Part shown: piece after piece, positions 1 through 64,000 of the stretch
Layout of the letters: each line of letters starts with the position of its first letter
Position numbering within the stretch: position 1 is the first letter of the stretch
Translations under genes and position numbers: made by a program
Notes under the pieces: model-generated
Databases searched by the model: none
Seen by the model: only the letters and a program-made list of their open reading frames with translations
Told to the model about the DNA's origin: nothing
NCBI GenBank assembly: GCA_965215605.1
Contig: OZ244070.1
Location: 1,792,001 to 1,856,000 of the forward strand
Reading direction: 5' to 3'
DNA from: an uncultured Candidatus Binatia bacterium
GTDB taxonomy: Bacteria; Desulfobacterota; Binatia; UBA9968; JAJDTQ01
Length of the DNA: 64,000 nt

Positions 1-60
1 CGTCGCCGGTTGCTGCTGCCGGGGTCCGCGCCCGCCCTTTTTTCGCGATGCCTTAGCCAT
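1..60 (-). CDS. 5' end of a gene running off the window (MAKASRKKGRARTPAAATGD...)
   Basis: ATG at 60 on the minus strand with GAGGGG RBS upstream; same orientation as the upstream operon. Confidence 0.5.
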   Translation of the reverse strand, partial: MAKASRKKGGRGPRQQQPAT

Positions 61-149
61 GATCGTTTCCCTCGGAATCTCCGCCCGCCAGTTGGAACTC
101 ACCGTGAATCTAGCAGACCGGCCGGTTCCAGGACAACATCGACGGCGCC

Positions 150-797
150 CTATGCTTTCCCCGCCAAGAGCCGCCGGGCGCTCTCCCGCAGCCTCTCCAG
201 GGCCTGCGGGTCGGCGCTGTCGTAGTAGCCGCGGATCTCCCCGTCACGGTCCACCAGGACGAAGCGGGTGCTGTGGAACACCACGGGATCGAGGGTCGCG
301 CCGTCCACCGGGGCGGCGCTCAGGCGAAAACCTTCCTGCACGATGCGCCGGATCTCCCGGACCTCGCCGGTCAGGAACAGCCAGCGTTCGGGATCGGCCC
401 GGTACCGTTCCGCGTACCGGGACAGAAGGGCGGGGGAGTCCGTCTCCGGATCGACGGTAATGGACACGGAACGCAGGTCGCCGTAGGCCTTCAGGTCGGT
501 TTGAAGCGCGCCCATGGCCCGGCTCTGGAGCGGGCAGGCGTCCTTGCACTGGGTGTAGATGAAATCCGCGATCCAGACCCGGCCCCGCAGGTCCCGGGCG
601 GAGACCGGGCGGCCGCTTCGTTCGACCAGGGCGAAGTCCGGCGCCGGGCCGTACCGCGCCAGCCGCTCCAGCACGGGCTGGCGCGGGGACGCCGGGGGCG
701 TGCGCATCTGGTGGATGACCAGGCCCACCAGGACCAGGAAAAGGACGGTGCCGACGGTCACCTGGAGCGCGAAATGGCGTTGCGTCACGGTCGGCAC
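150..797 (-). CDS. SCO1/SenC family copper chaperone
   Basis: N-terminal TM helix, FIYTQCKDACP (CxxxC), ITVDPETD, conserved His in VFHSTRFVLVD. Confidence 0.9.
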   Translation of the reverse strand: MPTVTQRHFALQVTVGTVLFLVLVGLVIHQMRTPPASPRQPVLERLARYGPAPDFALVERSGRPVSARDLRGRVWIADFIYTQCKDACPLQSRAMGALQTDLKAYGDLRSVSITVDPETDSPALLSRYAERYRADPERWLFLTGEVREIRRIVQEGFRLSAAPVDGATLDPVVFHSTRFVLVDRDGEIRGYYDSADPQALERLRESARRLLAGKA

Positions 798-860
798 CTC
801 GTGGCGCCCGGCGGCGCGGCGACGCTTGAGGATGCCTCGTGGCGAACGGACCCGCCGGGA

Positions 861-1565
861 TCAGGCGGGAGGAATTTTCTGTAGCAGCCTGTCATTTTCG
901 TAAAGCTCGTAACCCTTGATCAACAGCTCGTAACCGCGGCCCGGATGGTCGCTCAGGTCCAGCAGTTCCAGATCGAGGATCACGACGGTGGTCAGGCCCG
1001 CCTTGAGCTCGAAATCGAGCCGGATTGGGCCCACGGCGTTCTTGACCGGGGCGGGCTCCTCGTTCTTCCGGAGGACCCCGCGGATCCCGGTGACCTGCAG
1101 GTCCACGGCGGCGAAGCGCCGCGGCCGGAGCGAGCCCCGGTAAACCGTTGCCGCGGCCGTGCCGTCCTTGTACCGGGTCAGGTCCATGCGGCCGAGCCGC
1201 GGCGTCAGCTCCAGCCATCCCGGATCGGCGGATCGGAGGCGTGCGTCGGGCGACAGCCGGAGCTTCCCGAAGCTCAGCTCCACGCTGCTGAAGTCGTCGA
1301 TGGCGTCTCGGTGATCCTTGACCCGGACCTCCAGGGTGCCTTCGGCCTGGGCCCGGGCCGCGCCGCCGCCCTCGGGAAACCGGTCGCTCGGGTAGAACTG
1401 GTAGGTGACGTGGAACTCGCCGTTTTCACGCGGCACCAAGTCCCGGAAGCGGGCCGTGTCTTCCGCGGCCACGGAAAAACCGGGGCAAACCGCAAACGCC
1501 ATCGCGGCTACCGCCACCAAACCCACCCGGGCGAAGAAACGCTTCTTGTTGCTCAACCGGTTCAT
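861..1565 (-). CDS. Secreted protein, DUF4382-like domain
   Basis: Start MNRLSNKKRFF with signal peptide; GTLEVRVKDH...IDDFSSVEL...DL and TTVVILDL pattern typical of DUF4382. Confidence 0.6.
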   Translation of the reverse strand: MNRLSNKKRFFARVGLVAVAAMAFAVCPGFSVAAEDTARFRDLVPRENGEFHVTYQFYPSDRFPEGGGAARAQAEGTLEVRVKDHRDAIDDFSSVELSFGKLRLSPDARLRSADPGWLELTPRLGRMDLTRYKDGTAAATVYRGSLRPRRFAAVDLQVTGIRGVLRKNEEPAPVKNAVGPIRLDFELKAGLTTVVILDLELLDLSDHPGRGYELLIKGYELYENDRLLQKIPPA

Positions 1566-1632
1566 CGTCAGCCCGCCTGCGGCAGCCCTCCCATTAAAGC
1601 ACGATGATCCCGCAAGTGCAGGCACTCGCCCC

Positions 1633-1668
1633 TTTCGGTCATTCCCGCTTCCGCGGGAATGACCGAAA
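1633..1668. repeat. REP/dRS3-like perfect palindrome
   Basis: TTTCGGTCATTCCCGC-TTCC-GCGGGAATGACCGAAA, a 16-bp perfect inverted repeat containing ATTCCC-N8-GGGAAT. Confidence 0.8.
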
Positions 1669-1669
1669 A

Positions 1670-2479
1670 CTACCGGCTTCCCCGGAGCCACCGGCGGCCG
1701 CCCACCAGGAAGAAGACCAGCGCGAAGGTGAGGACGATCATGGCGCCCGAGGAGATGTCGATGAAGTAGCTGAGGTACATGCCCGATGCCGCGCACGCCG
1801 CGCCGATGATCGGGGTGATGATCAGCAGGGTCTGAAACCGCTGGGTCAGGTAGCGGCCGATGACGGGCGGGATGACCACGGCCGCGGACACCAGGGTGAC
1901 ACCGAGGATGCGCGTGGACGCCACGATGGTGACGGCGAGGAGCAGGATGAAGATGAGCTCGGTGCGGCCCGTGGAGATGCCGTAGACCGGCGCCACTTCC
2001 GGGTCGAACGTGGAGAACAGGAGCTGGCGGCGGATGACGACCATGGCGAACGCGACGGCGGCGGCCGTGGCCGCGATGACCCAGAGGTCCAGGGACGTGA
2101 TGCCGAGCAGGTTGCCGAAAAGGGCGGCCTCCAAGTCGAGGGTGAATTTCCGGTAGGTGGAGACCACCGCCACCCCCAGGGCGAAGCTCGACGTGGTCAC
2201 CACTCCGATGGCGGCGTCGGCGCCCACCAGGCGGCGGTGGCTGATGAGGTGGATCAGCACCGCGCTCACCAGCGCCCAGACGCCGGCGCCGATGAAGAAG
2301 TTGACGCCGACGATGGTGCTCAGGACCGCGCCGCCGAAGAGCGCATGGGCCAGCCCGTGGCCGATGTAGCTCATGCGCCGGAGCACCACGTAGACCCCGA
2401 CGTAGCCGCACACCGCCCCCACGATGATGGCGGCGATCATGCCGTTGCGGAAGAACTCGTAAGCGAACGGCTCCAGCAT
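1670..2479 (-). CDS. Mn/Zn ABC transporter permease (ABC-3, ZnuB/MntB family)
   Basis: GVYVVLRRMSYIGHGLAHA, LFGNLLGI, FDPEVA; ATG at 2479 overlaps the ATPase stop. Confidence 0.92.
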   Translation of the reverse strand: MLEPFAYEFFRNGMIAAIIVGAVCGYVGVYVVLRRMSYIGHGLAHALFGGAVLSTIVGVNFFIGAGVWALVSAVLIHLISHRRLVGADAAIGVVTTSSFALGVAVVSTYRKFTLDLEAALFGNLLGITSLDLWVIAATAAAVAFAMVVIRRQLLFSTFDPEVAPVYGISTGRTELIFILLLAVTIVASTRILGVTLVSAAVVIPPVIGRYLTQRFQTLLIITPIIGAACAASGMYLSYFIDISSGAMIVLTFALVFFLVGGRRWLRGSR

Positions 2480-3345
2480 CAGCGCCCGTTGGGAGAGTGG
2501 GGCCGTTCTCCCACCATGATCATGTCGCCGTGCTGGAACACCACCATCTCGCCCTTGTAGGTCTCCCCCAGCACCTGCGTGGTGAACACCTCCTGGGGGT
2601 CGCCTTCGGCGATGACGCGCTGGTTCAGGCACACCACCCAGGGGAGGTGCGCGGCCACCCAGTTGAGGTCGTGGCTGGTGATGAGGATGGCAACGCCCGA
2701 GTGGTTGATCTCGTGAAGGAAGTGCACCACCTCGTCCCGGGAGCGGATGTCGAGGCCCGAGGTGGGCTCGTCGAGCAGGATCAGCTCCGGCTCCCCCAGC
2801 AAGGCCCGTGCGATGAACGCGGCCTGCTGTTGCCCGCCGGAAAGCTCCCGGATCTGGCGCTGCCCCAGCTCCAGCAGGTTGAGCCGTTGCATGATCTCGT
2901 GCGCGCGGTCCCGCTCTTCCGCGCCGGTGCGGCGATACCAGCGGCGGTCCCGCGACAGGCCCAGCAGCACCACCTCCTCCACCGTGATGGGGAAGCTCAG
3001 GTCGATCTGTTCCAGTTGCGGCACGTAGCCCATGGACGCCGGGGACGAGCCGCCGGCCGCGTTGATCTTCACCCGGCCCTCCCTGGGCCGGATGTGTCCC
3101 AGGATGGTACGCAGCAGCGTGGTCTTGCCGCCGCCGTTGGGCCCCACCACCGCCAGGAACTGGGCCGGCCAGAGCTTCAGGTCGATGTGCTCGATGCCCA
3201 GGGTCTGCCGGTAGCCGCTGGAGACGTCGTTGAGTTCCACGATGGGCTGCCCGTGCTCGCTCCATTCACGGAGTCCGGCATGCGGGTGGCCGTGCAGCCT
3301 GCCGTGTACGTGATGGACCCTGTCGGTGTGCTTTCCGGTGGTCAC
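2479..3345 (-). CDS. Mn/Zn ABC transporter ATPase with His-rich N-terminus
   Basis: GPNGGGKTT, YVPQ, LSGGQQQ, LLDEP, SHDL; N-terminal HHVHGRLHGHPH. Confidence 0.92.
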   Translation of the reverse strand: MTTGKHTDRVHHVHGRLHGHPHAGLREWSEHGQPIVELNDVSSGYRQTLGIEHIDLKLWPAQFLAVVGPNGGGKTTLLRTILGHIRPREGRVKINAAGGSSPASMGYVPQLEQIDLSFPITVEEVVLLGLSRDRRWYRRTGAEERDRAHEIMQRLNLLELGQRQIRELSGGQQQAAFIARALLGEPELILLDEPTSGLDIRSRDEVVHFLHEINHSGVAILITSHDLNWVAAHLPWVVCLNQRVIAEGDPQEVFTTQVLGETYKGEMVVFQHGDMIMVGERPHSPNGR

Positions 3346-3364
3346 TGTGCGGGGCTACAGGACA

Positions 3365-4396
3365 CTAGATCCTGTACAGGCGCTTGGGATTCTCCGACAG
3401 GATCTTTCGCTTGGATTCGGCGGAGACGTCCTCCCGCGCGAAGAATTCCGGCAGGTCGCCGAAGAACTCCGCCCGCGCCCGCTCGTGCGGGTAGTCCGAC
3501 GGCCACACCAGCTTTTCGTCGCCCAGGAGCTGGATGAAGAAGGGCAGGGTCCGTTCCTCGATCTCGAAAGAGAAGTAGACGTTGGGGTCCATGAGGTACT
3601 CGCTGGGCTTGCGCTTGAGGTCGCTGGCGCCCTTGCGCTCGAATTGTTCGTCGAGCACGTCCATCAGGTAGGGCACCCAGCCGCAACCGGCCTCCAGGTA
3701 CGCCACCCGGAGGTTCGGGTAGCGGTCGAACACGCCCTGGGAGATCATGCTGGTGGCATGGCTCATGAGCGGGATCACGTGCTTGAGGGCGCGGACCTCC
3801 CGGTAGGTGCGTAGCGGGTCGGCGAAGTTGTGGGCGCCGACGAAGCCGCCGTGGACCGCGATCATGGTGTCGAGCTCGGCGGCGGCGGCGTAGATGGGGT
3901 CGAACTCCGGGTTGCCGTAGGCCATCAGCGGCGAGGAGATGGACGGCAGGATCGCCCCCACGAAGCCGAGCTCGCCGACGCAGCGCCGGAGCTCGCTCAC
4001 GCAGGCGCCGACGTCGTGCACCGGCAGCAGCGCCACCCCCAGCAGCCGGTCGCTCTGGCGCAGGAACTTGTCGTGGAGCCAGTCGTTGTACGCCCGCGCC
4101 AGGTCCACGGACCACTCCACCCGCCGCACCATGCCCACGGCCGCGGCGTTGCTCGGGTAAAGCACGGTGGCGCTGATGCCGGCCTCGTCCAGGAAGCTCA
4201 GCCACATGGCCGCGTCCGGGACGTCCTGCTTGTGCGGGTCGACGACGCCGAACGCCCAGGAATCCTGGGGAAACAGCGAGTAGTCGCGGTTGCCCGGGAT
4301 GCGCCGGAACCGCTCCGGGAGGTACTGGGCCATCTCCTTGTCCGGCTCCACCACGTGCCCGTCGCCGTCGATAATGGGGTAATCCACTTTGATCAT
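3365..4396 (-). CDS. Amidohydrolase_2 family protein
   Basis: IIDGDGHVVE, AYNDWL, AVHGG, LEAGCGW, WPSDYPH. Confidence 0.9.
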   Translation of the reverse strand: MIKVDYPIIDGDGHVVEPDKEMAQYLPERFRRIPGNRDYSLFPQDSWAFGVVDPHKQDVPDAAMWLSFLDEAGISATVLYPSNAAAVGMVRRVEWSVDLARAYNDWLHDKFLRQSDRLLGVALLPVHDVGACVSELRRCVGELGFVGAILPSISSPLMAYGNPEFDPIYAAAAELDTMIAVHGGFVGAHNFADPLRTYREVRALKHVIPLMSHATSMISQGVFDRYPNLRVAYLEAGCGWVPYLMDVLDEQFERKGASDLKRKPSEYLMDPNVYFSFEIEERTLPFFIQLLGDEKLVWPSDYPHERARAEFFGDLPEFFAREDVSAESKRKILSENPKRLYRI

Positions 4397-4461
4397 CGGA
4401 TACCGTCCTTTCGGCGCATTGTACCATTTTTGTGCCGGTCCGTTAGCCCGGTTCGACGCTC

Positions 4462-5499
4462 CTACCGGTAGTGCGCGTGGTGGCCGGCCACCGGCGCCGG
4501 GTCCACGGCCTTCAGGGCATCGGCGGAGCCGCCCAGGGCGGTGACGATGGTGCGGATGTTGGCGAGCATCATGCCGGTGTAGGAATGGACCGGGTCGCCG
4601 GCCTCCCCGGGGAGGTCATCGTCCCGCAGGTTGTCGACGAACGCGGTTTTCGCTTCCCGGGCGATCTGCCGGAGCACCGGGCTGGGGAACACCGCCGACC
4701 CGAACACCGCGGGCAACTGCTCCCGCTTCAACTGGTCGATGAGCCGGGCGACCTCCCGGGGACTGGGTTCCGCGAAGCTGGAGGGCTGTACCGCGCCGAT
4801 GACGCGGAAACCGTAGCGCTTGGCGAAGTAGGGCCACGAGTCGTGGTAGGTGAGGAGCCGGCGATTCCGCGGCGGTATGGTGGCCACGGCCGCGCCGGTG
4901 GCCTTGTCCAGCGCCTCGAGCTGCTTCAGGTAGCGTTCCGTGTTGGCCGCGTACACGGCCCTGCCCCCGGGGTCCAGGTCTGTCAGGGCGTCCCGCACCA
5001 GGCGCGCGTAGTTCATGACGTGGATCGGGTCGGGCCACAGGTGCGGGTTGGGATGCCCGTGGTCCTCGGGGAAGCTGAAGTCGAAAAGGTAGTCCTGTTC
5101 GGCGACGGTGTGGTCGGCCAGCAGCAGCACCGGCGTATCCGCCCGCTTGTTGGCGCGGGCCAGCTTGAGCGTGGGGATCTCCAGGTTGAGGCCGTTGAGG
5201 ATGATGAGATCCGCCCGCGCCATGGTCCGGGCCACGGAGGGGGCCGGCCGGAAAGTGTGGGAGTTCACGCCTTCCGGGACGATGCCGGCAACCCGCGCGC
5301 GATCCCCTGCCACGTTCTCCACGATGCTGGTGATGGGCGCCACCGTGGTGACCACCCGCACGGCCGCGGCGGAAAGCTGGGCCGGTACCGCCAGCATCAA
5401 CCCGAGCAGCAGCGCCAGCGCCGCACACGTCCGCGCGCCGCGGAGGCCCTGGCGCTCCGTGATTCCCGCCCGCCGGGTCATTCCCGCCCCCTCCGTCAT
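4462..5499 (-). CDS. Mn/Zn ABC transporter substrate-binding protein (TroA/ZnuA-like)
   Basis: Signal peptide, NSHTF, NGLNLE, PNPHLW, TYHDSWPYFA; start uncertain (5499 or 5481). Confidence 0.9.
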   Translation of the reverse strand: MTEGAGMTRRAGITERQGLRGARTCAALALLLGLMLAVPAQLSAAAVRVVTTVAPITSIVENVAGDRARVAGIVPEGVNSHTFRPAPSVARTMARADLIILNGLNLEIPTLKLARANKRADTPVLLLADHTVAEQDYLFDFSFPEDHGHPNPHLWPDPIHVMNYARLVRDALTDLDPGGRAVYAANTERYLKQLEALDKATGAAVATIPPRNRRLLTYHDSWPYFAKRYGFRVIGAVQPSSFAEPSPREVARLIDQLKREQLPAVFGSAVFPSPVLRQIAREAKTAFVDNLRDDDLPGEAGDPVHSYTGMMLANIRTIVTALGGSADALKAVDPAPVAGHHAHYR

Positions 5500-5505
5500 T
5501 CCCGC
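5459..5505. repeat. Three tandem REP-like half-sites (GT(C/G)ATTCCCGC, 18-nt period)
   Basis: Copies at 5459, 5477 and 5495; same core as the 1633-1668 palindrome. Confidence 0.65.
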
Positions 5506-5517
5506 GAAATCATATCC

Positions 5518-8500
5518 CTACCCCTCCGCCATCCGTGCCGGCTCGTTGGCGCTGACGAGTTGGGTCATGACCAGGTTGGCGTAGAGGCCGTTGGACTGGA
5601 GCAGGTCGTCGTGGGTGCCCTGCTCGGCGATGGTTCCCGAGTCCAGCACCACGATGCGGTCGGCGTCGCGGATGGTGGACAGGCGGTGGGCGATGACCAG
5701 CGTGGTGCGGCCCTGCACCAGCCGGTCCACCGCCTGGTGGATCAGCTCCTCGTTGATGGCGTCGAGATGTGAGGTGGCTTCGTCGAGGATCAGCACGGGG
5801 GCGTCCTTGAGCAGCGCCCGGGCGATGGCGATGCGCTGCCGCTGGCCCCCGGAGAGCTGCACCCCGCGCTCGCCCACCACGGTGTCGTAGCCGGCCGGCA
5901 GGCGGCTGATGAAGCGGTGGATGTGGGCCAGCCCGGCGGCTTCCTCCACCTCCTCCTGGGTCGCGTCGGGCCGGCCCAGGCGGATGTTGTCCCGCATAGT
6001 GGTGTTGAACAGGTAGGTGTCCTGGGACACCAGCGAGACCTGCTCGCGCAGGTGGTCCAGGGTGAAATCCCGGAGGTCCCGGTCCCCCAGCCGCACGGCG
6101 CCGCCGGCCGGGTCCCAGAAACGCAGCAGCATGTGCGCGCAGGTGGTCTTGCCGGCACCCGAGGGGCCCACCAGCGCCACGGTCTGGCCCGGCTCCACGT
6201 CGAGGCACACGTCCCGGAGCGCGAGGCCGTTGCCGGCGTCGTAGCCGAAGTTCACGTGGTCGAAGCGGATGGCCGGCGGGTCGTTGCCGTTGGCCGCGAG
6301 GGCGGGTACGCCGGCGCCGTCCCGCACCGGCACGGGCTCGTCCTTCACCTGGAATACGCGGCGGCCCGACTCCAGCGTCTCCATCAGCTCCTTGACCGTG
6401 CGGGCGACGTCGGTCACCGGCCCGAAGGCCAGCAGCGCCAGCACGATGGCCAGCGGCAGCAGCGCCCGTTCCATCTCGAGCTGGCCCACCAGCCACACGC
6501 CGGTGGTCAGCACCGCCAGGGCGCCGAGGCCGGTCATCGCCTCGTTGAAGCTGGCCTGAAGCGCCTGGTCCTTGTGGAACGCGAGCTGGGTCCTGGCCAG
6601 CCGCAGGCTGTTGGCCAGGACGTCGGCGACCTGGTGCTTCTCGTGGCCGAAGGAGACCACCTCGCGCATCCCCTGGATGCTGTCCACCAAGTGGGCGTTC
6701 ATGTGCCCCAGCTCCCGGCGCACCGCGCCTCCCAGCCGGTCCGACCGCTTCTGTGCCAGGAACGGCGACGCCGCCAGCAGCATCAGAAAGGGAGCCAGCG
6801 CCAGCATCAGGGGCCAGGCCACCGCCCCCAGCACCACCAGAATGCCGGCCGGAATCACCACCGCGATGAAGGCCGGGGTAATGGTGTGGGCGAAGAAGAG
6901 CTCCACCGTCTCCACGTCGGCGCCGGCGATGCTCACCAGGTCGCCGGAACGGCGCCGGGTCAGATAGGCCGGCGCCAGCGGGTCCAGGGTGTTGTAGAAG
7001 TCGATGCGCATCTCCGCCAGGAGCTGGTAGGCGAGGTCGTGGGGCAGCCAGCAATCGGCCCAGGCAAGCATGGACGCGAGCCCCACCATGGACCCCAGCA
7101 GGATCAACTGGAACGCGATGTCCTCGCCCCGGATGAGCTGCCCCACCAGCAGCGCGCTGGCCGCGCCGACCCCCACCACCGACGCCTGGAAGAGCACCCC
7201 GGCGGAGAACGACACCGCGAGCTTCCGGCGGAACGGGCGCACCAGCCCCGCCAGCCGCCGCAGCACCGTGAAGGCCGACAGCGGCGCCGCCGCGTCCGCT
7301 GTTGGCGCGACGGACGCCTCGACGGCTTCCTCGGGCTCGGCCGCCGCAGCCGTGGCCGGGGCCTCGCGCTCCGCCAGCGCCTCGGCGTCGCCGGCCTGGG
7401 CTTGGGCGGCCATGAGCCGGGCGTAGGTGCCGCCGCCCTCCAGCAGCTCCCGGTGGCCGCCGGTTTCCACCACCCGGCCCCGTTCCAGCACCAGGATGCG
7501 GTCCGCGTGGATGACGCTCGACAACCGGTGGGCGATGATCAGGGTGGTGCGTCCCTCCATGAGCTTGCGCAGCGCCTCGTTGATCACCGCCTCGCTCTGG
7601 GCGTCCACGCTCGACAGCGCCTCGTCCAGCACCAGGATTGGCGCGTCCTTGAGGATCGCCCGGGCGATGGCGATGCGCTGGCGCTCGCCGCCGGAGAGCC
7701 GCACGCCGCGCTCACCCACGACGGTGTCGTAGCCGTCGGAGAGCCCGGCGATGAACTCGTGGATGTTGGCCGCCCGGGCCGCCGCCTCGATCTCCTCCGG
7801 GGTGGCCTCGGGCCTGGCCATGCGCAGGTTGTCGGCGATGGTGCCGTAGAAGAGGTACATGTCCTGGGCCACCACCGCGATGTGGCGGCGCAGGACGGCC
7901 AGGGGGATGGCGCGGATATCCTGGCCGCCCAGGAGGACACGCCCCTCCTGGGGGTCGGCGAAGCGCAGCATCAGCGATACCAGGGTGGACTTGCCGGCGC
8001 CGCTGGGGCCCACGACGCCGAGCTTTTCGCCCGCCCGAAGCTCCAGGGACACGTCCCGGAGCGCGGGGCGGCTGCCCTCCTGATAGGCGAAGTGCACGTC
8101 CTCGAAGCGGACGGCGGGCTCGAAGGAGGTTCCGGCCGCGGCCTCGGCCGCCGCCGGCTCGCGCACCGTCACCGGGGTCTCCAACAGATCGAAGATGCCC
8201 TCGGCCGCGGCCATGGCGTTGATGCCCTGGTGGTACAGGACCATCAGCTCCCGGATGGGGCGGAAGATCTCCGCGCCCATGATCAGGATCACGATCAGCG
8301 AGCGCACCTCCAGCTCGCCGGCGCTGACCTTGAAGGCGCCCCAGCCCAGGGCGCAGGCGGTGCCCCCCAGGATGCCGAAGGTGGCGACGCCCACCGAGAC
8401 CATGTTGACCGCCAGGACGCCCATGGTCGCGCGGTAGAGGTCGCGCGCCCGGGTCGCGAGGTGCTCCCCCTGGGCGCGGCTGCGGCCGAAGATCTTGAGG

Positions 8501-9120
8501 GTGGCGATGCCCTGGATGCTGTCCAGGAAGTCGGCGCCGAAGGCGCCGTAGGAGGCGCGCCGCCGCCGGCTGCTCTCCTCGGTGAACACCAGGAACAGCG
8601 GGGTCTCCAGCAGCGTCAGCAGGGCGAAGGCCACGAAGATAAGCCCGATGACGAGGTCGAAGGACGCCATCAGAAAGAAGATCAGCACCGGCGCCAGCCC
8701 CGCCACCACCATCTGCGGCAGGAACTGGCCGTAGAAGACCTGGAGCTGCTCCACCCCCTCGCCCAGCGACACCAGCACGTCGCCCGTCCGTTCCCGGTTG
8801 AAATGTCCGGGGCCCAGGTCCAGGGCGTGCCGGTAGAGCTTGTCGTGCAGCCCTTCCTTCACCCGGGCGGCGGTCTCATGGCTCACCATGTCCCGCAGAT
8901 ACTGGAACACCGCGCGCAGGGCGATGAAACCCGCGACGGCCGCCAGGTAGGGAATCAGCGACGAAAACGCGGCGCCGGTGAGGACCCCGGCGATGATGAG
9001 TCCGGAAAACGCCAGCCGCGAGATGCCGGCGGCCACGGCGCATAGTCCGAGCAGGGCGGCTGCGGCGATGCGACCGCGCACGCCGCGGGTATGGGTCAGC
9101 AGTCTTCGATCCAGGTACAT
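5518..9120 (-). CDS. Fused heterodimeric ABC transporter (TMD-NBD-TMD-NBD), CydDC/YbtPQ/IrtAB-like fold
   Basis: Two TM domains and two NBDs (GPSGAGKS...LSGGERQR; GPSGAGKT...LSGGQRQR); start MYLDRRLL. Confidence 0.88.
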   Translation of the reverse strand: MYLDRRLLTHTRGVRGRIAAAALLGLCAVAAGISRLAFSGLIIAGVLTGAAFSSLIPYLAAVAGFIALRAVFQYLRDMVSHETAARVKEGLHDKLYRHALDLGPGHFNRERTGDVLVSLGEGVEQLQVFYGQFLPQMVVAGLAPVLIFFLMASFDLVIGLIFVAFALLTLLETPLFLVFTEESSRRRRASYGAFGADFLDSIQGIATLKIFGRSRAQGEHLATRARDLYRATMGVLAVNMVSVGVATFGILGGTACALGWGAFKVSAGELEVRSLIVILIMGAEIFRPIRELMVLYHQGINAMAAAEGIFDLLETPVTVREPAAAEAAAGTSFEPAVRFEDVHFAYQEGSRPALRDVSLELRAGEKLGVVGPSGAGKSTLVSLMLRFADPQEGRVLLGGQDIRAIPLAVLRRHIAVVAQDMYLFYGTIADNLRMARPEATPEEIEAAARAANIHEFIAGLSDGYDTVVGERGVRLSGGERQRIAIARAILKDAPILVLDEALSSVDAQSEAVINEALRKLMEGRTTLIIAHRLSSVIHADRILVLERGRVVETGGHRELLEGGGTYARLMAAQAQAGDAEALAEREAPATAAAAEPEEAVEASVAPTADAAAPLSAFTVLRRLAGLVRPFRRKLAVSFSAGVLFQASVVGVGAASALLVGQLIRGEDIAFQLILLGSMVGLASMLAWADCWLPHDLAYQLLAEMRIDFYNTLDPLAPAYLTRRRSGDLVSIAGADVETVELFFAHTITPAFIAVVIPAGILVVLGAVAWPLMLALAPFLMLLAASPFLAQKRSDRLGGAVRRELGHMNAHLVDSIQGMREVVSFGHEKHQVADVLANSLRLARTQLAFHKDQALQASFNEAMTGLGALAVLTTGVWLVGQLEMERALLPLAIVLALLAFGPVTDVARTVKELMETLESGRRVFQVKDEPVPVRDGAGVPALAANGNDPPAIRFDHVNFGYDAGNGLALRDVCLDVEPGQTVALVGPSGAGKTTCAHMLLRFWDPAGGAVRLGDRDLRDFTLDHLREQVSLVSQDTYLFNTTMRDNIRLGRPDATQEEVEEAAGLAHIHRFISRLPAGYDTVVGERGVQLSGGQRQRIAIARALLKDAPVLILDEATSHLDAINEELIHQAVDRLVQGRTTLVIAHRLSTIRDADRIVVLDSGTIAEQGTHDDLLQSNGLYANLVMTQLVSANEPARMAEG

Positions 9121-9235
9121 GGTGTCACCGATCCCGGTTTCAGAAATTAGAAGGTCGTGGCCGCGAATACAAGGCCGGTCGTCCGGAACAGTGTCCATGG
9201 CCGGCCGAAAGCTCGTTTGTAGGCAAAAGAAAAAA

Positions 9236-9270
9236 TTTGGTCACGCTAACTTTAGGTATTGCACACCAGT
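9236..9270. promoter_or_regulatory. Tandem DtxR/IdeR-like operator candidates
   Basis: TTTGGTCACGCTAACTTTA (9236-9254) matches TTAGGTTAGGCTAACCTAA at 14/19; a second weaker site at 9252-9270; located in the divergent AT-rich gap. Confidence 0.55.
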
Positions 9271-9320
9271 TAGGTTTGAAGTATGGATGCCGGAAGTATC
9301 TCTTGAAGGGAGACCATGCA

Positions 9321-10355
9321 ATGTCGAGAAAAGCGTCAGGGAGCAGGCTCCGGGTGGCCATGATGGCGCTCCTGGGCCTGTCCATGGGGATGGCCGGCAA
9401 CGCCGTCGCCAACAGTGAAGTCAATATCTATTCGTACCGGCAGCCGTTCCTCATCAAGCCGATGCTGAACGCCTTTACCCGCCAGACGGGGATCAAGACC
9501 AACGTGGTGTTCGCGCCCAAGGGGATGATCACGCGCCTGAAGAAGGAGGGCAGGAACAGCCCGGCCGACATGATCCTGACGGTGGACATCGGGCGGATCA
9601 ACGACGCCGTGGAAGCGGACGTTCTGCAGCCGGTGAAGACGAAGAAGCTGACCGCGAACGTTCCGTCGTGGGACCGGGACCCGTCGGGTCTGTGGTACGC
9701 GCTCACGAGACGGGCGCGCATCGTCTACGCATCCCGGGAGCGGGTGAAGCCGGGCGATCTTTCCACCTACGAGGCGCTGACCGATCCCAAGTGGAAGGGC
9801 CGCATCTGCATCCGGTCATCGCAGAACGCCTACAACGTGGCGTTGCTTGCCTCCCTCGTGGCGCATCACGGCGAGGCGAAGGCGGAGGAGTGGGCCAAGG
9901 GGCTGAAGGCCAATCTGGCGCGCAAGCCTCAAGGCAACGACCGGGCCCAGATCAAGGCCATCTTTTCGGGCGAGTGCGACATCTCCCTGGGGAACTCCTA
10001 CTACATGGGCAAGATGCTCACCAACGAGAAGCAGATCGCCTGGGCGGAATCCGTGTTCCTTTTCTTCCCCAACCAGGATGGCCGCGGCGCGCACATGAAC
10101 ATCAGCGGCGCCGGCGTCACCAAGTACGCGCCGCGGAAGGACAACGCCGTCAAGCTGCTGGAGTTCCTGAGCGACGATCTGGCGCAGAAGATGTACGCCG
10201 AGCAGAACTTCGAGTACCCCGTGAAGCCGGGCGTGCCCTGGTCCGGTCTGGTGGAGTCGTGGGGCAGGTTCAAGGCTGACAAGATCGACATGATCAAGGT
10301 CGCCAAGAACCGTCCGACGGCCATCAGGATCTTCGACCGCGCAGGCATTCCCTAG
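9321..10355 (+). CDS. Fe(III) ABC transporter substrate-binding protein (FutA/AfuA/FbpA-like)
   Basis: VNIYSYRQ, EGRNSPAD, LTRRARII-like motif, RKPQGNDRAQ, NSYYMG (tandem Tyr Fe ligands). Confidence 0.9.
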   Translation: MSRKASGSRLRVAMMALLGLSMGMAGNAVANSEVNIYSYRQPFLIKPMLNAFTRQTGIKTNVVFAPKGMITRLKKEGRNSPADMILTVDIGRINDAVEADVLQPVKTKKLTANVPSWDRDPSGLWYALTRRARIVYASRERVKPGDLSTYEALTDPKWKGRICIRSSQNAYNVALLASLVAHHGEAKAEEWAKGLKANLARKPQGNDRAQIKAIFSGECDISLGNSYYMGKMLTNEKQIAWAESVFLFFPNQDGRGAHMNISGAGVTKYAPRKDNAVKLLEFLSDDLAQKMYAEQNFEYPVKPGVPWSGLVESWGRFKADKIDMIKVAKNRPTAIRIFDRAGIP

Positions 10356-10494
10356 GGTCCTGTACGGCCAATTGCTGGACGGGACCCCAGGCCCACGGTC
10401 GTCTTTCAAAAGGCGCCGCCTTTGACTATGATCCCACGAGCCGAAGCCCCTCCCCGGTTCGAAAGGGGAACCCATTGACGGAGGAACGGACCCC

Positions 10495-10635
10495 ATGAAA
10501 GGCGATCCCAGGGTCCTCAAGGCGCTCAACGACATGCTGCGGAAAGAGCTGACCGGGATCAATCAACAAGCACCGCCGGTGGCGGCGGAGCGGGCGGAGC
10601 GTAGGGGGCGGCGGTCGCCGTCGCCGACAGGGTGA
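10495..10635 (+). pseudogene. bfr: Truncated bacterioferritin (first ~24 codons only)
   Basis: GGAGG RBS, then MKGDPRVLKALNDMLRKELTGINQ (cf. Bfr MKGD..V...LN..L..EL.AINQY); unrelated sequence follows to TGA. Confidence 0.8.
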
Positions 10636-10642
10636 AACCGAC

Positions 10643-11317
10643 GTGGCAGGGAAGCGCACCGAAGTCTCTTCCGCTACGGAAGACTACCTCAAGGCCATCT
10701 ACAGTCTGGCGGAGGAGAACGACCAGGTCATCGCGGCGCGGGTGGCGGAGGACATCGGCGTGACGCCGTCGACCATGTTCAGCGCCCTGAGGCGGCTCGA
10801 GAAGGAGGAGTTCGTGCGGGTGGAACGCCGCAAGAACATCTACCTGACATCGAAGGGCCGTGACGTGGCCGAGGCCATCCTGCGCCGGCACTATCTCACC
10901 GAACGTTTGCTGACGGACCTCCTGGGCCTGGACTGGGTCACCGCTCATCAGGAAGCCCACCACCTGGAGCACGCCATATCGCCGGTGGTGGAGGAGCGCT
11001 TGGCCGCGATCCTCCACAATCCGTCCACCTGCCCCCACGGCAATCCGATTCCGGTAAAGGGGGAACCGTCTCCGCGCCGCGAGTGGATTCCCCTGAATAC
11101 GGCGGAGGCGGGCACCGAGGTCATCTTCCGCTGCATCACCGAGACCGGCGAGCGCGATGCGGTGCTGCTTTCGTTCCTCTACGACCACCAGGTCCGTCCC
11201 GGCACCAGCATCGACATTCTCGACGTTTCGCCGTCCCTCGGCACCATCAGCCTCAAGGTGGGAGCGCACGAGGTCGTCCTCGGCCTGGAGGCCGCCAAGA
11301 AGATCCACGTGCAGTGA
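10643..11317 (+). CDS. DtxR/MntR/IdeR family metal-dependent repressor with C-terminal FeoA/SH3 domain
   Basis: EDYLKAIY, RRHYLTERLL, AHQEAHHLEH, CPHGNPIP. Confidence 0.93.
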   Translation: MAGKRTEVSSATEDYLKAIYSLAEENDQVIAARVAEDIGVTPSTMFSALRRLEKEEFVRVERRKNIYLTSKGRDVAEAILRRHYLTERLLTDLLGLDWVTAHQEAHHLEHAISPVVEERLAAILHNPSTCPHGNPIPVKGEPSPRREWIPLNTAEAGTEVIFRCITETGERDAVLLSFLYDHQVRPGTSIDILDVSPSLGTISLKVGAHEVVLGLEAAKKIHVQ

Positions 11318-11368
11318 CCGGAGCTGGCTCCGCGCGATCTGCCCCCCTCTCTCCGAAGTTCGGACCGG

Positions 11369-11668
11369 TCAAGCAGGCTGGCGCAGACTCTTCGCGGGAC
11401 GGATGCGTGCGGTCAACCGTTTCTTCTCCTTGGCAAGAGCGCGAAAGTCGCACTCTATCTGAAGGCCGTGCCAGAATTCATCGGATTGACCGAAGAAGGC
11501 ACCGAAACGGATGGACATCGCCGGCGTGATCGAGCGCTGGCCGTGAACGATCTCGTTGATCGCCCGCGGCGAGACGCCGATGGCGCGGGCCATGGCGTTC
11601 TGCGAAATGCTCATCGGCTTGAGATAGTCTTCGAGAAGAATTTCCCCGGGAGTAATGGGATCTTGCAT
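11369..11668 (-). CDS. higA: HigA family antitoxin (orphan)
   Basis: [30 protein letters not shown]. Confidence 0.88.
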
Positions 11669-11673
11669 GATTC

Positions 11674-11692
11674 TGTAACGTATAACGTTATA
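11674..11692. promoter_or_regulatory. higBA-type operator palindrome
   Basis: TGTAACG-TATAA-CGTTATA, containing the perfect palindrome TATAACGTTATA, directly upstream of higA. Confidence 0.6.
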
Positions 11693-11721
11693 GGGGTTGA
11701 ATCAATGGGAGGCGCCGCCGC

Positions 11722-12585
11722 CTACACCAGGGAGGCCGCGGCTACGCCTGCGGCGACCACCGCCATCCAGAACAGCCGCCTGGGCCCGATCCTGTCCCCC
11801 AGCCAGATCCGCGCGGCGACCGCGGTGACGGCGGCGAAGCACGAAAAACCGATGGCCGCGCCGACCCGCCCGCCGCCGGCGGAGCCGGTCAGGAACAGGC
11901 CCAGGGCCACCGTTTCCAGTACCGCCTGCAAGAACACGAGGGGCCACGTGGCGCCGTGCGGCCAGGCCAGCGGGCCGTGCCGCCGCTGGAGAGCCATGAA
12001 GCCCAGTGCGCCGGCCAGAGCGAAGGCGCGGTTCAGGTAGACCGCCGGAACCGTGCCGAGCACCGCGCCGGCCTCCTGTGCGAGGAACATGCGCAGCGCC
12101 ACCGACACGGCGGCGCCGAGCCCCAGAAGCGCGGTCACGCGCAACCAGGCGCGGTCGTAGCGCTCCTTCCCGGGCCGCTCGGGCCGGGCCAGCATCGCCA
12201 CTCCGCCGAAGACCGTCAACGCCGCGACCCCGTGCAGCCAGTGATAAGGATGGCCGGCCAGCACGTTCAGCGCCACGAGCATCACCGTGAAGCTCGACGT
12301 GGCCGGCGACGCCACCGTCACCGGCCCCCGCACCAGCGCACGGAAGAGCAGGGCCAGCACCGCGACGTTCAGCAGACCCGACAAGGCCGAGGCGCCCCAG
12401 CCCCACGCGTTCCATGCCGGCCAGCCGCCGCTCGCCGCGAACCAGATGGTCATGACGGCGAACGGAGGGCTCATGATGAGCGCGATGAGCACGGACAGGG
12501 AGATACGGCTCGCCGTGACCCGCGCCACGCAATCGGAAACCCCGATCAGGCCGGCGCCGCACAGCCCCCAGACCAGTCCGCTCAT
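11722..12585 (-). CDS. EamA/DMT family transporter
   Basis: About 10 TM helices, GPVTVASP, duplicated EamA architecture. Confidence 0.8.
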   Translation of the reverse strand: MSGLVWGLCGAGLIGVSDCVARVTASRISLSVLIALIMSPPFAVMTIWFAASGGWPAWNAWGWGASALSGLLNVAVLALLFRALVRGPVTVASPATSSFTVMLVALNVLAGHPYHWLHGVAALTVFGGVAMLARPERPGKERYDRAWLRVTALLGLGAAVSVALRMFLAQEAGAVLGTVPAVYLNRAFALAGALGFMALQRRHGPLAWPHGATWPLVFLQAVLETVALGLFLTGSAGGGRVGAAIGFSCFAAVTAVAARIWLGDRIGPRRLFWMAVVAAGVAAASLV

Positions 12586-12810
12586 GAAATTCTCCGGCTC
12601 CCGGCTTCCATGCCTTCCCTGCTCCTTTCCACGTTCCCTTCAGACCTTTCAGAGTCTCCGGCCGGTGGCAACCGCGGACTCGAAATGTTTCCGAGACTGT
12701 GGTACGGCTCAGAAAGGAAGTGCGCGTCCCACAAGGGAATTCCCGGACGGGGAATGGGCGCGGCGAAGGCCCCTTGACGCGGGCCATAACGGGCGAGAAG
12801 GGAGAACTGA

Positions 12811-14244
12811 ATGCAGCCGGTAACCGACATGCGGAGCTTCATCGAGCGACTGGACGAGATGGGGGAGGTCAAGCGCATCGAGGGCGCGGATCTGGACACC
12901 GACGTGGGGGCGCTCACCGAGCACATGGGCGACATCGAGTCCCAGGCGCTCCTGTTCGACGGCTTCGCGGGGTTTCCCAAGGGCTTCCGCATCATCTCCA
13001 ACCTGTTCCGCACCTGCCCGCGCTCGGCGGTGGCCATGGGGCTGCCCACGGACGTCAAGGGGGTGGACTTCCTCCACGCCTGGCGCAAGCGCTCGCTGGA
13101 GTTCCAGCCGCTGCCCTACGAGCAGGTGGAAGGCGGGCCGGTGTTCGACAACCAGATGGAAGAGGACGAGGTGGACCTGACCCGGTTCCCGACCCCGCTG
13201 TGGCACGACCTCGACGGCGGCCGCTACATCGGCACCGGGTGCGGCGTCATCACCAAGGACCCGGAGTCCGGCGGCATCAACATCGGCACCTACCGGGTGA
13301 TGATCCAGGAGAAGAACAAGGTCTCGGTCAAGATGAACAAGGGCAAGCACGGGCGGCTGGCCATGGAGCGGGCCCACGCCCGGGGCGAGGCCCTGCCCGT
13401 GGCCATCTCGCTGGGACAGGAGCCCGCCGTGATGCTGGCGTCGCAGATGCCGCTGCCGCCGGCGGTGAACGAGTACGAGTTCGCCGGCTGGATGCAGGGC
13501 AGCCCCATCCCGGTGGTCCGGGGCGCCGTCACCGGCCTGCCCATCCCCGCCAACGGCGAGGTGGTGCTGGAAGGCGAGATCCCGCCGCTGCCGCCGGAGC
13601 AGTTGCCCAAGGAAGGCCCCTTCGGCGAATGGCCGGGCTACTACACCGAGGCCACCGAGGGGGACGTGCCGCTCATGACCGTCAAGCGGGTCTATTACCG
13701 CGACGACCCCATCATCCTGGGCGCCCCGCCGGTGCGGCCGCCCAACAGCTACCTGCCCATCCCCCTGGGCGCCATCACGCTCTGGGAGCAGTTGGAGAAG
13801 GCCGGCATCCCGGACGTGACGGGGGTCTGGGGCTTCGTCTACGGCGGCCAGCCCGGGCCGTTCACCGTGATCTCCATCAAGCAGCGCTACACCGGCCACG
13901 CCAAGCAGGCCCTGCTGGTGGCGGCCGGCGCCCGGGCCGGCGCCTACGGCGGCAAGATGGTGGCGGTGGTGGACGACGACGTGGACATCACCAACCCTGG
14001 CGAGGTCATCTGGGCCATCTCCACCCGCTGCGACCCGCGCGAGGGCATCGACATCGTGAAGAACGTGTGGGCCTCGGTGTGCGAGCCGGTCATCTCTCCC
14101 ACGGACCGGGACACCAAGGGCTACGTCACCGACCGCGTGCTCATCGACGCCTGCCGCCCGTACCAGTGGATCGACCGCTTCCCGCCGGTGAACGCGTTCG
14201 AGCCGCAGTACAAGGAGCAGATCGCCAAGAAGTGGGGGGTATGA
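12811..14244 (+). CDS. UbiD family (prFMN) decarboxylase
   Basis: DGGRYIGT, NIGTYR, EVVLEG, EGPFGEWPGYY, VVDDDVD. Confidence 0.92.
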   Translation: MQPVTDMRSFIERLDEMGEVKRIEGADLDTDVGALTEHMGDIESQALLFDGFAGFPKGFRIISNLFRTCPRSAVAMGLPTDVKGVDFLHAWRKRSLEFQPLPYEQVEGGPVFDNQMEEDEVDLTRFPTPLWHDLDGGRYIGTGCGVITKDPESGGINIGTYRVMIQEKNKVSVKMNKGKHGRLAMERAHARGEALPVAISLGQEPAVMLASQMPLPPAVNEYEFAGWMQGSPIPVVRGAVTGLPIPANGEVVLEGEIPPLPPEQLPKEGPFGEWPGYYTEATEGDVPLMTVKRVYYRDDPIILGAPPVRPPNSYLPIPLGAITLWEQLEKAGIPDVTGVWGFVYGGQPGPFTVISIKQRYTGHAKQALLVAAGARAGAYGGKMVAVVDDDVDITNPGEVIWAISTRCDPREGIDIVKNVWASVCEPVISPTDRDTKGYVTDRVLIDACRPYQWIDRFPPVNAFEPQYKEQIAKKWGV

Positions 14245-14257
14245 AGGAGCGGCCCGC

Positions 14258-14881
14258 ATGAAGGCGGTTCTCTGGAGAACGCTCGGAATCGCGGTCCTGG
14301 CGCTGGCGTTCGTCATGGCGCCGGGGACGGAGGCGCCGGCCCACAAGTCCATCCTCAAGGTCGAGTTCGCGGAACGGCGCGAGTTGAACGTCCTCATCGA
14401 CAACTTCGCCCTCACCGACCAGAACGGCGAGCGCGTGGAGTTCCGGAAGCTCCGGGGCAAGCCGGTGGTGATCAACTTCATGTACACGTCGTGTCCGGAC
14501 GTGTGTCCGCTGCTGACGGCGAGCCTGAAGATCCTTCGGGACCACATGAAGCCCGCGGAGGTCAGGGACATCCGCTTCCTGTCCATCACCGCGGATCCGG
14601 AGGTGGACACGCCGGCGGTGCTCAAGGCCTACAGCAAGCGGCACGAGGCCGACGCCCCCAACTGGTCGTGGCTCACCGGCGAGGCCCGGGAACTGGCGCC
14701 GGTGTGGCAGGGTTTCGGCGTGGGCGTGAAGCGGCTGGCCCGGGGCCTCATCGACCACACCACGCTTACGGTGGTGGCGGATGCCAACGGGTTCATGCGT
14801 TTTGCCTACTTCGGCTCCGCTCCGGACCCGGACGTGCTGCTGAAGGACCTGCGGGCGCTCGCGAAGAAGGGGGCCACCTGA
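14258..14881 (+). CDS. SCO1/SenC family protein
   Basis: FMYTSCPDVCP (CxxxC), ITADPEVD, IDHT. Confidence 0.9.
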   Translation: MKAVLWRTLGIAVLALAFVMAPGTEAPAHKSILKVEFAERRELNVLIDNFALTDQNGERVEFRKLRGKPVVINFMYTSCPDVCPLLTASLKILRDHMKPAEVRDIRFLSITADPEVDTPAVLKAYSKRHEADAPNWSWLTGEARELAPVWQGFGVGVKRLARGLIDHTTLTVVADANGFMRFAYFGSAPDPDVLLKDLRALAKKGAT

Positions 14882-14994
14882 ACCTCCTTTCGCTTTCCCA
14901 CTATCTCCAATTCGCATCGTCCACACCCGCCGTCATTGACCCGCCTCGAACGGCGTGCGATCGTGGAGGCGATCCTGTCGTCGGAGCCTGAGCC

Positions 14995-17088
14995 GTGGAA
15001 TCGCTGTTGAGCAGCATCGCCTGGGAGACTCTGGTGGTCTTTTACGAGGCCTCGGTGTACCTCCTCATCGGCTTTTTCGTGGCCGGGCTCCTGCACGTGT
15101 ATCTGCCGGCGGACCTCATCGCGCGGCACCTGGGCCGGAACGATGCCCGCTCTGTGGGTCTTGCGGCGCTCTTCGGCGCGCCGATCCCGCTGTGCTCCTG
15201 CGGGGTCTTGCCAGCCGCGGCGTCCTTGAAGAGGCAGGGCGCCGGGCGGGCGCCGCTGGTCTCGTTTCTGATCTCCACTCCCGAGACCGGGGTGGACTCC
15301 GTGGCGCTCACCTACGGGCTCATGGGTCCGGTCATGGCCGTGGTCCGTCCCGTCGTGGCGGTGGTGACGGCTGTGATAGCCGGCATAGCCTCCATCGGCG
15401 TCAAGGAGGACGCAAGCCTGCCGCCGCCGGCCGACGTCACCTGCGACGATGACTGCGCGGCACCGGCGGAGGACTCGTGCGACGAAACCTGCGCGCCCGG
15501 CGGCGCGGCACCGGCAGGCCCGCGCCGTTTCCTCCATTCACTGGACTACGGCTTCACCGCGGTTCTGGACGACATCGCGCTGTCGCTCCTCGTCGGCATG
15601 CTGCTGACCGGCATCCTGGCGGGGCTTCTGCCCGACAATTTCTTTGACGAGGTGCTCGGCTGGGGTTCGGGGCTCATGCCCATGCTGGCCATGATCGTGG
15701 TGGGCCTGCCGCTCTACCTCTGCGCCAGCGCCTCCACCCCCATCGCCGCGGCGTTCATGGCCAAGGGCCTGTCGCCCGGCGCGGCGCTCGTGTTCCTGCT
15801 GGTGGGGCCGGCCACCAATCTTGCCACCATGACCGTGGTGGGGCAGCTCCTGGGCCGCCGTCATCTCGCCGTCTACCTCGGCGCCATCGTGCTGGTGAGC
15901 CTGGCCGCCGGACTGCTGGTGGACGCGACCCTGGCGGACGCGATCCACGTGCTCCCCTTCGGCGAGTTGGGGCAGGACGCCGACTGGATCTTCGCGCTCA
16001 AGGCGCTTTCAGCCGTGGCGCTGGTCCTGCTGCTGCTCCGGAGCTTCATGCGCAAGGGCCCTCGCGCGCTCTGGCGGGAGACCGCCCAACAGCTCCTGGA
16101 CACGGCCCGGGCGTTGAGGGCCTTCCGCCCCGCCAACCTGCTCCGGGGGCCGGTGCTCGCGGCCGTGCTGGCCGTTGCGCTGCTCGGCGCCATCCCCACG
16201 TTTACCCTGGTGGTGGGACCCGGCCAGAAGGGTGTCGTCCAGCGCTTCGGCCGGGTGGTGGCCGCGGATCTCCAGCCCGGACTGTACTTCCACCTGCCGC
16301 CGCCGTTGGGCAACGGCACCGCGGTGGACGTGGCGCTGATCCGTCAGGTTACGGTGGGCTTCCGGGGGAACGTCAACGGGGCCAGACCGGTGCTGGATGA
16401 CCAGGCGTTCTACCTGACCGCGGACGGCAACGTCATCGATATCCGGGCCGCGGTCCAGTACCGCGTCCGCGACCCGGCGGTGTACGCCCTGGGCGTCGAG
16501 GAGACCCCCGCGGTGGTGCTAGGGCTGGCCCGGCGGGAGCTCGTGAGCCTGCTGAGCCGCAAGCCCATCGACCGGATCTACACCGTGGACCGGAGGACCA
16601 CGGAAACGGAGCTGCGGGATCGCCTGGCGGCGCGCCTCGCGGCTTTGGGCGTGGGCAGCGAGATCCTGGACGTCCGGCTCCTGGATGTCCACGCGCCGGG
16701 GAGGGTCCACGACGCCTTCCGCGACGTGGCCAGCGCGCTGGAGGATCGCCAGCGCGACATCCACGTGGCCACGGGCGGGGCGACCCAGTCCACGGTGGCG
16801 GCCTCGGGCGAGGCGGAACGCATCACGCAAAGGGCCGCGGGCCGGGCCGTGCGCGAGGTCAGGGTGGCCGCGGGCCGGGCCGTCGCGTTCCGGCAGACCG
16901 CGGCGGCCCATGCCGCGAGCCCCGCGGTCACCGAAACCCGGCTCTACCTGGAGGCGCTCGAGCATTCCCTCGAGATGCCCCGAAAATTTGTCTACATGCC
17001 CGGCGCGGGCGGCGGTGACATCGATCTCTGGGTCGGCGCTCCGCCCATGGACTTCATGACTCCCGCGCCGTCGAGCCGACATCGATAG
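14995..17088 (+). CDS. DUF318/ArsP (SO_0444-like) metal permease fused to a C-terminal HflK-like SPFH domain
   Basis: PIPLCSCGVLP, FLISTPETGVDS, LYLCASASTP, FLLVGPATN; Cys/Asp-rich loop; then GVVQRFGR..PGLYFHLP, LTADGNVID, VHDAFRDV, TRLYLE. Confidence 0.85.
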   Translation: MESLLSSIAWETLVVFYEASVYLLIGFFVAGLLHVYLPADLIARHLGRNDARSVGLAALFGAPIPLCSCGVLPAAASLKRQGAGRAPLVSFLISTPETGVDSVALTYGLMGPVMAVVRPVVAVVTAVIAGIASIGVKEDASLPPPADVTCDDDCAAPAEDSCDETCAPGGAAPAGPRRFLHSLDYGFTAVLDDIALSLLVGMLLTGILAGLLPDNFFDEVLGWGSGLMPMLAMIVVGLPLYLCASASTPIAAAFMAKGLSPGAALVFLLVGPATNLATMTVVGQLLGRRHLAVYLGAIVLVSLAAGLLVDATLADAIHVLPFGELGQDADWIFALKALSAVALVLLLLRSFMRKGPRALWRETAQQLLDTARALRAFRPANLLRGPVLAAVLAVALLGAIPTFTLVVGPGQKGVVQRFGRVVAADLQPGLYFHLPPPLGNGTAVDVALIRQVTVGFRGNVNGARPVLDDQAFYLTADGNVIDIRAAVQYRVRDPAVYALGVEETPAVVLGLARRELVSLLSRKPIDRIYTVDRRTTETELRDRLAARLAALGVGSEILDVRLLDVHAPGRVHDAFRDVASALEDRQRDIHVATGGATQSTVAASGEAERITQRAAGRAVREVRVAAGRAVAFRQTAAAHAASPAVTETRLYLEALEHSLEMPRKFVYMPGAGGGDIDLWVGAPPMDFMTPAPSSRHR

Positions 17089-17098
17089 AGGGATTGCC

Positions 17099-18085
17099 AT
17101 GGCGAAACGTATCGGCGGGTTGCTCATCCTGGCGCTGGTCCTGGGCGCCGGCGCCACCTCGTTCGTGGTGGTAGACGAGAAGAGCCACGCGGTCATCACC
17201 CAGTTCGGGAAGCCGGTGTCGGTGCTGAGCCAGGCCGGTTTCTATCTCAAGCTGCCGGTGCCGTTCCAGCGCGCCAACGTGCTCGACAAGCGCATCCTGA
17301 TCACCAACACTCGCGAGACCGAGCTGCTGACGGCGGACAAGAAGAACGTGCTGGTCTCCACGTACATTTCCTGGAAGATCGCCGACCCGGTGCGGTACCT
17401 GGCCGCGCTGCGCAGGCGGGACTTCGCGGAGAGCCGCCTGGCCGCGCTGGTGCAGTCGGAGCTGGGCAGCGCGCTGGGCGACCGGCCCTTCGGGACGATC
17501 CTGGGGACCGCCGGCAACGGCGCCAGCCTGGCCGAGCTGGAGGGCTCGGTGGAGCGCGCCGTCTCCAGGGTGGCGCGGGAAGACCTCGGGATCGAGGTGG
17601 TCAGCCTGGGGGTGACCCGCCTCATCTTCCCGCCGCAGAACCTGGACAGCGTCTTCGCTCGCATGCGCGCCGAGCGCGCGCGCATCGCCCGGGGCCATCG
17701 CTCGGAGGGCCGGGCCGAAGCCCAGAAGATCGCCGCCCGCGCCGAACGGGAACGGGCGCGGATCATCGCCGACGCGGAGGCCAAGGCGGCCATGCTGCGG
17801 GGCCGGGGCGAAGCGGAAGCGGCGCGCATCTACGCGGAAGCCTACGAAGGGCACGCCGGGTTCTATCGCTTCCTGCGGACGCTGGAAGCCTACAAGAAGG
17901 TGCTGAACGAGAAGACCACGTTGGTCCTGCCCGCGGACTCCCCGTTTCTCGAGATCCTGACATCGAGGGTTCCCGGCGCCGTCCCGCCGGCGGATGGCGG
18001 GAAGAATGTGCCGGCGGTCTCCGGCCAGGACGTGGGTGCGGGGCCGGCGGCGCCCGCCCGGGACCGGGAGAAATCGGGTTCATGA
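17099..18085 (+). CDS. hflC: HflC-like SPFH protein
   Basis: AVITQFGKP, LTADKKNV, VFARMRAER, GEAEAARIYAEAY, FYRFLRTLEAY. Confidence 0.88.
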   Translation: MAKRIGGLLILALVLGAGATSFVVVDEKSHAVITQFGKPVSVLSQAGFYLKLPVPFQRANVLDKRILITNTRETELLTADKKNVLVSTYISWKIADPVRYLAALRRRDFAESRLAALVQSELGSALGDRPFGTILGTAGNGASLAELEGSVERAVSRVAREDLGIEVVSLGVTRLIFPPQNLDSVFARMRAERARIARGHRSEGRAEAQKIAARAERERARIIADAEAKAAMLRGRGEAEAARIYAEAYEGHAGFYRFLRTLEAYKKVLNEKTTLVLPADSPFLEILTSRVPGAVPPADGGKNVPAVSGQDVGAGPAAPARDREKSGS

Positions 18086-18990
18086 CCGGCCGCCTGCGAT
18101 ACCGGCTGCTGCTCTCCGCCGCCGTCCTTCTGGCGGGCTGGCTGACCCTGGGGATCTACAATGTCGAGTCGGACGAGAGCGCGGTGGCGTACGTTCTCGG
18201 CAGGGCCGTGGGGCGGGACGTCCTCCCGGGCATCCACTGGAACCCGCCGTGGCCGCTGGGCCGTGTGGTGGTGGCCCGGACGGCCACGAACTTCCTCATG
18301 CCGGTGGAACACACGGAGCCGCAAGGCCCCGCCGGGAGCGAGCCGGAGTCCCTCTGGCTCCTGGGCGACACCAACGTCATCGCCGGGAAGCTGGGAATCC
18401 AGTACAGCATCCGCAGCCTGACGCGCTTCGAGGTCTCGCACGAGGATCCGCGGGAACTGCTGCGTCGGGCAGGCGGCCAGGTCGTGACGCGGTTTCTCGC
18501 GGGCGAGAACGTGGACGCCGCGCTGACCGCCCGGCGCAACGACCTGCTGGACGCGGTGCAGCGGCAGGTTCAGGCAATCCTCGATGATCACGGCTCGGGC
18601 ATCGAGATCCTGTCGGTGAACGTGGAGACGCTGGCGCCGCCGCGGCAGGGGGGCGTGCGGCAGGCGTTCCAGGAGGTCCAGAGCGCCTTGGCGGACAAGG
18701 AGCGGGTGGTGGACGAGGCGCGCGCCGACCGCTCCCAGGTCTTCGCGGAAGCGGAGGGGGAGGCGGAACATCGTGTGACCCAGGCCGAGGCTGCGCGTCA
18801 CCGGCGGGTGGAGATCGCCAAGGGCGAAGGGGAACGCTTCCGCCGCCTGGCCTTCGAGCACCGCAAGACGCCCAGGCTCACCGAGGAACGGCTTTACCTC
18901 GAGACCATCGAGGAGGTCCTGCCGCGCATGGATACCTACGTCGTCCAGTCCGGACCGGACGGCAAGGTGAACCTGCGCGTGGTCCGGTGA
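18082..18990 (+). CDS. hflK: HflK-like SPFH protein
   Basis: PGIHWNPPWP, LGDTNVI, VRQAFQEVQSA, RLYLETIEEVL; ATGA overlap with hflC. Confidence 0.85.
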   Translation: MTGRLRYRLLLSAAVLLAGWLTLGIYNVESDESAVAYVLGRAVGRDVLPGIHWNPPWPLGRVVVARTATNFLMPVEHTEPQGPAGSEPESLWLLGDTNVIAGKLGIQYSIRSLTRFEVSHEDPRELLRRAGGQVVTRFLAGENVDAALTARRNDLLDAVQRQVQAILDDHGSGIEILSVNVETLAPPRQGGVRQAFQEVQSALADKERVVDEARADRSQVFAEAEGEAEHRVTQAEAARHRRVEIAKGEGERFRRLAFEHRKTPRLTEERLYLETIEEVLPRMDTYVVQSGPDGKVNLRVVR

Positions 18991-19013
18991 GGTGCGGAAT
19001 CCGATGCCCCTGC

Positions 19014-19058
19014 TTGACAAGCCATTCTAGTGAGAATAGGAACTCATTATCTATTCTC
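19014..19058 (+). promoter_or_regulatory. Sigma70 -35 plus Fur/Zur-family-like inverted repeat
   Basis: TTGACA at 19014; GAGAATAG-N11-CTATTCTC perfect IR (19032-19058) containing TCATTATC. Confidence 0.55.
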
Positions 19059-19078
19059 CTTTGAGGGGGTATTCACAC

Positions 19079-20236
19079 ATGAACAGACTGGTAGGTCTTT
19101 TACTTGCGATCGTTGTGAGCCTTTGGATCGGCGCACACCCGGCGCTCGGCAGCGATGCTCCAGTGGGTGTGGTCGCCAGCGTCCTGCCCATCGCCTTTGT
19201 CGCTCAGGAGGTGGGAGGCGATCGCGTCAAGGTGGATGTGCTGGTGCCGCCGGGCGCGAGCCCGCACACGTTCGAACCGGTACCGAGCGACATGGTCAAG
19301 CTGCAACGCGCCCGCCTGTTTCTTCGGGTCGGCGCGGGTCTGGACGCATGGTCCGACAAGCTTCGGGGCGCGGCTCCCGCCGGACTCGAGACGCTGACCC
19401 TGATCGCCGTCCCGGGAATGAAGCCGCTCGAGGGCGGTCATGATCACGATCACGGCCACGGGAAGAAGCCCGCGATGGAGCACGACGACCATGGCCATGA
19501 GGAGAAGCGTGCAGAGAAGCACGATGACCACGGCCACGAAGAGAAGCATGCAAAGAAGCAGGATGACCACGGCCACGAAGAGAAGCATGCAAAGAAGCAG
19601 GATGACCATGGCCACGAAGAGAAGCATGCAAAGAAGCAGGATGACCACGGCCATGACGAAAAGCACGCGAAGAAGGAAGACGACCACGGCCACGCCGAGG
19701 AGCCCGGAGAGGGAATGAATCCCCACTTTTGGCTGGACCCGATACGGATCAGGGATGCGGTGGTTCCCGTGATCGTCGAACATCTCGTTGAAGCGGACCC
19801 GGCGGGCAAGGACTACTATGAGAAGCGCGGCAAGGACTTTCACCAGCGATTGACGGCGCTGGATATTCAGATCCGGCGGGAGCTTGCCAAGGCGAAGGGC
19901 CGGAAGTTCGTTGCGTTTCACAGCGCCTGGCCCTATTTCTCCGAGCGGTACAACGTCGAGGAAGTCGCGGTGGTCCAGGAGTTCGCGGGCGAGGAACCCA
20001 CCCCCAAGGAGGTGGCCGCGCTGGTGCAAGGTGCGCGTGCGGCAGAGATACGGAGCATCCTGGTGGAGCCGCAGCTCAGCCCGCGCGTGGCACAGACCAT
20101 CGCGAACGAGTTCGGCGGCGGGACGGTGATGGTGGACCCGGTAGGAGACCCCGGCGATCCGGCGCGTTCCACCTACGAAAAACTGATGCTGTTCAACGCC
20201 CGCGCCTTCGCGCAGGCGTTGGGGGGACATAATTGA
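19079..20236 (+). CDS. znuA: Zn ABC transporter substrate-binding protein with long His-rich loop
   Basis: SPHTFEP, His-rich loop, NPHFWLDP, FHSAWPYF. Confidence 0.88.
   Translation: MNRLVGLLLAIVVSLWIGAHPALGSDAPVGVVASVLPIAFVAQEVGGDRVKVDVLVPPGASPHTFEPVPSDMVKLQRARLFLRVGAGLDAWSDKLRGAAPAGLETLTLIAVPGMKPLEGGHDHDHGHGKKPAMEHDDHGHEEKRAEKHDDHGHEEKHAKKQDDHGHEEKHAKKQDDHGHEEKHAKKQDDHGHDEKHAKKEDDHGHAEEPGEGMNPHFWLDPIRIRDAVVPVIVEHLVEADPAGKDYYEKRGKDFHQRLTALDIQIRRELAKAKGRKFVAFHSAWPYFSERYNVEEVAVVQEFAGEEPTPKEVAALVQGARAAEIRSILVEPQLSPRVAQTIANEFGGGTVMVDPVGDPGDPARSTYEKLMLFNARAFAQALGGHN
19448..19693 (+). repeat. Coding 39-bp tandem repeat (~6 units of DHGHEEKHAKKQD)
   Basis: Units start at 19448, 19487, 19526, 19565, 19604, 19643 and 19682. 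Confidence 0.92.
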
Positions 20237-21021
20237 CGGAACGCAACGACGGAGTCGTGGTAGGGCTGAACGGCGTGTCGGTGGAGTTGGGGGGGCACAG
20301 CGTCCTGCACGACATCAACTTCGACGTGCACGAGGGCGGGTTCGTGGGCATCGTGGGCCCCAACGGGGCGGGCAAGACCACGCTGCTGCGCACGATCCTC
20401 GGCCTCGTGCCGGTCGTGAGCGGCAGGGTGGAGGTGTTTGGCCTCCCGCCGGGCCGGAACGGCTCTCACGCCATCGGCTACGTACCGCAGCGCCAGAGCG
20501 TTGCCGACAACTTCCCGGCCACCGTCGGCGACGTGGTGATGATGGGGCGGCTGCGGCACCTCGGGCTCATGAGGTTCCCCGGGCGGAAGGACTGGCAGCG
20601 GGTGGATGACAGCCTGTCCCTCGTGGGCATGCTGGACCGCAAGGACCGTGCGGTGGGGCGGTTGTCCGGCGGCGAGCAGCGCCGCGCCATGCTGGCCCAG
20701 GCGCTGTGCGCCAGCACGCGCCTGCTGGTGCTCGACGAGCCCACGGTGGGCCTCGACCTTCCCGCCGAGCATGAGTTCTACGCACTGCTGCGGAAGCTCA
20801 TACGCGATCTGACGCTGACCATCGTGGCGGTGTCGCACGATCTCGTGGCCTTGGCCGGCGAGACCGACGAGCTGATCTGTATCAACCACCGCATGCACAT
20901 CCACGGCAACGCCGAGGATGTGATCCACAGCCACGCCATCCGCGAGGCCTACTGTTGCGAGTTCGACTTCCTGGCCGGCGAGATTGCCCATCACGAGGGC
21001 CACGACCACGTCGAGTCGTGA
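20233..21021 (+). CDS. znuC: Zn ABC transporter ATPase
   Basis: GPNGAGKTT, YVPQ, LSGGEQRR; C-terminal YCC...HHEGHDH. Confidence 0.88.
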   Translation: MTERNDGVVVGLNGVSVELGGHSVLHDINFDVHEGGFVGIVGPNGAGKTTLLRTILGLVPVVSGRVEVFGLPPGRNGSHAIGYVPQRQSVADNFPATVGDVVMMGRLRHLGLMRFPGRKDWQRVDDSLSLVGMLDRKDRAVGRLSGGEQRRAMLAQALCASTRLLVLDEPTVGLDLPAEHEFYALLRKLIRDLTLTIVAVSHDLVALAGETDELICINHRMHIHGNAEDVIHSHAIREAYCCEFDFLAGEIAHHEGHDHVES

Positions 21022-21066
21022 CCGGCGCTTCCTTCGCGGGTTGAACGTCGTCCGATAGCCCCCCTC

Positions 21067-21867
21067 ATGTTCGATTTTGCCTTCATGCAGCGCGCCCTGG
21101 CGGCGGCGGTCCTGGTGGGCCTCCTGTGCGGGATACTGGGCTTTTTCGTGGTCTTGCGGCGCCTGGCGTTCATCGGCGTGGGCATTTCCCATTCGGCCAT
21201 CGGGGGCGTTGCCATCGGCATCCTGGCGGGCTGGAACCCGCTCCTCACGGGCGCCTTCTTTGCCGTCGCCGTGGCCCTGGGCATCGCGCTGGTCAGTCAG
21301 AGCGACCGCATCAGCGAGGACACCGTCATCGGCGTGTTCTTCTCGGGGTCCATGGCGCTGGGGATCGTGCTCTTCAGCATGAAGAGCGGCTACCAGCAGG
21401 ATCTCTTCAGCTACCTCTTCGGCAACGTGCTGGCCATCTCCACCGGGGAGCTCGTTGCCCTTGCCTGCGCGAGCGCGGCGATCATGGCGGGCATCGTGCT
21501 GACCTTCAAGGAGCATCTGCTGATCGCCTTCGACGAGGAAGTGGCCTCGGCCTACGGCCACAAGGTCGTCGCGCTCAACGTGCTGTTGCTGGTGTTGCTG
21601 GCCTTGACCGTGGTCATCGGCGTGCGGCTGGTGGGCCTGCTGCTGATCCAGGCCCTGCTGGTGGTGCCGGCGGCCGTCGCGGCGCTGTGCGTGATGAATT
21701 TTCGCTGGCAGGTGCTGCTGTCGGCGCTGGTCGGGTCCGTCTCCGGCGTCGCGGGTCTGGTGCTGGCGTATCAACTGGACATCGCCGCCGGCGGAGCCAT
21801 CGTGCTGGTGGCCGTCGCTCTCTTCTTCATGACACTGTTGGCCCGCACGTTGAGCAGGGGTGACTAG
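21067..21867 (+). CDS. znuB: Zn ABC transporter permease
   Basis: FVVLRRLAFIGVGISH, LFSYLFGNVL, FDEEVA. Confidence 0.88.
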   Translation: MFDFAFMQRALAAAVLVGLLCGILGFFVVLRRLAFIGVGISHSAIGGVAIGILAGWNPLLTGAFFAVAVALGIALVSQSDRISEDTVIGVFFSGSMALGIVLFSMKSGYQQDLFSYLFGNVLAISTGELVALACASAAIMAGIVLTFKEHLLIAFDEEVASAYGHKVVALNVLLLVLLALTVVIGVRLVGLLLIQALLVVPAAVAALCVMNFRWQVLLSALVGSVSGVAGLVLAYQLDIAAGGAIVLVAVALFFMTLLARTLSRGD

Positions 21868-22029
21868 TGTCCTGTCTCACAAATGGCGTTATGAATCTGC
21901 GGGTCCTTTTTTGCCGTCGGCTGCGTTGCTCTTCCTCGCGTGGTGCCCGCCACTGCTCGTCATCGCGCCTTGCCGACAACAAAAATGCCCTCGCATCTTC
22001 ATAACGCTGTTTGTGAGACAGGACACTAG
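21864..22029. mobile_element. 166-bp MITE (CTAG-bounded, IS630/IS5-like ends)
   Basis: 32-bp TIRs with 2 mismatches (CTAGTGTCCTGTCTCACAAATGGCGTTATGAA ... TTCATAACGCTGTTTGTGAGACAGGACACTAG); partly palindromic interior; no transposase. Confidence 0.85.
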
Positions 22030-22829
22030 CGAGTCGACGGGCGCCCGCGCCGGCGGCCCATCCGCGTCACCACGAACAGCGCCAGCGCCGCCGTCACGAT
22101 GGAGGGGCCCGAGGGCGTATCCAGCGTTGCCGAGGCCAACAGTCCCCCGACGATGGCCAAAATACCCGCCGCGGCTGACGCGAGGGCCATCTTCTCGGGG
22201 CTCGACGCGAAGCGCCGGACCGTGGCCGGCGGTATCACCAGTAGCGCGACGATCAGCAGTATCCCCACGATCTTCACCGCCACCGATATGAGCGCCGCCA
22301 CCAGGATGCCGAACAGCAGCCGCGCGCGCTCCGGCCGCAGTCCCGCCACCGTGGCGAGATCGAGGCTGACGGTGGCCGCCAGCAGCGGACGCCAGATCCA
22401 CCACAACACCGCCAGGACGGCGGCGCCGCCCGCCCAGATGACCACGAGGTCCGTGCGCGTCACGGCCAGGATGTCGCCGAAGAGCAGCGCGTGCAGGTCG
22501 AACCGCATGCTGGGGAAGAACGCCAGGACCACGAGCCCCAGCGAGAGGCCGCCATGGGCGAGCAAGCCGAGGATGGTGTCGGTGGGCAGGGTGTCGCTCC
22601 GTTCCAGGAAGAACATGATAAACACGACGGCGGAAGCGGTGGCGAAGATGCCGATGGCCAGGTCGATGTCGGCCACGATGGCCACCGCGACGCCCAGCAG
22701 GGCCGAGTGGGCGATGGTCTCGCCGAAGTAGGCCAGCCGCCGCCACACCACGAAACAGCCCGTCGGCCCGGTCACCAGCGCCAGCCCGACACCGGCCAGC
22801 AGCGCGCGCGTGAAGAAGTCGTCCAGCAT
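22026..22829 (-). CDS. znuB: Zn ABC transporter permease (second, proteobacterial type)
   Basis: GCFVVWRRLAYFGETIAHSALLG, DTILGLLAH, LFGDILAV. Confidence 0.9.
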   Translation of the reverse strand: MLDDFFTRALLAGVGLALVTGPTGCFVVWRRLAYFGETIAHSALLGVAVAIVADIDLAIGIFATASAVVFIMFFLERSDTLPTDTILGLLAHGGLSLGLVVLAFFPSMRFDLHALLFGDILAVTRTDLVVIWAGGAAVLAVLWWIWRPLLAATVSLDLATVAGLRPERARLLFGILVAALISVAVKIVGILLIVALLVIPPATVRRFASSPEKMALASAAAGILAIVGGLLASATLDTPSGPSIVTAALALFVVTRMGRRRGRPSTR

Positions 22830-22831
22830 GC

Positions 22832-23533
22832 TCAGTCCGACGGGCCGGGCCCGGGACTCGTTCCCTGGGCCGGGAAGCCCTGGATGCCGAAAGGCGGGGT
22901 ATCGTGTTCGTGGGGTACCAGGACCACCAGGTCGTCTCCTGTGTCCATGGCCTTCTGGAGGTCATGAGAAATGATCAGAACGCCGCAGCCCAGGTCCCGC
23001 CGAATCCCTTCGATCAGGTCATGCACGACATCCGTTCCGGTGGCGTCGACGCCCTGCTCCGGTTCGTCGAGGACCAGCAGGTCGGGCCGGTGAATCAGCG
23101 CCCGAGCCAGCATCAGCCGCTGGAATTCGCCCCCCGACAGGGTCGTGACCGGCGGGTCGCCCAGCCGTTCGAGGCCCACCGCCGCCAAGGCGGAGTCGAT
23201 TCTGTCCGCGGGGAAGCGGCCGGTCAGTGCCATCAGGCGGCGCACGGTCATGGGCAGGGTCGCGGTCACCTGGAGTCTTTGCGGGACGTAGCCCACTTCC
23301 AGCGAGGGCGCCCGCGTCACCTGCCCCTCGGCGACGTCGATCAACCCCAGAACCGCCTTGACGCAGGTGGACTTGCCGGCGCCGTTGGCGCCGATGAGGT
23401 AGACCATCTCGCCGCGCGTCACCTTGAGGTCCACGTGACGGATGATCCAGCGCTCGCCCCGCCGCACGCCGATGTTGCGGGCGTCGACGAGCAGGCCGGA
23501 AGCGGCCGACTGTGTGTCCGGTCTATCCATCAT
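22832..23533 (-). CDS. znuC: Zn ABC transporter ATPase (second)
   Basis: GANGAGKST, GYVPQ, LSGGEFQR, SHDL; short C-terminus. Confidence 0.85.
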   Translation of the reverse strand: MMDRPDTQSAASGLLVDARNIGVRRGERWIIRHVDLKVTRGEMVYLIGANGAGKSTCVKAVLGLIDVAEGQVTRAPSLEVGYVPQRLQVTATLPMTVRRLMALTGRFPADRIDSALAAVGLERLGDPPVTTLSGGEFQRLMLARALIHRPDLLVLDEPEQGVDATGTDVVHDLIEGIRRDLGCGVLIISHDLQKAMDTGDDLVVLVPHEHDTPPFGIQGFPAQGTSPGPGPSD

Positions 23534-23628
23534 CGGTGTGTGACAGCGCGGGGCGACGGATCGCGCTTGATCATTTGGAGCACTCGGGGTAGTTTTCGCA
23601 AAAATTCCAAGCGGACTCAAGGAGCGAC

Positions 23629-24567
23629 ATGATGAAACGAATTCTTGCGACGTTCCTGTTTGCCGTCATGATCGCCGCGACCACGACGGTCGGCGCCGCG
23701 GGTCGGGTCGTGGCGACGTTCAAGCCGGTGCATTCGCTGGTGAGCGCGGTCATGGCCGGGGTGGGCGAGCCGTACCTGATCATGAAGGACGCTGCCACGC
23801 CGCATAGCTATCGCATGCGGCCGTCCGACGCCGGGGTGATCGGGAAGGCTCGGGTCATTTTCATGATCGGCGACCTGGTCGAAAGCTCCCTGGCCGGGCC
23901 TATCCACAAGCTCGGCGGCAAGGCCCGGGTGGTGAAGCTGGCCGAGGTGCCGGGGCTGGTGCGCCAGCCGCTCCGCAAGGGGGGTGCGTTCGAGGACGAA
24001 GGGCACGATCATGGACCTGGGCACGCCCACGGCCATGAGGACGAGGCTTTTGACCTGCACGTGTGGCTCGACCCGGTGAATGCCGGCTTGATGGCGCTCG
24101 CCATAGCCGGCACCCTGTCCGAGATCGATTCGGCCAATGCCGCGAGGTACGAAGCCAACGCCAACGCCCTGGTGGCCCGGCTGGACGAGTTGACCGCGCA
24201 AATCGCCGCGGAGCTGGCGCCGGCGCGCGACAAACCCTTCATCGTGTTTCACGATGCGTATCGCTACTTCGAGGACCGCTTCGGGCTGAAAGCCGTGGGC
24301 TCGGCGGTGGTCAGCACCGGCCGGTCGCCCGGCGTCCGCCGTGTCAGGGAACTGCGCAAAAAGGTGCGTGAGCTCGGGGTGGTATGCGTGTTCGCCGAAC
24401 CTCGGTACGACCCGCGTTTCGTCAGGCTCATCACCGAAGGCACGAAGGCGCGGGGCGGCACGATGGATCCCGCGGGCATCGCCGTCAAAGCGGGCCCCGA
24501 GATGTACTTCAGCCTTCTCCGCAACATGGCCGCGTCCTTCAAGGCGTGCCTGGCGCCAGCGGGTTAG
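23629..24567 (+). CDS. znuA: Zn ABC transporter substrate-binding protein (second)
   Basis: KPVHSLVSAVM, TPHSYRMRPSDA, HDHGPGHAHGHE, DLHVWLDP, VFHDAYRYFE; divergent from znuCB. Confidence 0.9.
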   Translation: MMKRILATFLFAVMIAATTTVGAAGRVVATFKPVHSLVSAVMAGVGEPYLIMKDAATPHSYRMRPSDAGVIGKARVIFMIGDLVESSLAGPIHKLGGKARVVKLAEVPGLVRQPLRKGGAFEDEGHDHGPGHAHGHEDEAFDLHVWLDPVNAGLMALAIAGTLSEIDSANAARYEANANALVARLDELTAQIAAELAPARDKPFIVFHDAYRYFEDRFGLKAVGSAVVSTGRSPGVRRVRELRKKVRELGVVCVFAEPRYDPRFVRLITEGTKARGGTMDPAGIAVKAGPEMYFSLLRNMAASFKACLAPAG

Positions 24568-24593
24568 CAAGCCCCAATCGTCAGCACAGGACA

Positions 24594-26048
24594 CTAGGAC
24601 GCGCTCCGCGAGAGATCCAGGGCGAACCCTTCATTGCGCACGCGGATGTGTGCGTAGTCGCGGCGTTGGGTGAAGCCTTCCAGCAGCCTGGTCACCGGTG
24701 CGGTGTCGAAAGGGTAGTCCCGGGGCGGGCCGGCGGCGCGCATGGTGTCGATCTCCTCCCGGGTCAGGAAATAACGCAGCAGCAACTCCTCGTCGGACAC
24801 CCCGCCGAACTTCGCGCGCAGCTCCTGGATGGTGGGTTCCGGCGGCTCCCACGCCGCCAGCTCCCGGGCCCGCGGGCACGCCAGGATACGGTCCTTGACG
24901 TCGGGGTCCATGGAGTCGCTGCCTTCCCGGCCCCAGCGCCCCAGGGCATAGAGGATCACCTGGTCGGTGACCTCCTTGTAGCGTTCCCCCACGATGATGT
25001 TGATGGCCGCCTGACTGCCCACGAACTGGGACAGGGGCGTCACCATGATGGGATAGCCCAGCTCCTCGCGCACCCGAACCACCTCCTCCAGAGCCCGCTC
25101 CACGTGGTCGCCCAGGCCCACCCGCGCGAGCTGGTGGCGCAGGTTCGAGATCATGCCCCCGGGCACTTGGTGCAGGTACTGGTTGTAGTCGTACTCTACC
25201 GGCGCCCCGATGGGCAGCCCCTCCCGGCGGGCCACCTCGGTGAAGTACTCGGACACCGGCCGCAGCACCTCCTCGTCCACCGCGGTCTCGTAGCCCAGCC
25301 TCCGGGCGTTGGCCGCGACGTTGAACAGCGACGGGTTGGAAGAGCCGTTGGCCAGCGGCGGCAGCGCCGTGTTGATGATGCGGATCCCCTGCCTGATGGC
25401 CTCCAGGGCGCACAGCGGCCCCAGGCCCGTGGTGCAGTGGGTGTGGAACTCCAGCGGGATGCCGCCGACGTTCTCCTTGATGAGCGGCACCAACGCGCGG
25501 GTGCGGTCCGGCGTCAGCAGCCCTCCGGGGTCCTTGAAGCAGATCCGCATCACCGGCAGCGTGGCGGCCTGGCGAGCCCGCTCCGCGAAATAGGCATCGG
25601 TATGCTTGGGCGACACCGAGTAGATGATGTTCAGGATGGGCTCGAGCCCGGCCGCGGTGGCGATGCGCAAGGTCTTGCGCCACCCCGCGAGGTCGTTCCA
25701 CTCGTCGGAGATGCGGCCCTGGCGGACGCCGTTGGCCGCCATGCGTTCGAGGAAGATCCGCTGGATCGACTCCGGCGTCAGCTCGAAGCCGTTGCGGCCG
25801 CCGATGATGACCCGCAGCGGCGTTTCCCGGATCGTCCCGGCTACCAGCCGTATCCGTTCCCAGGGGTCCTCGTGCAACTCCCGCACGCACTTCTTGATGT
25901 GCGAGCTCGACATCAGCTCCATGCCCCTGAAGCCCGCCCGGTCCATGCGCTCGCCCACCGCCAGCATCATGCCCGTGCGCATGGACTCGGCCCACAGGCT
26001 CTGGTGACCGTCCCGTAGCGTCGTATCGACGAATTCTATGGGTTCCAA
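24594..26048 (-). CDS. Pyruvate carboxylase/OadA-like carboxyltransferase subunit without biotin-carrier domain
   Basis: DTTLRDGHQSLW, FKDPGGLL, HTHCTTG, HQVPGGMISNL, GYPIMVTPLSQ; TTG start after AAAGGAG. Confidence 0.85.
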   Translation of the reverse strand: MEPIEFVDTTLRDGHQSLWAESMRTGMMLAVGERMDRAGFRGMELMSSSHIKKCVRELHEDPWERIRLVAGTIRETPLRVIIGGRNGFELTPESIQRIFLERMAANGVRQGRISDEWNDLAGWRKTLRIATAAGLEPILNIIYSVSPKHTDAYFAERARQAATLPVMRICFKDPGGLLTPDRTRALVPLIKENVGGIPLEFHTHCTTGLGPLCALEAIRQGIRIINTALPPLANGSSNPSLFNVAANARRLGYETAVDEEVLRPVSEYFTEVARREGLPIGAPVEYDYNQYLHQVPGGMISNLRHQLARVGLGDHVERALEEVVRVREELGYPIMVTPLSQFVGSQAAINIIVGERYKEVTDQVILYALGRWGREGSDSMDPDVKDRILACPRARELAAWEPPEPTIQELRAKFGGVSDEELLLRYFLTREEIDTMRAAGPPRDYPFDTAPVTRLLEGFTQRRDYAHIRVRNEGFALDLSRSAS

Positions 26049-26165
26049 GGGAACTCCTTTCTCATTTCGACCGTGACTCCCGCCCTCTCGGTCGCGTCCG
26101 CCCCCTCCCGTCACGCCGACTCTCAAACCCATTTTCGTATCAACTCCCCGGAGATGACAAGCGCT

Positions 26166-27623
26166 TCAACTCTCCCCCGCCGCATTTCGGCCGGCGATGC
26201 GGCCGAAGGCCAGCACCTCGGTGAGGTTGCCGGCGCCCGGGTAGTTCTGGGACCACATGGAGCCCAGCTCTCCGGCTCCGTACAGCCCCTCTATGGGGCG
26301 GCCCCAGGCGTTCAGCACCTGGGCGCGGGCGTTTCGCCGGGGGCCGCCCTGGGTGTTGAACAGGCTGGGCCACAGGGCGGCACCGTAGAACGGCGGGCGC
26401 TCCAGCGCCCGCAGGGTGCCGGGGGCGCGGCCCAGAGCTTCGTCCCGGCCCTGGGCGCAGGCCCGGTTGTATCCGTCCACGGTCCGTTCCAGCGCGGCCG
26501 GGTCGAGACCGAGGGCGGCGGCCAGCGCGGCCACGGTGGCGCCCGTCTTGATCCAGCCTTTTTCAACCTCCGCGGTGTTGTCGTCGCTCCAGCGGTAGTG
26601 TTCGGCGACGGTGCCCCGGCCGGTGTTGGCCACCGGCCCGGCCTTCCGCGTTGCTTCGTCGAACACCACGAAAGAGGGCACCCGCGGACGCTCCATGGTC
26701 TCCAGGTCCACCTCCGTCACCAGCGAGCCCACCGCGTGGGCGTCCATGGCGGTCTCGTCCACGAAGCGGCGCGCGTTCCGGTCCACGTAGATGAACCCGG
26801 GACCGGGCATGGCGTGGATGACGGCGCCGTCGAACCCGTCCACGCGGTAGCCGAAGCCCGCGGCCACGGCGTTCATGTGCCAGAGGGCGGCGCCCGCGTC
26901 CAATGCAAGGCGGATGCCGTCGCCGGTGTGACCGGACGCGCCCAGGGACCAGAACCGCTGCCCCAGGAACTGGAGCTGCATGTCGGGGTCCCACTCGTAG
27001 CCGCCGCAGGCAAGGATCACCGCTTTGCGCGCCTGGATCGCGATCTCCTCGCCGCCCCGGCGTGCCGTGAGTCCTGTGACCGCGCCGTCGCCGTTCCGCA
27101 GCAGCCGGACGGCCGGGCACTCGAACAGCACCGGAATGCAGCGCTCGTCGACGTTGCGCGCCAGCAGGTCCCACAGGTCCCGGCCGTTGGCCGTGGTCTC
27201 GCCCTTGACCCGGAGCCGCGGCCCGACGCCGTCCGCGCCGGGCTGCTCCGGCGAGGCGGCGCCGGTGGGATAGACGGGATAGCTCGCGGGCGTGGCCTGA
27301 AGAGGGTCCACCACAACCTCGCCCCCGAGGGAGCGCAGCCACGCCTTGTTTTCGTGGCTCTCGCGCACCAGCGTTTCGATGACGTCCGGGCCGGTGGCGC
27401 CGCCGCACAGGAAGGCGATGTGCTCCACCGCCCGTTCCACCGCGCCGAAGGTACGGACCGAGCCGGCGGAGAGCCGGGTGTTGCCGCCGCCCGCGGCGGC
27501 CTTCTCCACGATCAGCACCTTGGCGCCGAGGTCGGCGGCGGTGATGGCGGCCACCGCGCCGGCGCCGCCGTAGCCCACCACGGCCACGTCGGTTTCGCGC
27601 GAAGACGCCGAGGCCTTGCTCAT
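26166..27623 (-). CDS. FAD-binding oxidoreductase (FAD_binding_2; KstD/fumarate reductase flavoprotein-like)
   Basis: VVGYGGAG, GGNTRLSAG, ILACGGYE, NTQGG, GLYGAGE, YPGAGN. Confidence 0.85.
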   Translation of the reverse strand: MSKASASSRETDVAVVGYGGAGAVAAITAADLGAKVLIVEKAAAGGGNTRLSAGSVRTFGAVERAVEHIAFLCGGATGPDVIETLVRESHENKAWLRSLGGEVVVDPLQATPASYPVYPTGAASPEQPGADGVGPRLRVKGETTANGRDLWDLLARNVDERCIPVLFECPAVRLLRNGDGAVTGLTARRGGEEIAIQARKAVILACGGYEWDPDMQLQFLGQRFWSLGASGHTGDGIRLALDAGAALWHMNAVAAGFGYRVDGFDGAVIHAMPGPGFIYVDRNARRFVDETAMDAHAVGSLVTEVDLETMERPRVPSFVVFDEATRKAGPVANTGRGTVAEHYRWSDDNTAEVEKGWIKTGATVAALAAALGLDPAALERTVDGYNRACAQGRDEALGRAPGTLRALERPPFYGAALWPSLFNTQGGPRRNARAQVLNAWGRPIEGLYGAGELGSMWSQNYPGAGNLTEVLAFGRIAGRNAAGES

Positions 27624-27636
27624 TCCGGCGCTACCA

Positions 27637-28686
27637 TCATTCGGGCTTTACCAGACGTCCTTCCCGCACCAGCCGCTCGATGATCTTGCGCGCCTCGGCG
27701 CGGGTCTCGACGGTGTCCTGCAGCTTGCGGTCGCTCCAGCCGTCGTTGGGCCAGCGGTTGGCCTTGGCGTAGACGGGGGCGTACATGTCGCTGCGCAGCT
27801 CGATGAGAAAGTTCCACACGTGGCCCGAGTCGGTCATGCGGGTGCGCTCCCAGCGCAGGTTGTCGATGTCCACCATGCCGGTGACCACCGCCTCGCCGGG
27901 AGCGTTGGCCGCCGACTGCACGTGGCCCATGTAGTCGATGACCTGGGTCATGCCGCGGTAGCCGCCGGTGGGGCGGTTGGAGCCGACGAAGGCGCCGCAG
28001 TTGACCGAGAGGAAGTAGCACAGGTTCTCGTAGGCGCGGGCGCGCCGGAGCACGTCCCAGGCCTCGCCCTCGGGCGCGTAGGGCTCGGCGGTGGGGTGGA
28101 TCAGCACCTCGGCGCCGCGCAACGCCAGGCAGCGGGCCATCTCCGGGAACACCACGTCGGTGCAGGTGAGGCAGCCCAGCCGGCCGATTTCGGTGTCCGC
28201 CACCGGGAACATGGCGTCCTCGCCGTAGCGTTCCGTGTACTCGGTGTAGACATCGCCGGGTCCGGTATAGGTGGTGTTTAGGTTGTTCGGCCCGTTGTTC
28301 TTCCGGTACTTGAGGATGATCTTGCCGTCCGGGTCGATGATGAAGCTCGTGTTGAAGAGCCGGCCGGGCCAGTCGTCGTCGCGCTCGTAGAGGTTGCCGA
28401 CGATGTGGCAGCCGCGCTCCTTGGCCTTGCGGCCGATCTGGTCGGTGACGTCGCCGGGGATGGTCTCGGCCAGGGCCAGCCACTCGTCCACCGACCGCGG
28501 CCGGTACTGGCCGATGATGCCGTACTCGGAGAAAACCGCCAGCTTCACGTCGCCGAGGCGCAGCGCGGTCCAGTCCAGCAGCTCGAAGATGCGCCCGAGG
28601 TTCTCGTCGATGATCTCGTTGCGTTCTTTCGGTTCGACGATCACCCGGGTCTGTTGCTGAATCAAGGCCACTCGATACGGTTTCAT
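27637..28686 (-). CDS. Nitrilase-related carbon-nitrogen hydrolase
   Basis: FSEY (Glu), KYRK (Lys), LTCTD (Cys) triad; RARAYEN. Confidence 0.88.
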   Translation of the reverse strand: MKPYRVALIQQQTRVIVEPKERNEIIDENLGRIFELLDWTALRLGDVKLAVFSEYGIIGQYRPRSVDEWLALAETIPGDVTDQIGRKAKERGCHIVGNLYERDDDWPGRLFNTSFIIDPDGKIILKYRKNNGPNNLNTTYTGPGDVYTEYTERYGEDAMFPVADTEIGRLGCLTCTDVVFPEMARCLALRGAEVLIHPTAEPYAPEGEAWDVLRRARAYENLCYFLSVNCGAFVGSNRPTGGYRGMTQVIDYMGHVQSAANAPGEAVVTGMVDIDNLRWERTRMTDSGHVWNFLIELRSDMYAPVYAKANRWPNDGWSDRKLQDTVETRAEARKIIERLVREGRLVKPE

Positions 28687-28695
28687 GAGACCTCC

Positions 28696-29598
28696 CTATT
28701 TCTTCCGGTCGTTCGTCGTTTCCAGGAACCACTCCGCCATTTCCTCGCGCTTGGGATACCATACGCCGTCGAAGGTTTTCACGTAGTCCACGAACTCGCG
28801 CAGGGCGCGGATGGCGTAGGCTTGGCCCATGACGTGGGGGTGCATGCCAACGTTCATGATGCGGCCGCTGGTGGCCCCTTCCAGGTAGAGCTGGTCGAAC
28901 TGCTCCCGGAACAGCTCCAGCGCTTGGGAGGTGGTGCGCCCGCCGCGGGAGAAGACGGCTAAGTCGTTGACGTCGTTGGAGTAGGGGATGCACACCAGCG
29001 GGCCGTGGCGGGTGTTCAGCAGATAGGGCTGGTCGTCGTTCAGGTAGTCCGCCTGGAACAGCAGGCCCAGCTCCTTCAGGATGTGGGGCGTCTCGTGGGT
29101 GCTCCGGAGCGAGGAAGACAGCCAGCCCCGGGCCGGCCGGCCCACCGCCTCGGCGTAGGCGTCCAGGGTGCGGCGGATGACCTCGCGCTCCTGGTCCGGC
29201 TGGTTCGCGTAGTAGGTGAGCACATCGTTCTGGGCGTAGTTGTGGGCCAGGATCTCCCAGCCGCGCTCGTTGGCGGCGTCGATGATGCGTCGTCGCTCGA
29301 TGCCGGTGAGGGCGTTCATGGTGCAGGTGGCCGGCACCCCGGCCTTGTCGAACACGTCGATGATGCGCCACACGCCCACCCGCTGGCCGTACTCCCGCCA
29401 GGTCCAGTTGGCGTAGTCGGGCACGTTGCCGGGCAGCGGGTGCGGGATGGTGGCCGGACCGCCGGGATAGAGCGGCTCGGCGCTGTCGCGGGTCATCTCC
29501 CAGTACTCGATGTTGATGGTGAATATCAGCGCCACCCGCGCGCCGTGGGGCCAGCGGAGCGGCGGGCGGTCGGGAAGGGCGACATAGTCGTAAAGCAT
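28696..29598 (-). CDS. Polysaccharide deacetylase/PuuE-like hydrolase
   Basis: LRWPHGARVAL, WREYGQRVGVWR, NDDQPY, IPYS, GMHPH. Confidence 0.88.
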   Translation of the reverse strand: MLYDYVALPDRPPLRWPHGARVALIFTINIEYWEMTRDSAEPLYPGGPATIPHPLPGNVPDYANWTWREYGQRVGVWRIIDVFDKAGVPATCTMNALTGIERRRIIDAANERGWEILAHNYAQNDVLTYYANQPDQEREVIRRTLDAYAEAVGRPARGWLSSSLRSTHETPHILKELGLLFQADYLNDDQPYLLNTRHGPLVCIPYSNDVNDLAVFSRGGRTTSQALELFREQFDQLYLEGATSGRIMNVGMHPHVMGQAYAIRALREFVDYVKTFDGVWYPKREEMAEWFLETTNDRKK

Positions 29599-29669
29599 GG
29601 GACAGGACACTAACACCCGTTGCCCCCGGCCGGCAACGCGGGCATAATGAATCGGGAGGTGTCGATCAC

Positions 29670-30194
29670 ATGAAGCATTTCAAATGGCGGGTGTTCGCGC
29701 TCGCGGTGGTCATGGTCCTTGCGCTTCTGTGGGCGTTCGGCAACGCGCCGGCGTCGCTCGTGGGCAAGCAGGCGCCGGAGTTCACCAGCGATACCTGGAT
29801 CAACTCGGAGCCCCTCAGGTTGAAGGATCTCAAGGGGAAGGTGGTCCTCATCGAGTTCTGGACCTACGGCTGATACAACTGTTTGAATACACTCCCATCG
29901 TTGGTGGGATGGCACGAAAAATACGGATCCGATGGGCTGGTGGTGGTGGGCATTCACTCGCCGGAGTTTTCCCACGAACACTCGCTGGACAACGTCAGGA
30001 ACGCCTGCAAGGAGCTGGGAATCAAGTTCCCGGTAGCGCAGGACAACGACTTCGCCACCTGGAAACGCTACGGCACGCGCTACTGGCCGACGCTGCATAT
30101 CATCGACAAGAAGGGCGTGATCCAGTACACGCGCTTTGGCGAGGGTGGCTACGACGAGATGGAGGGGATCATCCAGCGGCTGCTGAGGGAGTAG
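29670..30194 (+). CDS. Thioredoxin-like (TlpA/DipZ-type redoxin) probable selenoprotein with UxxC motif
   Basis: The two listed ORFs are in frame across TGA 29871-29873: [14 protein letters not shown]...GIHSPEF...YWPT; hairpin downstream. Confidence 0.82.
29893..29909 (+). promoter_or_regulatory. Putative bacterial SECIS apical stem-loop
   Basis: TCCCATC-GTT-GGTGGGA stem; loop begins with G, 26 nt after the TGA. Confidence 0.55.
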
Positions 30195-30225
30195 CCGCTC
30201 GCGGCGATGCCGCCGATGCGGGTCC

Positions 30226-30870
<645 letters not shown>

Positions 30871-31039
30871 CCGCGTCTCCTTTCGCAACGAACCGCGCGT
30901 GCAACGATACTCGCTCCCTTAACCATGCCACGTCCAGGGAGGGTTTCAAGTCGGGAGCCGTACTTGGGCGATCGTAAGCTGTGTACCAGACGCCAGTAAA
31001 CTTGCATTTAGTAGCACTATCTGCAATCATACTGTGCAC

Positions 31040-32173
31040 ATGGTACAGCGAAACCACTGGATCCAGGCTATTGAGGAGCTTTGGACAGCGAAGTCCGTGG
31101 TTTGGCTCGCCGGCGTCCGCAGGGCAGGCAAGACCTTCCTCTGTCAATCACTATCGGATGTCGAGTATGTCGATTGCGAGCTCCCGAGCACGCGCCGGGC
31201 GTTGGAGGATCCGGAGGGCTTTCTCGGCGACGTCGGGCCCCGCAGGGTGGTCCTTGACGAGATCCATCGTCTGTCCAATCCGTCGGAGTTACTAAAGATC
31301 GCCGCGGACTACCATCCGGAAACCAGGATCATCGCCACCGGTTCTTCATCGTTGGGAGCGTCCCGAAAATTCCGTGACACCCTGACCGACCGAAAGCGCG
31401 ACCTGTGGTTGACTCCCATGCTGATGCAGGACGAGCAGGAGTTCGGTGCCCGGGGACTCGACCACCGTTTCCGGTTCGGCGGTCTCCCGCCGTTCTACCT
31501 GGCCGAGGGGGTGCCGGAGGATGGTTTCCAGGATTGGATCGATTCCTACTGGGCCAAGGACGTCCAGGAACTGTTCCAGGTCGGACGCCGCTGGTCTTTC
31601 ATGCGGTTCGTCGAGCTGATGTTCGCTCAGAGCGGAGGAATGTTCGAAGCCACGCGGTTCGCGGCCGCCTGCGAGGTCAGCCGCACGACCATCGCCACCT
31701 ATCTCCAGATCCTGGAGGACACCCTCGTCATCCAGGTCATCCGACCCTACAGCACGCGGCGCGCCACCGAGATCGTCGCCGCGCCGAAGGTCTACGGCTT
31801 CGACACCGGGTTCGTCTGCCTGTTCAAAGGGTGGGAGGGGTTGCGCAACGAGGACCGCGGCGCCCTTTGGGAACACTACGTGCTGAACGAATACCTTGGC
31901 CGCCGGCAGAAAAGAGACCTGCACTACTGGCGCGACAAGCGCGGCCACGAGGTGGACTTCGTTACGGTTCGCCGCGGCAAGCCGGTCGCCGTCGAGTGCA
32001 AGTGGCGTGCCGAGGGTTTCGATCCGCGCAACCTTCACGCCTTCCGCAAGGCGTATCCCGCGGGCGAGAATTTCGTGGTCACGTCCGACACGGAGCGGTC
32101 CTACACACGGCGTGACGGCAACGCCCAGTACCGGTTCGTGGGGCTAGCCGACCTCATCGGGCGGCTTGCCTAG
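31040..32173 (+). CDS. AAA_14 ATPase with DUF4143 domain
   Basis: [35 protein letters not shown]. Confidence 0.88.
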
Positions 32174-32175
32174 CC

Positions 32176-33066
32176 ATGGAAACGGGTATCGCCTACGCGC
32201 TGGCGGCCGCGCTGTTCTGGGGGACCTCTCCGGTGCTGGTGAAGCGCGGCCTCAGACGCTCCAACATCAGCGCGGCGGTGCTGCTGCAGTCGGTGGGCTC
32301 GGTGGTTGTCCTGGTGCTGATCCTCGCGCTCCCGTTCGGCGAGGTCGAGCTCGCCATGCCGTGGACCGCGGCCGGCGTGTTCGTGTCCGTGGGCTTGGTG
32401 GGAAGCTTCCTGGGCCGCACCTTCGCGCTCAAGGGTATCGACGAGGTGGGAGCTTCCAAGGCCCAGTCCATCGTCAACTCCGCGCCCCTGCTCACCGCGG
32501 TCTACGCCATCGTCCTCCTGGGCGAGACCGCCACCCCGCTGATTCTCATCGGCGTGGTGCTTATCGTCAGCGGCCTCCTGGTCATCACCGGCGGAAGCCC
32601 CGACGACGAAGACCGGCGGCCCTTTCGGTTGAAGGCGTTCCTCAACCCCCTGCTGGCCATCGTGTTCTTCGGTTTCGGCCCGATCCTCAAGAAGGTCGCG
32701 ATCCTGGCGGGCGGGACGCCCATCCCCGGGTCGCTGATCACCCACGTCACCGGCCTGGCGCTCGTCATGTCCTTCGGCCGGTTGCTGCGTATCGACTGGC
32801 GGGAAGGCATCTGGCTCACCGGGGACAGCTACTTCTTCCTGCTCCTGTCCGGGTTCTTCCAGGGGGTGGGATCGGTGTTCACCTATCTCGCGGTGGCTAA
32901 TGCCCCGGCCATCATCGTCGCCCCCATCTGGAACGTGCAGCCGCTGGTCACGTCCTCCTTGGCGCGGCTGCTCCTGCAGGGGGACGAGGCGGTCACGTTG
33001 AAGGACGGTCTGGCCGCGGTGCTGGTGGTGGCCGGCGTCTTCTTTCTCTTTCAGTCACGGGGGTAG
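32176..33066 (+). CDS. EamA/DMT family transporter
   Basis: About 10 TM helices, LLGE motif, duplicated halves. Confidence 0.85.
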   Translation: METGIAYALAAALFWGTSPVLVKRGLRRSNISAAVLLQSVGSVVVLVLILALPFGEVELAMPWTAAGVFVSVGLVGSFLGRTFALKGIDEVGASKAQSIVNSAPLLTAVYAIVLLGETATPLILIGVVLIVSGLLVITGGSPDDEDRRPFRLKAFLNPLLAIVFFGFGPILKKVAILAGGTPIPGSLITHVTGLALVMSFGRLLRIDWREGIWLTGDSYFFLLLSGFFQGVGSVFTYLAVANAPAIIVAPIWNVQPLVTSSLARLLLQGDEAVTLKDGLAAVLVVAGVFFLFQSRG

Positions 33067-33103
33067 CGGAATGCGTCATTGCCGCAAAACAGCCCTCTCA
33101 CCC

Positions 33104-33146
33104 TTGATATTCTCCAAAATTGGACTATATTAAGTCCTGATATGGA
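33104..33146 (+). promoter_or_regulatory. Promoter with repeated TCC-N6-GGA operator-like palindromes
   Basis: TTGATA-N16-TATATT; TCCAAAATTGGA and TCCTGATATGGA upstream of the Xre antitoxin. Confidence 0.55.
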
Positions 33147-33154
33147 TTGATGAA

Positions 33155-33592
33155 ATGTCGCGCACACCCGCATATCCCGAGACCCGTCATGACCCCCCCG
33201 AGGTCGCGGACCTGTCTAGTCGCGCAGAGCGTTTGCGGCTCACTCCGGACGCCGTGCGCGCCTTCTTCAATATCATGGACTGCTGGAAGATCCGGGACGA
33301 AGATGCCCGCCGTCTGCTCGGCGGCATCTCGAACGGCGCCTACTACGCGTTGAAGAAGGCACCTCGCCGCCCGCTCGACGAGGACAGGCTGCGCCGGATT
33401 TCGTACTTGGTGGGGATCTTCAAGGCCCTGAATGTTCTCTACAGCGACGAATTGGCCGATCTGTGGATGCAACGTCCGAACCGGAACAGGATCTTCGGCG
33501 GGCTGACTCCGTACCAGTACCTCGCCCGAGGCGGCTTGCCGGCGTTCGCGACCGTGCGGAAGCTGCTGGATGCGCGGCGGAGCGGCCATTGA
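33155..33592 (+). CDS. Xre/MbcA/ParS antitoxin
   Basis: RAFFNIMDCW, RISYLVGIFKALNVL, WMQRPN...FGGLTP, VRKLLDARR. Confidence 0.88.
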   Translation: MSRTPAYPETRHDPPEVADLSSRAERLRLTPDAVRAFFNIMDCWKIRDEDARRLLGGISNGAYYALKKAPRRPLDEDRLRRISYLVGIFKALNVLYSDELADLWMQRPNRNRIFGGLTPYQYLARGGLPAFATVRKLLDARRSGH

Positions 33593-34281
33593 GGATTCCC
33601 GCTCATTCACGGATTCGACAAGCACACACGCACCGGCTGATTCCCTCGAAGTACAGCGAGAGCGGAGACAGCGTCCTCGCCCGGATCGCGGACAACGACG
33701 ACCACCTTCGTGGGATACTGGAACTCGACCTCGCCACCGACGAACGCCTCGTGGCCGAAGCGGATCGGGCATCGGGCATCGGCATCGACGAGCTCGTTTC
33801 CAGCATTCCCCATGCCGGCATCATCAATGCCGCCTTCGCCCACGCCCACCCCTTGGGCAGCCGTTTCAGCGGCCCGGACCGCGGCGCCTGGTACGCGGGC
33901 GCCGAACTGGCCACGTCACAGGCCGAAGTGGCGTGGCACAAATGGATCGAGCTTGTAGAGGTCGACTGGCTGGAGGAGAGCGTCACCTACGACGACTATC
34001 TCGCGGACTTCGCTGGCGAGTTCCACGACATCCGGGAAGACTCTGCCTTCGAAGGTTGCCTCGATCCGGCCAGCTACATCGAGTCCCAGGCGCTCGGAGA
34101 GACCCTTCTCCACCAGGGATCGCCCGGCATCGTCTATCCCAGCGTGCGCCGCAAGGGCGGCACCTGCCTCGCCTGCTTCCGTCCCGCCTTGGTGGACAAC
34201 GTCCGCAAGGGTGCGCGTTACCGCTTTACTTGGCGCGGATCGCCGACACCGGTCGTTCGCCTTGAGCAACGTTATCCGTGA
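33589..34281 (+). CDS. RES domain toxin (NAD+ phosphorylase family)
   Basis: SRFS..RGAWYA, AEVAWH, SYIESQ, GIVYPSVR; TTGA overlap with the antitoxin. Confidence 0.88.
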   Translation: MRIPAHSRIRQAHTHRLIPSKYSESGDSVLARIADNDDHLRGILELDLATDERLVAEADRASGIGIDELVSSIPHAGIINAAFAHAHPLGSRFSGPDRGAWYAGAELATSQAEVAWHKWIELVEVDWLEESVTYDDYLADFAGEFHDIREDSAFEGCLDPASYIESQALGETLLHQGSPGIVYPSVRRKGGTCLACFRPALVDNVRKGARYRFTWRGSPTPVVRLEQRYP

Positions 34282-34302
34282 CGCCGGCCGCAAGGCTTCG
34301 CG

Positions 34303-34626
34303 CTACGTCAGCTCCCCGAACACGGCGATCCAAATGCACGGAGGCGTCCGGCTGGTGTAGTTGACCCGGTGGCGGCGGTGGGCGGGTATCAGCACGTGGT
34401 CGCCGGCGCCGAGTTGCAGTGTCTCTCCGTCGTCGTACTCCAGCACGGCCTCGCCCTGGATCAGCATGACCCATTCGTCGCGGTCCTGGTCGTACCACTG
34501 ACCGGCGGGCGCCACCCGGCCGCGGGAGACGATGCGTTCGATCTTCACGCCCCGGTCGGGAATGAGGTCGGTGAACTCCTCGTCGTCCGGGAGCGGATCG
34601 GGCAGGTTGTAGAGGTTAACCTTCAT
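34303..34626 (-). CDS. Cupin domain protein
   Basis: IERIVSRG, WYDQDRDEWV, IPAHRRHRV. Confidence 0.85.
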   Translation of the reverse strand: MKVNLYNLPDPLPDDEEFTDLIPDRGVKIERIVSRGRVAPAGQWYDQDRDEWVMLIQGEAVLEYDDGETLQLGAGDHVLIPAHRRHRVNYTSRTPPCIWIAVFGELT

Positions 34627-34695
34627 GAAGTCCCTTGTAACGAGAAGCAACGATTCACTGGGCCGACACTCTGTCTGCCTCATTGGACAAAGGGG

Positions 34696-35289
34696 TTACC
34701 TTGGTGACCCCGCGTGCATTGCAGTGATGTCCAGCCATGGCGGAGGGTTGTCTGCTACCCACCTTGACTCAGGCGTCAGAATCGCGACCTCGCGATATGG
34801 ATTCTCAGGGCTGGCATTGTCGTAGATCCGGGTTTCCTCGGATAGTTCGACGGCCGCCGGAAGGTTCGCTAGCGAGCGAGCAAACCTCCGTCGCACATCC
34901 TCTTCCGGCACGTCGTGACAAGCTATCCGGTTGGCGATCCGGTCCAGCGCCTGGGCGACGGAGTTCACCGAGACGTAATGCAACGCGATCCTATATCCTG
35001 CGGAACGGGCTTGATCCATGACGAGAAGCATGGTCTTGCCAGCCAGCGTGGTTTCCACGACGACTGTTCTGCAATTGACAAGAGCGGCGCGACGTCTCCG
35101 CACAGCCTCGCGACGGGCTGTGCGGCGGCGCACGGCACTTTCGAGATCACCGAGACTAGTGCGGCGGCGGGCTATGGCGTCAGGGTCGATCAACTCCACC
35201 CCACCGAATCGCCTGGAACGTGTCAGCGTGGATTTCCCGGATCCGTTCGGCCCGGCCACGATATAGAGGATCGGCGTGGCCGAAGGCAT
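34696..35289 (-). CDS. Zeta-toxin-like P-loop kinase (COG4185)
   Basis: AGPNGSGKST, DPDAIA, ETTLAG, HDVPEEDVRRR, YDNA. Confidence 0.82.
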   Translation of the reverse strand: MPSATPILYIVAGPNGSGKSTLTRSRRFGGVELIDPDAIARRRTSLGDLESAVRRRTARREAVRRRRAALVNCRTVVVETTLAGKTMLLVMDQARSAGYRIALHYVSVNSVAQALDRIANRIACHDVPEEDVRRRFARSLANLPAAVELSEETRIYDNASPENPYREVAILTPESRWVADNPPPWLDITAMHAGSPR

Positions 35290-35301
35290 GGGCGGGCGGA
35301 A

Positions 35302-35499
35302 TCAGGCGTTCTTGCCTGCGCCCGGCGTGACGATTTCGTCACCACTCTTGGTCCGGGCGACATAGGCGCCATCCTGGCGATACCCGTAGAGTGTGCCACC
35401 AGCCTCGACTTGAGCAGCGAGATCGGCCCTGATCCGATCTCGCCATGCAGCCTGTTGAAAAGGCTTCCCTGAGGCCTCGGTGTCTTCGCCCTTCACCAT
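35302..35499 (-). CDS. Small hypothetical protein, probable partner of the zeta-like ATPase
   Basis: 65 aa, directly upstream and co-oriented. Confidence 0.55.
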   Translation of the reverse strand: MVKGEDTEASGKPFQQAAWRDRIRADLAAQVEAGGTLYGYRQDGAYVARTKSGDEIVTPGAGKNA

Positions 35500-35605
35500 G
35501 GCTGGACTTTAGGTAGAGGATGCCCGAATTGCAAGGTCTGAAAACCAAAAGCCACACAGGACTTGTCTGGACTGGGGATTGAATTGGCCCGGAGCATGGC
35601 GCTGG

Positions 35606-36673
35606 TTAACCGGCATGCTCCGGCGGACGGAACACGGCGAACACCTTGTCGGAGTTGGAGATCCAGGACTCCAGGAAGACGATGTCGTCGGGCTTGCGGC
35701 CAAGCTCGGACATGGCGCCGGCGAGGGCGAACCAGTTGAGCAACTCGTGGTGGCCGCGGTCCTCGGCTTCCGGGAGGTTGGTCTGGCGCCAGGTGTTCCA
35801 GTCGCCGTCCCGGAGCGCCTGGAAGTAGCGCTTGTCGGATTCCACGTCCGGGTACATGAAGGCGTGCTTGGCGGTGAGGAACGAGTGGGACCAGCTCGAC
35901 GAGGCGATGAGCGCCACCTTCCACGGACTGTCCAGAAACGCCCGGGCGGTGGCGGCGCCGATGTCGAAGCAGCGCCAGGGCTGGGGGCCCGGCGGGTCGA
36001 ACTGGTCTTCGATCTCCCGGGCGGCCGAAGGCGTCAGCGGGACACCGCGGCTGCCCACGAGCTTGCGCCCGTAGCTGTTCACCGTGAAGGGCAGCACCGG
36101 GTAGGGAAACCCCCGCCGGTCCCAGTCGAGGTAGAGGATGGAGTTGACGAAGGCGTGGCCCAGGCCGCGGTGGAGCGGCTTGTAGGAGTAGGCCACGTCG
36201 AAACCGTTGTCCAGCAGGCTCGATGCCAGGTACTTCCCTGCCTCCTGGTGCCCCTGGATGGTGAAGATCTTGTCGTCGGGCTCGTCCCAGACGTTGGCGC
36301 CCCGGCGGCTGTGGGTCCACGGCTGCGCGTCCACCGAGTCGTAGGCGAGAATGGAGAAGGCCGGGACGCAGTCTTCCTTGTAGTTCTCGTACTGATCGTC
36401 GCCCCACAGCAGGCAGAAGTCGGGCTGGAACTCGTCCAGGGCCCGGCGGGCGATGCGGAAGCGGTCGATCAGGTCATGGCGGTGGGCGTCGGAGTGGCTC
36501 TGGCCGTCGTCCGTGCTCCACTGCGCGCGCATGGGCGCCGGCCAGTTGTCCATGTCGCGCAGGCGTTCCGGCAGCGCGGGATCCTCCAGACACATCTTGA
36601 TGCGCCGGGTCATGTTCCCCTGGAAACCGAGTCCGGGGTAGTGCGTGATGCCCAGGCCGAGTATCTCTCCCAT
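35606..36673 (-). CDS. Extradiol ring-cleavage dioxygenase, LigB/class III-like
   Basis: LGLGITHYP, WGDDQYEN, LGHAF, ASSSWSH, HHELLNW. Confidence 0.82.
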   Translation of the reverse strand: MGEILGLGITHYPGLGFQGNMTRRIKMCLEDPALPERLRDMDNWPAPMRAQWSTDDGQSHSDAHRHDLIDRFRIARRALDEFQPDFCLLWGDDQYENYKEDCVPAFSILAYDSVDAQPWTHSRRGANVWDEPDDKIFTIQGHQEAGKYLASSLLDNGFDVAYSYKPLHRGLGHAFVNSILYLDWDRRGFPYPVLPFTVNSYGRKLVGSRGVPLTPSAAREIEDQFDPPGPQPWRCFDIGAATARAFLDSPWKVALIASSSWSHSFLTAKHAFMYPDVESDKRYFQALRDGDWNTWRQTNLPEAEDRGHHELLNWFALAGAMSELGRKPDDIVFLESWISNSDKVFAVFRPPEHAG

Positions 36674-36717
36674 GTCCTTTCCCCTTCTTCCGTTCCGGGA
36701 CTCTCAAGGGCCGTCGG

Positions 36718-37437
36718 TTACGGCAGCGTCTGCAGCAGGCGCCCAAAGCCCTCGACGGGCTCGCGGATATGGAGGCGCTTCTGGGTCGCCCACAACTCCG
36801 CGTTGAGATTCGTAACCACCGGCACCCCGAGGTCCTCCTCCAGGTACTCGATGGCGGGCAGGCAATCCCAGCCCGCGCCCAGGAGGTAGACGCACTCCCC
36901 GCCGTGCTCGAGGAAGGCCTGCTTGGCCTCGCGGTAGATCACCTCGGCGGGAATGTTGCCGACATCGGAGAAGGGCACACCCTGGATCTCCCTTACGCCC
37001 GTCACCGTGAAGCCGGCCTGCTCGATGAAAGCGGCGAACCTGGCGTTCATGGGGCCCTGGATGTACGAGAGCGCCGCCATGGTGCGCACCTCCAGCACGC
37101 GAAAGGCCTCCACCTGCGCGGTGGTGGCGGTGAGCACCGGCACGCCGTACTCCCGGGTGAGCCTCTCCGTCAGCTCGCCGTCGAAGCGGTAGCCCCGGAG
37201 CATGATGGGCGGCACCCCCTGGATCACCACCAGGTCCACCCCGAACTCGGCCAACTCGGCCACCCTGGATTCGGCCACGGCGATGGCTTCGTCGAACTCG
37301 GCCTCGGTGCCGGCGCGGACGCCGACGTAGCGCGGTACCACGCACACCCCTTCCGGCAGGAGCCGCGTGAAGGTCTCCAGCGACCCGGGCCGGAACGTCG
37401 GTTTCACCACCCCTACCTTGCCGCGCCAGCAGTACAA
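36718..37437 (-). CDS. Maleate isomerase/arylmalonate decarboxylase family (Asp/Glu racemase fold)
   Basis: WRGKVGVVKP, LEEDLGVPVV, GFGRLL; AGGAGG RBS before TTG. Confidence 0.78.
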   Translation of the reverse strand: MYCWRGKVGVVKPTFRPGSLETFTRLLPEGVCVVPRYVGVRAGTEAEFDEAIAVAESRVAELAEFGVDLVVIQGVPPIMLRGYRFDGELTERLTREYGVPVLTATTAQVEAFRVLEVRTMAALSYIQGPMNARFAAFIEQAGFTVTGVREIQGVPFSDVGNIPAEVIYREAKQAFLEHGGECVYLLGAGWDCLPAIEYLEEDLGVPVVTNLNAELWATQKRLHIREPVEGFGRLLQTLP

Positions 37438-37496
37438 TGCCTGTCCTCCTGGTTCCCGAGGGTCAACGTCTCACAAATAAACGCCGGCAACCGGCA

Positions 37497-38321
37497 TTAC
37501 ACGGCGATGGTCTGGCCGCCGTCCACCACCAGGGCGTGGCCGGTGACGAAGGAGGCCTCGTCGGACACCAGGAACAGGACGCCGTAGGCCATCTCCTCGG
37601 GCCGCGCCATGCGCAGCAGGGCCTTGTTGCTGTCGGCCATGCGCTTGCGCTGCTCGGGGGTGGCGGCCTGCAGCGACGGTACCGGCGGGTGCCCGCGGAA
37701 GCGCGGCGTCTCGGTGGCGCCGGGGCAGATGCAGTTCACGCGGACGCCCTTGGGGCCGTAGTCCAGCGCCATCTGCCGGGTCAGGCTGATGACCGCCGCC
37801 TTGGTGGCGCAGTAGGCTGGGTAGTTGGCCGAGGCCAGCAACCCGAAGGTGGACGCGGTGCTGACGATGTTGCCGCTGCCCTTCTCGATCATGTGGGGGA
37901 CCACCGCCCGGACGCTCCTCTGGATGGCGTTCAGGTTGAGGTCCATGATGAAGTTCCACTCCTGGTCCGTGTGTTCATGAACCTGCTTGCGTATGCCGCC
38001 GCCGGCGTTGTTGTAGAGGATGTCCGCGCCGCCGTACCGGTCCATGGCCGTCTTCATCATCTCCTCGGGACCGCCGTCCGCGGTCACGTTCACGTTCAGA
38101 AAAGTGGCCTCGCCGCCTTCGTTGATGATGAGCTCGTCCACCCGCGGGGTCAGGGTCTCCTGGATGTCGCAGCACACGACGCTGGCCCCCTCGCGCGCGA
38201 ACAGCCGCGCGGTGGCCCGACCGATGCCGCTGTTGGCGCCGGTGATGATGGCCACCTTGCCCCGCAGCCGCCCCAGCCCCTCTCTCAACATGGGATGCTC
38301 GTCGTTGTTGGCGTTCGCCAT
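37497..38321 (-). CDS. SDR oxidoreductase
   Basis: TGANSGIG, NNAG, YCATK, ICPG. Confidence 0.93.
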   Translation of the reverse strand: MANANNDEHPMLREGLGRLRGKVAIITGANSGIGRATARLFAREGASVVCCDIQETLTPRVDELIINEGGEATFLNVNVTADGGPEEMMKTAMDRYGGADILYNNAGGGIRKQVHEHTDQEWNFIMDLNLNAIQRSVRAVVPHMIEKGSGNIVSTASTFGLLASANYPAYCATKAAVISLTRQMALDYGPKGVRVNCICPGATETPRFRGHPPVPSLQAATPEQRKRMADSNKALLRMARPEEMAYGVLFLVSDEASFVTGHALVVDGGQTIAV

Positions 38322-38578
38322 GGCTTAAGCCTCCTTGGATTGTGTGCCTTGTGGCTCATTCTCCCTTATCCGATTGCCGTATGATTGCCAAGCGAGCCTG
38401 GGACGTTTACCCCTCCGATTGGCCCTATCGCCGTTGCCTTGGAGGTGTCGACGTCCCGCGTCCGTCATTCCCGTGCAAGCATGCCTCTAGACAACATCAA
38501 GGACCATGTGTCCGGGCCGGGCTCGGGTTAACCTCGCCCGGACAATCCGCTACAGTGTGATCATCAAGGAGGACGGAC

Positions 38579-39466
38579 ATGGACCAGGCGGACGAGAGAT
38601 ACGTGGATGTGGACGGCATCCGCACCCGCTACTTCGAGAAGGGCAGCGGCGAGCCGGTGGTGCTGTTCCACGGCGGCAACTTCGGCTCCAACGACGCCGC
38701 CGACTGCGCCCTCGACTGGGGGCTCAACTTCCACGGCTTGGCGCAGTGGTTCCACGTCTACGCGGTGGACAAGCTGGGGCAGGGGATGACCGACAACCCC
38801 AAGAGCGACGAGGATTACACCATGGCCGCGGTGGTGCGGCACGCCTTGGGCTTCCTGGAGACCCTGAAGCTCGGCAACGTCCACCTGGTGGGCCATTCCC
38901 GCGGCGCCTACCTGGTGGCGCGCATGACCCTGGAGCGCGCCGACCTGGTCAAGTCCGTAATCCCCGTGGACACCAACACCCTCGCCCCCGGTGTCGGACG
39001 CAACGACATCGTCTTCGCCAACGCGCCGCAACCGCGCCTGGGCCGGGAGTGCCAGCGCTGGGTGTTCGAACGGTACTCCTACGGCCACGGCCACATCACC
39101 GACGACTGGCTCGACGCCTGCGTGGCCATCGGCCAACTGCCCAAGTACAAGGAGGCGGTGGAGAAGATGGAGATCCAGGGGCTCAAGACCAACCTCTTCC
39201 TGGCCGCCCACGCGCGGCAGAAGGAGGAGACCCTGGGCTGGATCCGGGACCGCGGCCTGCAACGGCCCACGCTGCTGGTGTGGGGCTACAACGACCCCAC
39301 CGCCACCCTGGACCAGGGCATGCGCCTGATGGAGCTCATGGCCGGGAGCGAGCGCCGCACCCAGATGCACATCATCAACGAGGCCGGCCACTTCTCGTAC
39401 CGGGAGCACCCTCCGGAGTTCAACGAGGTGCTGAGAGCCTTCATCGCGGGCCAGCAATCCGGGTGA
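38579..39466 (+). CDS. Alpha/beta hydrolase (BphD/MhpC-like)
   Basis: LFHGG, GHSRG nucleophile elbow, WGYND, AGHF. Confidence 0.85.
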   Translation: MDQADERYVDVDGIRTRYFEKGSGEPVVLFHGGNFGSNDAADCALDWGLNFHGLAQWFHVYAVDKLGQGMTDNPKSDEDYTMAAVVRHALGFLETLKLGNVHLVGHSRGAYLVARMTLERADLVKSVIPVDTNTLAPGVGRNDIVFANAPQPRLGRECQRWVFERYSYGHGHITDDWLDACVAIGQLPKYKEAVEKMEIQGLKTNLFLAAHARQKEETLGWIRDRGLQRPTLLVWGYNDPTATLDQGMRLMELMAGSERRTQMHIINEAGHFSYREHPPEFNEVLRAFIAGQQSG

Positions 39467-39558
39467 AGCTGGCGAAGTAACCGGCCCGTGGCTTGAAAAA
39501 AGCCCGTTCCATGAACCATAAAGGGAATGAAACAGAAAACAATCTTGGAGGTGACACC

Positions 39559-39900
39559 ATGGGCAAATACATGTTCCACACCACGTACACCGGCAAGGGG
39601 CTGGTGGGCCTGCTCAAGGAGGGCGGCAGCCGCCGGCGGGCAGCGCTGACCCAGACCATCGAGGGCATGGGCGGCAGCGTCGAGGGGCTCTACTATGCCT
39701 TCGGCGATACGGATCTCTATATCATCGCCGACCTTCCCGACGACGCTACGGCGACCGCGGTCTCGCTCAACATCGCCAACGCCGGCGCCCTCAATGTCCG
39801 GGCCACCGTGCTGATCACGCCGGAGACGGTGGACGAGGCGGTCAAGAAGAAAGTGCCCTACCGGCCGCCCGGAGCCCGGGCCACCCGCGGCCAGAAGTAG
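39559..39900 (+). CDS. GYD domain protein
   Basis: LLKEGGSRR, GGSVEGLYYAFGDTD, YRPPG. Confidence 0.82.
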   Translation: MGKYMFHTTYTGKGLVGLLKEGGSRRRAALTQTIEGMGGSVEGLYYAFGDTDLYIIADLPDDATATAVSLNIANAGALNVRATVLITPETVDEAVKKKVPYRPPGARATRGQK

Positions 39901-39951
39901 GGTCGAAGCGGCGGCACCGGCTTGAGCGGGCGCCGGTGCCCGTTTCCAATC

Positions 39952-41862
39952 ATGCCCCTCGTCAGCTTCGAAGACGTCTCCCTGCAGTTGGGCGACCAGC
40001 GGCTGTTGGCGCATGCCGACCTCGCCATAGAGCCGGGAGAGCGGGTGTGCCTGATCGGCCGCAACGGCGCGGGCAAGACCTCTTTGCTCCGGCTCATTAC
40101 CGGCCAGATCGAACCCGACGGCGGCGAGATCCGTTACCAGAGCCGCATCCGCATCAGCGAGCTGGAGCAGGCGCTGCCCGAGGAGCTCGGGCAGACGGTG
40201 CGGGAATACGTCACCACCGGGCTGGCGGACCTGCAGGCCGTCATCGACCTCTATCAGCAGCGGTCCAGGGAGGCCCTGGACCGCAAGGGCCTTCTTGAGC
40301 TGGAGGCGCTGCACCGGGAGATCGACGCCCACGGCGGCTGGCACGTGGACCAGCGGGTGGAGACGGTGCTGAGCGAGCTGGACCTGCCGGCAGAGCGGCT
40401 GCTGAAGGAGCTGTCCGGCGGCTGGCAGCGCCGGGTGGGGCTGGCCCGCGCCATCGTCGGCAACGCTGAGCTGCTGCTCCTCGACGAGCCCACCAACCAT
40501 CTCGACCTGAGCACCATCCAGTGGCTCGAGGACCGGGTCTACAACTATGCGGGCGCCGTCCTGTTCATCACCCACGACCGCGCCTTCCTGCGGCGGCTCG
40601 CCACCCGCATCGTCGAGCTGGACCGCACCCGGCTTACGAGTTGGCCCGGCAGCTACGACAACTACCTCGATCTCAAGGAGCAGTCCCTGGCGGAAGACGC
40701 CCGGCACAACGCCCTGTTCGACAAGCGGCTGGCCCAGGAGGAGGAGTGGATACGGCGCGGCATCAAGGCGCGCCGCACCCGCAACGAAGGCCGGGTGCGG
40801 GCGCTCATGGCCATGCGGGAGGAGGCGGCCCAGCGGCTCAAGCCCCAGGGGCACGCACGCATCCACGTGCAGCACGGCGGACAGTCCGGCCGCAAGGTGG
40901 TGGAACTCCGCAACGTCACCCACGGCTTCGGCGGCGAGCCGCTGATCGACAACCTGTCGCTCCGCATCATGCGCGGCGACCGCATCGGGCTCATCGGCAA
41001 CAACGGCGTGGGCAAGAGCACGCTCTTGCGCATCCTCGTGGGAGAAATCACGCCGAACTCCGGGACCGTGGAGCCGGGCGCCAATCTCGAGATCGGCTAT
41101 TTCGATCAACTGCGGCGGCAGCTCGACCCCGAAAAGACCGTGGCCGAGACCGTCGCCGACGGCCGCGACCACGTCTTCGTCAACGGACGGCCGCGCCACG
41201 TCGTCGGTTACCTCAAGGGATTCCTCTTCAGCCCCAAGCGGGCCATGAGCCCGGTGGCGGCGCTGTCCGGCGGCGAGTGCAACCGCATCATCCTGGCCCG
41301 GCTGCTCACCCAGCCGGCGAACCTGCTGATCCTGGACGAGCCCACCAACGACCTCGACATCGAGACCCTGGAGGTGCTGGAAGAACAGCTCGTGGCGTAC
41401 CGGGGCACGCTGCTGGTGGTGAGCCACGACCGCAGCTTCCTCGACAACTGCGTCACCAGCACGCTGGTGTTCGAGGATTCCGGCCGCATTCAGCCCTACG
41501 CCGGCGGCTACAGCGACTGGGCCAGACGCGGCAAGGCCCTCAACGTCACCGACGATCCCAACCGGAAGCGGGTCCAGGAGCCGGCCCGGGACCGGCGCGA
41601 GACGCGGTCGCGCCCCAACAAGCTCAGCTACAAGCTGCAACTGGAGCTGGACCGGCTACCGGACCGCATCGAGGCCATGGAGCAGGCGGTGGCCACGCTG
41701 GAGGAAAGGACCCACCAGCCGGCCTTCTACGCCCAGCCCTTCGCCAACGTCCAGCCGGTCCTGGACGATCTCAAGGCCGCCAAGGCAACCCTCGACCAAG
41801 CGGTGGAACGCTGGACCGAGCTGGAGACACTCAGGGAAGAGGCGGAGCAGCGCTCACCGTGA
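39952..41862 (+). CDS. uup: ABC-F family ATPase, Uup
   Basis: Two NBDs, EEEWIRRGIKARRTRNEGRVRAL, KLSYKLQLEL C-terminal domain. Confidence 0.92.
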   Translation: MPLVSFEDVSLQLGDQRLLAHADLAIEPGERVCLIGRNGAGKTSLLRLITGQIEPDGGEIRYQSRIRISELEQALPEELGQTVREYVTTGLADLQAVIDLYQQRSREALDRKGLLELEALHREIDAHGGWHVDQRVETVLSELDLPAERLLKELSGGWQRRVGLARAIVGNAELLLLDEPTNHLDLSTIQWLEDRVYNYAGAVLFITHDRAFLRRLATRIVELDRTRLTSWPGSYDNYLDLKEQSLAEDARHNALFDKRLAQEEEWIRRGIKARRTRNEGRVRALMAMREEAAQRLKPQGHARIHVQHGGQSGRKVVELRNVTHGFGGEPLIDNLSLRIMRGDRIGLIGNNGVGKSTLLRILVGEITPNSGTVEPGANLEIGYFDQLRRQLDPEKTVAETVADGRDHVFVNGRPRHVVGYLKGFLFSPKRAMSPVAALSGGECNRIILARLLTQPANLLILDEPTNDLDIETLEVLEEQLVAYRGTLLVVSHDRSFLDNCVTSTLVFEDSGRIQPYAGGYSDWARRGKALNVTDDPNRKRVQEPARDRRETRSRPNKLSYKLQLELDRLPDRIEAMEQAVATLEERTHQPAFYAQPFANVQPVLDDLKAAKATLDQAVERWTELETLREEAEQRSP

Positions 41863-41956
41863 GACTGGACGTCATGCCGCACCCCGCCGTCCCTACAGGC
41901 CGGGGCGTCGTTGCCTGCCTCCCGAAGTTCCGATAAGAAGGTGTGCGGAGACACCC

Positions 41957-44254
41957 ATGAAAAAACAAAGACTAACAGTGGCAGGGCGGCCCGCGGTGCG
42001 CCTCGACGCGATCGAGAAGGTTTCGGGCTCGGCCTTTTATACCGGTGACATCGAGCTTCCGGGAATGGCGTATGCCAAGATCCTGAGGAGCCCGTTGCCC
42101 CATGCGCGGATCCTTAAGGTCGATGCCAGCAAGGCCAGGGAATTGCCGGGCGTCGTCGACGTCCTGACCCGGGACGAGCTGGCCGGCCTCAACTACAACT
42201 ACGGCGCCACCTACAAGGACCAGGCGGTGGTGGCGGTGGACAAGGTGCGATACGTCGGCGATCCGGTGGCAGCGGTGCTGTCCGCGGACGAGCTGGTGGC
42301 CGAGGAGGCGCTGGCGCTCATCGACGTGGAGTACGAGGAACTGCCCTTCGTGGACAACGTGGACGCCGCCCTGGCACCGGGCGCTCCGCAGGTGCATGAG
42401 GGCGACGTTCCCAAGGCCGAGTTGCGGGGCTCCAAGTACGGCGCGCCGGACCGGTTCAAGGGCACCAACGTGTGCTATCACTTCGGCTACTCGCGGGGAG
42501 ACGTCGAGGACGGCTTCGCACAGTCCGACCACGTCTTCGAGGATGTTTTCCGCTTCAACCGGGTGCAGCACTACTCGCTGGAGCCCCACATCTGCCTCGC
42601 CCACTACGACGGCGAACGCCTGACGGTGTGGAGTTCGTGCCAGGATCCGTTCACCCTGCGGGGACACCTGGCCGGGATCTTCAAGCTGCAGCTCAACCGG
42701 GTGCGCGTGGTGGTGCCCTATGTCGGCGGCGGCTACGGCGGCAAGCTCTACGTCAAGGCCGATCCCATCGCCGCGGCGCTAGCGGTGCGGAACCGTCGCC
42801 CGGTCAAGCTCGCCATGAGCGTCAGCGAGAGCTTCAAGACCGTGACGCGCCATCCCGCGCGCATCCGCATCAAGACCGGAGTCAGCAAGAAGGGCGCGAT
42901 GGTGGCCCGGGAGCTGGAAGTCTACATGGATACCGGCGCCTACGCCGACGCCGGACCCCGGGTGACCCAGAAGGCCGGCTACCGGGCGGTGGGTCCCTAC
43001 CGCGTCGCCAACGTAAAGATCGATGCCCACGGCGTCTACAGCAACACCGTGCCGGCGGGGGCCTTCCGCGGCTTCGGCGCGGTGCAGGTGGCCTGGGCCT
43101 ACGAGTCGCAGATGGACATGATCGCCAAACGGCTCGGCATGGACCCGCTCGACTTCCGGCTCAAGAACCTGCTGGAGAAGGGCGAGCCCTACACCCCCGG
43201 CGACACCCCGGTGGACTGCGACCTGAAGCAGGGATTGCGCAAGGTGGCCCGGGCGCTGGACTGGAAGAAGGCTTCCCGGCCCAACGTGGGCAAGGGCCTG
43301 AGCGTTTGCCTGAAGGACGCCGGGGGCACCTACAAGGTGGCCGGCGCCACCGTGAAGATGTCGTCGGACGGCAGCGCCGTGCTGCTCACGGGCACCGTGG
43401 AGGTGGGCCAGGGTTCCCGCACGGCCTTGAGCCAGGTGGTGGCGGAAGAGTTGGGCATCGCGCTCGAGCAGGTGTCCGTGGCCCAGTTGGATACGGACGT
43501 CACCCCCTTCGACGTGTCCACCAGCGCCAGCAGCTCCATGACGGTCATGGGCCTCGCGACCCAGCGGGCCGCCCAGGACGTAAAGAAGCAGTTGCTCAAG
43601 GCCGCGGCCAGGGTCATGAAGGAGAAGGCCGGCGACCTCACGCTCAAGGGCGGTCGGGTGCGCGCCGGCAAGGGCCGCGGGCTGGCCTACAGCGACGTCA
43701 TTTCCGAATACTTCGGCAGCTCCGCCACCGAGATCGTCGGCCGCGGGCTGTACCAGGACAAGAAGAGCAAGACCGCGGTGCTGGGTTCTCCCACCACTTT
43801 CTGGGAGGTGGGCTGGGGCGGCGTCGAGCTGGAAGTGGACCCGGATACCGGCGTCATCCGCATACTCAAGTACGTGTCCATGGCCGACGTGGGACGGGCC
43901 ATCAACCCGCTGCAGGCCGAGGGGCAGGACGAGGGCGGGGTGGTGTTCGGCCTGGGACACACGCTGCTGGAAGAGATGGTGTACGAGGACGGCCAGCTTC
44001 TGAACCCGAACCTCGTGGACTACCGCGTGCCGGGGTTCCACGATTTGCCGGAGAACTTCATCTCGGAGCTGGTGGAAAGCGGCAACGGCCCCGGCCCCTT
44101 CGGTGCCAAGGGCATGGGCGAGGGGGGTGTGCTGCCGGCCGCGTCCGCCATTGCCGCGGCAGTGGACGATGCCGTCGGCGTCCGCATCTGCGACCTGCCG
44201 CTGACGCCCCCCAAGGTATGGAAGCGCCTGCAGGAGCACGACAGCGCCGGCTAG
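41957..44254 (+). CDS. Xanthine dehydrogenase family molybdopterin-binding subunit
   Basis: RSPLPHARI, GGGYGGK, AFRGFG, EVGQG, GAKGMGE. Confidence 0.92.
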   Translation: MKKQRLTVAGRPAVRLDAIEKVSGSAFYTGDIELPGMAYAKILRSPLPHARILKVDASKARELPGVVDVLTRDELAGLNYNYGATYKDQAVVAVDKVRYVGDPVAAVLSADELVAEEALALIDVEYEELPFVDNVDAALAPGAPQVHEGDVPKAELRGSKYGAPDRFKGTNVCYHFGYSRGDVEDGFAQSDHVFEDVFRFNRVQHYSLEPHICLAHYDGERLTVWSSCQDPFTLRGHLAGIFKLQLNRVRVVVPYVGGGYGGKLYVKADPIAAALAVRNRRPVKLAMSVSESFKTVTRHPARIRIKTGVSKKGAMVARELEVYMDTGAYADAGPRVTQKAGYRAVGPYRVANVKIDAHGVYSNTVPAGAFRGFGAVQVAWAYESQMDMIAKRLGMDPLDFRLKNLLEKGEPYTPGDTPVDCDLKQGLRKVARALDWKKASRPNVGKGLSVCLKDAGGTYKVAGATVKMSSDGSAVLLTGTVEVGQGSRTALSQVVAEELGIALEQVSVAQLDTDVTPFDVSTSASSSMTVMGLATQRAAQDVKKQLLKAAARVMKEKAGDLTLKGGRVRAGKGRGLAYSDVISEYFGSSATEIVGRGLYQDKKSKTAVLGSPTTFWEVGWGGVELEVDPDTGVIRILKYVSMADVGRAINPLQAEGQDEGGVVFGLGHTLLEEMVYEDGQLLNPNLVDYRVPGFHDLPENFISELVESGNGPGPFGAKGMGEGGVLPAASAIAAAVDDAVGVRICDLPLTPPKVWKRLQEHDSAG

Positions 44255-44282
44255 TGGCCGGTACTCCCGAAAGGAGCTCAAC

Positions 44283-45287
44283 ATGTCAGACCCCACCCGT
44301 TTCCGCGCCATGGTCGTCAGCGAGAACGAGGACAAGACCTTTTCCCGCGTCATCACCGAACGGTCGGCGGACGACCTGCCGGAAGGCGACCTGCTGGTCT
44401 CGGTGGCTTATTCCTCTCTCAACTACAAGGACGCGCTGTCGGCCTCCGGCAACAAGGGCGTCACCCGCAACTTCCCCCACACCCCCGGCATCGACGCCGC
44501 GGGCACGGTGGCGGAGAGCGGGGTGGGCGGTTTCGCCAAGGGCGACGAGGTGGTGCTGACCGGCTTCGACCTGGGCGCCAACACCGACGGCGGCTTTGCC
44601 GAGTACGTGCGGGTGCCGGCCGCCTGGGCGGTGAAGCGCCCGGACGGCTTGAGCCTCAAGGAGAGCATGGTCTACGGCACCGCGGGATTCACCGCGGCGC
44701 TCTCGGTGCTGCGGCTCCAGGAGGGCGGAGTCACGCCGGAATCGGGCGACGTGCTGGTGACCGGCGCCACCGGCGGTGTCGGCTGCCTGGCCGTGGCCAT
44801 CCTGGCCCAGGCCGGCTACCGGGTGGTGGCGTCCACCGGCAAGGAGTCGGAGAAGGACTTCCTCACGGGTCTGGGCGCGGCCGACGTGATCTCGCGGGAG
44901 GACGCGGACGATCAGTCCGGACGGCCCCTGCTCAGGGGCCTGTGGGCCGGCGTCGTGGATACCGTCGGCGGCAACATCCTCGCCACCGCCATCAAGGCCT
45001 CCAAGTACGGCGGTGTGGTCACCTGCTGCGGCAACGTCGCCTCGGTGGAGCTCAACACCACGGTCTTCCCCTTCATCCTGCGGGACGTGCGCCTCGTCGG
45101 CGTGGCCACGCCGGACTGCCCCGCGGACATCCGCGCTACCCTGTGGCAGAAAATGGCCATGGAGTGGAAGCTGCCCAACCTGGACGCCGTCACCATCGAC
45201 TGCTCGCTCGGCGAGCTTGACGGCCACATAGAGAGCATCCTCAAGGGCGGGATCCGTGGCCGCGTGGTGGTGGACCTGTCGCGCTGA
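44283..45287 (+). CDS. YhdH/AcuI family NADPH oxidoreductase (acryloyl-CoA reductase-like)
   Basis: YSSLNYKDAL, PGIDAAG, YGTAGFTAAL, TGATGGVG, PFILR. Confidence 0.9.
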   Translation: MSDPTRFRAMVVSENEDKTFSRVITERSADDLPEGDLLVSVAYSSLNYKDALSASGNKGVTRNFPHTPGIDAAGTVAESGVGGFAKGDEVVLTGFDLGANTDGGFAEYVRVPAAWAVKRPDGLSLKESMVYGTAGFTAALSVLRLQEGGVTPESGDVLVTGATGGVGCLAVAILAQAGYRVVASTGKESEKDFLTGLGAADVISREDADDQSGRPLLRGLWAGVVDTVGGNILATAIKASKYGGVVTCCGNVASVELNTTVFPFILRDVRLVGVATPDCPADIRATLWQKMAMEWKLPNLDAVTIDCSLGELDGHIESILKGGIRGRVVVDLSR

Positions 45288-45321
45288 CGGACACTCACGC
45301 ACCGTTTCCCGGGAGATCGCC

Positions 45322-47391
45322 ATGGCATCGTGGATGGTCGGCATCGATACCGGAGGCTCCTTCACCGATCTGATCGCGTTCGATCCCGACACCGGCGAGC
45401 GTCGGATCGCCAAGGTGCCGTCGAGGCCGGATGACCCGTCGGCCGCGGTGATGGATGCCCTGGACGAGCTGTTCCAGTCCGGGGTGGACCCGGGCGGGAT
45501 CGAGTTCCTGGTCCACGGCACCACGGTGGCCACCAACGCCATTCTGGAAGGCAGAGGCGCGCGCACCGGGCTGCTGATCACCCGCGGTTTCCGGGCGGTC
45601 TATGAAGGGCGCGGCTGGTCCCAGCCGGCGCCGGAGGACCTGGCGGACCCCTACTACGTCAAGCCCACGCTGCTGGCGCCCCAGTCGCTCACCGAAGAGA
45701 TCACCGAACGCCTCGACTATCTCGGCAACGTGCAGACGCCGCTCGACGAGGACGACGTGCGGCGGGCGGTCGCAAGCCTCAAGGAGAAGGAAGTCGAGGC
45801 GGTGGCCGTCAACTTCCTCTTCAGCTTCCGGAACTCCGATCACGAGGAGAGGACCGCGGCCATCATCGCCGAGATGGCGCCGGAATGGCGCGTGTCGGTG
45901 TCGTCGCGCATTCTGCCCACCATCCGCGAGTATCCGCGTCTCTCCACCACCGTCATCGACGCCTTCGTGGGCAGGTCCATGGAAACCTACCTGCTGCGGC
46001 TCGTGGACCGGCTGCGGGCCGCCGGCATCGAGACGCCGCAGATCTTCCTCATGCAGTCCAACGGCGGGCTGATGCGCATGAACGTCGGCGCCCGCTATCC
46101 CAACCAGACGCTGCTCTCCGGCCCGGCGGCCGGAGTGGTGTCCGGCATCGAGCTGGCCGCGCTCCTGGGACGCAGGAATCTCGTCACCTTCGACATGGGC
46201 GGCACGTCCACCGACATCAGCGTGATCCGGGATGGGCGGTCCGAGGAGACCACCGCGGGCCGGATTGCGGGACAGGATCTGGCGACCCCCATGCTGGCCG
46301 TCCACACCCTGGGCGCAGGCGGCGGCACCATCGCCTGGATCGGCAAGGACGGCCTCATGAAGGTCGGGCCCCGTAGCGCGGGCGCCGACCCGGGACCGGC
46401 CTGTTACGGCAGGGGCGGCGCGCTGCCGACGGTCACCGACGCCAACCTGCTGCTGGGCGCCCTCGGTGACAGCAGCGCGCTGGGCGGGCGGCTGCGGCTG
46501 GATCGGTCCGGGGCGGAGGCCGCGGTTCGTACAGGGCTGGCCGAACCCCTCGGTCTCGACGTGATGGAGGCCGCCGCCGGGGTTCTCAAGATCGTCAACA
46601 ACAACATGGCGGTGGAGCTCAGGCTTGCGCTGCAATACCGCGGCGTCGACCCGCGCGACTTCGTGCTGGTGGCCTTCGGCGGCGCCGGCCCGCTTCACGC
46701 CGGCGTGCTGGCGGAGGAGCTCCAGATACCCGCGGTGCTGGTGCCGCCGAACCCCGGACTCAACAGCGCCCTGGGGCTCCTCCAGACCCAGGTGCGTCAT
46801 CTCTACCTGCTGTCCGATCTCGGCCTGGTGAGCGGCTACGATCCCGCGCGCATGAACCAGCGTTTCGATGAACTGCGGCGCCGGGCCGAGGAGGACATCC
46901 GGGAAGAGCACTTCGATCTCTCCGAGGCGGTTTTCCGGCATCAGGTCGACATGCGCTACCTGCACCAGGGTTACGAGCTTTCCGTGGACTGCCCGGACCG
47001 GGAGATCTTGGAGACGGACAGGGCCGGGCTCAAGGCGGCCTTCGACGAGCTGCACGGCAAGGTGTACGGCCTGAGCGCCAAGGACGAGGACGCCGAGATC
47101 GTGACGTTCCGGCTGCTGGCGGAGATCGCGGTGCCGCGGCTCGCGCCGCCGCCCCTGGAAACCGGGGATCCGGGCGTCGAGCACGCCGAGATCGGCCGCC
47201 GGCCGCTCTTCGACCTGGAGCGCGGAGAATTCGTGGAAGCCGTGGTCCTCGACCGTGGCCGGTTGCTGGCCGGCAACCGGATCGACGGCCCCGCCGTGAT
47301 CGAGCAGTTGGACGCGACTACGGTGCTGTCCGAGTCGCAGCATGCCAACGTCGATACGTTCGGGAACATCGTGATCGAGAGGGACCCATGA
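45322..47391 (+). CDS. Hydantoinase A/oxoprolinase family
   Basis: GIDTGGSFTD, HGTTVATN, DMGGTSTD, GAGGG, AFGGAG. Confidence 0.93.
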   Translation: MASWMVGIDTGGSFTDLIAFDPDTGERRIAKVPSRPDDPSAAVMDALDELFQSGVDPGGIEFLVHGTTVATNAILEGRGARTGLLITRGFRAVYEGRGWSQPAPEDLADPYYVKPTLLAPQSLTEEITERLDYLGNVQTPLDEDDVRRAVASLKEKEVEAVAVNFLFSFRNSDHEERTAAIIAEMAPEWRVSVSSRILPTIREYPRLSTTVIDAFVGRSMETYLLRLVDRLRAAGIETPQIFLMQSNGGLMRMNVGARYPNQTLLSGPAAGVVSGIELAALLGRRNLVTFDMGGTSTDISVIRDGRSEETTAGRIAGQDLATPMLAVHTLGAGGGTIAWIGKDGLMKVGPRSAGADPGPACYGRGGALPTVTDANLLLGALGDSSALGGRLRLDRSGAEAAVRTGLAEPLGLDVMEAAAGVLKIVNNNMAVELRLALQYRGVDPRDFVLVAFGGAGPLHAGVLAEELQIPAVLVPPNPGLNSALGLLQTQVRHLYLLSDLGLVSGYDPARMNQRFDELRRRAEEDIREEHFDLSEAVFRHQVDMRYLHQGYELSVDCPDREILETDRAGLKAAFDELHGKVYGLSAKDEDAEIVTFRLLAEIAVPRLAPPPLETGDPGVEHAEIGRRPLFDLERGEFVEAVVLDRGRLLAGNRIDGPAVIEQLDATTVLSESQHANVDTFGNIVIERDP

Positions 47392-47413
47392 ATCTCGCCG
47401 AGGGGAGAACGCC

Positions 47414-49093
47414 ATGAGCCTTGACCCGATCACCAGCGAAGTGGTGTTGAGCCGGCTGCGGGAGATCACCGCGTCCATGGCCCACGCGCTGTTCCACAGC
47501 GGCTATTCGCCGATCCTGCGCGAGTCGCAGGACGGCACCGCCGGGCTGACCGACGGCAACGGGCGCGTGATCATGGTGGGCGGGGGCCTGCAATATCATT
47601 CCCTGCTGTATTCGCAGTCGGTGGCCGGCGTCCTGGAACGCTACCCGGCGGAAGAGATGAGCGAGGGCGATTCGTTCGTTTCCAACGACCCCTACAAGGC
47701 GGGAAACAGCCACGTGCCCGACATGGTGGTGGCGACGCCGGCCTTTGACGACGGCAAGGTGGTGGCGTTCGGGGTCAGCGTAGCCCACAAGGCGGACGTT
47801 GGCGGCCTGGTGCCGGGGTCGAGCGGCGCGGCGTCACGGGAGATCTTCCACGACGGGATCCTGCTGCCGCCGGTGCGCTTCACCACGGCCCGGGGCGTGC
47901 TGCCCGAGGTGGAGGCGATCCTTCGCAACAACAGCCGCATTCCGGACGTGGTGCTCGGCGACCTGCGCGGACAGGTGGGGGCGACGAAACTCGGGGCGAT
48001 CCGGTTCCAGGAGCTGCTGCAGGAGTATGGGGCGGACACCCTGCTGGGCACCATCGACGAGTTGATGACGCGGACCACAGCCCGGGTGCGGGCCGAAATC
48101 GCCTCTTGGCCGGACGGGGAGCACGAGGCGGAAGGCTTCCTCGACCACGACGGCGTGGACCGCTCGAAGCCGGTGCGCATCCATGTCCGGGCCGTCAAGG
48201 CAGGGGACCGGTTGACCCTCGATTTCTCCGGCAGCGACCCCCAGGCCCCCGGACCGGTGAACACGACGCGGGTCACGGCCCGTGCGGTGTCGACCCAGGC
48301 GGTGCTGGCGGCATCGGATCCGAGCATCCCGATGAACGCGGGCGCGTTCGAGGCCATCGAGTTCAACCTGCCGCCCGGACGCGTGATGAGCCCGGAGTTT
48401 CCGGCGACCGTCAACCACTACTTCCCGACCTCGCACCTGGTCTACAACTGCGTCCTCGCCGCCATCGGAAAGTTCAACCCGAACCGGGCGGTGGCCCCCT
48501 CCGGCCTCGGCACCGGCGCCATCGCCGTCGGCTACAAGCAGAGCCGCTCGGCGGGCCGTCCCACCGTCCAGTACGAGATCATGATCACCTCGCTGGGCGG
48601 CACCAGCGACCACGACGGCGCGGCCATCGTCATGCCGGTTAACCACTTCGCCCCCGGCACGCCGGTGGAGATCCTCGAGACCGAGTATCCCGTCGCCGTA
48701 CGCCGATACGATATCTGGCAGGACTCGGCCGGCGCCGGGCGCTGGCGCGGCGGCACGGGTTTCATCCGCGAGTACGAGTTCCTCACCGATTGCACCCTCA
48801 CGGTCCGCTCGGCCAACCACCAGCAGGCCTCATGGGGCCTCAACGGCGGCGGAAGCCCACCCAACTCCAGGACCACCATCCAGAACCCCGACGAAGACCC
48901 GTCCGAAGTCGACATGCTGGAAACTCGACCCCTCAAGGCCGGCGCCCGGCTCGCCATCTTCCGTAGCGGCGGAGGCGGCTACGGCGATCCCAGGGAACGC
49001 CCCGCCGAGTTGGTGCGGCAGGACGTCGAGGATGGGTACGTATCGCGGGAACAGGCCCGGGAGGCGTACGGGCTTGGTGACGGAGAGGGGTGA
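47414..49093 (+). CDS. Hydantoinase B/oxoprolinase family
   Basis: SPILRE, NDPY..HVPD, HKADVGG, GAGRWRGG, GGGGYGDP. Confidence 0.93.
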   Translation: MSLDPITSEVVLSRLREITASMAHALFHSGYSPILRESQDGTAGLTDGNGRVIMVGGGLQYHSLLYSQSVAGVLERYPAEEMSEGDSFVSNDPYKAGNSHVPDMVVATPAFDDGKVVAFGVSVAHKADVGGLVPGSSGAASREIFHDGILLPPVRFTTARGVLPEVEAILRNNSRIPDVVLGDLRGQVGATKLGAIRFQELLQEYGADTLLGTIDELMTRTTARVRAEIASWPDGEHEAEGFLDHDGVDRSKPVRIHVRAVKAGDRLTLDFSGSDPQAPGPVNTTRVTARAVSTQAVLAASDPSIPMNAGAFEAIEFNLPPGRVMSPEFPATVNHYFPTSHLVYNCVLAAIGKFNPNRAVAPSGLGTGAIAVGYKQSRSAGRPTVQYEIMITSLGGTSDHDGAAIVMPVNHFAPGTPVEILETEYPVAVRRYDIWQDSAGAGRWRGGTGFIREYEFLTDCTLTVRSANHQQASWGLNGGGSPPNSRTTIQNPDEDPSEVDMLETRPLKAGARLAIFRSGGGGYGDPRERPAELVRQDVEDGYVSREQAREAYGLGDGEG

Positions 49094-49114
49094 CGCAAGC
49101 GGGACACGGCGGCT

Positions 49115-49143
49115 TTGACCTTCTCCTGCAGGGGTCCTAAACT
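49115..49143 (+). promoter_or_regulatory. Near-consensus sigma70 promoter
   Basis: TTGACC-N17-TAAACT followed by a GC-rich discriminator AGCGCC. Confidence 0.65.
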
Positions 49144-49149
49144 AGCGCC

Positions 49150-49208
49150 AATACCCCTTGCGGTTTCGACCGCAGGGTGCGGGGCCTCTTCGGAGGCCCT
49201 TGCTTTTT
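49150..49208 (+). ncRNA. Candidate ~60-nt small RNA (two UUCG hairpins, intrinsic terminator)
   Basis: CCTTGCGGT-TTCG-ACCGCAGGG, then GCGGGGCCTC-TTCG-GAGGCCCTTGC-TTTTT, directly after the promoter. Confidence 0.5.
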
Positions 49209-49353
49209 CAGCAGGCCTGCATGCGCACCATCGTCTATGCCAGTTGCCGGATCCAATTCCCGGCACAAACATCCGCAGACCCTCCCCGGTGGTAGCTGGT
49301 GGCGCAGTTCAGTGAGGAGATGGTGAGGGGCGCCCCGAGACCCCCCGGAAACT

Positions 49354-50517
49354 TCACCCATCCAGCTTGAACAGCCGCTCGGCGTTGCCGTGGCGGATGA
49401 GCTCCTTGGTCTCTTCCGAGATGTTCTTGTTGACGGACAGGAGCTGGACGTCCCGGAACTTCATGCTGCCGCCGGGATCGTCGTGGGGGTAGTCGGTGGC
49501 GAAGAGGAAGCGCTCGGGGCCGAGGAACTCGATGGCTTCGGGCAGGGCGGCTTCTTCGGTTTCGATGGTGAAGTAGAAGTTGTTGCGGAAGTAGTGGCTC
49601 GCCGGTTTCTTGTTCTTCTCCAGGAAGACCTCGGCGCCGTAGAAGGCCCGGTGGCGGCGCAGCTTGGCCTTGACCCCGCGCATGACGTCCGCATCGGCGT
49701 CCCCGTCGTAGTCCACCGGAGGGCCGTTGAAAGCGGCGTCCAGCCGTTCCACCAGCGGCTTGATGAAGCCTGTGCCGGCCTCGGTGAAGATGAACTGGAG
49801 GCCGGGGAAGTCGTCCAGCAGGCCGCTGGTCACCAGCGACACCAGGCTCACCTGTCCCTCCTGCGGCGCGAACAGGTAGAGGCCGTCCTTTTGGAAGTTG
49901 GGCAGGTTGCTGATGCGGTGGCCGTGCTGGATGTTGTGGAGGAAGATGGGCATTTCCATCTCCTCGGCCCGGGCGAAGAAGGGCCACAGCTCCTTGTGGC
50001 TGCCGAGGCTATCGCCGTAGGGGTGATCCTGCACCGGGTAGACCTTGTCCAGCACCACCGCGCGGAACCCCTCCTTCTGCGCCCATTCCATCTCGCGGAT
50101 GGCCGCGGGCACGTCCTGGAGCTGGACGATGGGCACGCCGATGAGGCAGTCGTGCCGCTCCATCATGCGCAGGTTGGACAGGTTGTAGGAGCGGGCGATG
50201 GCCGACGCCAGCGCCGGCTCGATCATGTAGGTCCACCAGCCGGAGAACTGCGGCAGCACGAACTGACGGTCCACCCCAAGCACGGGCATCTCGTCGAGCC
50301 GCACCTGCAGGTCCACCAGCCCTTTCATGCTGGCGCCGGAACCCGGCGGTCCCAGCGGCGTCACGCCCGGCACCTCGGGCGGTCCGCCCGGAAAGTCGAT
50401 GTCGGCGAGCAGTCCGTCGTCGCTGTACCGTGGGATCGGCGCCTTGTCCCGGAACTCCTCGGGCATGTCGTCGAAGGCGTCGTTGGGCATGATATGGGTG
50501 TCGCAGTCGATGATCAC
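49354..50517 (-). CDS. Amidohydrolase_2 family protein
   Basis: IIDCDTH, IFLH, TEAG, FATDYPH. Confidence 0.88.
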   Translation of the reverse strand: MIIDCDTHIMPNDAFDDMPEEFRDKAPIPRYSDDGLLADIDFPGGPPEVPGVTPLGPPGSGASMKGLVDLQVRLDEMPVLGVDRQFVLPQFSGWWTYMIEPALASAIARSYNLSNLRMMERHDCLIGVPIVQLQDVPAAIREMEWAQKEGFRAVVLDKVYPVQDHPYGDSLGSHKELWPFFARAEEMEMPIFLHNIQHGHRISNLPNFQKDGLYLFAPQEGQVSLVSLVTSGLLDDFPGLQFIFTEAGTGFIKPLVERLDAAFNGPPVDYDGDADADVMRGVKAKLRRHRAFYGAEVFLEKNKKPASHYFRNNFYFTIETEEAALPEAIEFLGPERFLFATDYPHDDPGGSMKFRDVQLLSVNKNISEETKELIRHGNAERLFKLDG

Positions 50518-50680
50518 TGTGGATTCCTCCTGATCAATGAGTAGCTATTAGCGCCGTTGCGCGGCGTTGGCAAGTTTGCCGACCCCACGCGCGGAAGAGC
50601 CCACGGGTTCGCCGACGCGACCATAATTTGATCCCGCCGTTACCTGTCCTTAACGATCGCATGCCAGGCTTCCCTCAGGC

Positions 50681-51676
50681 ATGAGAGTCGCGGTCGCCAC
50701 CGACGCTTGGGAACCACAGGTCAACGGCGTGGTGCGCACGCTGCAGCAGACGGGAGCGCACTTGGCGGAGCTGGGACACGAACCGCTCTTCGTAACGCCG
50801 TCGGACTTCACCACCGTCCCCTGCCCCACCTACCCGTCGATCCGGCTGGCGCTCTTTCCAAGCAAGGGAGTCGGACGAATCCTGCGGGATTTCGAGCCCG
50901 ACTCTGTCCACATCGCCACCGAGGGACCCATCGGCCACGCCGTCCGCTCCTTCTGCCGTGGCGCCGGCATCCCCTTCACCACCTCGTTCCACACCCTGTT
51001 TCCCGAGTACCTTCGCGCGCGGGTTCCGTTTCCGGTGACTTGGTCGTACGCCTATCTCCGACGGTATCACGGCCGCGCCGCCCGCACCTTCGTGGCCACC
51101 CGCTCCCTGGCCGAGCACCTCCGGGGGCGTGGCTTCGACAACCTCGCCATCTGGGCCCGCGGCGTCGACACGGAGATGTTCAAGCCGGGCCCCAAGTCGT
51201 TCCTGCCGGGCCCGAGGCCGCTATCCATGTACATGGGGCGCGTGGCCGTGGAAAAGAACATCGCGGCGTTTCTCGATCTCGACCTGCCCGGGACCAAGTA
51301 CGTGGTGGGCGACGGGCCCGACCTGAACGGCCTGCGTTCCAGGTACCCGGAGGTCCGGTTCACGGGACAGAAACTCGGCGACGAGCTCGCGGCCCACGTG
51401 GCCGCCGCCGACGTGTTCGTTTTCCCGAGCCTGACGGATACCTTCGGGCTGGTCATGCTCGAAGCCATGGCCTGCGGCGTGCCCGTGGCCGCCTTTCCCG
51501 TCACCGGACCGTTGGACGTGGTCCGGAACGGGAAGACCGGCGTGCTGGACCGCGACCTGCGCACCGCGGTGCTCGGCGCCCTGGAGCTGGATCCCGGCGA
51601 CTGCGTCGCGTACGCCGGGCAACACACATGGCTGGAGTGGACGAAACGGTTCGTTGCGCTGCTGGTGCCGGTTTAA
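50681..51676 (+). CDS. GT4 glycosyltransferase, Agt-like (glycolipid synthase candidate)
   Basis: ATDAWEPQVNGVVRTL, HIATEGPIG, GRVAVEKN, DTFGLVMLEAMACG. Confidence 0.85.
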   Translation: MRVAVATDAWEPQVNGVVRTLQQTGAHLAELGHEPLFVTPSDFTTVPCPTYPSIRLALFPSKGVGRILRDFEPDSVHIATEGPIGHAVRSFCRGAGIPFTTSFHTLFPEYLRARVPFPVTWSYAYLRRYHGRAARTFVATRSLAEHLRGRGFDNLAIWARGVDTEMFKPGPKSFLPGPRPLSMYMGRVAVEKNIAAFLDLDLPGTKYVVGDGPDLNGLRSRYPEVRFTGQKLGDELAAHVAAADVFVFPSLTDTFGLVMLEAMACGVPVAAFPVTGPLDVVRNGKTGVLDRDLRTAVLGALELDPGDCVAYAGQHTWLEWTKRFVALLVPV

Positions 51677-51757
51677 CGACAACGCTGGCCCGCCCGCTGA
51701 TTCGGTGCGGCAACAACTACCCCGTACGAAACGTCTCCTCGGAAACGAAACGTCACC

Positions 51758-52642
51758 TCAGGAATCGTCACCCCGCAACGTATGGACCGTCTCCAGCACC
51801 GCGTTGCGATGGTGGCGACCGCCGTTATGGGCGATCAACGGTACCGGTTCCAGCGCCGTTCCCGGGTCGCCTTGCCCGATCCGTTGCGTGTCCTGCCAGT
51901 GCAACAACTCCAGGCTCCCGTCGTCATGCTCCACCAGCGCGCTGTTGCTCTCCACCCAGTCCCCGCAGTTGCAGTAGGTGATGCCGTTCAATGGAATGAT
52001 CTGGGGCCGGTGGATGTGTCCGCAGATGACCCCGTCCACTCCCAGGCGGGCCGCCTCGAACGACACCGCCGCCTCGAAGTTGCTGATGTAGCGCATGGCG
52101 TTCTTGACCTTGTGCTTGATGGCGCCGGCCAGGGACCAGTACGGGAGACCGAGCTTGCGGCGGACCAGGTTGAGCCGGGTGTTGATGCCCAGCAGCAGGT
52201 CGTAGGCGTGGCTGCCCAACAGCGCGATGGCCCTGGACGAACGCACCACGCTGTCGAACTGGTCCCCGTGGATCACGAGAAAACGCTTGCCGTCGGCCTT
52301 GCGGTGGACGATGCGGTCCGCGATGCGGATGTTGCCGAAGGCCATGCCGTTGTAGTCCCGCAGCATCTCGTCATGGTTGCCCGGCACGTAGATCACCTTG
52401 GTGCCGTATTTGGCCTTGCCGAGGATCGTTCGCAGAATGTTATTGTGGTCCTGGGGCCAGAAGGGCCGCTCTCGCACGGACCAGATGTCGATGATGTCAC
52501 CGACCAGATAGAGAAACTCGCATTCCACCGAACGGAGGAAGGCCAGCAGGGATGTGCCGCTGCATCCGCGAAATCCCAGGTGGATGTCGGATAGCCACAC
52601 CGTGCGGTAGAATTGCGCAGCCGTTCCATTCTGATTCGACAC
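51758..52642 (-). CDS. PlcP-like metallophosphoesterase (UDP-2,3-diacylglucosamine hydrolase family)
   Basis: SDIHLG, LVGDIID, WPQDHN, PGNHD, HGDQFD, CGHIH, NCGDWVE; GTG start after GGAGG. Confidence 0.85.
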   Translation of the reverse strand: MSNQNGTAAQFYRTVWLSDIHLGFRGCSGTSLLAFLRSVECEFLYLVGDIIDIWSVRERPFWPQDHNNILRTILGKAKYGTKVIYVPGNHDEMLRDYNGMAFGNIRIADRIVHRKADGKRFLVIHGDQFDSVVRSSRAIALLGSHAYDLLLGINTRLNLVRRKLGLPYWSLAGAIKHKVKNAMRYISNFEAAVSFEAARLGVDGVICGHIHRPQIIPLNGITYCNCGDWVESNSALVEHDDGSLELLHWQDTQRIGQGDPGTALEPVPLIAHNGGRHHRNAVLETVHTLRGDDS

Positions 52643-52829
52643 GTTGCCACCTCCATTTGCGAGCATGGACAAAGCTCGGAGATCCGTGTCGTTCGCCCCG
52701 GATTCTCCTTGGCAAGGGTATCGTGTCAGTGTGTCGTTACGATGATGGGGTTGCGTCGGAGCCGGGAAGTGTTTGTTGACGTTCTGTTATGCAACGAAGC
52801 GGACCAACGCGCCCGGACGCAGTGTCAGG

Positions 52830-53010
52830 TCGCCGGGCCCGCGCAGGCGGCGGCTCCGATTCCGGCGACTCGTCCCCCCGCGGAACCGCGTGTCTGGACG
52901 CACCAGACCTTGCGTCCGGAGGCGTCGACACGTATGCCGAAGCCAGGCATGTGGCGGTTTCAGACCACGGTATCGCCGGATTCGGCCGACAGTGCGTCAA
53001 CGGCGCGAAA
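52830..53010 (-). pseudogene. Tyrosine integrase remnant (Arm-DNA-binding/DUF4102 domain)
   Basis: RAVDALSAESGDTVV*NRHMPGFGIRVDASGRKVWCVQTR, with a stop at the conserved Trp position (52960-52962); no catalytic domain. Confidence 0.7.
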
Positions 53011-53040
53011 AACATGACAAAATAGGACTACGGTCATCCC

Positions 53041-53757
53041 ATGTGCGGCCGGTACACGCAGACGAGGAAGCTTCACGACCTCGTAGACCGCTTCGGCATC
53101 GACGAGCCGGACTTCGATCCGGCGCCCCGGTATAACCTTGCTCCCAGCCAGGACGCGCCGGTGGTGGGAGTGAACCCCAAAACCCCGGAGACGCGGTCCC
53201 TGCGGCTGATGCACTGGGGCCTCGTTCCCTATCACGCCAAGGACGCCGCCAAGCCCATCATCAACGCCCGAGCGGAAACCCTGGCCCAACGGCCAGCGTT
53301 CCGGAACCTGCTACCGAGGCGCCGCTGTCTGGTGGCGGCCGACGGCTTCTACGAGTGGCGCAAGGAAGGCCGCGTCCGAACCCCCATGCGCTTCACCCTC
53401 AGAAGCGGAGAGCCGTTCGCCTTCGCCGGCCTTTGGGACCGATGGCTCCGGCCCGACGGAACCCCGCTTTACTCGTTCACCATCGTCACCACGAGCCCCA
53501 ACAGCCTCGTTGAGCCGGTGCACAACAGGATGCCCGTCATCCTGCGCCCGGAGGATGAGGCCAAGTGGCTCGATCCCGCCATCACCGACTCGGCGGCGCT
53601 GTCACCACTGCTCAAACCCTACCCTGCCGAAATGATGGACGGGTACTGCGTCTCGCGGGCCGTCAACTCGCCCGTGAACGACTCGCCCGAGTGCATCGCG
53701 CCGGACGAAGCACCGCTTACCTTGCTACGTAAACCGAGCTTGAAGACTGATCCATAA
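53041..53757 (+). CDS. SOS response-associated peptidase (SRAP/YedK/HMCES)
   Basis: MCGRY, RYNLAPSQ, INARAET, GFYEW, HNRMPVIL. Confidence 0.95.
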   Translation: MCGRYTQTRKLHDLVDRFGIDEPDFDPAPRYNLAPSQDAPVVGVNPKTPETRSLRLMHWGLVPYHAKDAAKPIINARAETLAQRPAFRNLLPRRRCLVAADGFYEWRKEGRVRTPMRFTLRSGEPFAFAGLWDRWLRPDGTPLYSFTIVTTSPNSLVEPVHNRMPVILRPEDEAKWLDPAITDSAALSPLLKPYPAEMMDGYCVSRAVNSPVNDSPECIAPDEAPLTLLRKPSLKTDP

Positions 53758-53773
53758 AGATATATTTTCTATA

Positions 53774-53812
53774 CCGGAGGAGGTAGCCATATATGAGAGC
53801 GAAGAAATTTGA
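53774..53812 (+). pseudogene. C-terminal remnant of a BrnT-type toxin
   Basis: PEEVAIYESEEI* frame overlapping the brnA start; immediately preceded by a TATA-N5-TATA operator-like site. Confidence 0.5.
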
Positions 53813-54026
53813 TGCCGACTTCGACGCCGGCAAGGACATAACCGCCGCTCTCGATTTGCCTGCCGCACGTCGTCCGGCTCGAAAACAACGACGGGTCAAC
53901 GTGGATTTCCCGGTCTGGATGGTCGAATCCCTGGACCGGGAGGCCAGTAGGCTCGGAGTCACTCGCCAATCGATCATCAAGCTCTGGTTGGCGGAGCGGC
54001 TGGAGCGGTCGGCCGCGAACGGCTGA
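53793..54026 (+). CDS. BrnA/CopG-type antitoxin (orphan)
   Basis: AKKFDADFDAG, RRVNVDFPVWM, LGVTRQSIIKLWLAERL. Confidence 0.88.
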   Translation: MRAKKFDADFDAGKDITAALDLPAARRPARKQRRVNVDFPVWMVESLDREASRLGVTRQSIIKLWLAERLERSAANG

Positions 54027-54107
54027 AATGGCTGCCCTGATCCGCCACTGGGTCCCGGCCCCGGACCCCGGGTCAGGCCCGGGGAAACTTGATATGGGGA
54101 AAAGAGG

Positions 54108-54452
54108 CTACTTCGCCGCGCAGACCATGATCTCCACCTGGGTGCCCGGGGTGAGCGCCACGCCGATGGCGGCCCGGGCCGGAAGATTGTCCTTGTCGAT
54201 CCAGGCCATCCAGGCCTCGTTCATCTCGTCCTTGGCGTCGATGTCGGCGAGATAGACGGTGGACGTGAGGATGCGGGACTTGTTGGTGCCGGCGAGGGCC
54301 AGGATCTCGTCGATTTTGGCTAACACCTGCTCGGTCTGACCCTTCGTGGACAGGGACTTGTCGTCGGCCACCAGGCCGGACAGGTATACCAGGTCGCCGT
54401 GCACCACGGCGCGACTGTTCCAGACTTGCGGTTTGATGTGTTCGATGCTCAT
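54108..54452 (-). CDS. RidA/YjgF family protein (YoaB-like)
   Basis: VYLSGLVA, QTEQVLAKID, MNEAW..W...PARA, VEI. Confidence 0.9.
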   Translation of the reverse strand: MSIEHIKPQVWNSRAVVHGDLVYLSGLVADDKSLSTKGQTEQVLAKIDEILALAGTNKSRILTSTVYLADIDAKDEMNEAWMAWIDKDNLPARAAIGVALTPGTQVEIMVCAAK

Positions 54453-54611
54453 CGGAAGACAGCCTCCTTGTGAAGAATTTCCAGGACGCTATGTGTTCGC
54501 GCTCGCGATGTCAACGCAGAATGCACGGTCCTATTTCACGTCACCTCCTCTAATCATCAGTGCGGGCCAGGTTAAATTGCCTTCGAGGCGAATATCTGTC
54601 ATGATCCCCAT

Positions 54612-55820
54612 ATGATTCACCGTTGTCGCATAAGCAACTTCCAATCCATCCGCGAAGAAGTGCAGCTTGATTTCCGTATTCCCCGCACCTGCCCCAACCT
54701 GCCGCGTTTCCGGCAAGCCCATTCGGGGAATGGCGTTCGCCTTCCCGGCGTGATCGCCTTCGTAGGGCCCAACGGCTCCGGTAAGACGACATTGCTGCGG
54801 GCCATAACCGAGTCCATCGAGTTTGCACATCGTTCGTTCGATCTGGGTGCGTCCCAAAACATCCCTTACTTCCTCCCGTTTCTTTCTTCGGAGGCGAAGG
54901 CCGCTCCAACACGGATTGAAATGGACTTCGATGCAGCGTGGTTTTCCGCGGATTCCGGTGAACCGTCCCTCTGCCGGTATACCCTGGAACTAGAGCGAAA
55001 CGGTTCCGACCTCAACTCTGTGAGGGTTTACGCCGAAACGCTCCACACGTTCCCCAACGGGCGCCCTCGGCGAATGATGGAGCGGCGTGGCGACGGCCCG
55101 GTCTACGTTGCCAGCGGCCTCGGAATACGGCGCGGTGACGACCGCCTCTCGTCCGTGCCTGCCAATGCGTCGGTAATCTCGACTCTCGCGCGTCTGGGGT
55201 TGGCTCCGTTCCCTTTGATTGCCGAGGATCTCGGGAACGTTCAAAGGAATCTCATTGGTTCATCACCTTGGCGACCTGATACCGAAACAGTGACGCGTTT
55301 CTACGGGGACCGCCCCGCGTTGCTGGACAAGCTGTCCGATCGGTTGCAGCGTTTCGATCTCGGGATCCAGGCCTTGAGGATCGCCGTGTTGCCTGACGGC
55401 CAGCGGATACTGCTTTGCGATCATCATGGGTTGGACGTGCCCGTCGTCATTTCCCAGGAATCCACAGGTACCCGTCATCTCGTGCATGTGTTCCCCCAGC
55501 TCGACTTTGCGCTCCAAACCGGTCACGTCGCGATCATGGACGCCCTGGATTCCGAGTTTCATACGGAGTTGGTCGCTGAAGTCTTGCGGTGGTTTCAACG
55601 TCCCGAGACCAATCCCCACGGCGCTCAGTTGATCTGCTCCCTACACAACCAGTCCGTCCTCGAAGAGCTTGAAAAGGAGGAACTCTTCATCGTCGAAAAG
55701 GGCCAGGATGGCGCCACCCGGGCGTACGGTGCGAAGCAGGTGCACGGCCTCCGCCGGACGGAAGACCTCCACAAGCGATATCGTAGTGGCGTTCTGGGTG
55801 GACTTCCCACGTTCGGTTGA
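54612..55820 (+). CDS. AAA_21 ATPase (RloA/AbiLi-like)
   Basis: ISNFQSIRE, GPNGSGKT, QESTGT, GAQLICSLH, YRSGVLGGLP. Confidence 0.82.
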   Translation: MIHRCRISNFQSIREEVQLDFRIPRTCPNLPRFRQAHSGNGVRLPGVIAFVGPNGSGKTTLLRAITESIEFAHRSFDLGASQNIPYFLPFLSSEAKAAPTRIEMDFDAAWFSADSGEPSLCRYTLELERNGSDLNSVRVYAETLHTFPNGRPRRMMERRGDGPVYVASGLGIRRGDDRLSSVPANASVISTLARLGLAPFPLIAEDLGNVQRNLIGSSPWRPDTETVTRFYGDRPALLDKLSDRLQRFDLGIQALRIAVLPDGQRILLCDHHGLDVPVVISQESTGTRHLVHVFPQLDFALQTGHVAIMDALDSEFHTELVAEVLRWFQRPETNPHGAQLICSLHNQSVLEELEKEELFIVEKGQDGATRAYGAKQVHGLRRTEDLHKRYRSGVLGGLPTFG

Positions 55821-55823
55821 CGC

Positions 55824-56375
55824 ATGCCGCGCCCTCCGTCCATTCCCTCCCGCAAGCGCATCTTCGTTGGGACCGAGGGCGAGAGCGAACGGGCATTCGC
55901 CGCTTGGTTGCAGCAGTTGTGCAATCAACTAAAACAGCCCGTGCACCTCGATATCTCCCTCGGCAGCGGCGGGGACTGCCTTCAGATAGTGGAAGATGCA
56001 ATCGTCCGCTATCGAGAACGTTCGAAGCGACATGGCCGGTTTGCCGATGGTTGTGTGCTGCTCGACGCCGACCGCTTGCGTCGAGACCAGCGGCATGGTC
56101 GCGATCCCGAACCCGTCGCGTGTAGCGCAGGCCTACGCCTTGTTTTCCTCAAACCAAGAATCGAAGGGCTGTTGGTCCGTCTTCATCCCCGCTGCGAGAA
56201 CCGTCAGTTATCGGCCCGTAGTGTCGACGTAGAACTTCGCAGGCTATGGCCGGAGTATCGGAAACCTGCCTCGTCCCGCGCTTTGGCAGAGCGGTTCGGT
56301 CTGGATGATCTGCGGCGCGTTTGCCGTCGCGACGAGGGCTTGGCGGCGGTGCTGAAAGTGCTCGGTTTGGCATGA
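55824..56375 (+). CDS. RloB-like protein (AbiLii-like)
   Basis: IFVGTEGESE (Toprim-like), LLDAD, PRIEGLL..LH. Confidence 0.78.
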   Translation: MPRPPSIPSRKRIFVGTEGESERAFAAWLQQLCNQLKQPVHLDISLGSGGDCLQIVEDAIVRYRERSKRHGRFADGCVLLDADRLRRDQRHGRDPEPVACSAGLRLVFLKPRIEGLLVRLHPRCENRQLSARSVDVELRRLWPEYRKPASSRALAERFGLDDLRRVCRRDEGLAAVLKVLGLA

Positions 56376-56439
56376 CCCCGGAAGCCTTGGGGACGGGTGT
56401 TTGACTCGCACTCGTCGGCCACCCGGCCGTTGTACTGAA

Positions 56440-57867
56440 TCACTGTTTGTTGTCACCGTGTTGGGCTCCGTCCCTCTTCCCACGGCGGCGGAACAGCGAC
56501 GCCGCGGCGGCCAGGCCGCACAGCACCGCGGCGGTCATGAAGACAAGCTGGAAGGCGGTCACGAAGGCGGCCACCTCTCCCAGGTCCACGTGGGCGACGC
56601 GCCAGCGTTCGAACATCAGGCTGGCGCCGGTGACGCCGAAGACGATGCCGGCGGTGCGCATCATCTGGTTGACGCTGCCGGCGACGCCCTGGTGCTCGCG
56701 TGGGATGGCGCCCATGACGAAGCTCATGTTGGGGACCTGGAAGGTGCCCAGGCCGAGTCCCACCAGGGCCAGGGACATGGCCGCGGTGGGGTAGTCGGAG
56801 CTTGCGTCCAGGCCGCTAGCCAGCCACAGGCCCACGGCCTGGACGGCCAACCCCGCGGAGCTCAGCCCGGAGGTGCCGATGCGGTCGGACAACCGGCCGG
56901 CGAAGGCGGCGGCGAAGATGGTCATCACCGCGGGCGCAAAGAGGAGCAGGCCGACCACAACCCCCCGATAGCCCAGGATGTTTACGGCATAGTAGGGGAC
57001 CAGCAGGCCGATGGGAAACCGGGTGGCGTTGGCCGCCAGGGTGAGGAGGTTGGCGAGGGTGAAGGCCGGCCAGCGGAACAGGTCGAGGTTGATGACGGGC
57101 GCGGCCACCCGATTCTCGGTGACGAGGAAGACCACCAAGCTGACCGCCCCGGTCAGCGCCAGCGCGAGTACCTCCGGATCCGTCCAGCCGAGGTCGCGGC
57201 TCCGGGTCATGGCCAGCAGCAGCGCGCCGGCTGCCAGGGTGAGGGTTACGGCCCCCAGAAGGTCGAACCGCTCGCGGGAGGCCGCGCGTTCCACGGAGTG
57301 CACGCGGCGGGAGGTGAACCAGGCGATGACCAGGGCGGGAAGCGCCCGGTAGAAGTAGACGCCGCGCCAGCCGAAGGCGTCCACCAGCACGCCCCCCAAC
57401 AGCGGACCCATGGCGTACCCGGTGGCCATGTTCATCTGGTAGAACCCCAGCGCCCGTCCACGCTCGTCGCCGCTGACGCTGAGCGTCACCAGCGCCGGGG
57501 CGGCGCCGAACACCAGCGCCACGCCCACCCCCTGGAGTATCCGCCCCATGAGCAGCCAGGCGAAGGTCTGGGCGGAGCCGCAGACCACGAACGCCACGGC
57601 GCTGATCAGGAGGCCGATGGTGAGGATGCGCCAGTGGCCGAAGATGTCCGCCAGCCGGCCGCAGCCCAGCAGCAGGCTGGCGTGTGTCAGCACGTAGCTC
57701 ACCACCACCCACTGGATGGACAACAGGTTGATGTCGAACGCCGCGGTGATGGCCGGGAACGCGATGTTCACCGACGTGTCCGAAGACGCCAGCAAGCCGC
57801 TGAACCCTGCGATGAGCAGCGTCGGGTTAGACCAGGTCCGGGTTGGTGGTGGTGTAGAGTCGGGCAA
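56440..57867 (-). CDS. MFS transporter (14-TM DHA2-like)
   Basis: VNIAFPAI, GRLADIFG, GRILQGVG, GRLSDRIG. Confidence 0.9.
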   Translation of the reverse strand: MPDSTPPPTRTWSNPTLLIAGFSGLLASSDTSVNIAFPAITAAFDINLLSIQWVVVSYVLTHASLLLGCGRLADIFGHWRILTIGLLISAVAFVVCGSAQTFAWLLMGRILQGVGVALVFGAAPALVTLSVSGDERGRALGFYQMNMATGYAMGPLLGGVLVDAFGWRGVYFYRALPALVIAWFTSRRVHSVERAASRERFDLLGAVTLTLAAGALLLAMTRSRDLGWTDPEVLALALTGAVSLVVFLVTENRVAAPVINLDLFRWPAFTLANLLTLAANATRFPIGLLVPYYAVNILGYRGVVVGLLLFAPAVMTIFAAAFAGRLSDRIGTSGLSSAGLAVQAVGLWLASGLDASSDYPTAAMSLALVGLGLGTFQVPNMSFVMGAIPREHQGVAGSVNQMMRTAGIVFGVTGASLMFERWRVAHVDLGEVAAFVTAFQLVFMTAAVLCGLAAAASLFRRRGKRDGAQHGDNKQ

Positions 57868-57881
57868 GGAGCCCCGCTAGT

Positions 57882-58694
57882 TCAGCTTCCCGCCAGCCAC
57901 TGTTCCAGCCGCTCGTTGTAGGCCTCGGGCCGCGTGCCGCGCATCATGTGGCCGATGCCTTCCCAGAACTCGAACACCACCTGCGGCGAGGCGATGTTCC
58001 TGAGATGGCCCAGTTCCTGGGCGAGGATGGCGCCGGGCTGCGGCGACACCGTGGCGTCCCCCACCAGGATCAGCGTCGGCACCTGGATGCGCCGCAGGCG
58101 CTCTTCGGACGCCAGCGCCCAGTCCCGGTTGTCGGTCAGGAGCCGCGTCAGGGCGTGGGGCGAGAAATGGCGGTTGCGGTAGACCTCCCAGTCCTCCTGC
58201 TCCGGCGAGAGTCCGCGCTCCCTGGCCTCGGCCCGGATTTCCTCCTCGGGCCGCGCGAGCCGCGCCAGGGCGCCGGGCAGGGCGGTGACGAAGGCGTGCT
58301 GCATGCGCCAGTAGACCGGGTCCTCCAGGAAGGCGCGGGAGATGTCTTCGGGGTGGTCCGCCGCCAGCATGGTGCCGATGTTCCCGCCCCAGGAATGGCC
58401 GGCGTAGGCCGGGCGCTCGAGCTCGAGGTTGGCGATGAGTTGGTGGACGTCTTCCGCGAAGTCGCGCAGGCGGTAGCCCGTCACGGGCTTGTCCGACTCG
58501 CCGTGGCCCCGGAGGTCCGGCGCCACCACGTGGTAACGGCCGGCGAAGTGCTCGGCCACTCCCGCCCAGCCCAGGCTGTAGTTGGTCCAGCCGTGGACCA
58601 GCAGCAGGTCCGGGTCCGCAGGGTCGCCCCACTCCCGGTAGTGCATCCGGATGCCTTGAACCTCGGTGAAGCCGCTTCTGGGGTCTTCGGCCAT
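57882..58694 (-). CDS. Alpha/beta hydrolase
   Basis: LVHG, PDLRGHGES, GHSWGG. Confidence 0.88.
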   Translation of the reverse strand: MAEDPRSGFTEVQGIRMHYREWGDPADPDLLLVHGWTNYSLGWAGVAEHFAGRYHVVAPDLRGHGESDKPVTGYRLRDFAEDVHQLIANLELERPAYAGHSWGGNIGTMLAADHPEDISRAFLEDPVYWRMQHAFVTALPGALARLARPEEEIRAEARERGLSPEQEDWEVYRNRHFSPHALTRLLTDNRDWALASEERLRRIQVPTLILVGDATVSPQPGAILAQELGHLRNIASPQVVFEFWEGIGHMMRGTRPEAYNERLEQWLAGS

Positions 58695-58782
58695 GATCGT
58701 CCCTCCGTGTGCAACGGACGAGGATAGTGATACACGTTTTGGGAAGTTTTGAGCAATTGGGACGGAACCAAGAGGAGAGGAC

Positions 58783-60276
58783 ATGAGCCCGACCCCAGAC
58801 TCGTTCACGCTGCCGGAAGCCACCATCGAGGATATCCACGCCGCGTATGCCGCCGGCAGCCTCACGGCGCGCCAACTGACGCAGATGTACATCGACCGCA
58901 TCGAGGCCTATGACCGCGGCGGCCCCCGGATCAACTCCATCATCACGGTGAACCCGGCGGCGTTGGAGGAGGCGGACCGCCTGGACGCGGCGTTCAGGAG
59001 CGCGGGGAAGACCGGGACGCTCCATGGTGTTCCGGTGGTCATCAAGGACCAGGCGGACGTCAAGGGGACGCCCACCACTCTGGGCTCCTTGCTGTTCAAG
59101 GATTACTACCCGGACCGGGACTGCCGGGTGGTGGAAAAGCTCAAGGAGGCGGGGGCCATCGTGCTGGCCAAGACCACCCTGGGGGAGCTGGGCGCGGGCG
59201 ACACCCACGGCTCTCTGTTCGGCTCCACCCGCAACCCCTACGACGTGGAACGCACCGTGGGCGGCTCGTCGGGCGGTTCCGGCGCCGCCGTTTCCGCCAA
59301 CTTCGGCGCCGTCGGCATCGGGCAGGAGGGGCTGGCGTCCATCCGCCGGCCTTCCACCTGGAACTGCATCGCCGGCATGCGTCCCACCGCCGGCCTGGTG
59401 AGCCGCAGCGGCGTCTACTCCGGCTGGCCGCAGGAGGCGGGGTCGCTGGGGCCCATGGCTCGCACGGTCCGGGACATGGCTACCCTGCTGGACGTGATGG
59501 TGGGCTACGACGGCGAGGACCCGATCACCTCCAGGGGCGTCGGCCACGCGCCGACGAGCTACACGGACTTCCTGGACGCCGACGGGCTGCGCGGTGCGCG
59601 GATCGGCGTCCTGCGCGAGCCCATGGGCTACAACACCGATCCCGAGGCCGATGACTTCAAGAGCATTACCGGGATATTCGACAACGCGGTCGAGGAACTG
59701 CGAGCGGCCGGCGCCGAGGTGGTGGACCCGGTGGAGTTGGCGCGATTGAACGAGCTGCTCGCCAAACGCTGCGCGGATCCCACCGCCGGGGAAAGGGCCT
59801 TCGGGATCTACATGTCCCGCAGCGCCAATCCGCCGTACCGGACGCGCGCGGACGCCATGGCGTTGCCGGACTACTCCAAGCTCACGGAGCAGGTGCAGGC
59901 GCGCCTGCGCATCACCTCCGACCCCGCGGACCACTACCAGTACCTGCTGGCCCGGGACCACCTGATGATCCACCTGCTCAAGACCATGGCCGAGCACCGT
60001 CTGGACGCCATCGTCCACAAGGCCGTGGAGCACCAGCCCACGCTCATCGCCGACGGCGTGAAGCCGCCCTTCGTCAACCACAAGGGCGCGCCGCACCTGA
60101 ACACGTTCCTGGTGTATGTGCCCACGGTGACGGTGCCCGCGGGCTTCACCGCCGACCACCTGCCGGCCGGCGTCAGCTTCCTCGGACGGCCCTACGACGA
60201 CGGCCGCATGATCCGGCTGGCGTACGCCTACGAGCAGGCGACGCATCACCGCCGGCCGCCGGAGAGCACGTCGTAG
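58783..60276 (+). CDS. Amidase signature family protein
   Basis: LHGVPVVIKD, TRNPY, GGSSGGS, SIRRP. Confidence 0.92.
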   Translation: MSPTPDSFTLPEATIEDIHAAYAAGSLTARQLTQMYIDRIEAYDRGGPRINSIITVNPAALEEADRLDAAFRSAGKTGTLHGVPVVIKDQADVKGTPTTLGSLLFKDYYPDRDCRVVEKLKEAGAIVLAKTTLGELGAGDTHGSLFGSTRNPYDVERTVGGSSGGSGAAVSANFGAVGIGQEGLASIRRPSTWNCIAGMRPTAGLVSRSGVYSGWPQEAGSLGPMARTVRDMATLLDVMVGYDGEDPITSRGVGHAPTSYTDFLDADGLRGARIGVLREPMGYNTDPEADDFKSITGIFDNAVEELRAAGAEVVDPVELARLNELLAKRCADPTAGERAFGIYMSRSANPPYRTRADAMALPDYSKLTEQVQARLRITSDPADHYQYLLARDHLMIHLLKTMAEHRLDAIVHKAVEHQPTLIADGVKPPFVNHKGAPHLNTFLVYVPTVTVPAGFTADHLPAGVSFLGRPYDDGRMIRLAYAYEQATHHRRPPESTS

Positions 60277-60320
60277 GAGACGGAATGACGAGTAGTGAAA
60301 CGTCGATGGAAGGAGCCAGC

Positions 60321-60950
60321 ATGCGAGAAAAGAAGAACGTGATCCAGTGGATCTATTCCTCGAAGGGCAACACCGAGCTGGAGGAGCGGTACGACAAGTG
60401 GGCCGGGTCCTACGATGAAGACCTGTACTCCGACTTCGGCTGGTTGAGCCCGCGGAAGGCCGTGGATGCTTTCGCCAAACGGGTGCCCAGGCATGGCCGC
60501 ATCCTCGACGCGGGCGCCGGCACGGGCATCGTGGGGGAACTGCTCCACGAAGCGGGGTTCGAGTATCTCGTGGCCATGGACCTGTCCCAGGGAATGCTGG
60601 ACGAGGCTGCCCGGAAGGACGTCTACAAGGAGTTCCACCGGATGGCGATGGGTCCGCCGCTGGACTTCCCGCCGCGCTCCTTCGACGGGGTCATCAGCGT
60701 GGGCGTCTTTACCGTGGGGCACGCGCCGGCCAGTTCGTTCGACGAGCTGGTGCGTGTCACTCGTCCGGGCGGACACATTGTCTTTTCACTGCGGCCGGAC
60801 ACCTACGAGCAGGATGGTTTCAGGGAGAAGCAGTCGTGGCTGGAGACCGAGGGAAAATGGCGGCTGGTGGAGGAGGGGGAGAAGTACCAGCCCATGCCCA
60901 AGGGGGAGCCCGAGGTCCATCATCAGGTTTGGGTGTACCAAGTCCTGTAA
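60321..60950 (+). CDS. Class I SAM-dependent methyltransferase
   Basis: YDKWAGSYD, ILDAGAGTG, DLSQGML. Confidence 0.88.
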   Translation: MREKKNVIQWIYSSKGNTELEERYDKWAGSYDEDLYSDFGWLSPRKAVDAFAKRVPRHGRILDAGAGTGIVGELLHEAGFEYLVAMDLSQGMLDEAARKDVYKEFHRMAMGPPLDFPPRSFDGVISVGVFTVGHAPASSFDELVRVTRPGGHIVFSLRPDTYEQDGFREKQSWLETEGKWRLVEEGEKYQPMPKGEPEVHHQVWVYQVL

Positions 60951-61111
60951 CAGCGATTCGCGGCCCGGGGTGCGCGGCGGTTTGCGGCAGTGAACGACCA
61001 CGGTCCGCCCCCTTTCGCGGCAGGAGAAAAGTGCGCAAATCCCTTGATGTACGAAGGTCGGCGGCGGTATAACGAAAAAAACAGGGGCTATTCGAAGGAG
61101 GTAGAACGATC

Positions 61112-62221
61112 ATGTCCGGTCTCAATACACGCATTATCGACGGCGACGGCCACATCCTGGAGGACAACCCCGGAATCCTCGAGCACATGGACGGGCCTTA
61201 CCGGGACATCGCCGCCAAGAAGGGCATCATCTTCCCGCCCATCGACCATCTTCATGACGGACGCGCGGTGGAGACGCCGCCGCTCCGGGACGGACGGGAG
61301 AAGGTGGGTCCCGACGGTTGGATGAAGTTCCTGGACGACGTGGGAATCGACTGGACCGTGATGTATCCGACCCAGGGGCTGGGCTACGGGAAGATCGTGA
61401 GCCTCGACTACGCCATCGCCGCCTGCAAGGCTTACAACGACTGGGCGTACCACACGTACCTGCAGCGCGACCCGCGCTTCAACGCCATGGGCCTGATCCC
61501 CATGCAGGACCCGGAGGAGGCGGCCAAGGAGTTGCACCGCATCGTCACCGAGCTGGGCATGATGGGCGCCATGATGCCCTCCAACGGCCTGCCGCTGCCG
61601 CTGGGCGCCAAGGCCTACTGGCCCATCTATGAAGAGGCCGACCGGCTGGGCTGCTGCCTCGCGGTGCACGGCGGCTGCCACGACCGTTTCGGGCTCGACC
61701 AGATGAACATGTACGTGCCCGTGCACGCGCTGGGCCACCCCTGGGGCATCGCCCTCAACTGTGCCAACATCCTCTACAACGGCATCTTCGAGCGCTTTCC
61801 CAACGTGCGCATCGCCTTCCTCGAAGGCGGCGTGGCCTGGCTGCTGATGCTGCTGGAACGGCTGCACGCGTCCCACGAGACGCACTTCCAGTACATCCCG
61901 GACGGCGAGTTCAGCATCGGCGAGGACCAGGACCCGGCCAAGATCATCAAGCAGCTCATCGAGGCGGATCGCTTCTACCTGGGCATCGAGGCCGAGGAGC
62001 TGACGTTGCCCTTCGCCATCAAGACCGTGGGGCACCGGCCGTTCCTGTACTCCTCGGACTTCCCCCACGAGGTCACCACCCAGAGCTGCATGCATGACCT
62101 CGGCGAGCTCATGGAGAGTGACGAGATGACCGGCGAAGACAAGGCCGCCATGCTCTATCGCAACGCGGAGCGGTTCTACAAGCCGGCAACCGCGGGCGCC
62201 CAGGTCGCGGCCAAGGCATAG
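61112..62221 (+). CDS. Amidohydrolase_2 family protein
   Basis: IIDGDGH, AYNDW, AVHGG, LEGGVAW, SSDFPH. Confidence 0.9.
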   Translation: MSGLNTRIIDGDGHILEDNPGILEHMDGPYRDIAAKKGIIFPPIDHLHDGRAVETPPLRDGREKVGPDGWMKFLDDVGIDWTVMYPTQGLGYGKIVSLDYAIAACKAYNDWAYHTYLQRDPRFNAMGLIPMQDPEEAAKELHRIVTELGMMGAMMPSNGLPLPLGAKAYWPIYEEADRLGCCLAVHGGCHDRFGLDQMNMYVPVHALGHPWGIALNCANILYNGIFERFPNVRIAFLEGGVAWLLMLLERLHASHETHFQYIPDGEFSIGEDQDPAKIIKQLIEADRFYLGIEAEELTLPFAIKTVGHRPFLYSSDFPHEVTTQSCMHDLGELMESDEMTGEDKAAMLYRNAERFYKPATAGAQVAAKA

Positions 62222-62251
62222 CGGGTTCCGCTGGGCTTTCCCGAATCTGAA

Positions 62252-62284
62252 GGGGCAGGGCGTAGGTCACGCTCTGCCCCTTTT
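62252..62284. terminator. GC-rich hairpin followed by a T-run after the amidohydrolase
   Basis: GGGGCAGGGCGT-AGGTC-ACGCTCTGCCCC-TTTT. Confidence 0.5.
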
Positions 62285-62332
62285 ACAATGGACGCGCCAG
62301 GGACCCCTGACGTCTCGAGAAGGAGAACGACA

Positions 62333-63418
62333 ATGGATGAATGCCGCGCCGCCGTGGTGGTATCCCACAACGAGCCGCTGGAAATACAGAAGGTGCCGAT
62401 CCCGGAGCTGGAGCCGGGCGCGCTGTTGGTGCGCATCGATGCGTCCACCATCTGCGGCACCGACGTGCATCGCTGGCACGGCCCCCTGGGCGGTGGCGAC
62501 ACGCTGCCCATCATCACCGGGCACGAGCCGTGCGGTTACATCGAGGAGATCAACGGCGAGCGCACGGACATCCTGGGCAACCCGGTGAAGCCCGGCGACC
62601 GCATCGTGTGGAGCTACGTCGCCTGCGGCCACTGCTATTACTGCACCGTGGCGCTGCAGCCGTGCATCTGCCCCGGCCGCGCCTCCTGGGGACACAACCG
62701 CAGCGACCAGTATCCGTACCTCTTGGGCAGCGTCTCCGAGTACATGTACGTGCCGCCGCCCTGTGAGATCATCAAGGTGCCCGAAGATGTCACCTCGGCG
62801 TCCGCGGCCGCCTCGGCCTGCGCCTACCGCACGGTGATGCACGGCTTTGACCGCCTCGGCGCCATCAAGAGCCACGAGACCGTGGTGATCCAGGGCAGCG
62901 GCCCGCTGGGCAACTTCGCCACCGCGGTGGCCAAGGACCACGGCGCCAAGAAGGTGCTGGTCATCGGCGCCCCGGCCGCGCGCCTGGAAGTGAGCAAGCG
63001 CATGGGCGCGGACGCGGTGCTGAACCTCGAGGAAGTCACCGACCCCAAGGACCGCCGCCAATGGGTGAAGGACCACACCGACGGCCGCGGCGGCGACGTG
63101 GTGATCCAGGTGGCCAACAACATGGCCGTGCCCGAGGGCCTCACGCTGCTGCGCGGAGGCGGCACCTTCGTCAACATCGGCGCCGGCGGCAAGGCCGACA
63201 TCGGCGTCCAGAACCTGCCCCAGGAGATGATCCTGCACACCATCCGATCCGGCGAGCCGCGCCACTGGCTGCAGGCCATCGACTTCCTCTCCTCGCGCAA
63301 GGACACCTTCCCGTTCGAGGAGATGATCTCGGCGGAGTACAGGCTGGACCAGGTGAACGAGGCGCTGCAGGCCATGGCGAAGTACGAGATCGTCAAGGGG
63401 GTCATCCAGTTCAACTAG
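62333..63418 (+). CDS. Zinc-binding alcohol dehydrogenase (MDR)
   Basis: ICGTDVH, GHE, CGHCYYC...C, GSGPLG. Confidence 0.92.
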   Translation: MDECRAAVVVSHNEPLEIQKVPIPELEPGALLVRIDASTICGTDVHRWHGPLGGGDTLPIITGHEPCGYIEEINGERTDILGNPVKPGDRIVWSYVACGHCYYCTVALQPCICPGRASWGHNRSDQYPYLLGSVSEYMYVPPPCEIIKVPEDVTSASAAASACAYRTVMHGFDRLGAIKSHETVVIQGSGPLGNFATAVAKDHGAKKVLVIGAPAARLEVSKRMGADAVLNLEEVTDPKDRRQWVKDHTDGRGGDVVIQVANNMAVPEGLTLLRGGGTFVNIGAGGKADIGVQNLPQEMILHTIRSGEPRHWLQAIDFLSSRKDTFPFEEMISAEYRLDQVNEALQAMAKYEIVKGVIQFN

Positions 63419-63482
63419 GAGCGGCGGGGTCAGATCTTGTTTTGGCAACTGCGGAGCTAACTGGCTGATTATAGGGGGTTTC

Positions 63483-64000
63483 ATGCGCGCGATCGTCATG
63501 GGCACCGGCCCCATCGGGGGCATCATCGGCGGACGGCTGGCCCGGGACGGACAGGACGTCACCTTCGTGGACGTTGACCGGGAGCACGTCGCCGCCATCT
63601 GCGAGCACGGGCTTCAGGTGGACGTGCCCGACGGGGCGTTCAACGTGAAGGCGAACATCGTCACTCCGGACGAGATCGAGGGCGCCTTCGACACGGCCTT
63701 CATCGCCGTCCGCTGCAACTACACCCGCGACACGCTGAAGACCGTTGTGCCGCATCTGAGGGACGGCGCGCTGGTGGTGTCGATGCAGAACGGCATCAAC
63801 GTCCCGCTTCTGGAGGAGGCGGTGGGCGCGGACCGGTCCGTGGGCATGGGCATCCGAATGGGCAGCCGGCGCACGGCCCCCGGGCGGGTTCACACCACCA
63901 CGCGCGGCCACCTCTACGTCGGCCATTCCCACGGCCGCACCACGCCGCGGTTGGAAGAGCTCAACGCCATGCTCGATGCCGTGATTCCCAGCGAGATCAC
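63483..64000 (+). CDS. Ketopantoate reductase (PanE/ApbA) family, 5' partial
   Basis: MRAIVMGTGPIGGIIGGRL, SMQNGI; runs off the window. Confidence 0.82.
   Translation, partial: MRAIVMGTGPIGGIIGGRLARDGQDVTFVDVDREHVAAICEHGLQVDVPDGAFNVKANIVTPDEIEGAFDTAFIAVRCNYTRDTLKTVVPHLRDGALVVSMQNGINVPLLEEAVGADRSVGMGIRMGSRRTAPGRVHTTTRGHLYVGHSHGRTTPRLEELNAMLDAVIPSEI

Follow-up and report, generated by a model that had tools for sequence, protein, structure and literature searches.

An SO_0444-family metal exporter fused to an HflK-like SPFH domain in a Candidatus Binatia bacterium, and a proposed SPFH cage for zinc and copper homeostasis

The window analysed here is a 64,000-nucleotide stretch of the genome of an uncultured Candidatus Binatia bacterium (C1:1792001-1856000). 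It contains a gene, at positions 14995-17088 of the forward strand, that encodes an SO_0444-family Cu/Zn efflux permease joined to an HflK-like transmembrane (TM) and SPFH domain within a single protein of 697 amino acids. The evidence supports the fusion as real and conserved, and the two SPFH genes that follow it as dedicated partners co-inherited with it. We consider it fairly probable that the three proteins make up a dedicated periplasmic SPFH cage of the HflK/HflC type, with a metal exporter covalently built into one of its subunits and a role in Zn/Cu homeostasis.

The fusion gene and its neighbours

Pfam identifies ArsP_1 at residues 17-309 of the fusion (E 2.1e-41) and Band_7 at residues 406-593 (E 5.4e-19), and a previous sequence-only reading of this DNA was therefore correct in joining a permease to an HflK-like SPFH domain in one ORF. 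The permease occupies residues 1-352 (14995-16050). It passes the model NF033936, 'SO_0444 family Cu/Zn efflux transporter', with 354.9 bits against a cut-off of 300, residues 14-349 aligning with model positions 3-349 of 351. Its motifs are CSC (C67-S68-C69), STPETGVD and LYLCASAS (starting at residue 240 and including C243), and there is a variable Cys/Asp-rich loop at approximately residues 135-174; LCSCG (residues 66-70), LYLCASAS and TCDDDC..SCDETC, the motifs that had been picked out before, are all legible in the translation. C67, S68, C69 and C243 are invariant in an alignment of 104 fused homologues, as is R353 at the start of the linker. The CSC motif is highlighted as important in the SO_0444 family in the text available from 10.1101/2022.07.06.499078.

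The permease is followed by a basic linker helix (residues 353-384, 16051-16146), an HflK-type transmembrane anchor (residues 385-403, 16147-16203) and the HflK-like SPFH domain with its coiled coil and C-terminal segment (residues 404-697, 16204-17088 including the stop codon). There are nine lysines and arginines within the 40 residues that separate the last permease TM from the HflK-type TM, and by the positive-inside rule the linker would be cytoplasmic. The AF2 model of the fusion has a mean pLDDT of 83.3. In this model the permease part is helical, with pLDDT 80-94 except in the loop 147-168, a linker helix runs from 330 to 376, the anchor helix from 385 to 403 (the hydropathy peak being at 389-407), and a long coiled-coil helix from 569 to 641 after the SPFH domain; the C-terminal segment has a conserved D677-L678-W679. 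The top PDB matches of the fused SPFH part in Foldseek are HflK/HflC chains, namely 7vhq_E (E 1.6e-12), 9cz2, 9paw and 7wi3, and in the tree it falls in the K-type clade. It has the single TM, SPFH domain, long coiled-coil helix and adjoining HflC-like gene that characterise HflK, with a TM whose N-terminal side is probably cytoplasmic, and it lies below the TIGR01933 hflK cut-off (143.3 bits for residues 406-665, against 159.4). The current names for such proteins, 'SO_0444 family Cu/Zn efflux transporter' or 'HflK', each conceal half of the fusion, and the annotation is corrected here.

Two further SPFH genes follow on the same strand. The HflC-like subunit (328 aa, 17099-18085) exceeds the TIGR01932 cut-off, with 182.8 bits against 134.4, and the free HflK-like subunit (302 aa, 18082-18990) is below that of TIGR01933, with 149.3 bits against 159.4. 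PF01145 is above its gathering score of 23.6 in all three SPFH proteins (69.4, 71.5 and 34.1 bits). The gap of 10 nt between the fusion and the HflC-like gene (TAG, agggattgcc, ATG) and the ATGA overlap between the HflC-like stop and the HflK-like start, both described earlier, can be read directly from the DNA. Upstream, a copper-chaperone-type SCO1/SenC gene (14258-14881, +; Pfam SCO1-SenC E 2.4e-26) ends 113 nt before the fusion gene. Downstream is a zinc-uptake ABC transporter, znuA1-znuC1-znuB1 (19061-21867, +), comprising znuA at 19061-20236, znuC at 20233-21021 and znuB at 21067-21867; the znuA1 product has a His-rich loop and matches Pfam ZnuA with E 2.1e-71. All the genes named in the sequence-only reading are thus where it placed them.

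Directly before znuA1, at 19012-19058 (+), a TTGACA hexamer is followed by an inverted repeat, GAGAATAG-N11-CTATTCTC, and the two together are a possible internal promoter with operator. The pattern occurs once in the window, and at least one match was seen in 4 of 100 shuffles; its 8-nt arms were caught by a pattern search and missed by a short-seed repeat search. At the equivalent place in the locus L013 there is a TTGACA with the palindrome GAGAATATATTCTC, and the GAGAAT..ATTCTC site before znuA1 of the window has only one other look-alike in the genome, which is intragenic. No inverted repeat was found upstream of the fusion gene, nor any Zur-type operator before the module, and a promoter and terminator scan gave counts no higher than in shuffles.

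Conservation of the module and parallel fusions

The 120 best database homologues (47-100% identity, 637-780 aa) all carry both PF03773 and PF01145. From genome contigs, 80 permease loci were kept, 51 of them with the permease followed by an SPFH part and 29 unfused. A single open frame covers both domains in 50 of the 51 fused loci, the other (L065) being frameshifted, and a split arrangement of permease plus hflK was seen in none of the 80. The junction of the fusion (nt about 15934-16210) is crossed by contigs from three studies: X1 record 3 and X4 record 10 cover 15825-16503 with 0 differences, and X5 record 16 (14979-16576) and X6 record 23 (15322-16965) also cross it. The chance that a sequencing or assembly artefact, or a read-through in gene calling, has joined two separate genes is therefore negligible, and an assembly artefact in particular is ruled out by the homologues, the open frames and the independent contigs.

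The next gene is HflC-like in 49 of the 51 fused loci, the two exceptions stopping at a contig edge, and none of the 47 loci with room for the third, K-type gene lacks it. The order fusion, C-type, K-type is invariant and tightly spaced, and the three genes are co-inherited over at least 10 phyla. Their subtrees are congruent, with the same sub-clades recurring; that containing the window, L013, L014, L016, L019 and L053 has an SH-aLRT of 100 in all three. The search of domain architectures and gene neighbourhoods that had been recommended for this DNA thus finds a recurrent fusion with co-localised partners. The SCO gene had been listed with the system and does lie upstream, but it cannot be counted as a member, since a survey of the 51 fused loci showed it at this position only in L013, the window's closest relative, besides the window itself.

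The same layout is found with two further, unrelated families of transporter. CDF-SPFH proteins carry PF01545 and PF01145 in 120 of the 120 best matches. P1B-ATPase-SPFH proteins score 547 and 591 bits with TIGR01525, and 50 of the best 150 representatives at 50% identity are colinear over both parts. HflC-like and then HflK-like genes follow the fusion in all four CDF loci and both P1B-ATPase loci examined, and the arrangement of exporter-K-type fusion, HflC-like gene and free HflK-like gene is seen in L095-L098, L100 and L101. In all three types of fusion a basic linker of 40-60 residues precedes the HflK-type TM (K+R 9/40, 11/54 and 14/60). No cytoplasmic C-terminal domain was detected in the CDF part of the CDF module. 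In the tree, the SPFH domains fused to CDF and to SO_0444 transporters group apart, and the fusions therefore probably arose more than once; these convergent fusions strengthen the link between the scaffold and metals. Zinc-importer neighbours were not evident at the few CDF and P1B-ATPase loci examined, and no published description of either module was located. A search for longer relatives of the free HflK-like protein gave only 4 matches; two of these, P0241 and P0242, seem to be HflC/HflK(/ZnuA) gene calls run together, and were not counted as fusions.

The proposed cage and its alternatives

Elsewhere in the genome there are two canonical hflK/hflC pairs (hflK 297.2 and 287.1 bits, HflC about 245-248), so that the trio is not its only hflKC. 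It is a third, divergent SPFH set, distinct from the housekeeping hflKC. The phylogeny against canonical hflKC bears this out: in quick trees the module C subunits form a separate clade (SH-aLRT 95), whose sister is the C subunit of the CDF module (SH-aLRT 85) with canonical HflC outside, and the free HflK-like protein groups with canonical HflK (SH-aLRT 94/92) yet is distinct from it. As had been noted, the window holds neither ftsH nor hflX. The sole Peptidase_M41 (ftsH) match in the genome is at C1:2395823, about 590 kb away, the HflX match is at C1:2339765-2340832, and the tallied flanks of the loci also have no ftsH. It is worth adding that the genome has two stomatin-type genes beside NfeD, at C1:1125873 and C1:3441658, and three NfeD matches altogether, all of these being outside the window; the module itself has no NfeD partner, NfeD not being one of the 25 families met most often among 95 nearest-neighbour ORFs of the fused loci.

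A complex of the HflC-like protein with residues 370-697 of the fusion was modelled, and gave ipSAE values of 0.65, 0.65 and 0.62, against 0.00 for the best control. Of 80 solved complexes, 58 reach the mark used for this score, as do 2 of 110 mismatched pairs. At least 89% of contacts are common to the runs, with a partner pLDDT of at least 77, and the predicted interface is extensive, running along the coiled-coil helices. The models thus predict that the fused SPFH domain packs against the HflC-like protein in the HflK/HflC manner, although the score may reflect memory of, or likeness to, solved HflK/HflC structures. The sequence-only reading had suggested a cage of three SPFH subunits with the permease tethered to it; the fusion and the dedicated partners stand, the packing of fused SPFH against HflC-like is predicted, and the stoichiometry of the ring is something that we only infer.

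In the arrangement that we propose, the linker would be cytoplasmic and the SPFH parts periplasmic, as in HflK, with the Cys/Asp-rich loop of the permease on the cytoplasmic side. The K-type subunits, fused and free, would alternate with C-type subunits to build a ring or dome at the periplasmic surface, and the exporters would be tethered at a fenced membrane patch, their position inside or outside the ring being conjectural. The free HflK-like subunit may have a diluting effect, so that each ring holds fewer of the bulky exporters. The permease would export Zn(II) and/or Cu(I) from the cytoplasm, the cage would set the position, activity and lifetime of the exporter, and together with the neighbouring importers the system might balance uptake and efflux as part of zinc homeostasis.

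That the SPFH domain is a mere membrane or periplasmic appendage, for example for folding or localisation, with the downstream pair separate and adjacent by chance, is very improbable. The assembly has been inferred only, and both K-type proteins are below the hflK cut-off, which leaves some room for such a view, but it does not explain the fixed order and tight spacing of the three genes, their congruent subtrees, the extensive interface predicted on the coiled-coil helices, or the same layout with two further exporter families. A more serious alternative, which we nevertheless regard as unlikely, is that the trio, as a specialised form of the HflK/HflC cage, continues to enclose the single FtsH of the cell. 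The fusion to HflK would then put the exporter beside the protease, and metal-dependent degradation or protection would set its abundance. The SPFH parts are indeed of the HflK/HflC type by HMM, tree and fold, there is one ftsH for three hflKC-type sets, and HflK is the subunit by which the E. coli cage binds FtsH, according to the available portion of PMC13220708. Against this reading, ftsH is absent from the window and the tallied flanks, and the C lineage of the module is separate from canonical HflC. The alignment columns of the FtsH contacts point in both directions, and the preference of the sequence-only reading for a metal-handling microdomain over a protease regulator may or may not hold. 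The column of E. coli HflK R141 has Arg in 3/3 canonical, 22/26 fused and 7/26 free K-type proteins, but in 0/8 of the CDF-module K-type domains; that of R185 has Arg in 1/3, 14/26 and 19/26 of canonical, fused and free K-type proteins, respectively; and that of K-12 HflK R193 has Arg in 3/3 canonical and 14/26 fused proteins (Val in the window), but in 0/26 free K-type proteins. The test is weak both ways, since contact residues vary even in the canonical HflK of this genome (E142, R185). The 'Arg191' of HflK named as an FtsH contact in the available text of PMC12048511 is probably K-12 Arg193, the numbering being uncertain because position 191 of K-12 is Ala and the nearby Arg is 193.

The metal specificity of the fusion is likely to be Zn/Cu, judging from its family and its neighbours. 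SO_0444 itself is needed for growth when ZnSO4 or CuCl2 is the stress, a result backed by complementation, in the part of PMC3219624 available. The sequence-only reading pointed to znuABC after the module, and this is so in the window; the recurring neighbours, however, are zinc importers more generally, and 28 of the 51 fused loci have a ZIP, Znu or TonB-receptor gene no more than 5 kb away. A same-strand ZIP gene abuts the module in 14 loci (12 just upstream, 2 just downstream), ZnuBC-type genes are found in 10 and TonB receptors in 5, of which 4 have no Znu. The znuACB order of the window is also found in L013-L016, L019, L045 and L053, and in L015, L016, L019 and L053 the start of znuA overlaps or abuts the HflK-like stop. 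Several of the ZIP genes come directly after a sugar-transferase gene, and the regions upstream of the ZIP genes have no common k-mer motif. No ArsR or MerR was seen among the nearest neighbours of the fused loci. The 29 unfused SO_0444 loci have ArsR (13 ORFs) and MerR (2) neighbours, and no Zip, ZnuA or SPFH gene beside them.

A simple role in detoxification would not lead one to expect an exporter co-transcribed with zinc importers. CDF and P1B-ATPase transporters move metal out of the cytoplasm, and the presence of the same scaffold on both families speaks against the possibility that the fused permease works in zinc shortage, importing metal or supplying periplasmic acceptors together with the adjacent importers. 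The abutting ZIP genes, the ZnuBC-type genes and TonB receptors, the four loci in which znuA runs into the HflK-like gene, and the contrast with the ArsR/MerR setting of unfused loci would all agree with such a function. It is nonetheless quite improbable, given also that the window protein is above the cut-off of the efflux model with its motifs kept, that a search of the DNA before the module turned up no operator of the Zur type, and that znuA has a promoter-like site of its own in the window and in L013.

A bolder version, speculative and rather improbable, is that the trio and its CDF and P1B-ATPase counterparts form an FtsH-independent periplasmic chamber for metal hand-off, in which a space enclosed by the SPFH dome receives Zn(II) or Cu(I) from the exporters tethered to the ring. 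The metal would be passed to acceptors or released under control, and would not mix with the bulk periplasm. If true, bacteria would have a hitherto unrecognised compartment, walled by protein, in which metals are trafficked, and this would be the first example in nature of an SPFH cage whose client is genetically hard-wired.

In most SPFH cages (HflK/C, prohibitin, stomatin, flotillin, erlin) the effect on the enclosed membrane proteins is still under debate, partly because the clients are many and binding is only transient. Here the client is peptide-bonded to its proposed cage, and this has come about three times or more, each time with a metal exporter of a different, unrelated family, which hints that metal efflux benefits from lateral confinement. 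For structural studies, the fusion modules offer a cage and a client paired in a defined stoichiometry. They also offer a simple readout, in that metal tolerance or accumulation can be compared between the intact system and one lacking the SPFH part and the partners. The design is conserved and apparently unstudied, and could reveal how bacteria fence off a transporter.

Comparison with known systems

A search of the openly accessible main texts in the literature found no publication on a transporter-SPFH fusion, and the sequence-only reading likewise knew of no characterised system with this fusion. The words 'permease', 'fused', 'transporter' and 'DUF318' are nowhere in the text of the 2009 survey PMC2636767, and the Protein Atlas returned only generic Band_7 clusters.

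The permease has its counterpart in Shewanella oneidensis SO_0444: it passes the same NF033936 model and keeps the CSC motif. SO_0444 is unfused and has a ZntR-type regulator as its neighbour, as far as the available text of PMC3219624 describes it, whereas the window protein is fused to an HflK-like domain and adjoined by zinc importers, with no regulator of the ZntR, ArsR or MerR type beside it. The stomatin-NfeD operons (QmcA-YbbJ, 8z5g) similarly encode an SPFH scaffold with a dedicated membrane partner, but the module has no NfeD gene and its subunits are of the HflK/C type. Human stomatin with aquaporin 1 (9zd2) is an SPFH oligomer associated with a transporter, and according to the portion of PMC13724742 available the stomatin oligomer defines an isolated circular patch of membrane and associates with transporters. 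Stomatin cups differ in being homo-oligomers on the cytoplasmic face, with diverse, non-covalent clients, and they are not of the HflK/C type.

There is a close likeness to HflK/HflC-FtsH of E. coli (7vhq, 7wi3, 9cz2, 9paw), in which a K-type and a C-type gene also lie side by side, and whose subunits share with those of the module a single N-terminal TM ahead of the SPFH domain, then a long coiled-coil helix and, at the C-terminus, a cap segment. The side-by-side K'/C' interface predicted for the module is of the same kind. The E. coli complex has two subunits and the module three; the module lineages are separate from canonical HflK and HflC, with both K-types under the hflK cut-off; and the fused K-type protein carries a whole exporter at its N-terminus in place of the cytoplasmic tail of HflK, so that the client is covalently tethered.

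A metal permease fused to an HflK-like subunit

By ORF reading of the window, three SPFH-encoding genes lie in a row on the + strand: the fusion gene (14995-17088, GTG start, 697 aa), an HflC-like gene (17099-18085, 328 aa) and an unfused, or free, HflK-like gene (18082-18990, 302 aa). An SCO1/SenC gene (14258-14881) precedes this trio, and znuA (19061-20236), znuC (20233-21021) and znuB (21067-21867), encoding a zinc-uptake ABC importer, follow it, all on the same strand. The sequence-only reading had described a fused permease-SPFH protein with C and K genes after it, SCO before and znuABC beyond, and this is borne out in every detail. The motifs LCSCG, LCASA and TCDDDC..SCDETC are all present in the translation of the fusion, and the 10-nt gap and the ATGA overlap between the trio genes are both seen directly in the sequence. 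As that reading also said, ftsH and hflX are outside the window (C1:1792001-1856000), since the genome's sole Peptidase_M41 (FtsH) match lies at C1:2395823 and HflX is matched at C1:2339765-2340832.

Pfam places ArsP_1 at residues 17-309 of the 697-aa protein (E 2.1e-41) and Band_7 at residues 406-593 (E 5.4e-19), with Band_7 also matched in the HflC-like and free HflK-like proteins. With NCBIfam, the N-terminal part is an SO_0444-family Cu/Zn efflux transporter (354.9 bits, cut-off 300) and the HflC-like protein exceeds the hflC cut-off (182.8 against 134.4 bits), and both K-type sequences fall below the hflK cut-off of 159.4 bits, with 143.3 for the fusion C-terminal part and 149.3 for the free protein.

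An artefact of sequencing or assembly, or homologues that are never fused, were the outcomes against which the fusion had to be weighed. A search of 5.8 billion proteins returned 1960 matches with E <= 0.001 among 8000 scored candidates, and 120 of the 120 best matches (47-100% identity, 637-780 aa) contain both PF03773 and PF01145. In a locus scan using one genome per species, the 80 loci kept were the best-scoring of 465 confirmed stretches, and they give no measure of how common the fusion is among SO_0444 homologues at large. In 51 of the 80, the permease is followed by an SPFH-coding stretch, and a single open frame spans both parts in 50 of these 51, the exception being a frameshift in the relative's locus L065. 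The other 29 encode unfused permeases of about 350-420 aa, and their fetched flanks contain no SPFH gene; none of the 80 has the permease and hflK-like parts as two successive genes. In addition, the domain junction (about nt 15934-16210) is crossed by contigs from public sequencing runs: X1 and X4 with 0 differences, and X5 and X6 with 86 and 90 differences over about 1.6 kb. The bridging runs come from three studies, and X1-X3 may be the source sample. Homologues with both domains, open frames and junction-crossing contigs together rule out an artefact.

Two observations on individual loci may be added. In L065 (9249-11137) the fused and HflC-like genes appear as split tblastn matches in different frames, which suggests frameshifts, either by decay or by sequencing errors. 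Among unfused SO_0444 homologues in five genomes of the phylum sample (G148, G059, G006, G062 and G068), several have one in-frame TGA, which fits putative selenocysteine (USC) forms; such forms of the family are mentioned in 10.1101/2022.07.06.499078.

A conserved module with three exporter families

The partner genes are as constant as the fusion. An HflC-like gene follows in 49 of the 51 fused loci (L047 and L049 end at a contig edge), and a further K-type gene is present in all 47 with room for one, L017 and L018 being cut. This is a conserved three-gene module, in which one K-type subunit carries the exporter. By their labels, the carriers are Binatia (80% identity to the window), Myxococcota/'Deltaproteobacteria', Eiseniibacteriota, Spirochaetota, Acidobacteriota, Gemmatimonadota, Rokuibacteriota, Planctomycetota, Tectimicrobiota and Alphaproteobacteria. 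Among 151 sampled genomes of the window's own phylum, the full-length SO_0444-type fusion is found only in the window's genome (G000) and G143. A four-SPFH variant is seen in L034, L035, L047 and L065 (Rokuibacteriota and an alphaproteobacterium), where an extra HflC-like gene and then an FmdA_AmdA (formamidase/acetamidase family) gene lie about 1.2 kb upstream of the fusion.

The permease is not the only membrane partner, and fusions, probably convergent, are found with three exporter families. In the phylum sample, some matches cover the query only from about residue 325 onward and belong to open frames of about 580 aa. In three of four such loci (L096-L098) this 568-589-aa protein consists of a Cation_efflux (CDF) membrane domain followed by Band_7, with HflC-like (293-295 aa) and HflK-like (333-352 aa) genes after it; the fourth, L095, has the identical gene order by tblastn. 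The CDF-SPFH family is likewise consistent, as PF01545 and PF01145 are both present in 120 of the 120 best matches to one member (43-100% identity, 538-638 aa). Its sequence has HxxxD in TM2 and TM5, read by eye, and a linker with 11 Lys/Arg in 54 residues. A search of long proteins with the free HflK-like protein found two 995-aa heavy-metal P1B-type ATPases with a C-terminal HflK-like domain, which score 547 and 591 bits against TIGR01525 (cut-off 346.25). ATPase-SPFH, HflC-like and HflK-like genes occur in that order in metagenome loci L100 and L101. When one protein from the long-protein search (P0243) was used as query, 50 of the best 150 50%-identity cluster representatives (987-1152 aa) aligned colinearly over both parts, that is, in one stretch from residue <= 65 to residue >= 899. 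CDF and P1B pumps export from the cytoplasm and their chains end there, which fits the N-in anchor of HflK.

Relation to canonical HflK/HflC

The trio could have been the genome's only canonical hflKC, as the sequence-only reading had allowed, and this proved not to be so. The genome has nine Band_7 matches: the trio, two hflK/hflC pairs, and two stomatin-type genes adjoining NfeD matches. The hflK/hflC pairs, each of adjacent genes, are at C1:2586436-2588195 and, on a 50-kb contig, at C2:27237-28999, and they reach 297 and 287 bits with the hflK model and about 245-248 bits with the hflC model. Identity to E. coli HflK is 40% for canonical HflK and 25-27% for the window's two K-type domains. 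Given the canonical pairs elsewhere and this low identity, the trio is a third, divergent set and not housekeeping hflKC. The two canonical pairs are themselves nearly identical, with end branches of 0.04-0.09 in the tree; they could be a true duplication, strain heterogeneity or part of the 5.7% contamination of this assembly, which is 97% complete.

The phylogeny against hflKC that had been proposed was also run for 84 SPFH domains, as a quick maximum-likelihood search with SH-aLRT as the only support measure. The C-type clade has support of 100; within it, canonical HflC is separate from the module C subunits, which group together at 95. The K-type clade (99) comprises canonical HflK, free module K and the fused domains, free K grouping with canonical HflK at 94. 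The group of the window, L013 (its closest relative), L014, L016, L019 and L053 recurs at 100 in the fusion, C and K parts, and that of L045, L055 and L058 at 98-99; from these matching sub-clades we conclude that the three genes travel together. Placements partly cut across phyla, with a Spirochaetales locus beside a Myxococcota locus in all three subtrees.

Four CDF modules were added in a second tree (99 rows; quick search, SH-aLRT only). There, CDF-module C and SO_0444-module C are sisters (85) to the exclusion of canonical HflC. Among the K domains, the CDF-fused and CDF-free ones join each other, weakly (43), rather than the SO_0444-fused domains, which are one clade (79). These groupings indicate that a specialised C/K lineage exists, and that exporter fusions to it probably arose more than once.

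Alanine substitutions of E. coli HflK R141, E142 and R185 lowered the amount of FtsH pulled down, according to PMC13220708, and PMC12048511 reports an Arg near position 191 touching FtsH. Columns aligned to these residues give a mixed picture. Arg stands at the R141 position in 22 of 26 fused domains but in only 7 of 26 free K subunits and none of the 8 CDF-module domains. At the R193 position none of the 26 free K subunits has Arg, and the window's fused domain has Val; the E142 and R185 columns vary even in the genome's own canonical HflK.

AlphaFold2 was used to model the fusion protein on a 104-sequence alignment (mean pLDDT 83.3, pTM 0.60), with low confidence limited to the Cys/Asp loop (147-168) and the last 25 residues. 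In the model the permease is helical and extends to residue 312; it is followed by another TM helix that continues into a long helix (330-376), a TM helix (385-403), SPFH strands (404-491) and a 73-residue helix (569-641). Its top PDB matches are HflK/HflC chains of 7vhq, 9cz2, 9paw and 7wi3 (E 1.6e-12 to 3e-9), ahead of stomatin, prohibitin, erlin, QmcA and flotillin, and no permease structure is among the matches listed. The complex modelling suggested at the outset was done for the HflC-like protein with fusion residues 370-697. It passes the controls (ipSAE 0.65, 0.65 and 0.62, best control 0.00; the mark used is reached by 58 of 80 solved complexes and 2 of 110 mismatched pairs), with at least 89% of contacts in common between runs, partner pLDDT of at least 77, and an interface of coiled-coil helices (C 185-285, fusion 567-669) and SPFH sides. 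Because HflK/HflC has been solved, this pass shows likeness to HflK/HflC and is no proof that these copies bind. The subunits have HflK/HflC-like folds, in a lineage separate from canonical hflKC.

Metal context and comparison with known systems

Fused and unfused permeases keep different company. In 14 of the 51 fused loci the module directly adjoins a same-strand ZIP-family gene (PF02535): in 12 this gene is just upstream, either overlapping the permease match or stopping no more than about 56 nt short of it, and in 2 it comes 15-24 nt after the HflK-like gene. ZnuB/ZnuC-type genes are within 5 kb in 10 of the 51, directly downstream in 7, as in the window, and on the other strand in 3 alphaproteobacterial loci. 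TonB-dependent receptors occur in 5, four of these without Znu; the three kinds of neighbour combined account for 28 of the 51. The znuABC neighbour of the sequence-only reading is thus one of several recurring ones, and the SCO gene, which flanks the trio in the window, precedes the fusion only there and in L013. Among 95 nearest-neighbour ORFs of fused loci, Zip is the commonest family (11), these counts being lower bounds because greedy ORF choice took some opposite-strand shadow ORFs, and ArsR/MerR is absent from the 25 families listed. The 29 unfused loci have ArsR-type HTH_5 (13), HTH_20 (7) and MerR (2) as the commonest families among 116 flanking ORFs, and Zip/ZnuA is absent from the 25 listed. 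In the few CDF- and ATPase-type loci examined there is no consistent importer neighbour.

In four loci (L015, L016, L019 and L053) znuA starts right at the stop of the HflK-like gene or overlaps it, which makes module and importer one operon there. The corresponding place in the window and L013 is occupied by an inserted TTGACA hexamer and GAGAAT/ATTCTC palindrome.

Several further features were seen. A second znu set (22026-24567; znuA2 on the + strand, with znuB2 and znuC2 running divergently on the - strand) directly follows the first, so that two zinc-type ABC importers are encoded in this island. The first znuA has a 39-nt tandem repeat (19451-19694; 6.3 copies, 86% matches) encoding HGHEEKHAKKQDD-type His/acid-rich repeat units in the ZnuA loop. 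A 58-nt inverted repeat (21864-21921 / 21972-22029; 83% complementary, 50 nt between arms) sits between znuB1 and znuB2, which are convergent, and is possibly a bidirectional terminator or mobile-element remnant. A DtxR/IdeR-family metal regulator with a FeoA-like C-terminal domain (10643-11317) lies 3.7 kb upstream, syntenic in L013, and a small - strand ORF (11369-11668) is, by eye, presumably a HigA-type HTH antitoxin. Elsewhere, the module of G143, from the window's class, lies between AcrB/CzcA-type RND pump and MFS transporter genes (L099, 489-3668 and 8123-9328), and DUF1007 and NicO-family (nickel/cobalt-type permease) genes are downstream of the CDF-SPFH module in L097 (5363-6960).

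These data suggest a working model. The 40 residues from the last permease TM to the HflK-type TM include 9 Lys/Arg, and under the positive-inside rule this linker would lie in the cytoplasm and the SPFH part in the periplasm, the arrangement of HflK. On the same grounds the Cys/Asp-rich loop of the permease would be cytoplasmic, a position from which an exporter could well capture its substrate. The trio subunits would form a mixed ring or dome on the periplasmic face, and cytoplasmic linkers of 30-60 residues would tether the exporters to it; the free K-type subunit, which is always present, may space these bulky exporters, and the cage may control their position, activity or lifetime. That the fused client is always a metal exporter argues that the trio permease also exports metal. 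SO_0444 is needed for growth under ZnSO4 or CuCl2 stress, with complementation (PMC3219624). Given the importer neighbours, we read the module as part of an uptake/efflux balance in zinc homeostasis rather than a stand-alone detoxification response, though it may instead act in zinc shortage or feed metal to periplasmic acceptors.

For this exporter-bearing module, the nearest known system is HflK/HflC-FtsH. The trio has the same architecture, but it misses the curated hflK cut-off and orthology with HflC, and it has three subunits and a hard-wired client. SPFH cups enclosing transporters are known for stomatin (PMC13724742; title of PDB 9zd2); there the clients are not fused, whereas in the trio the client is. 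No description of a transporter-SPFH fusion was found in the main texts of openly accessible journals or in the 2009 prokaryotic SPFH survey, and databases name the fused proteins either 'SO_0444 family Cu/Zn efflux transporter' or 'HflK'.
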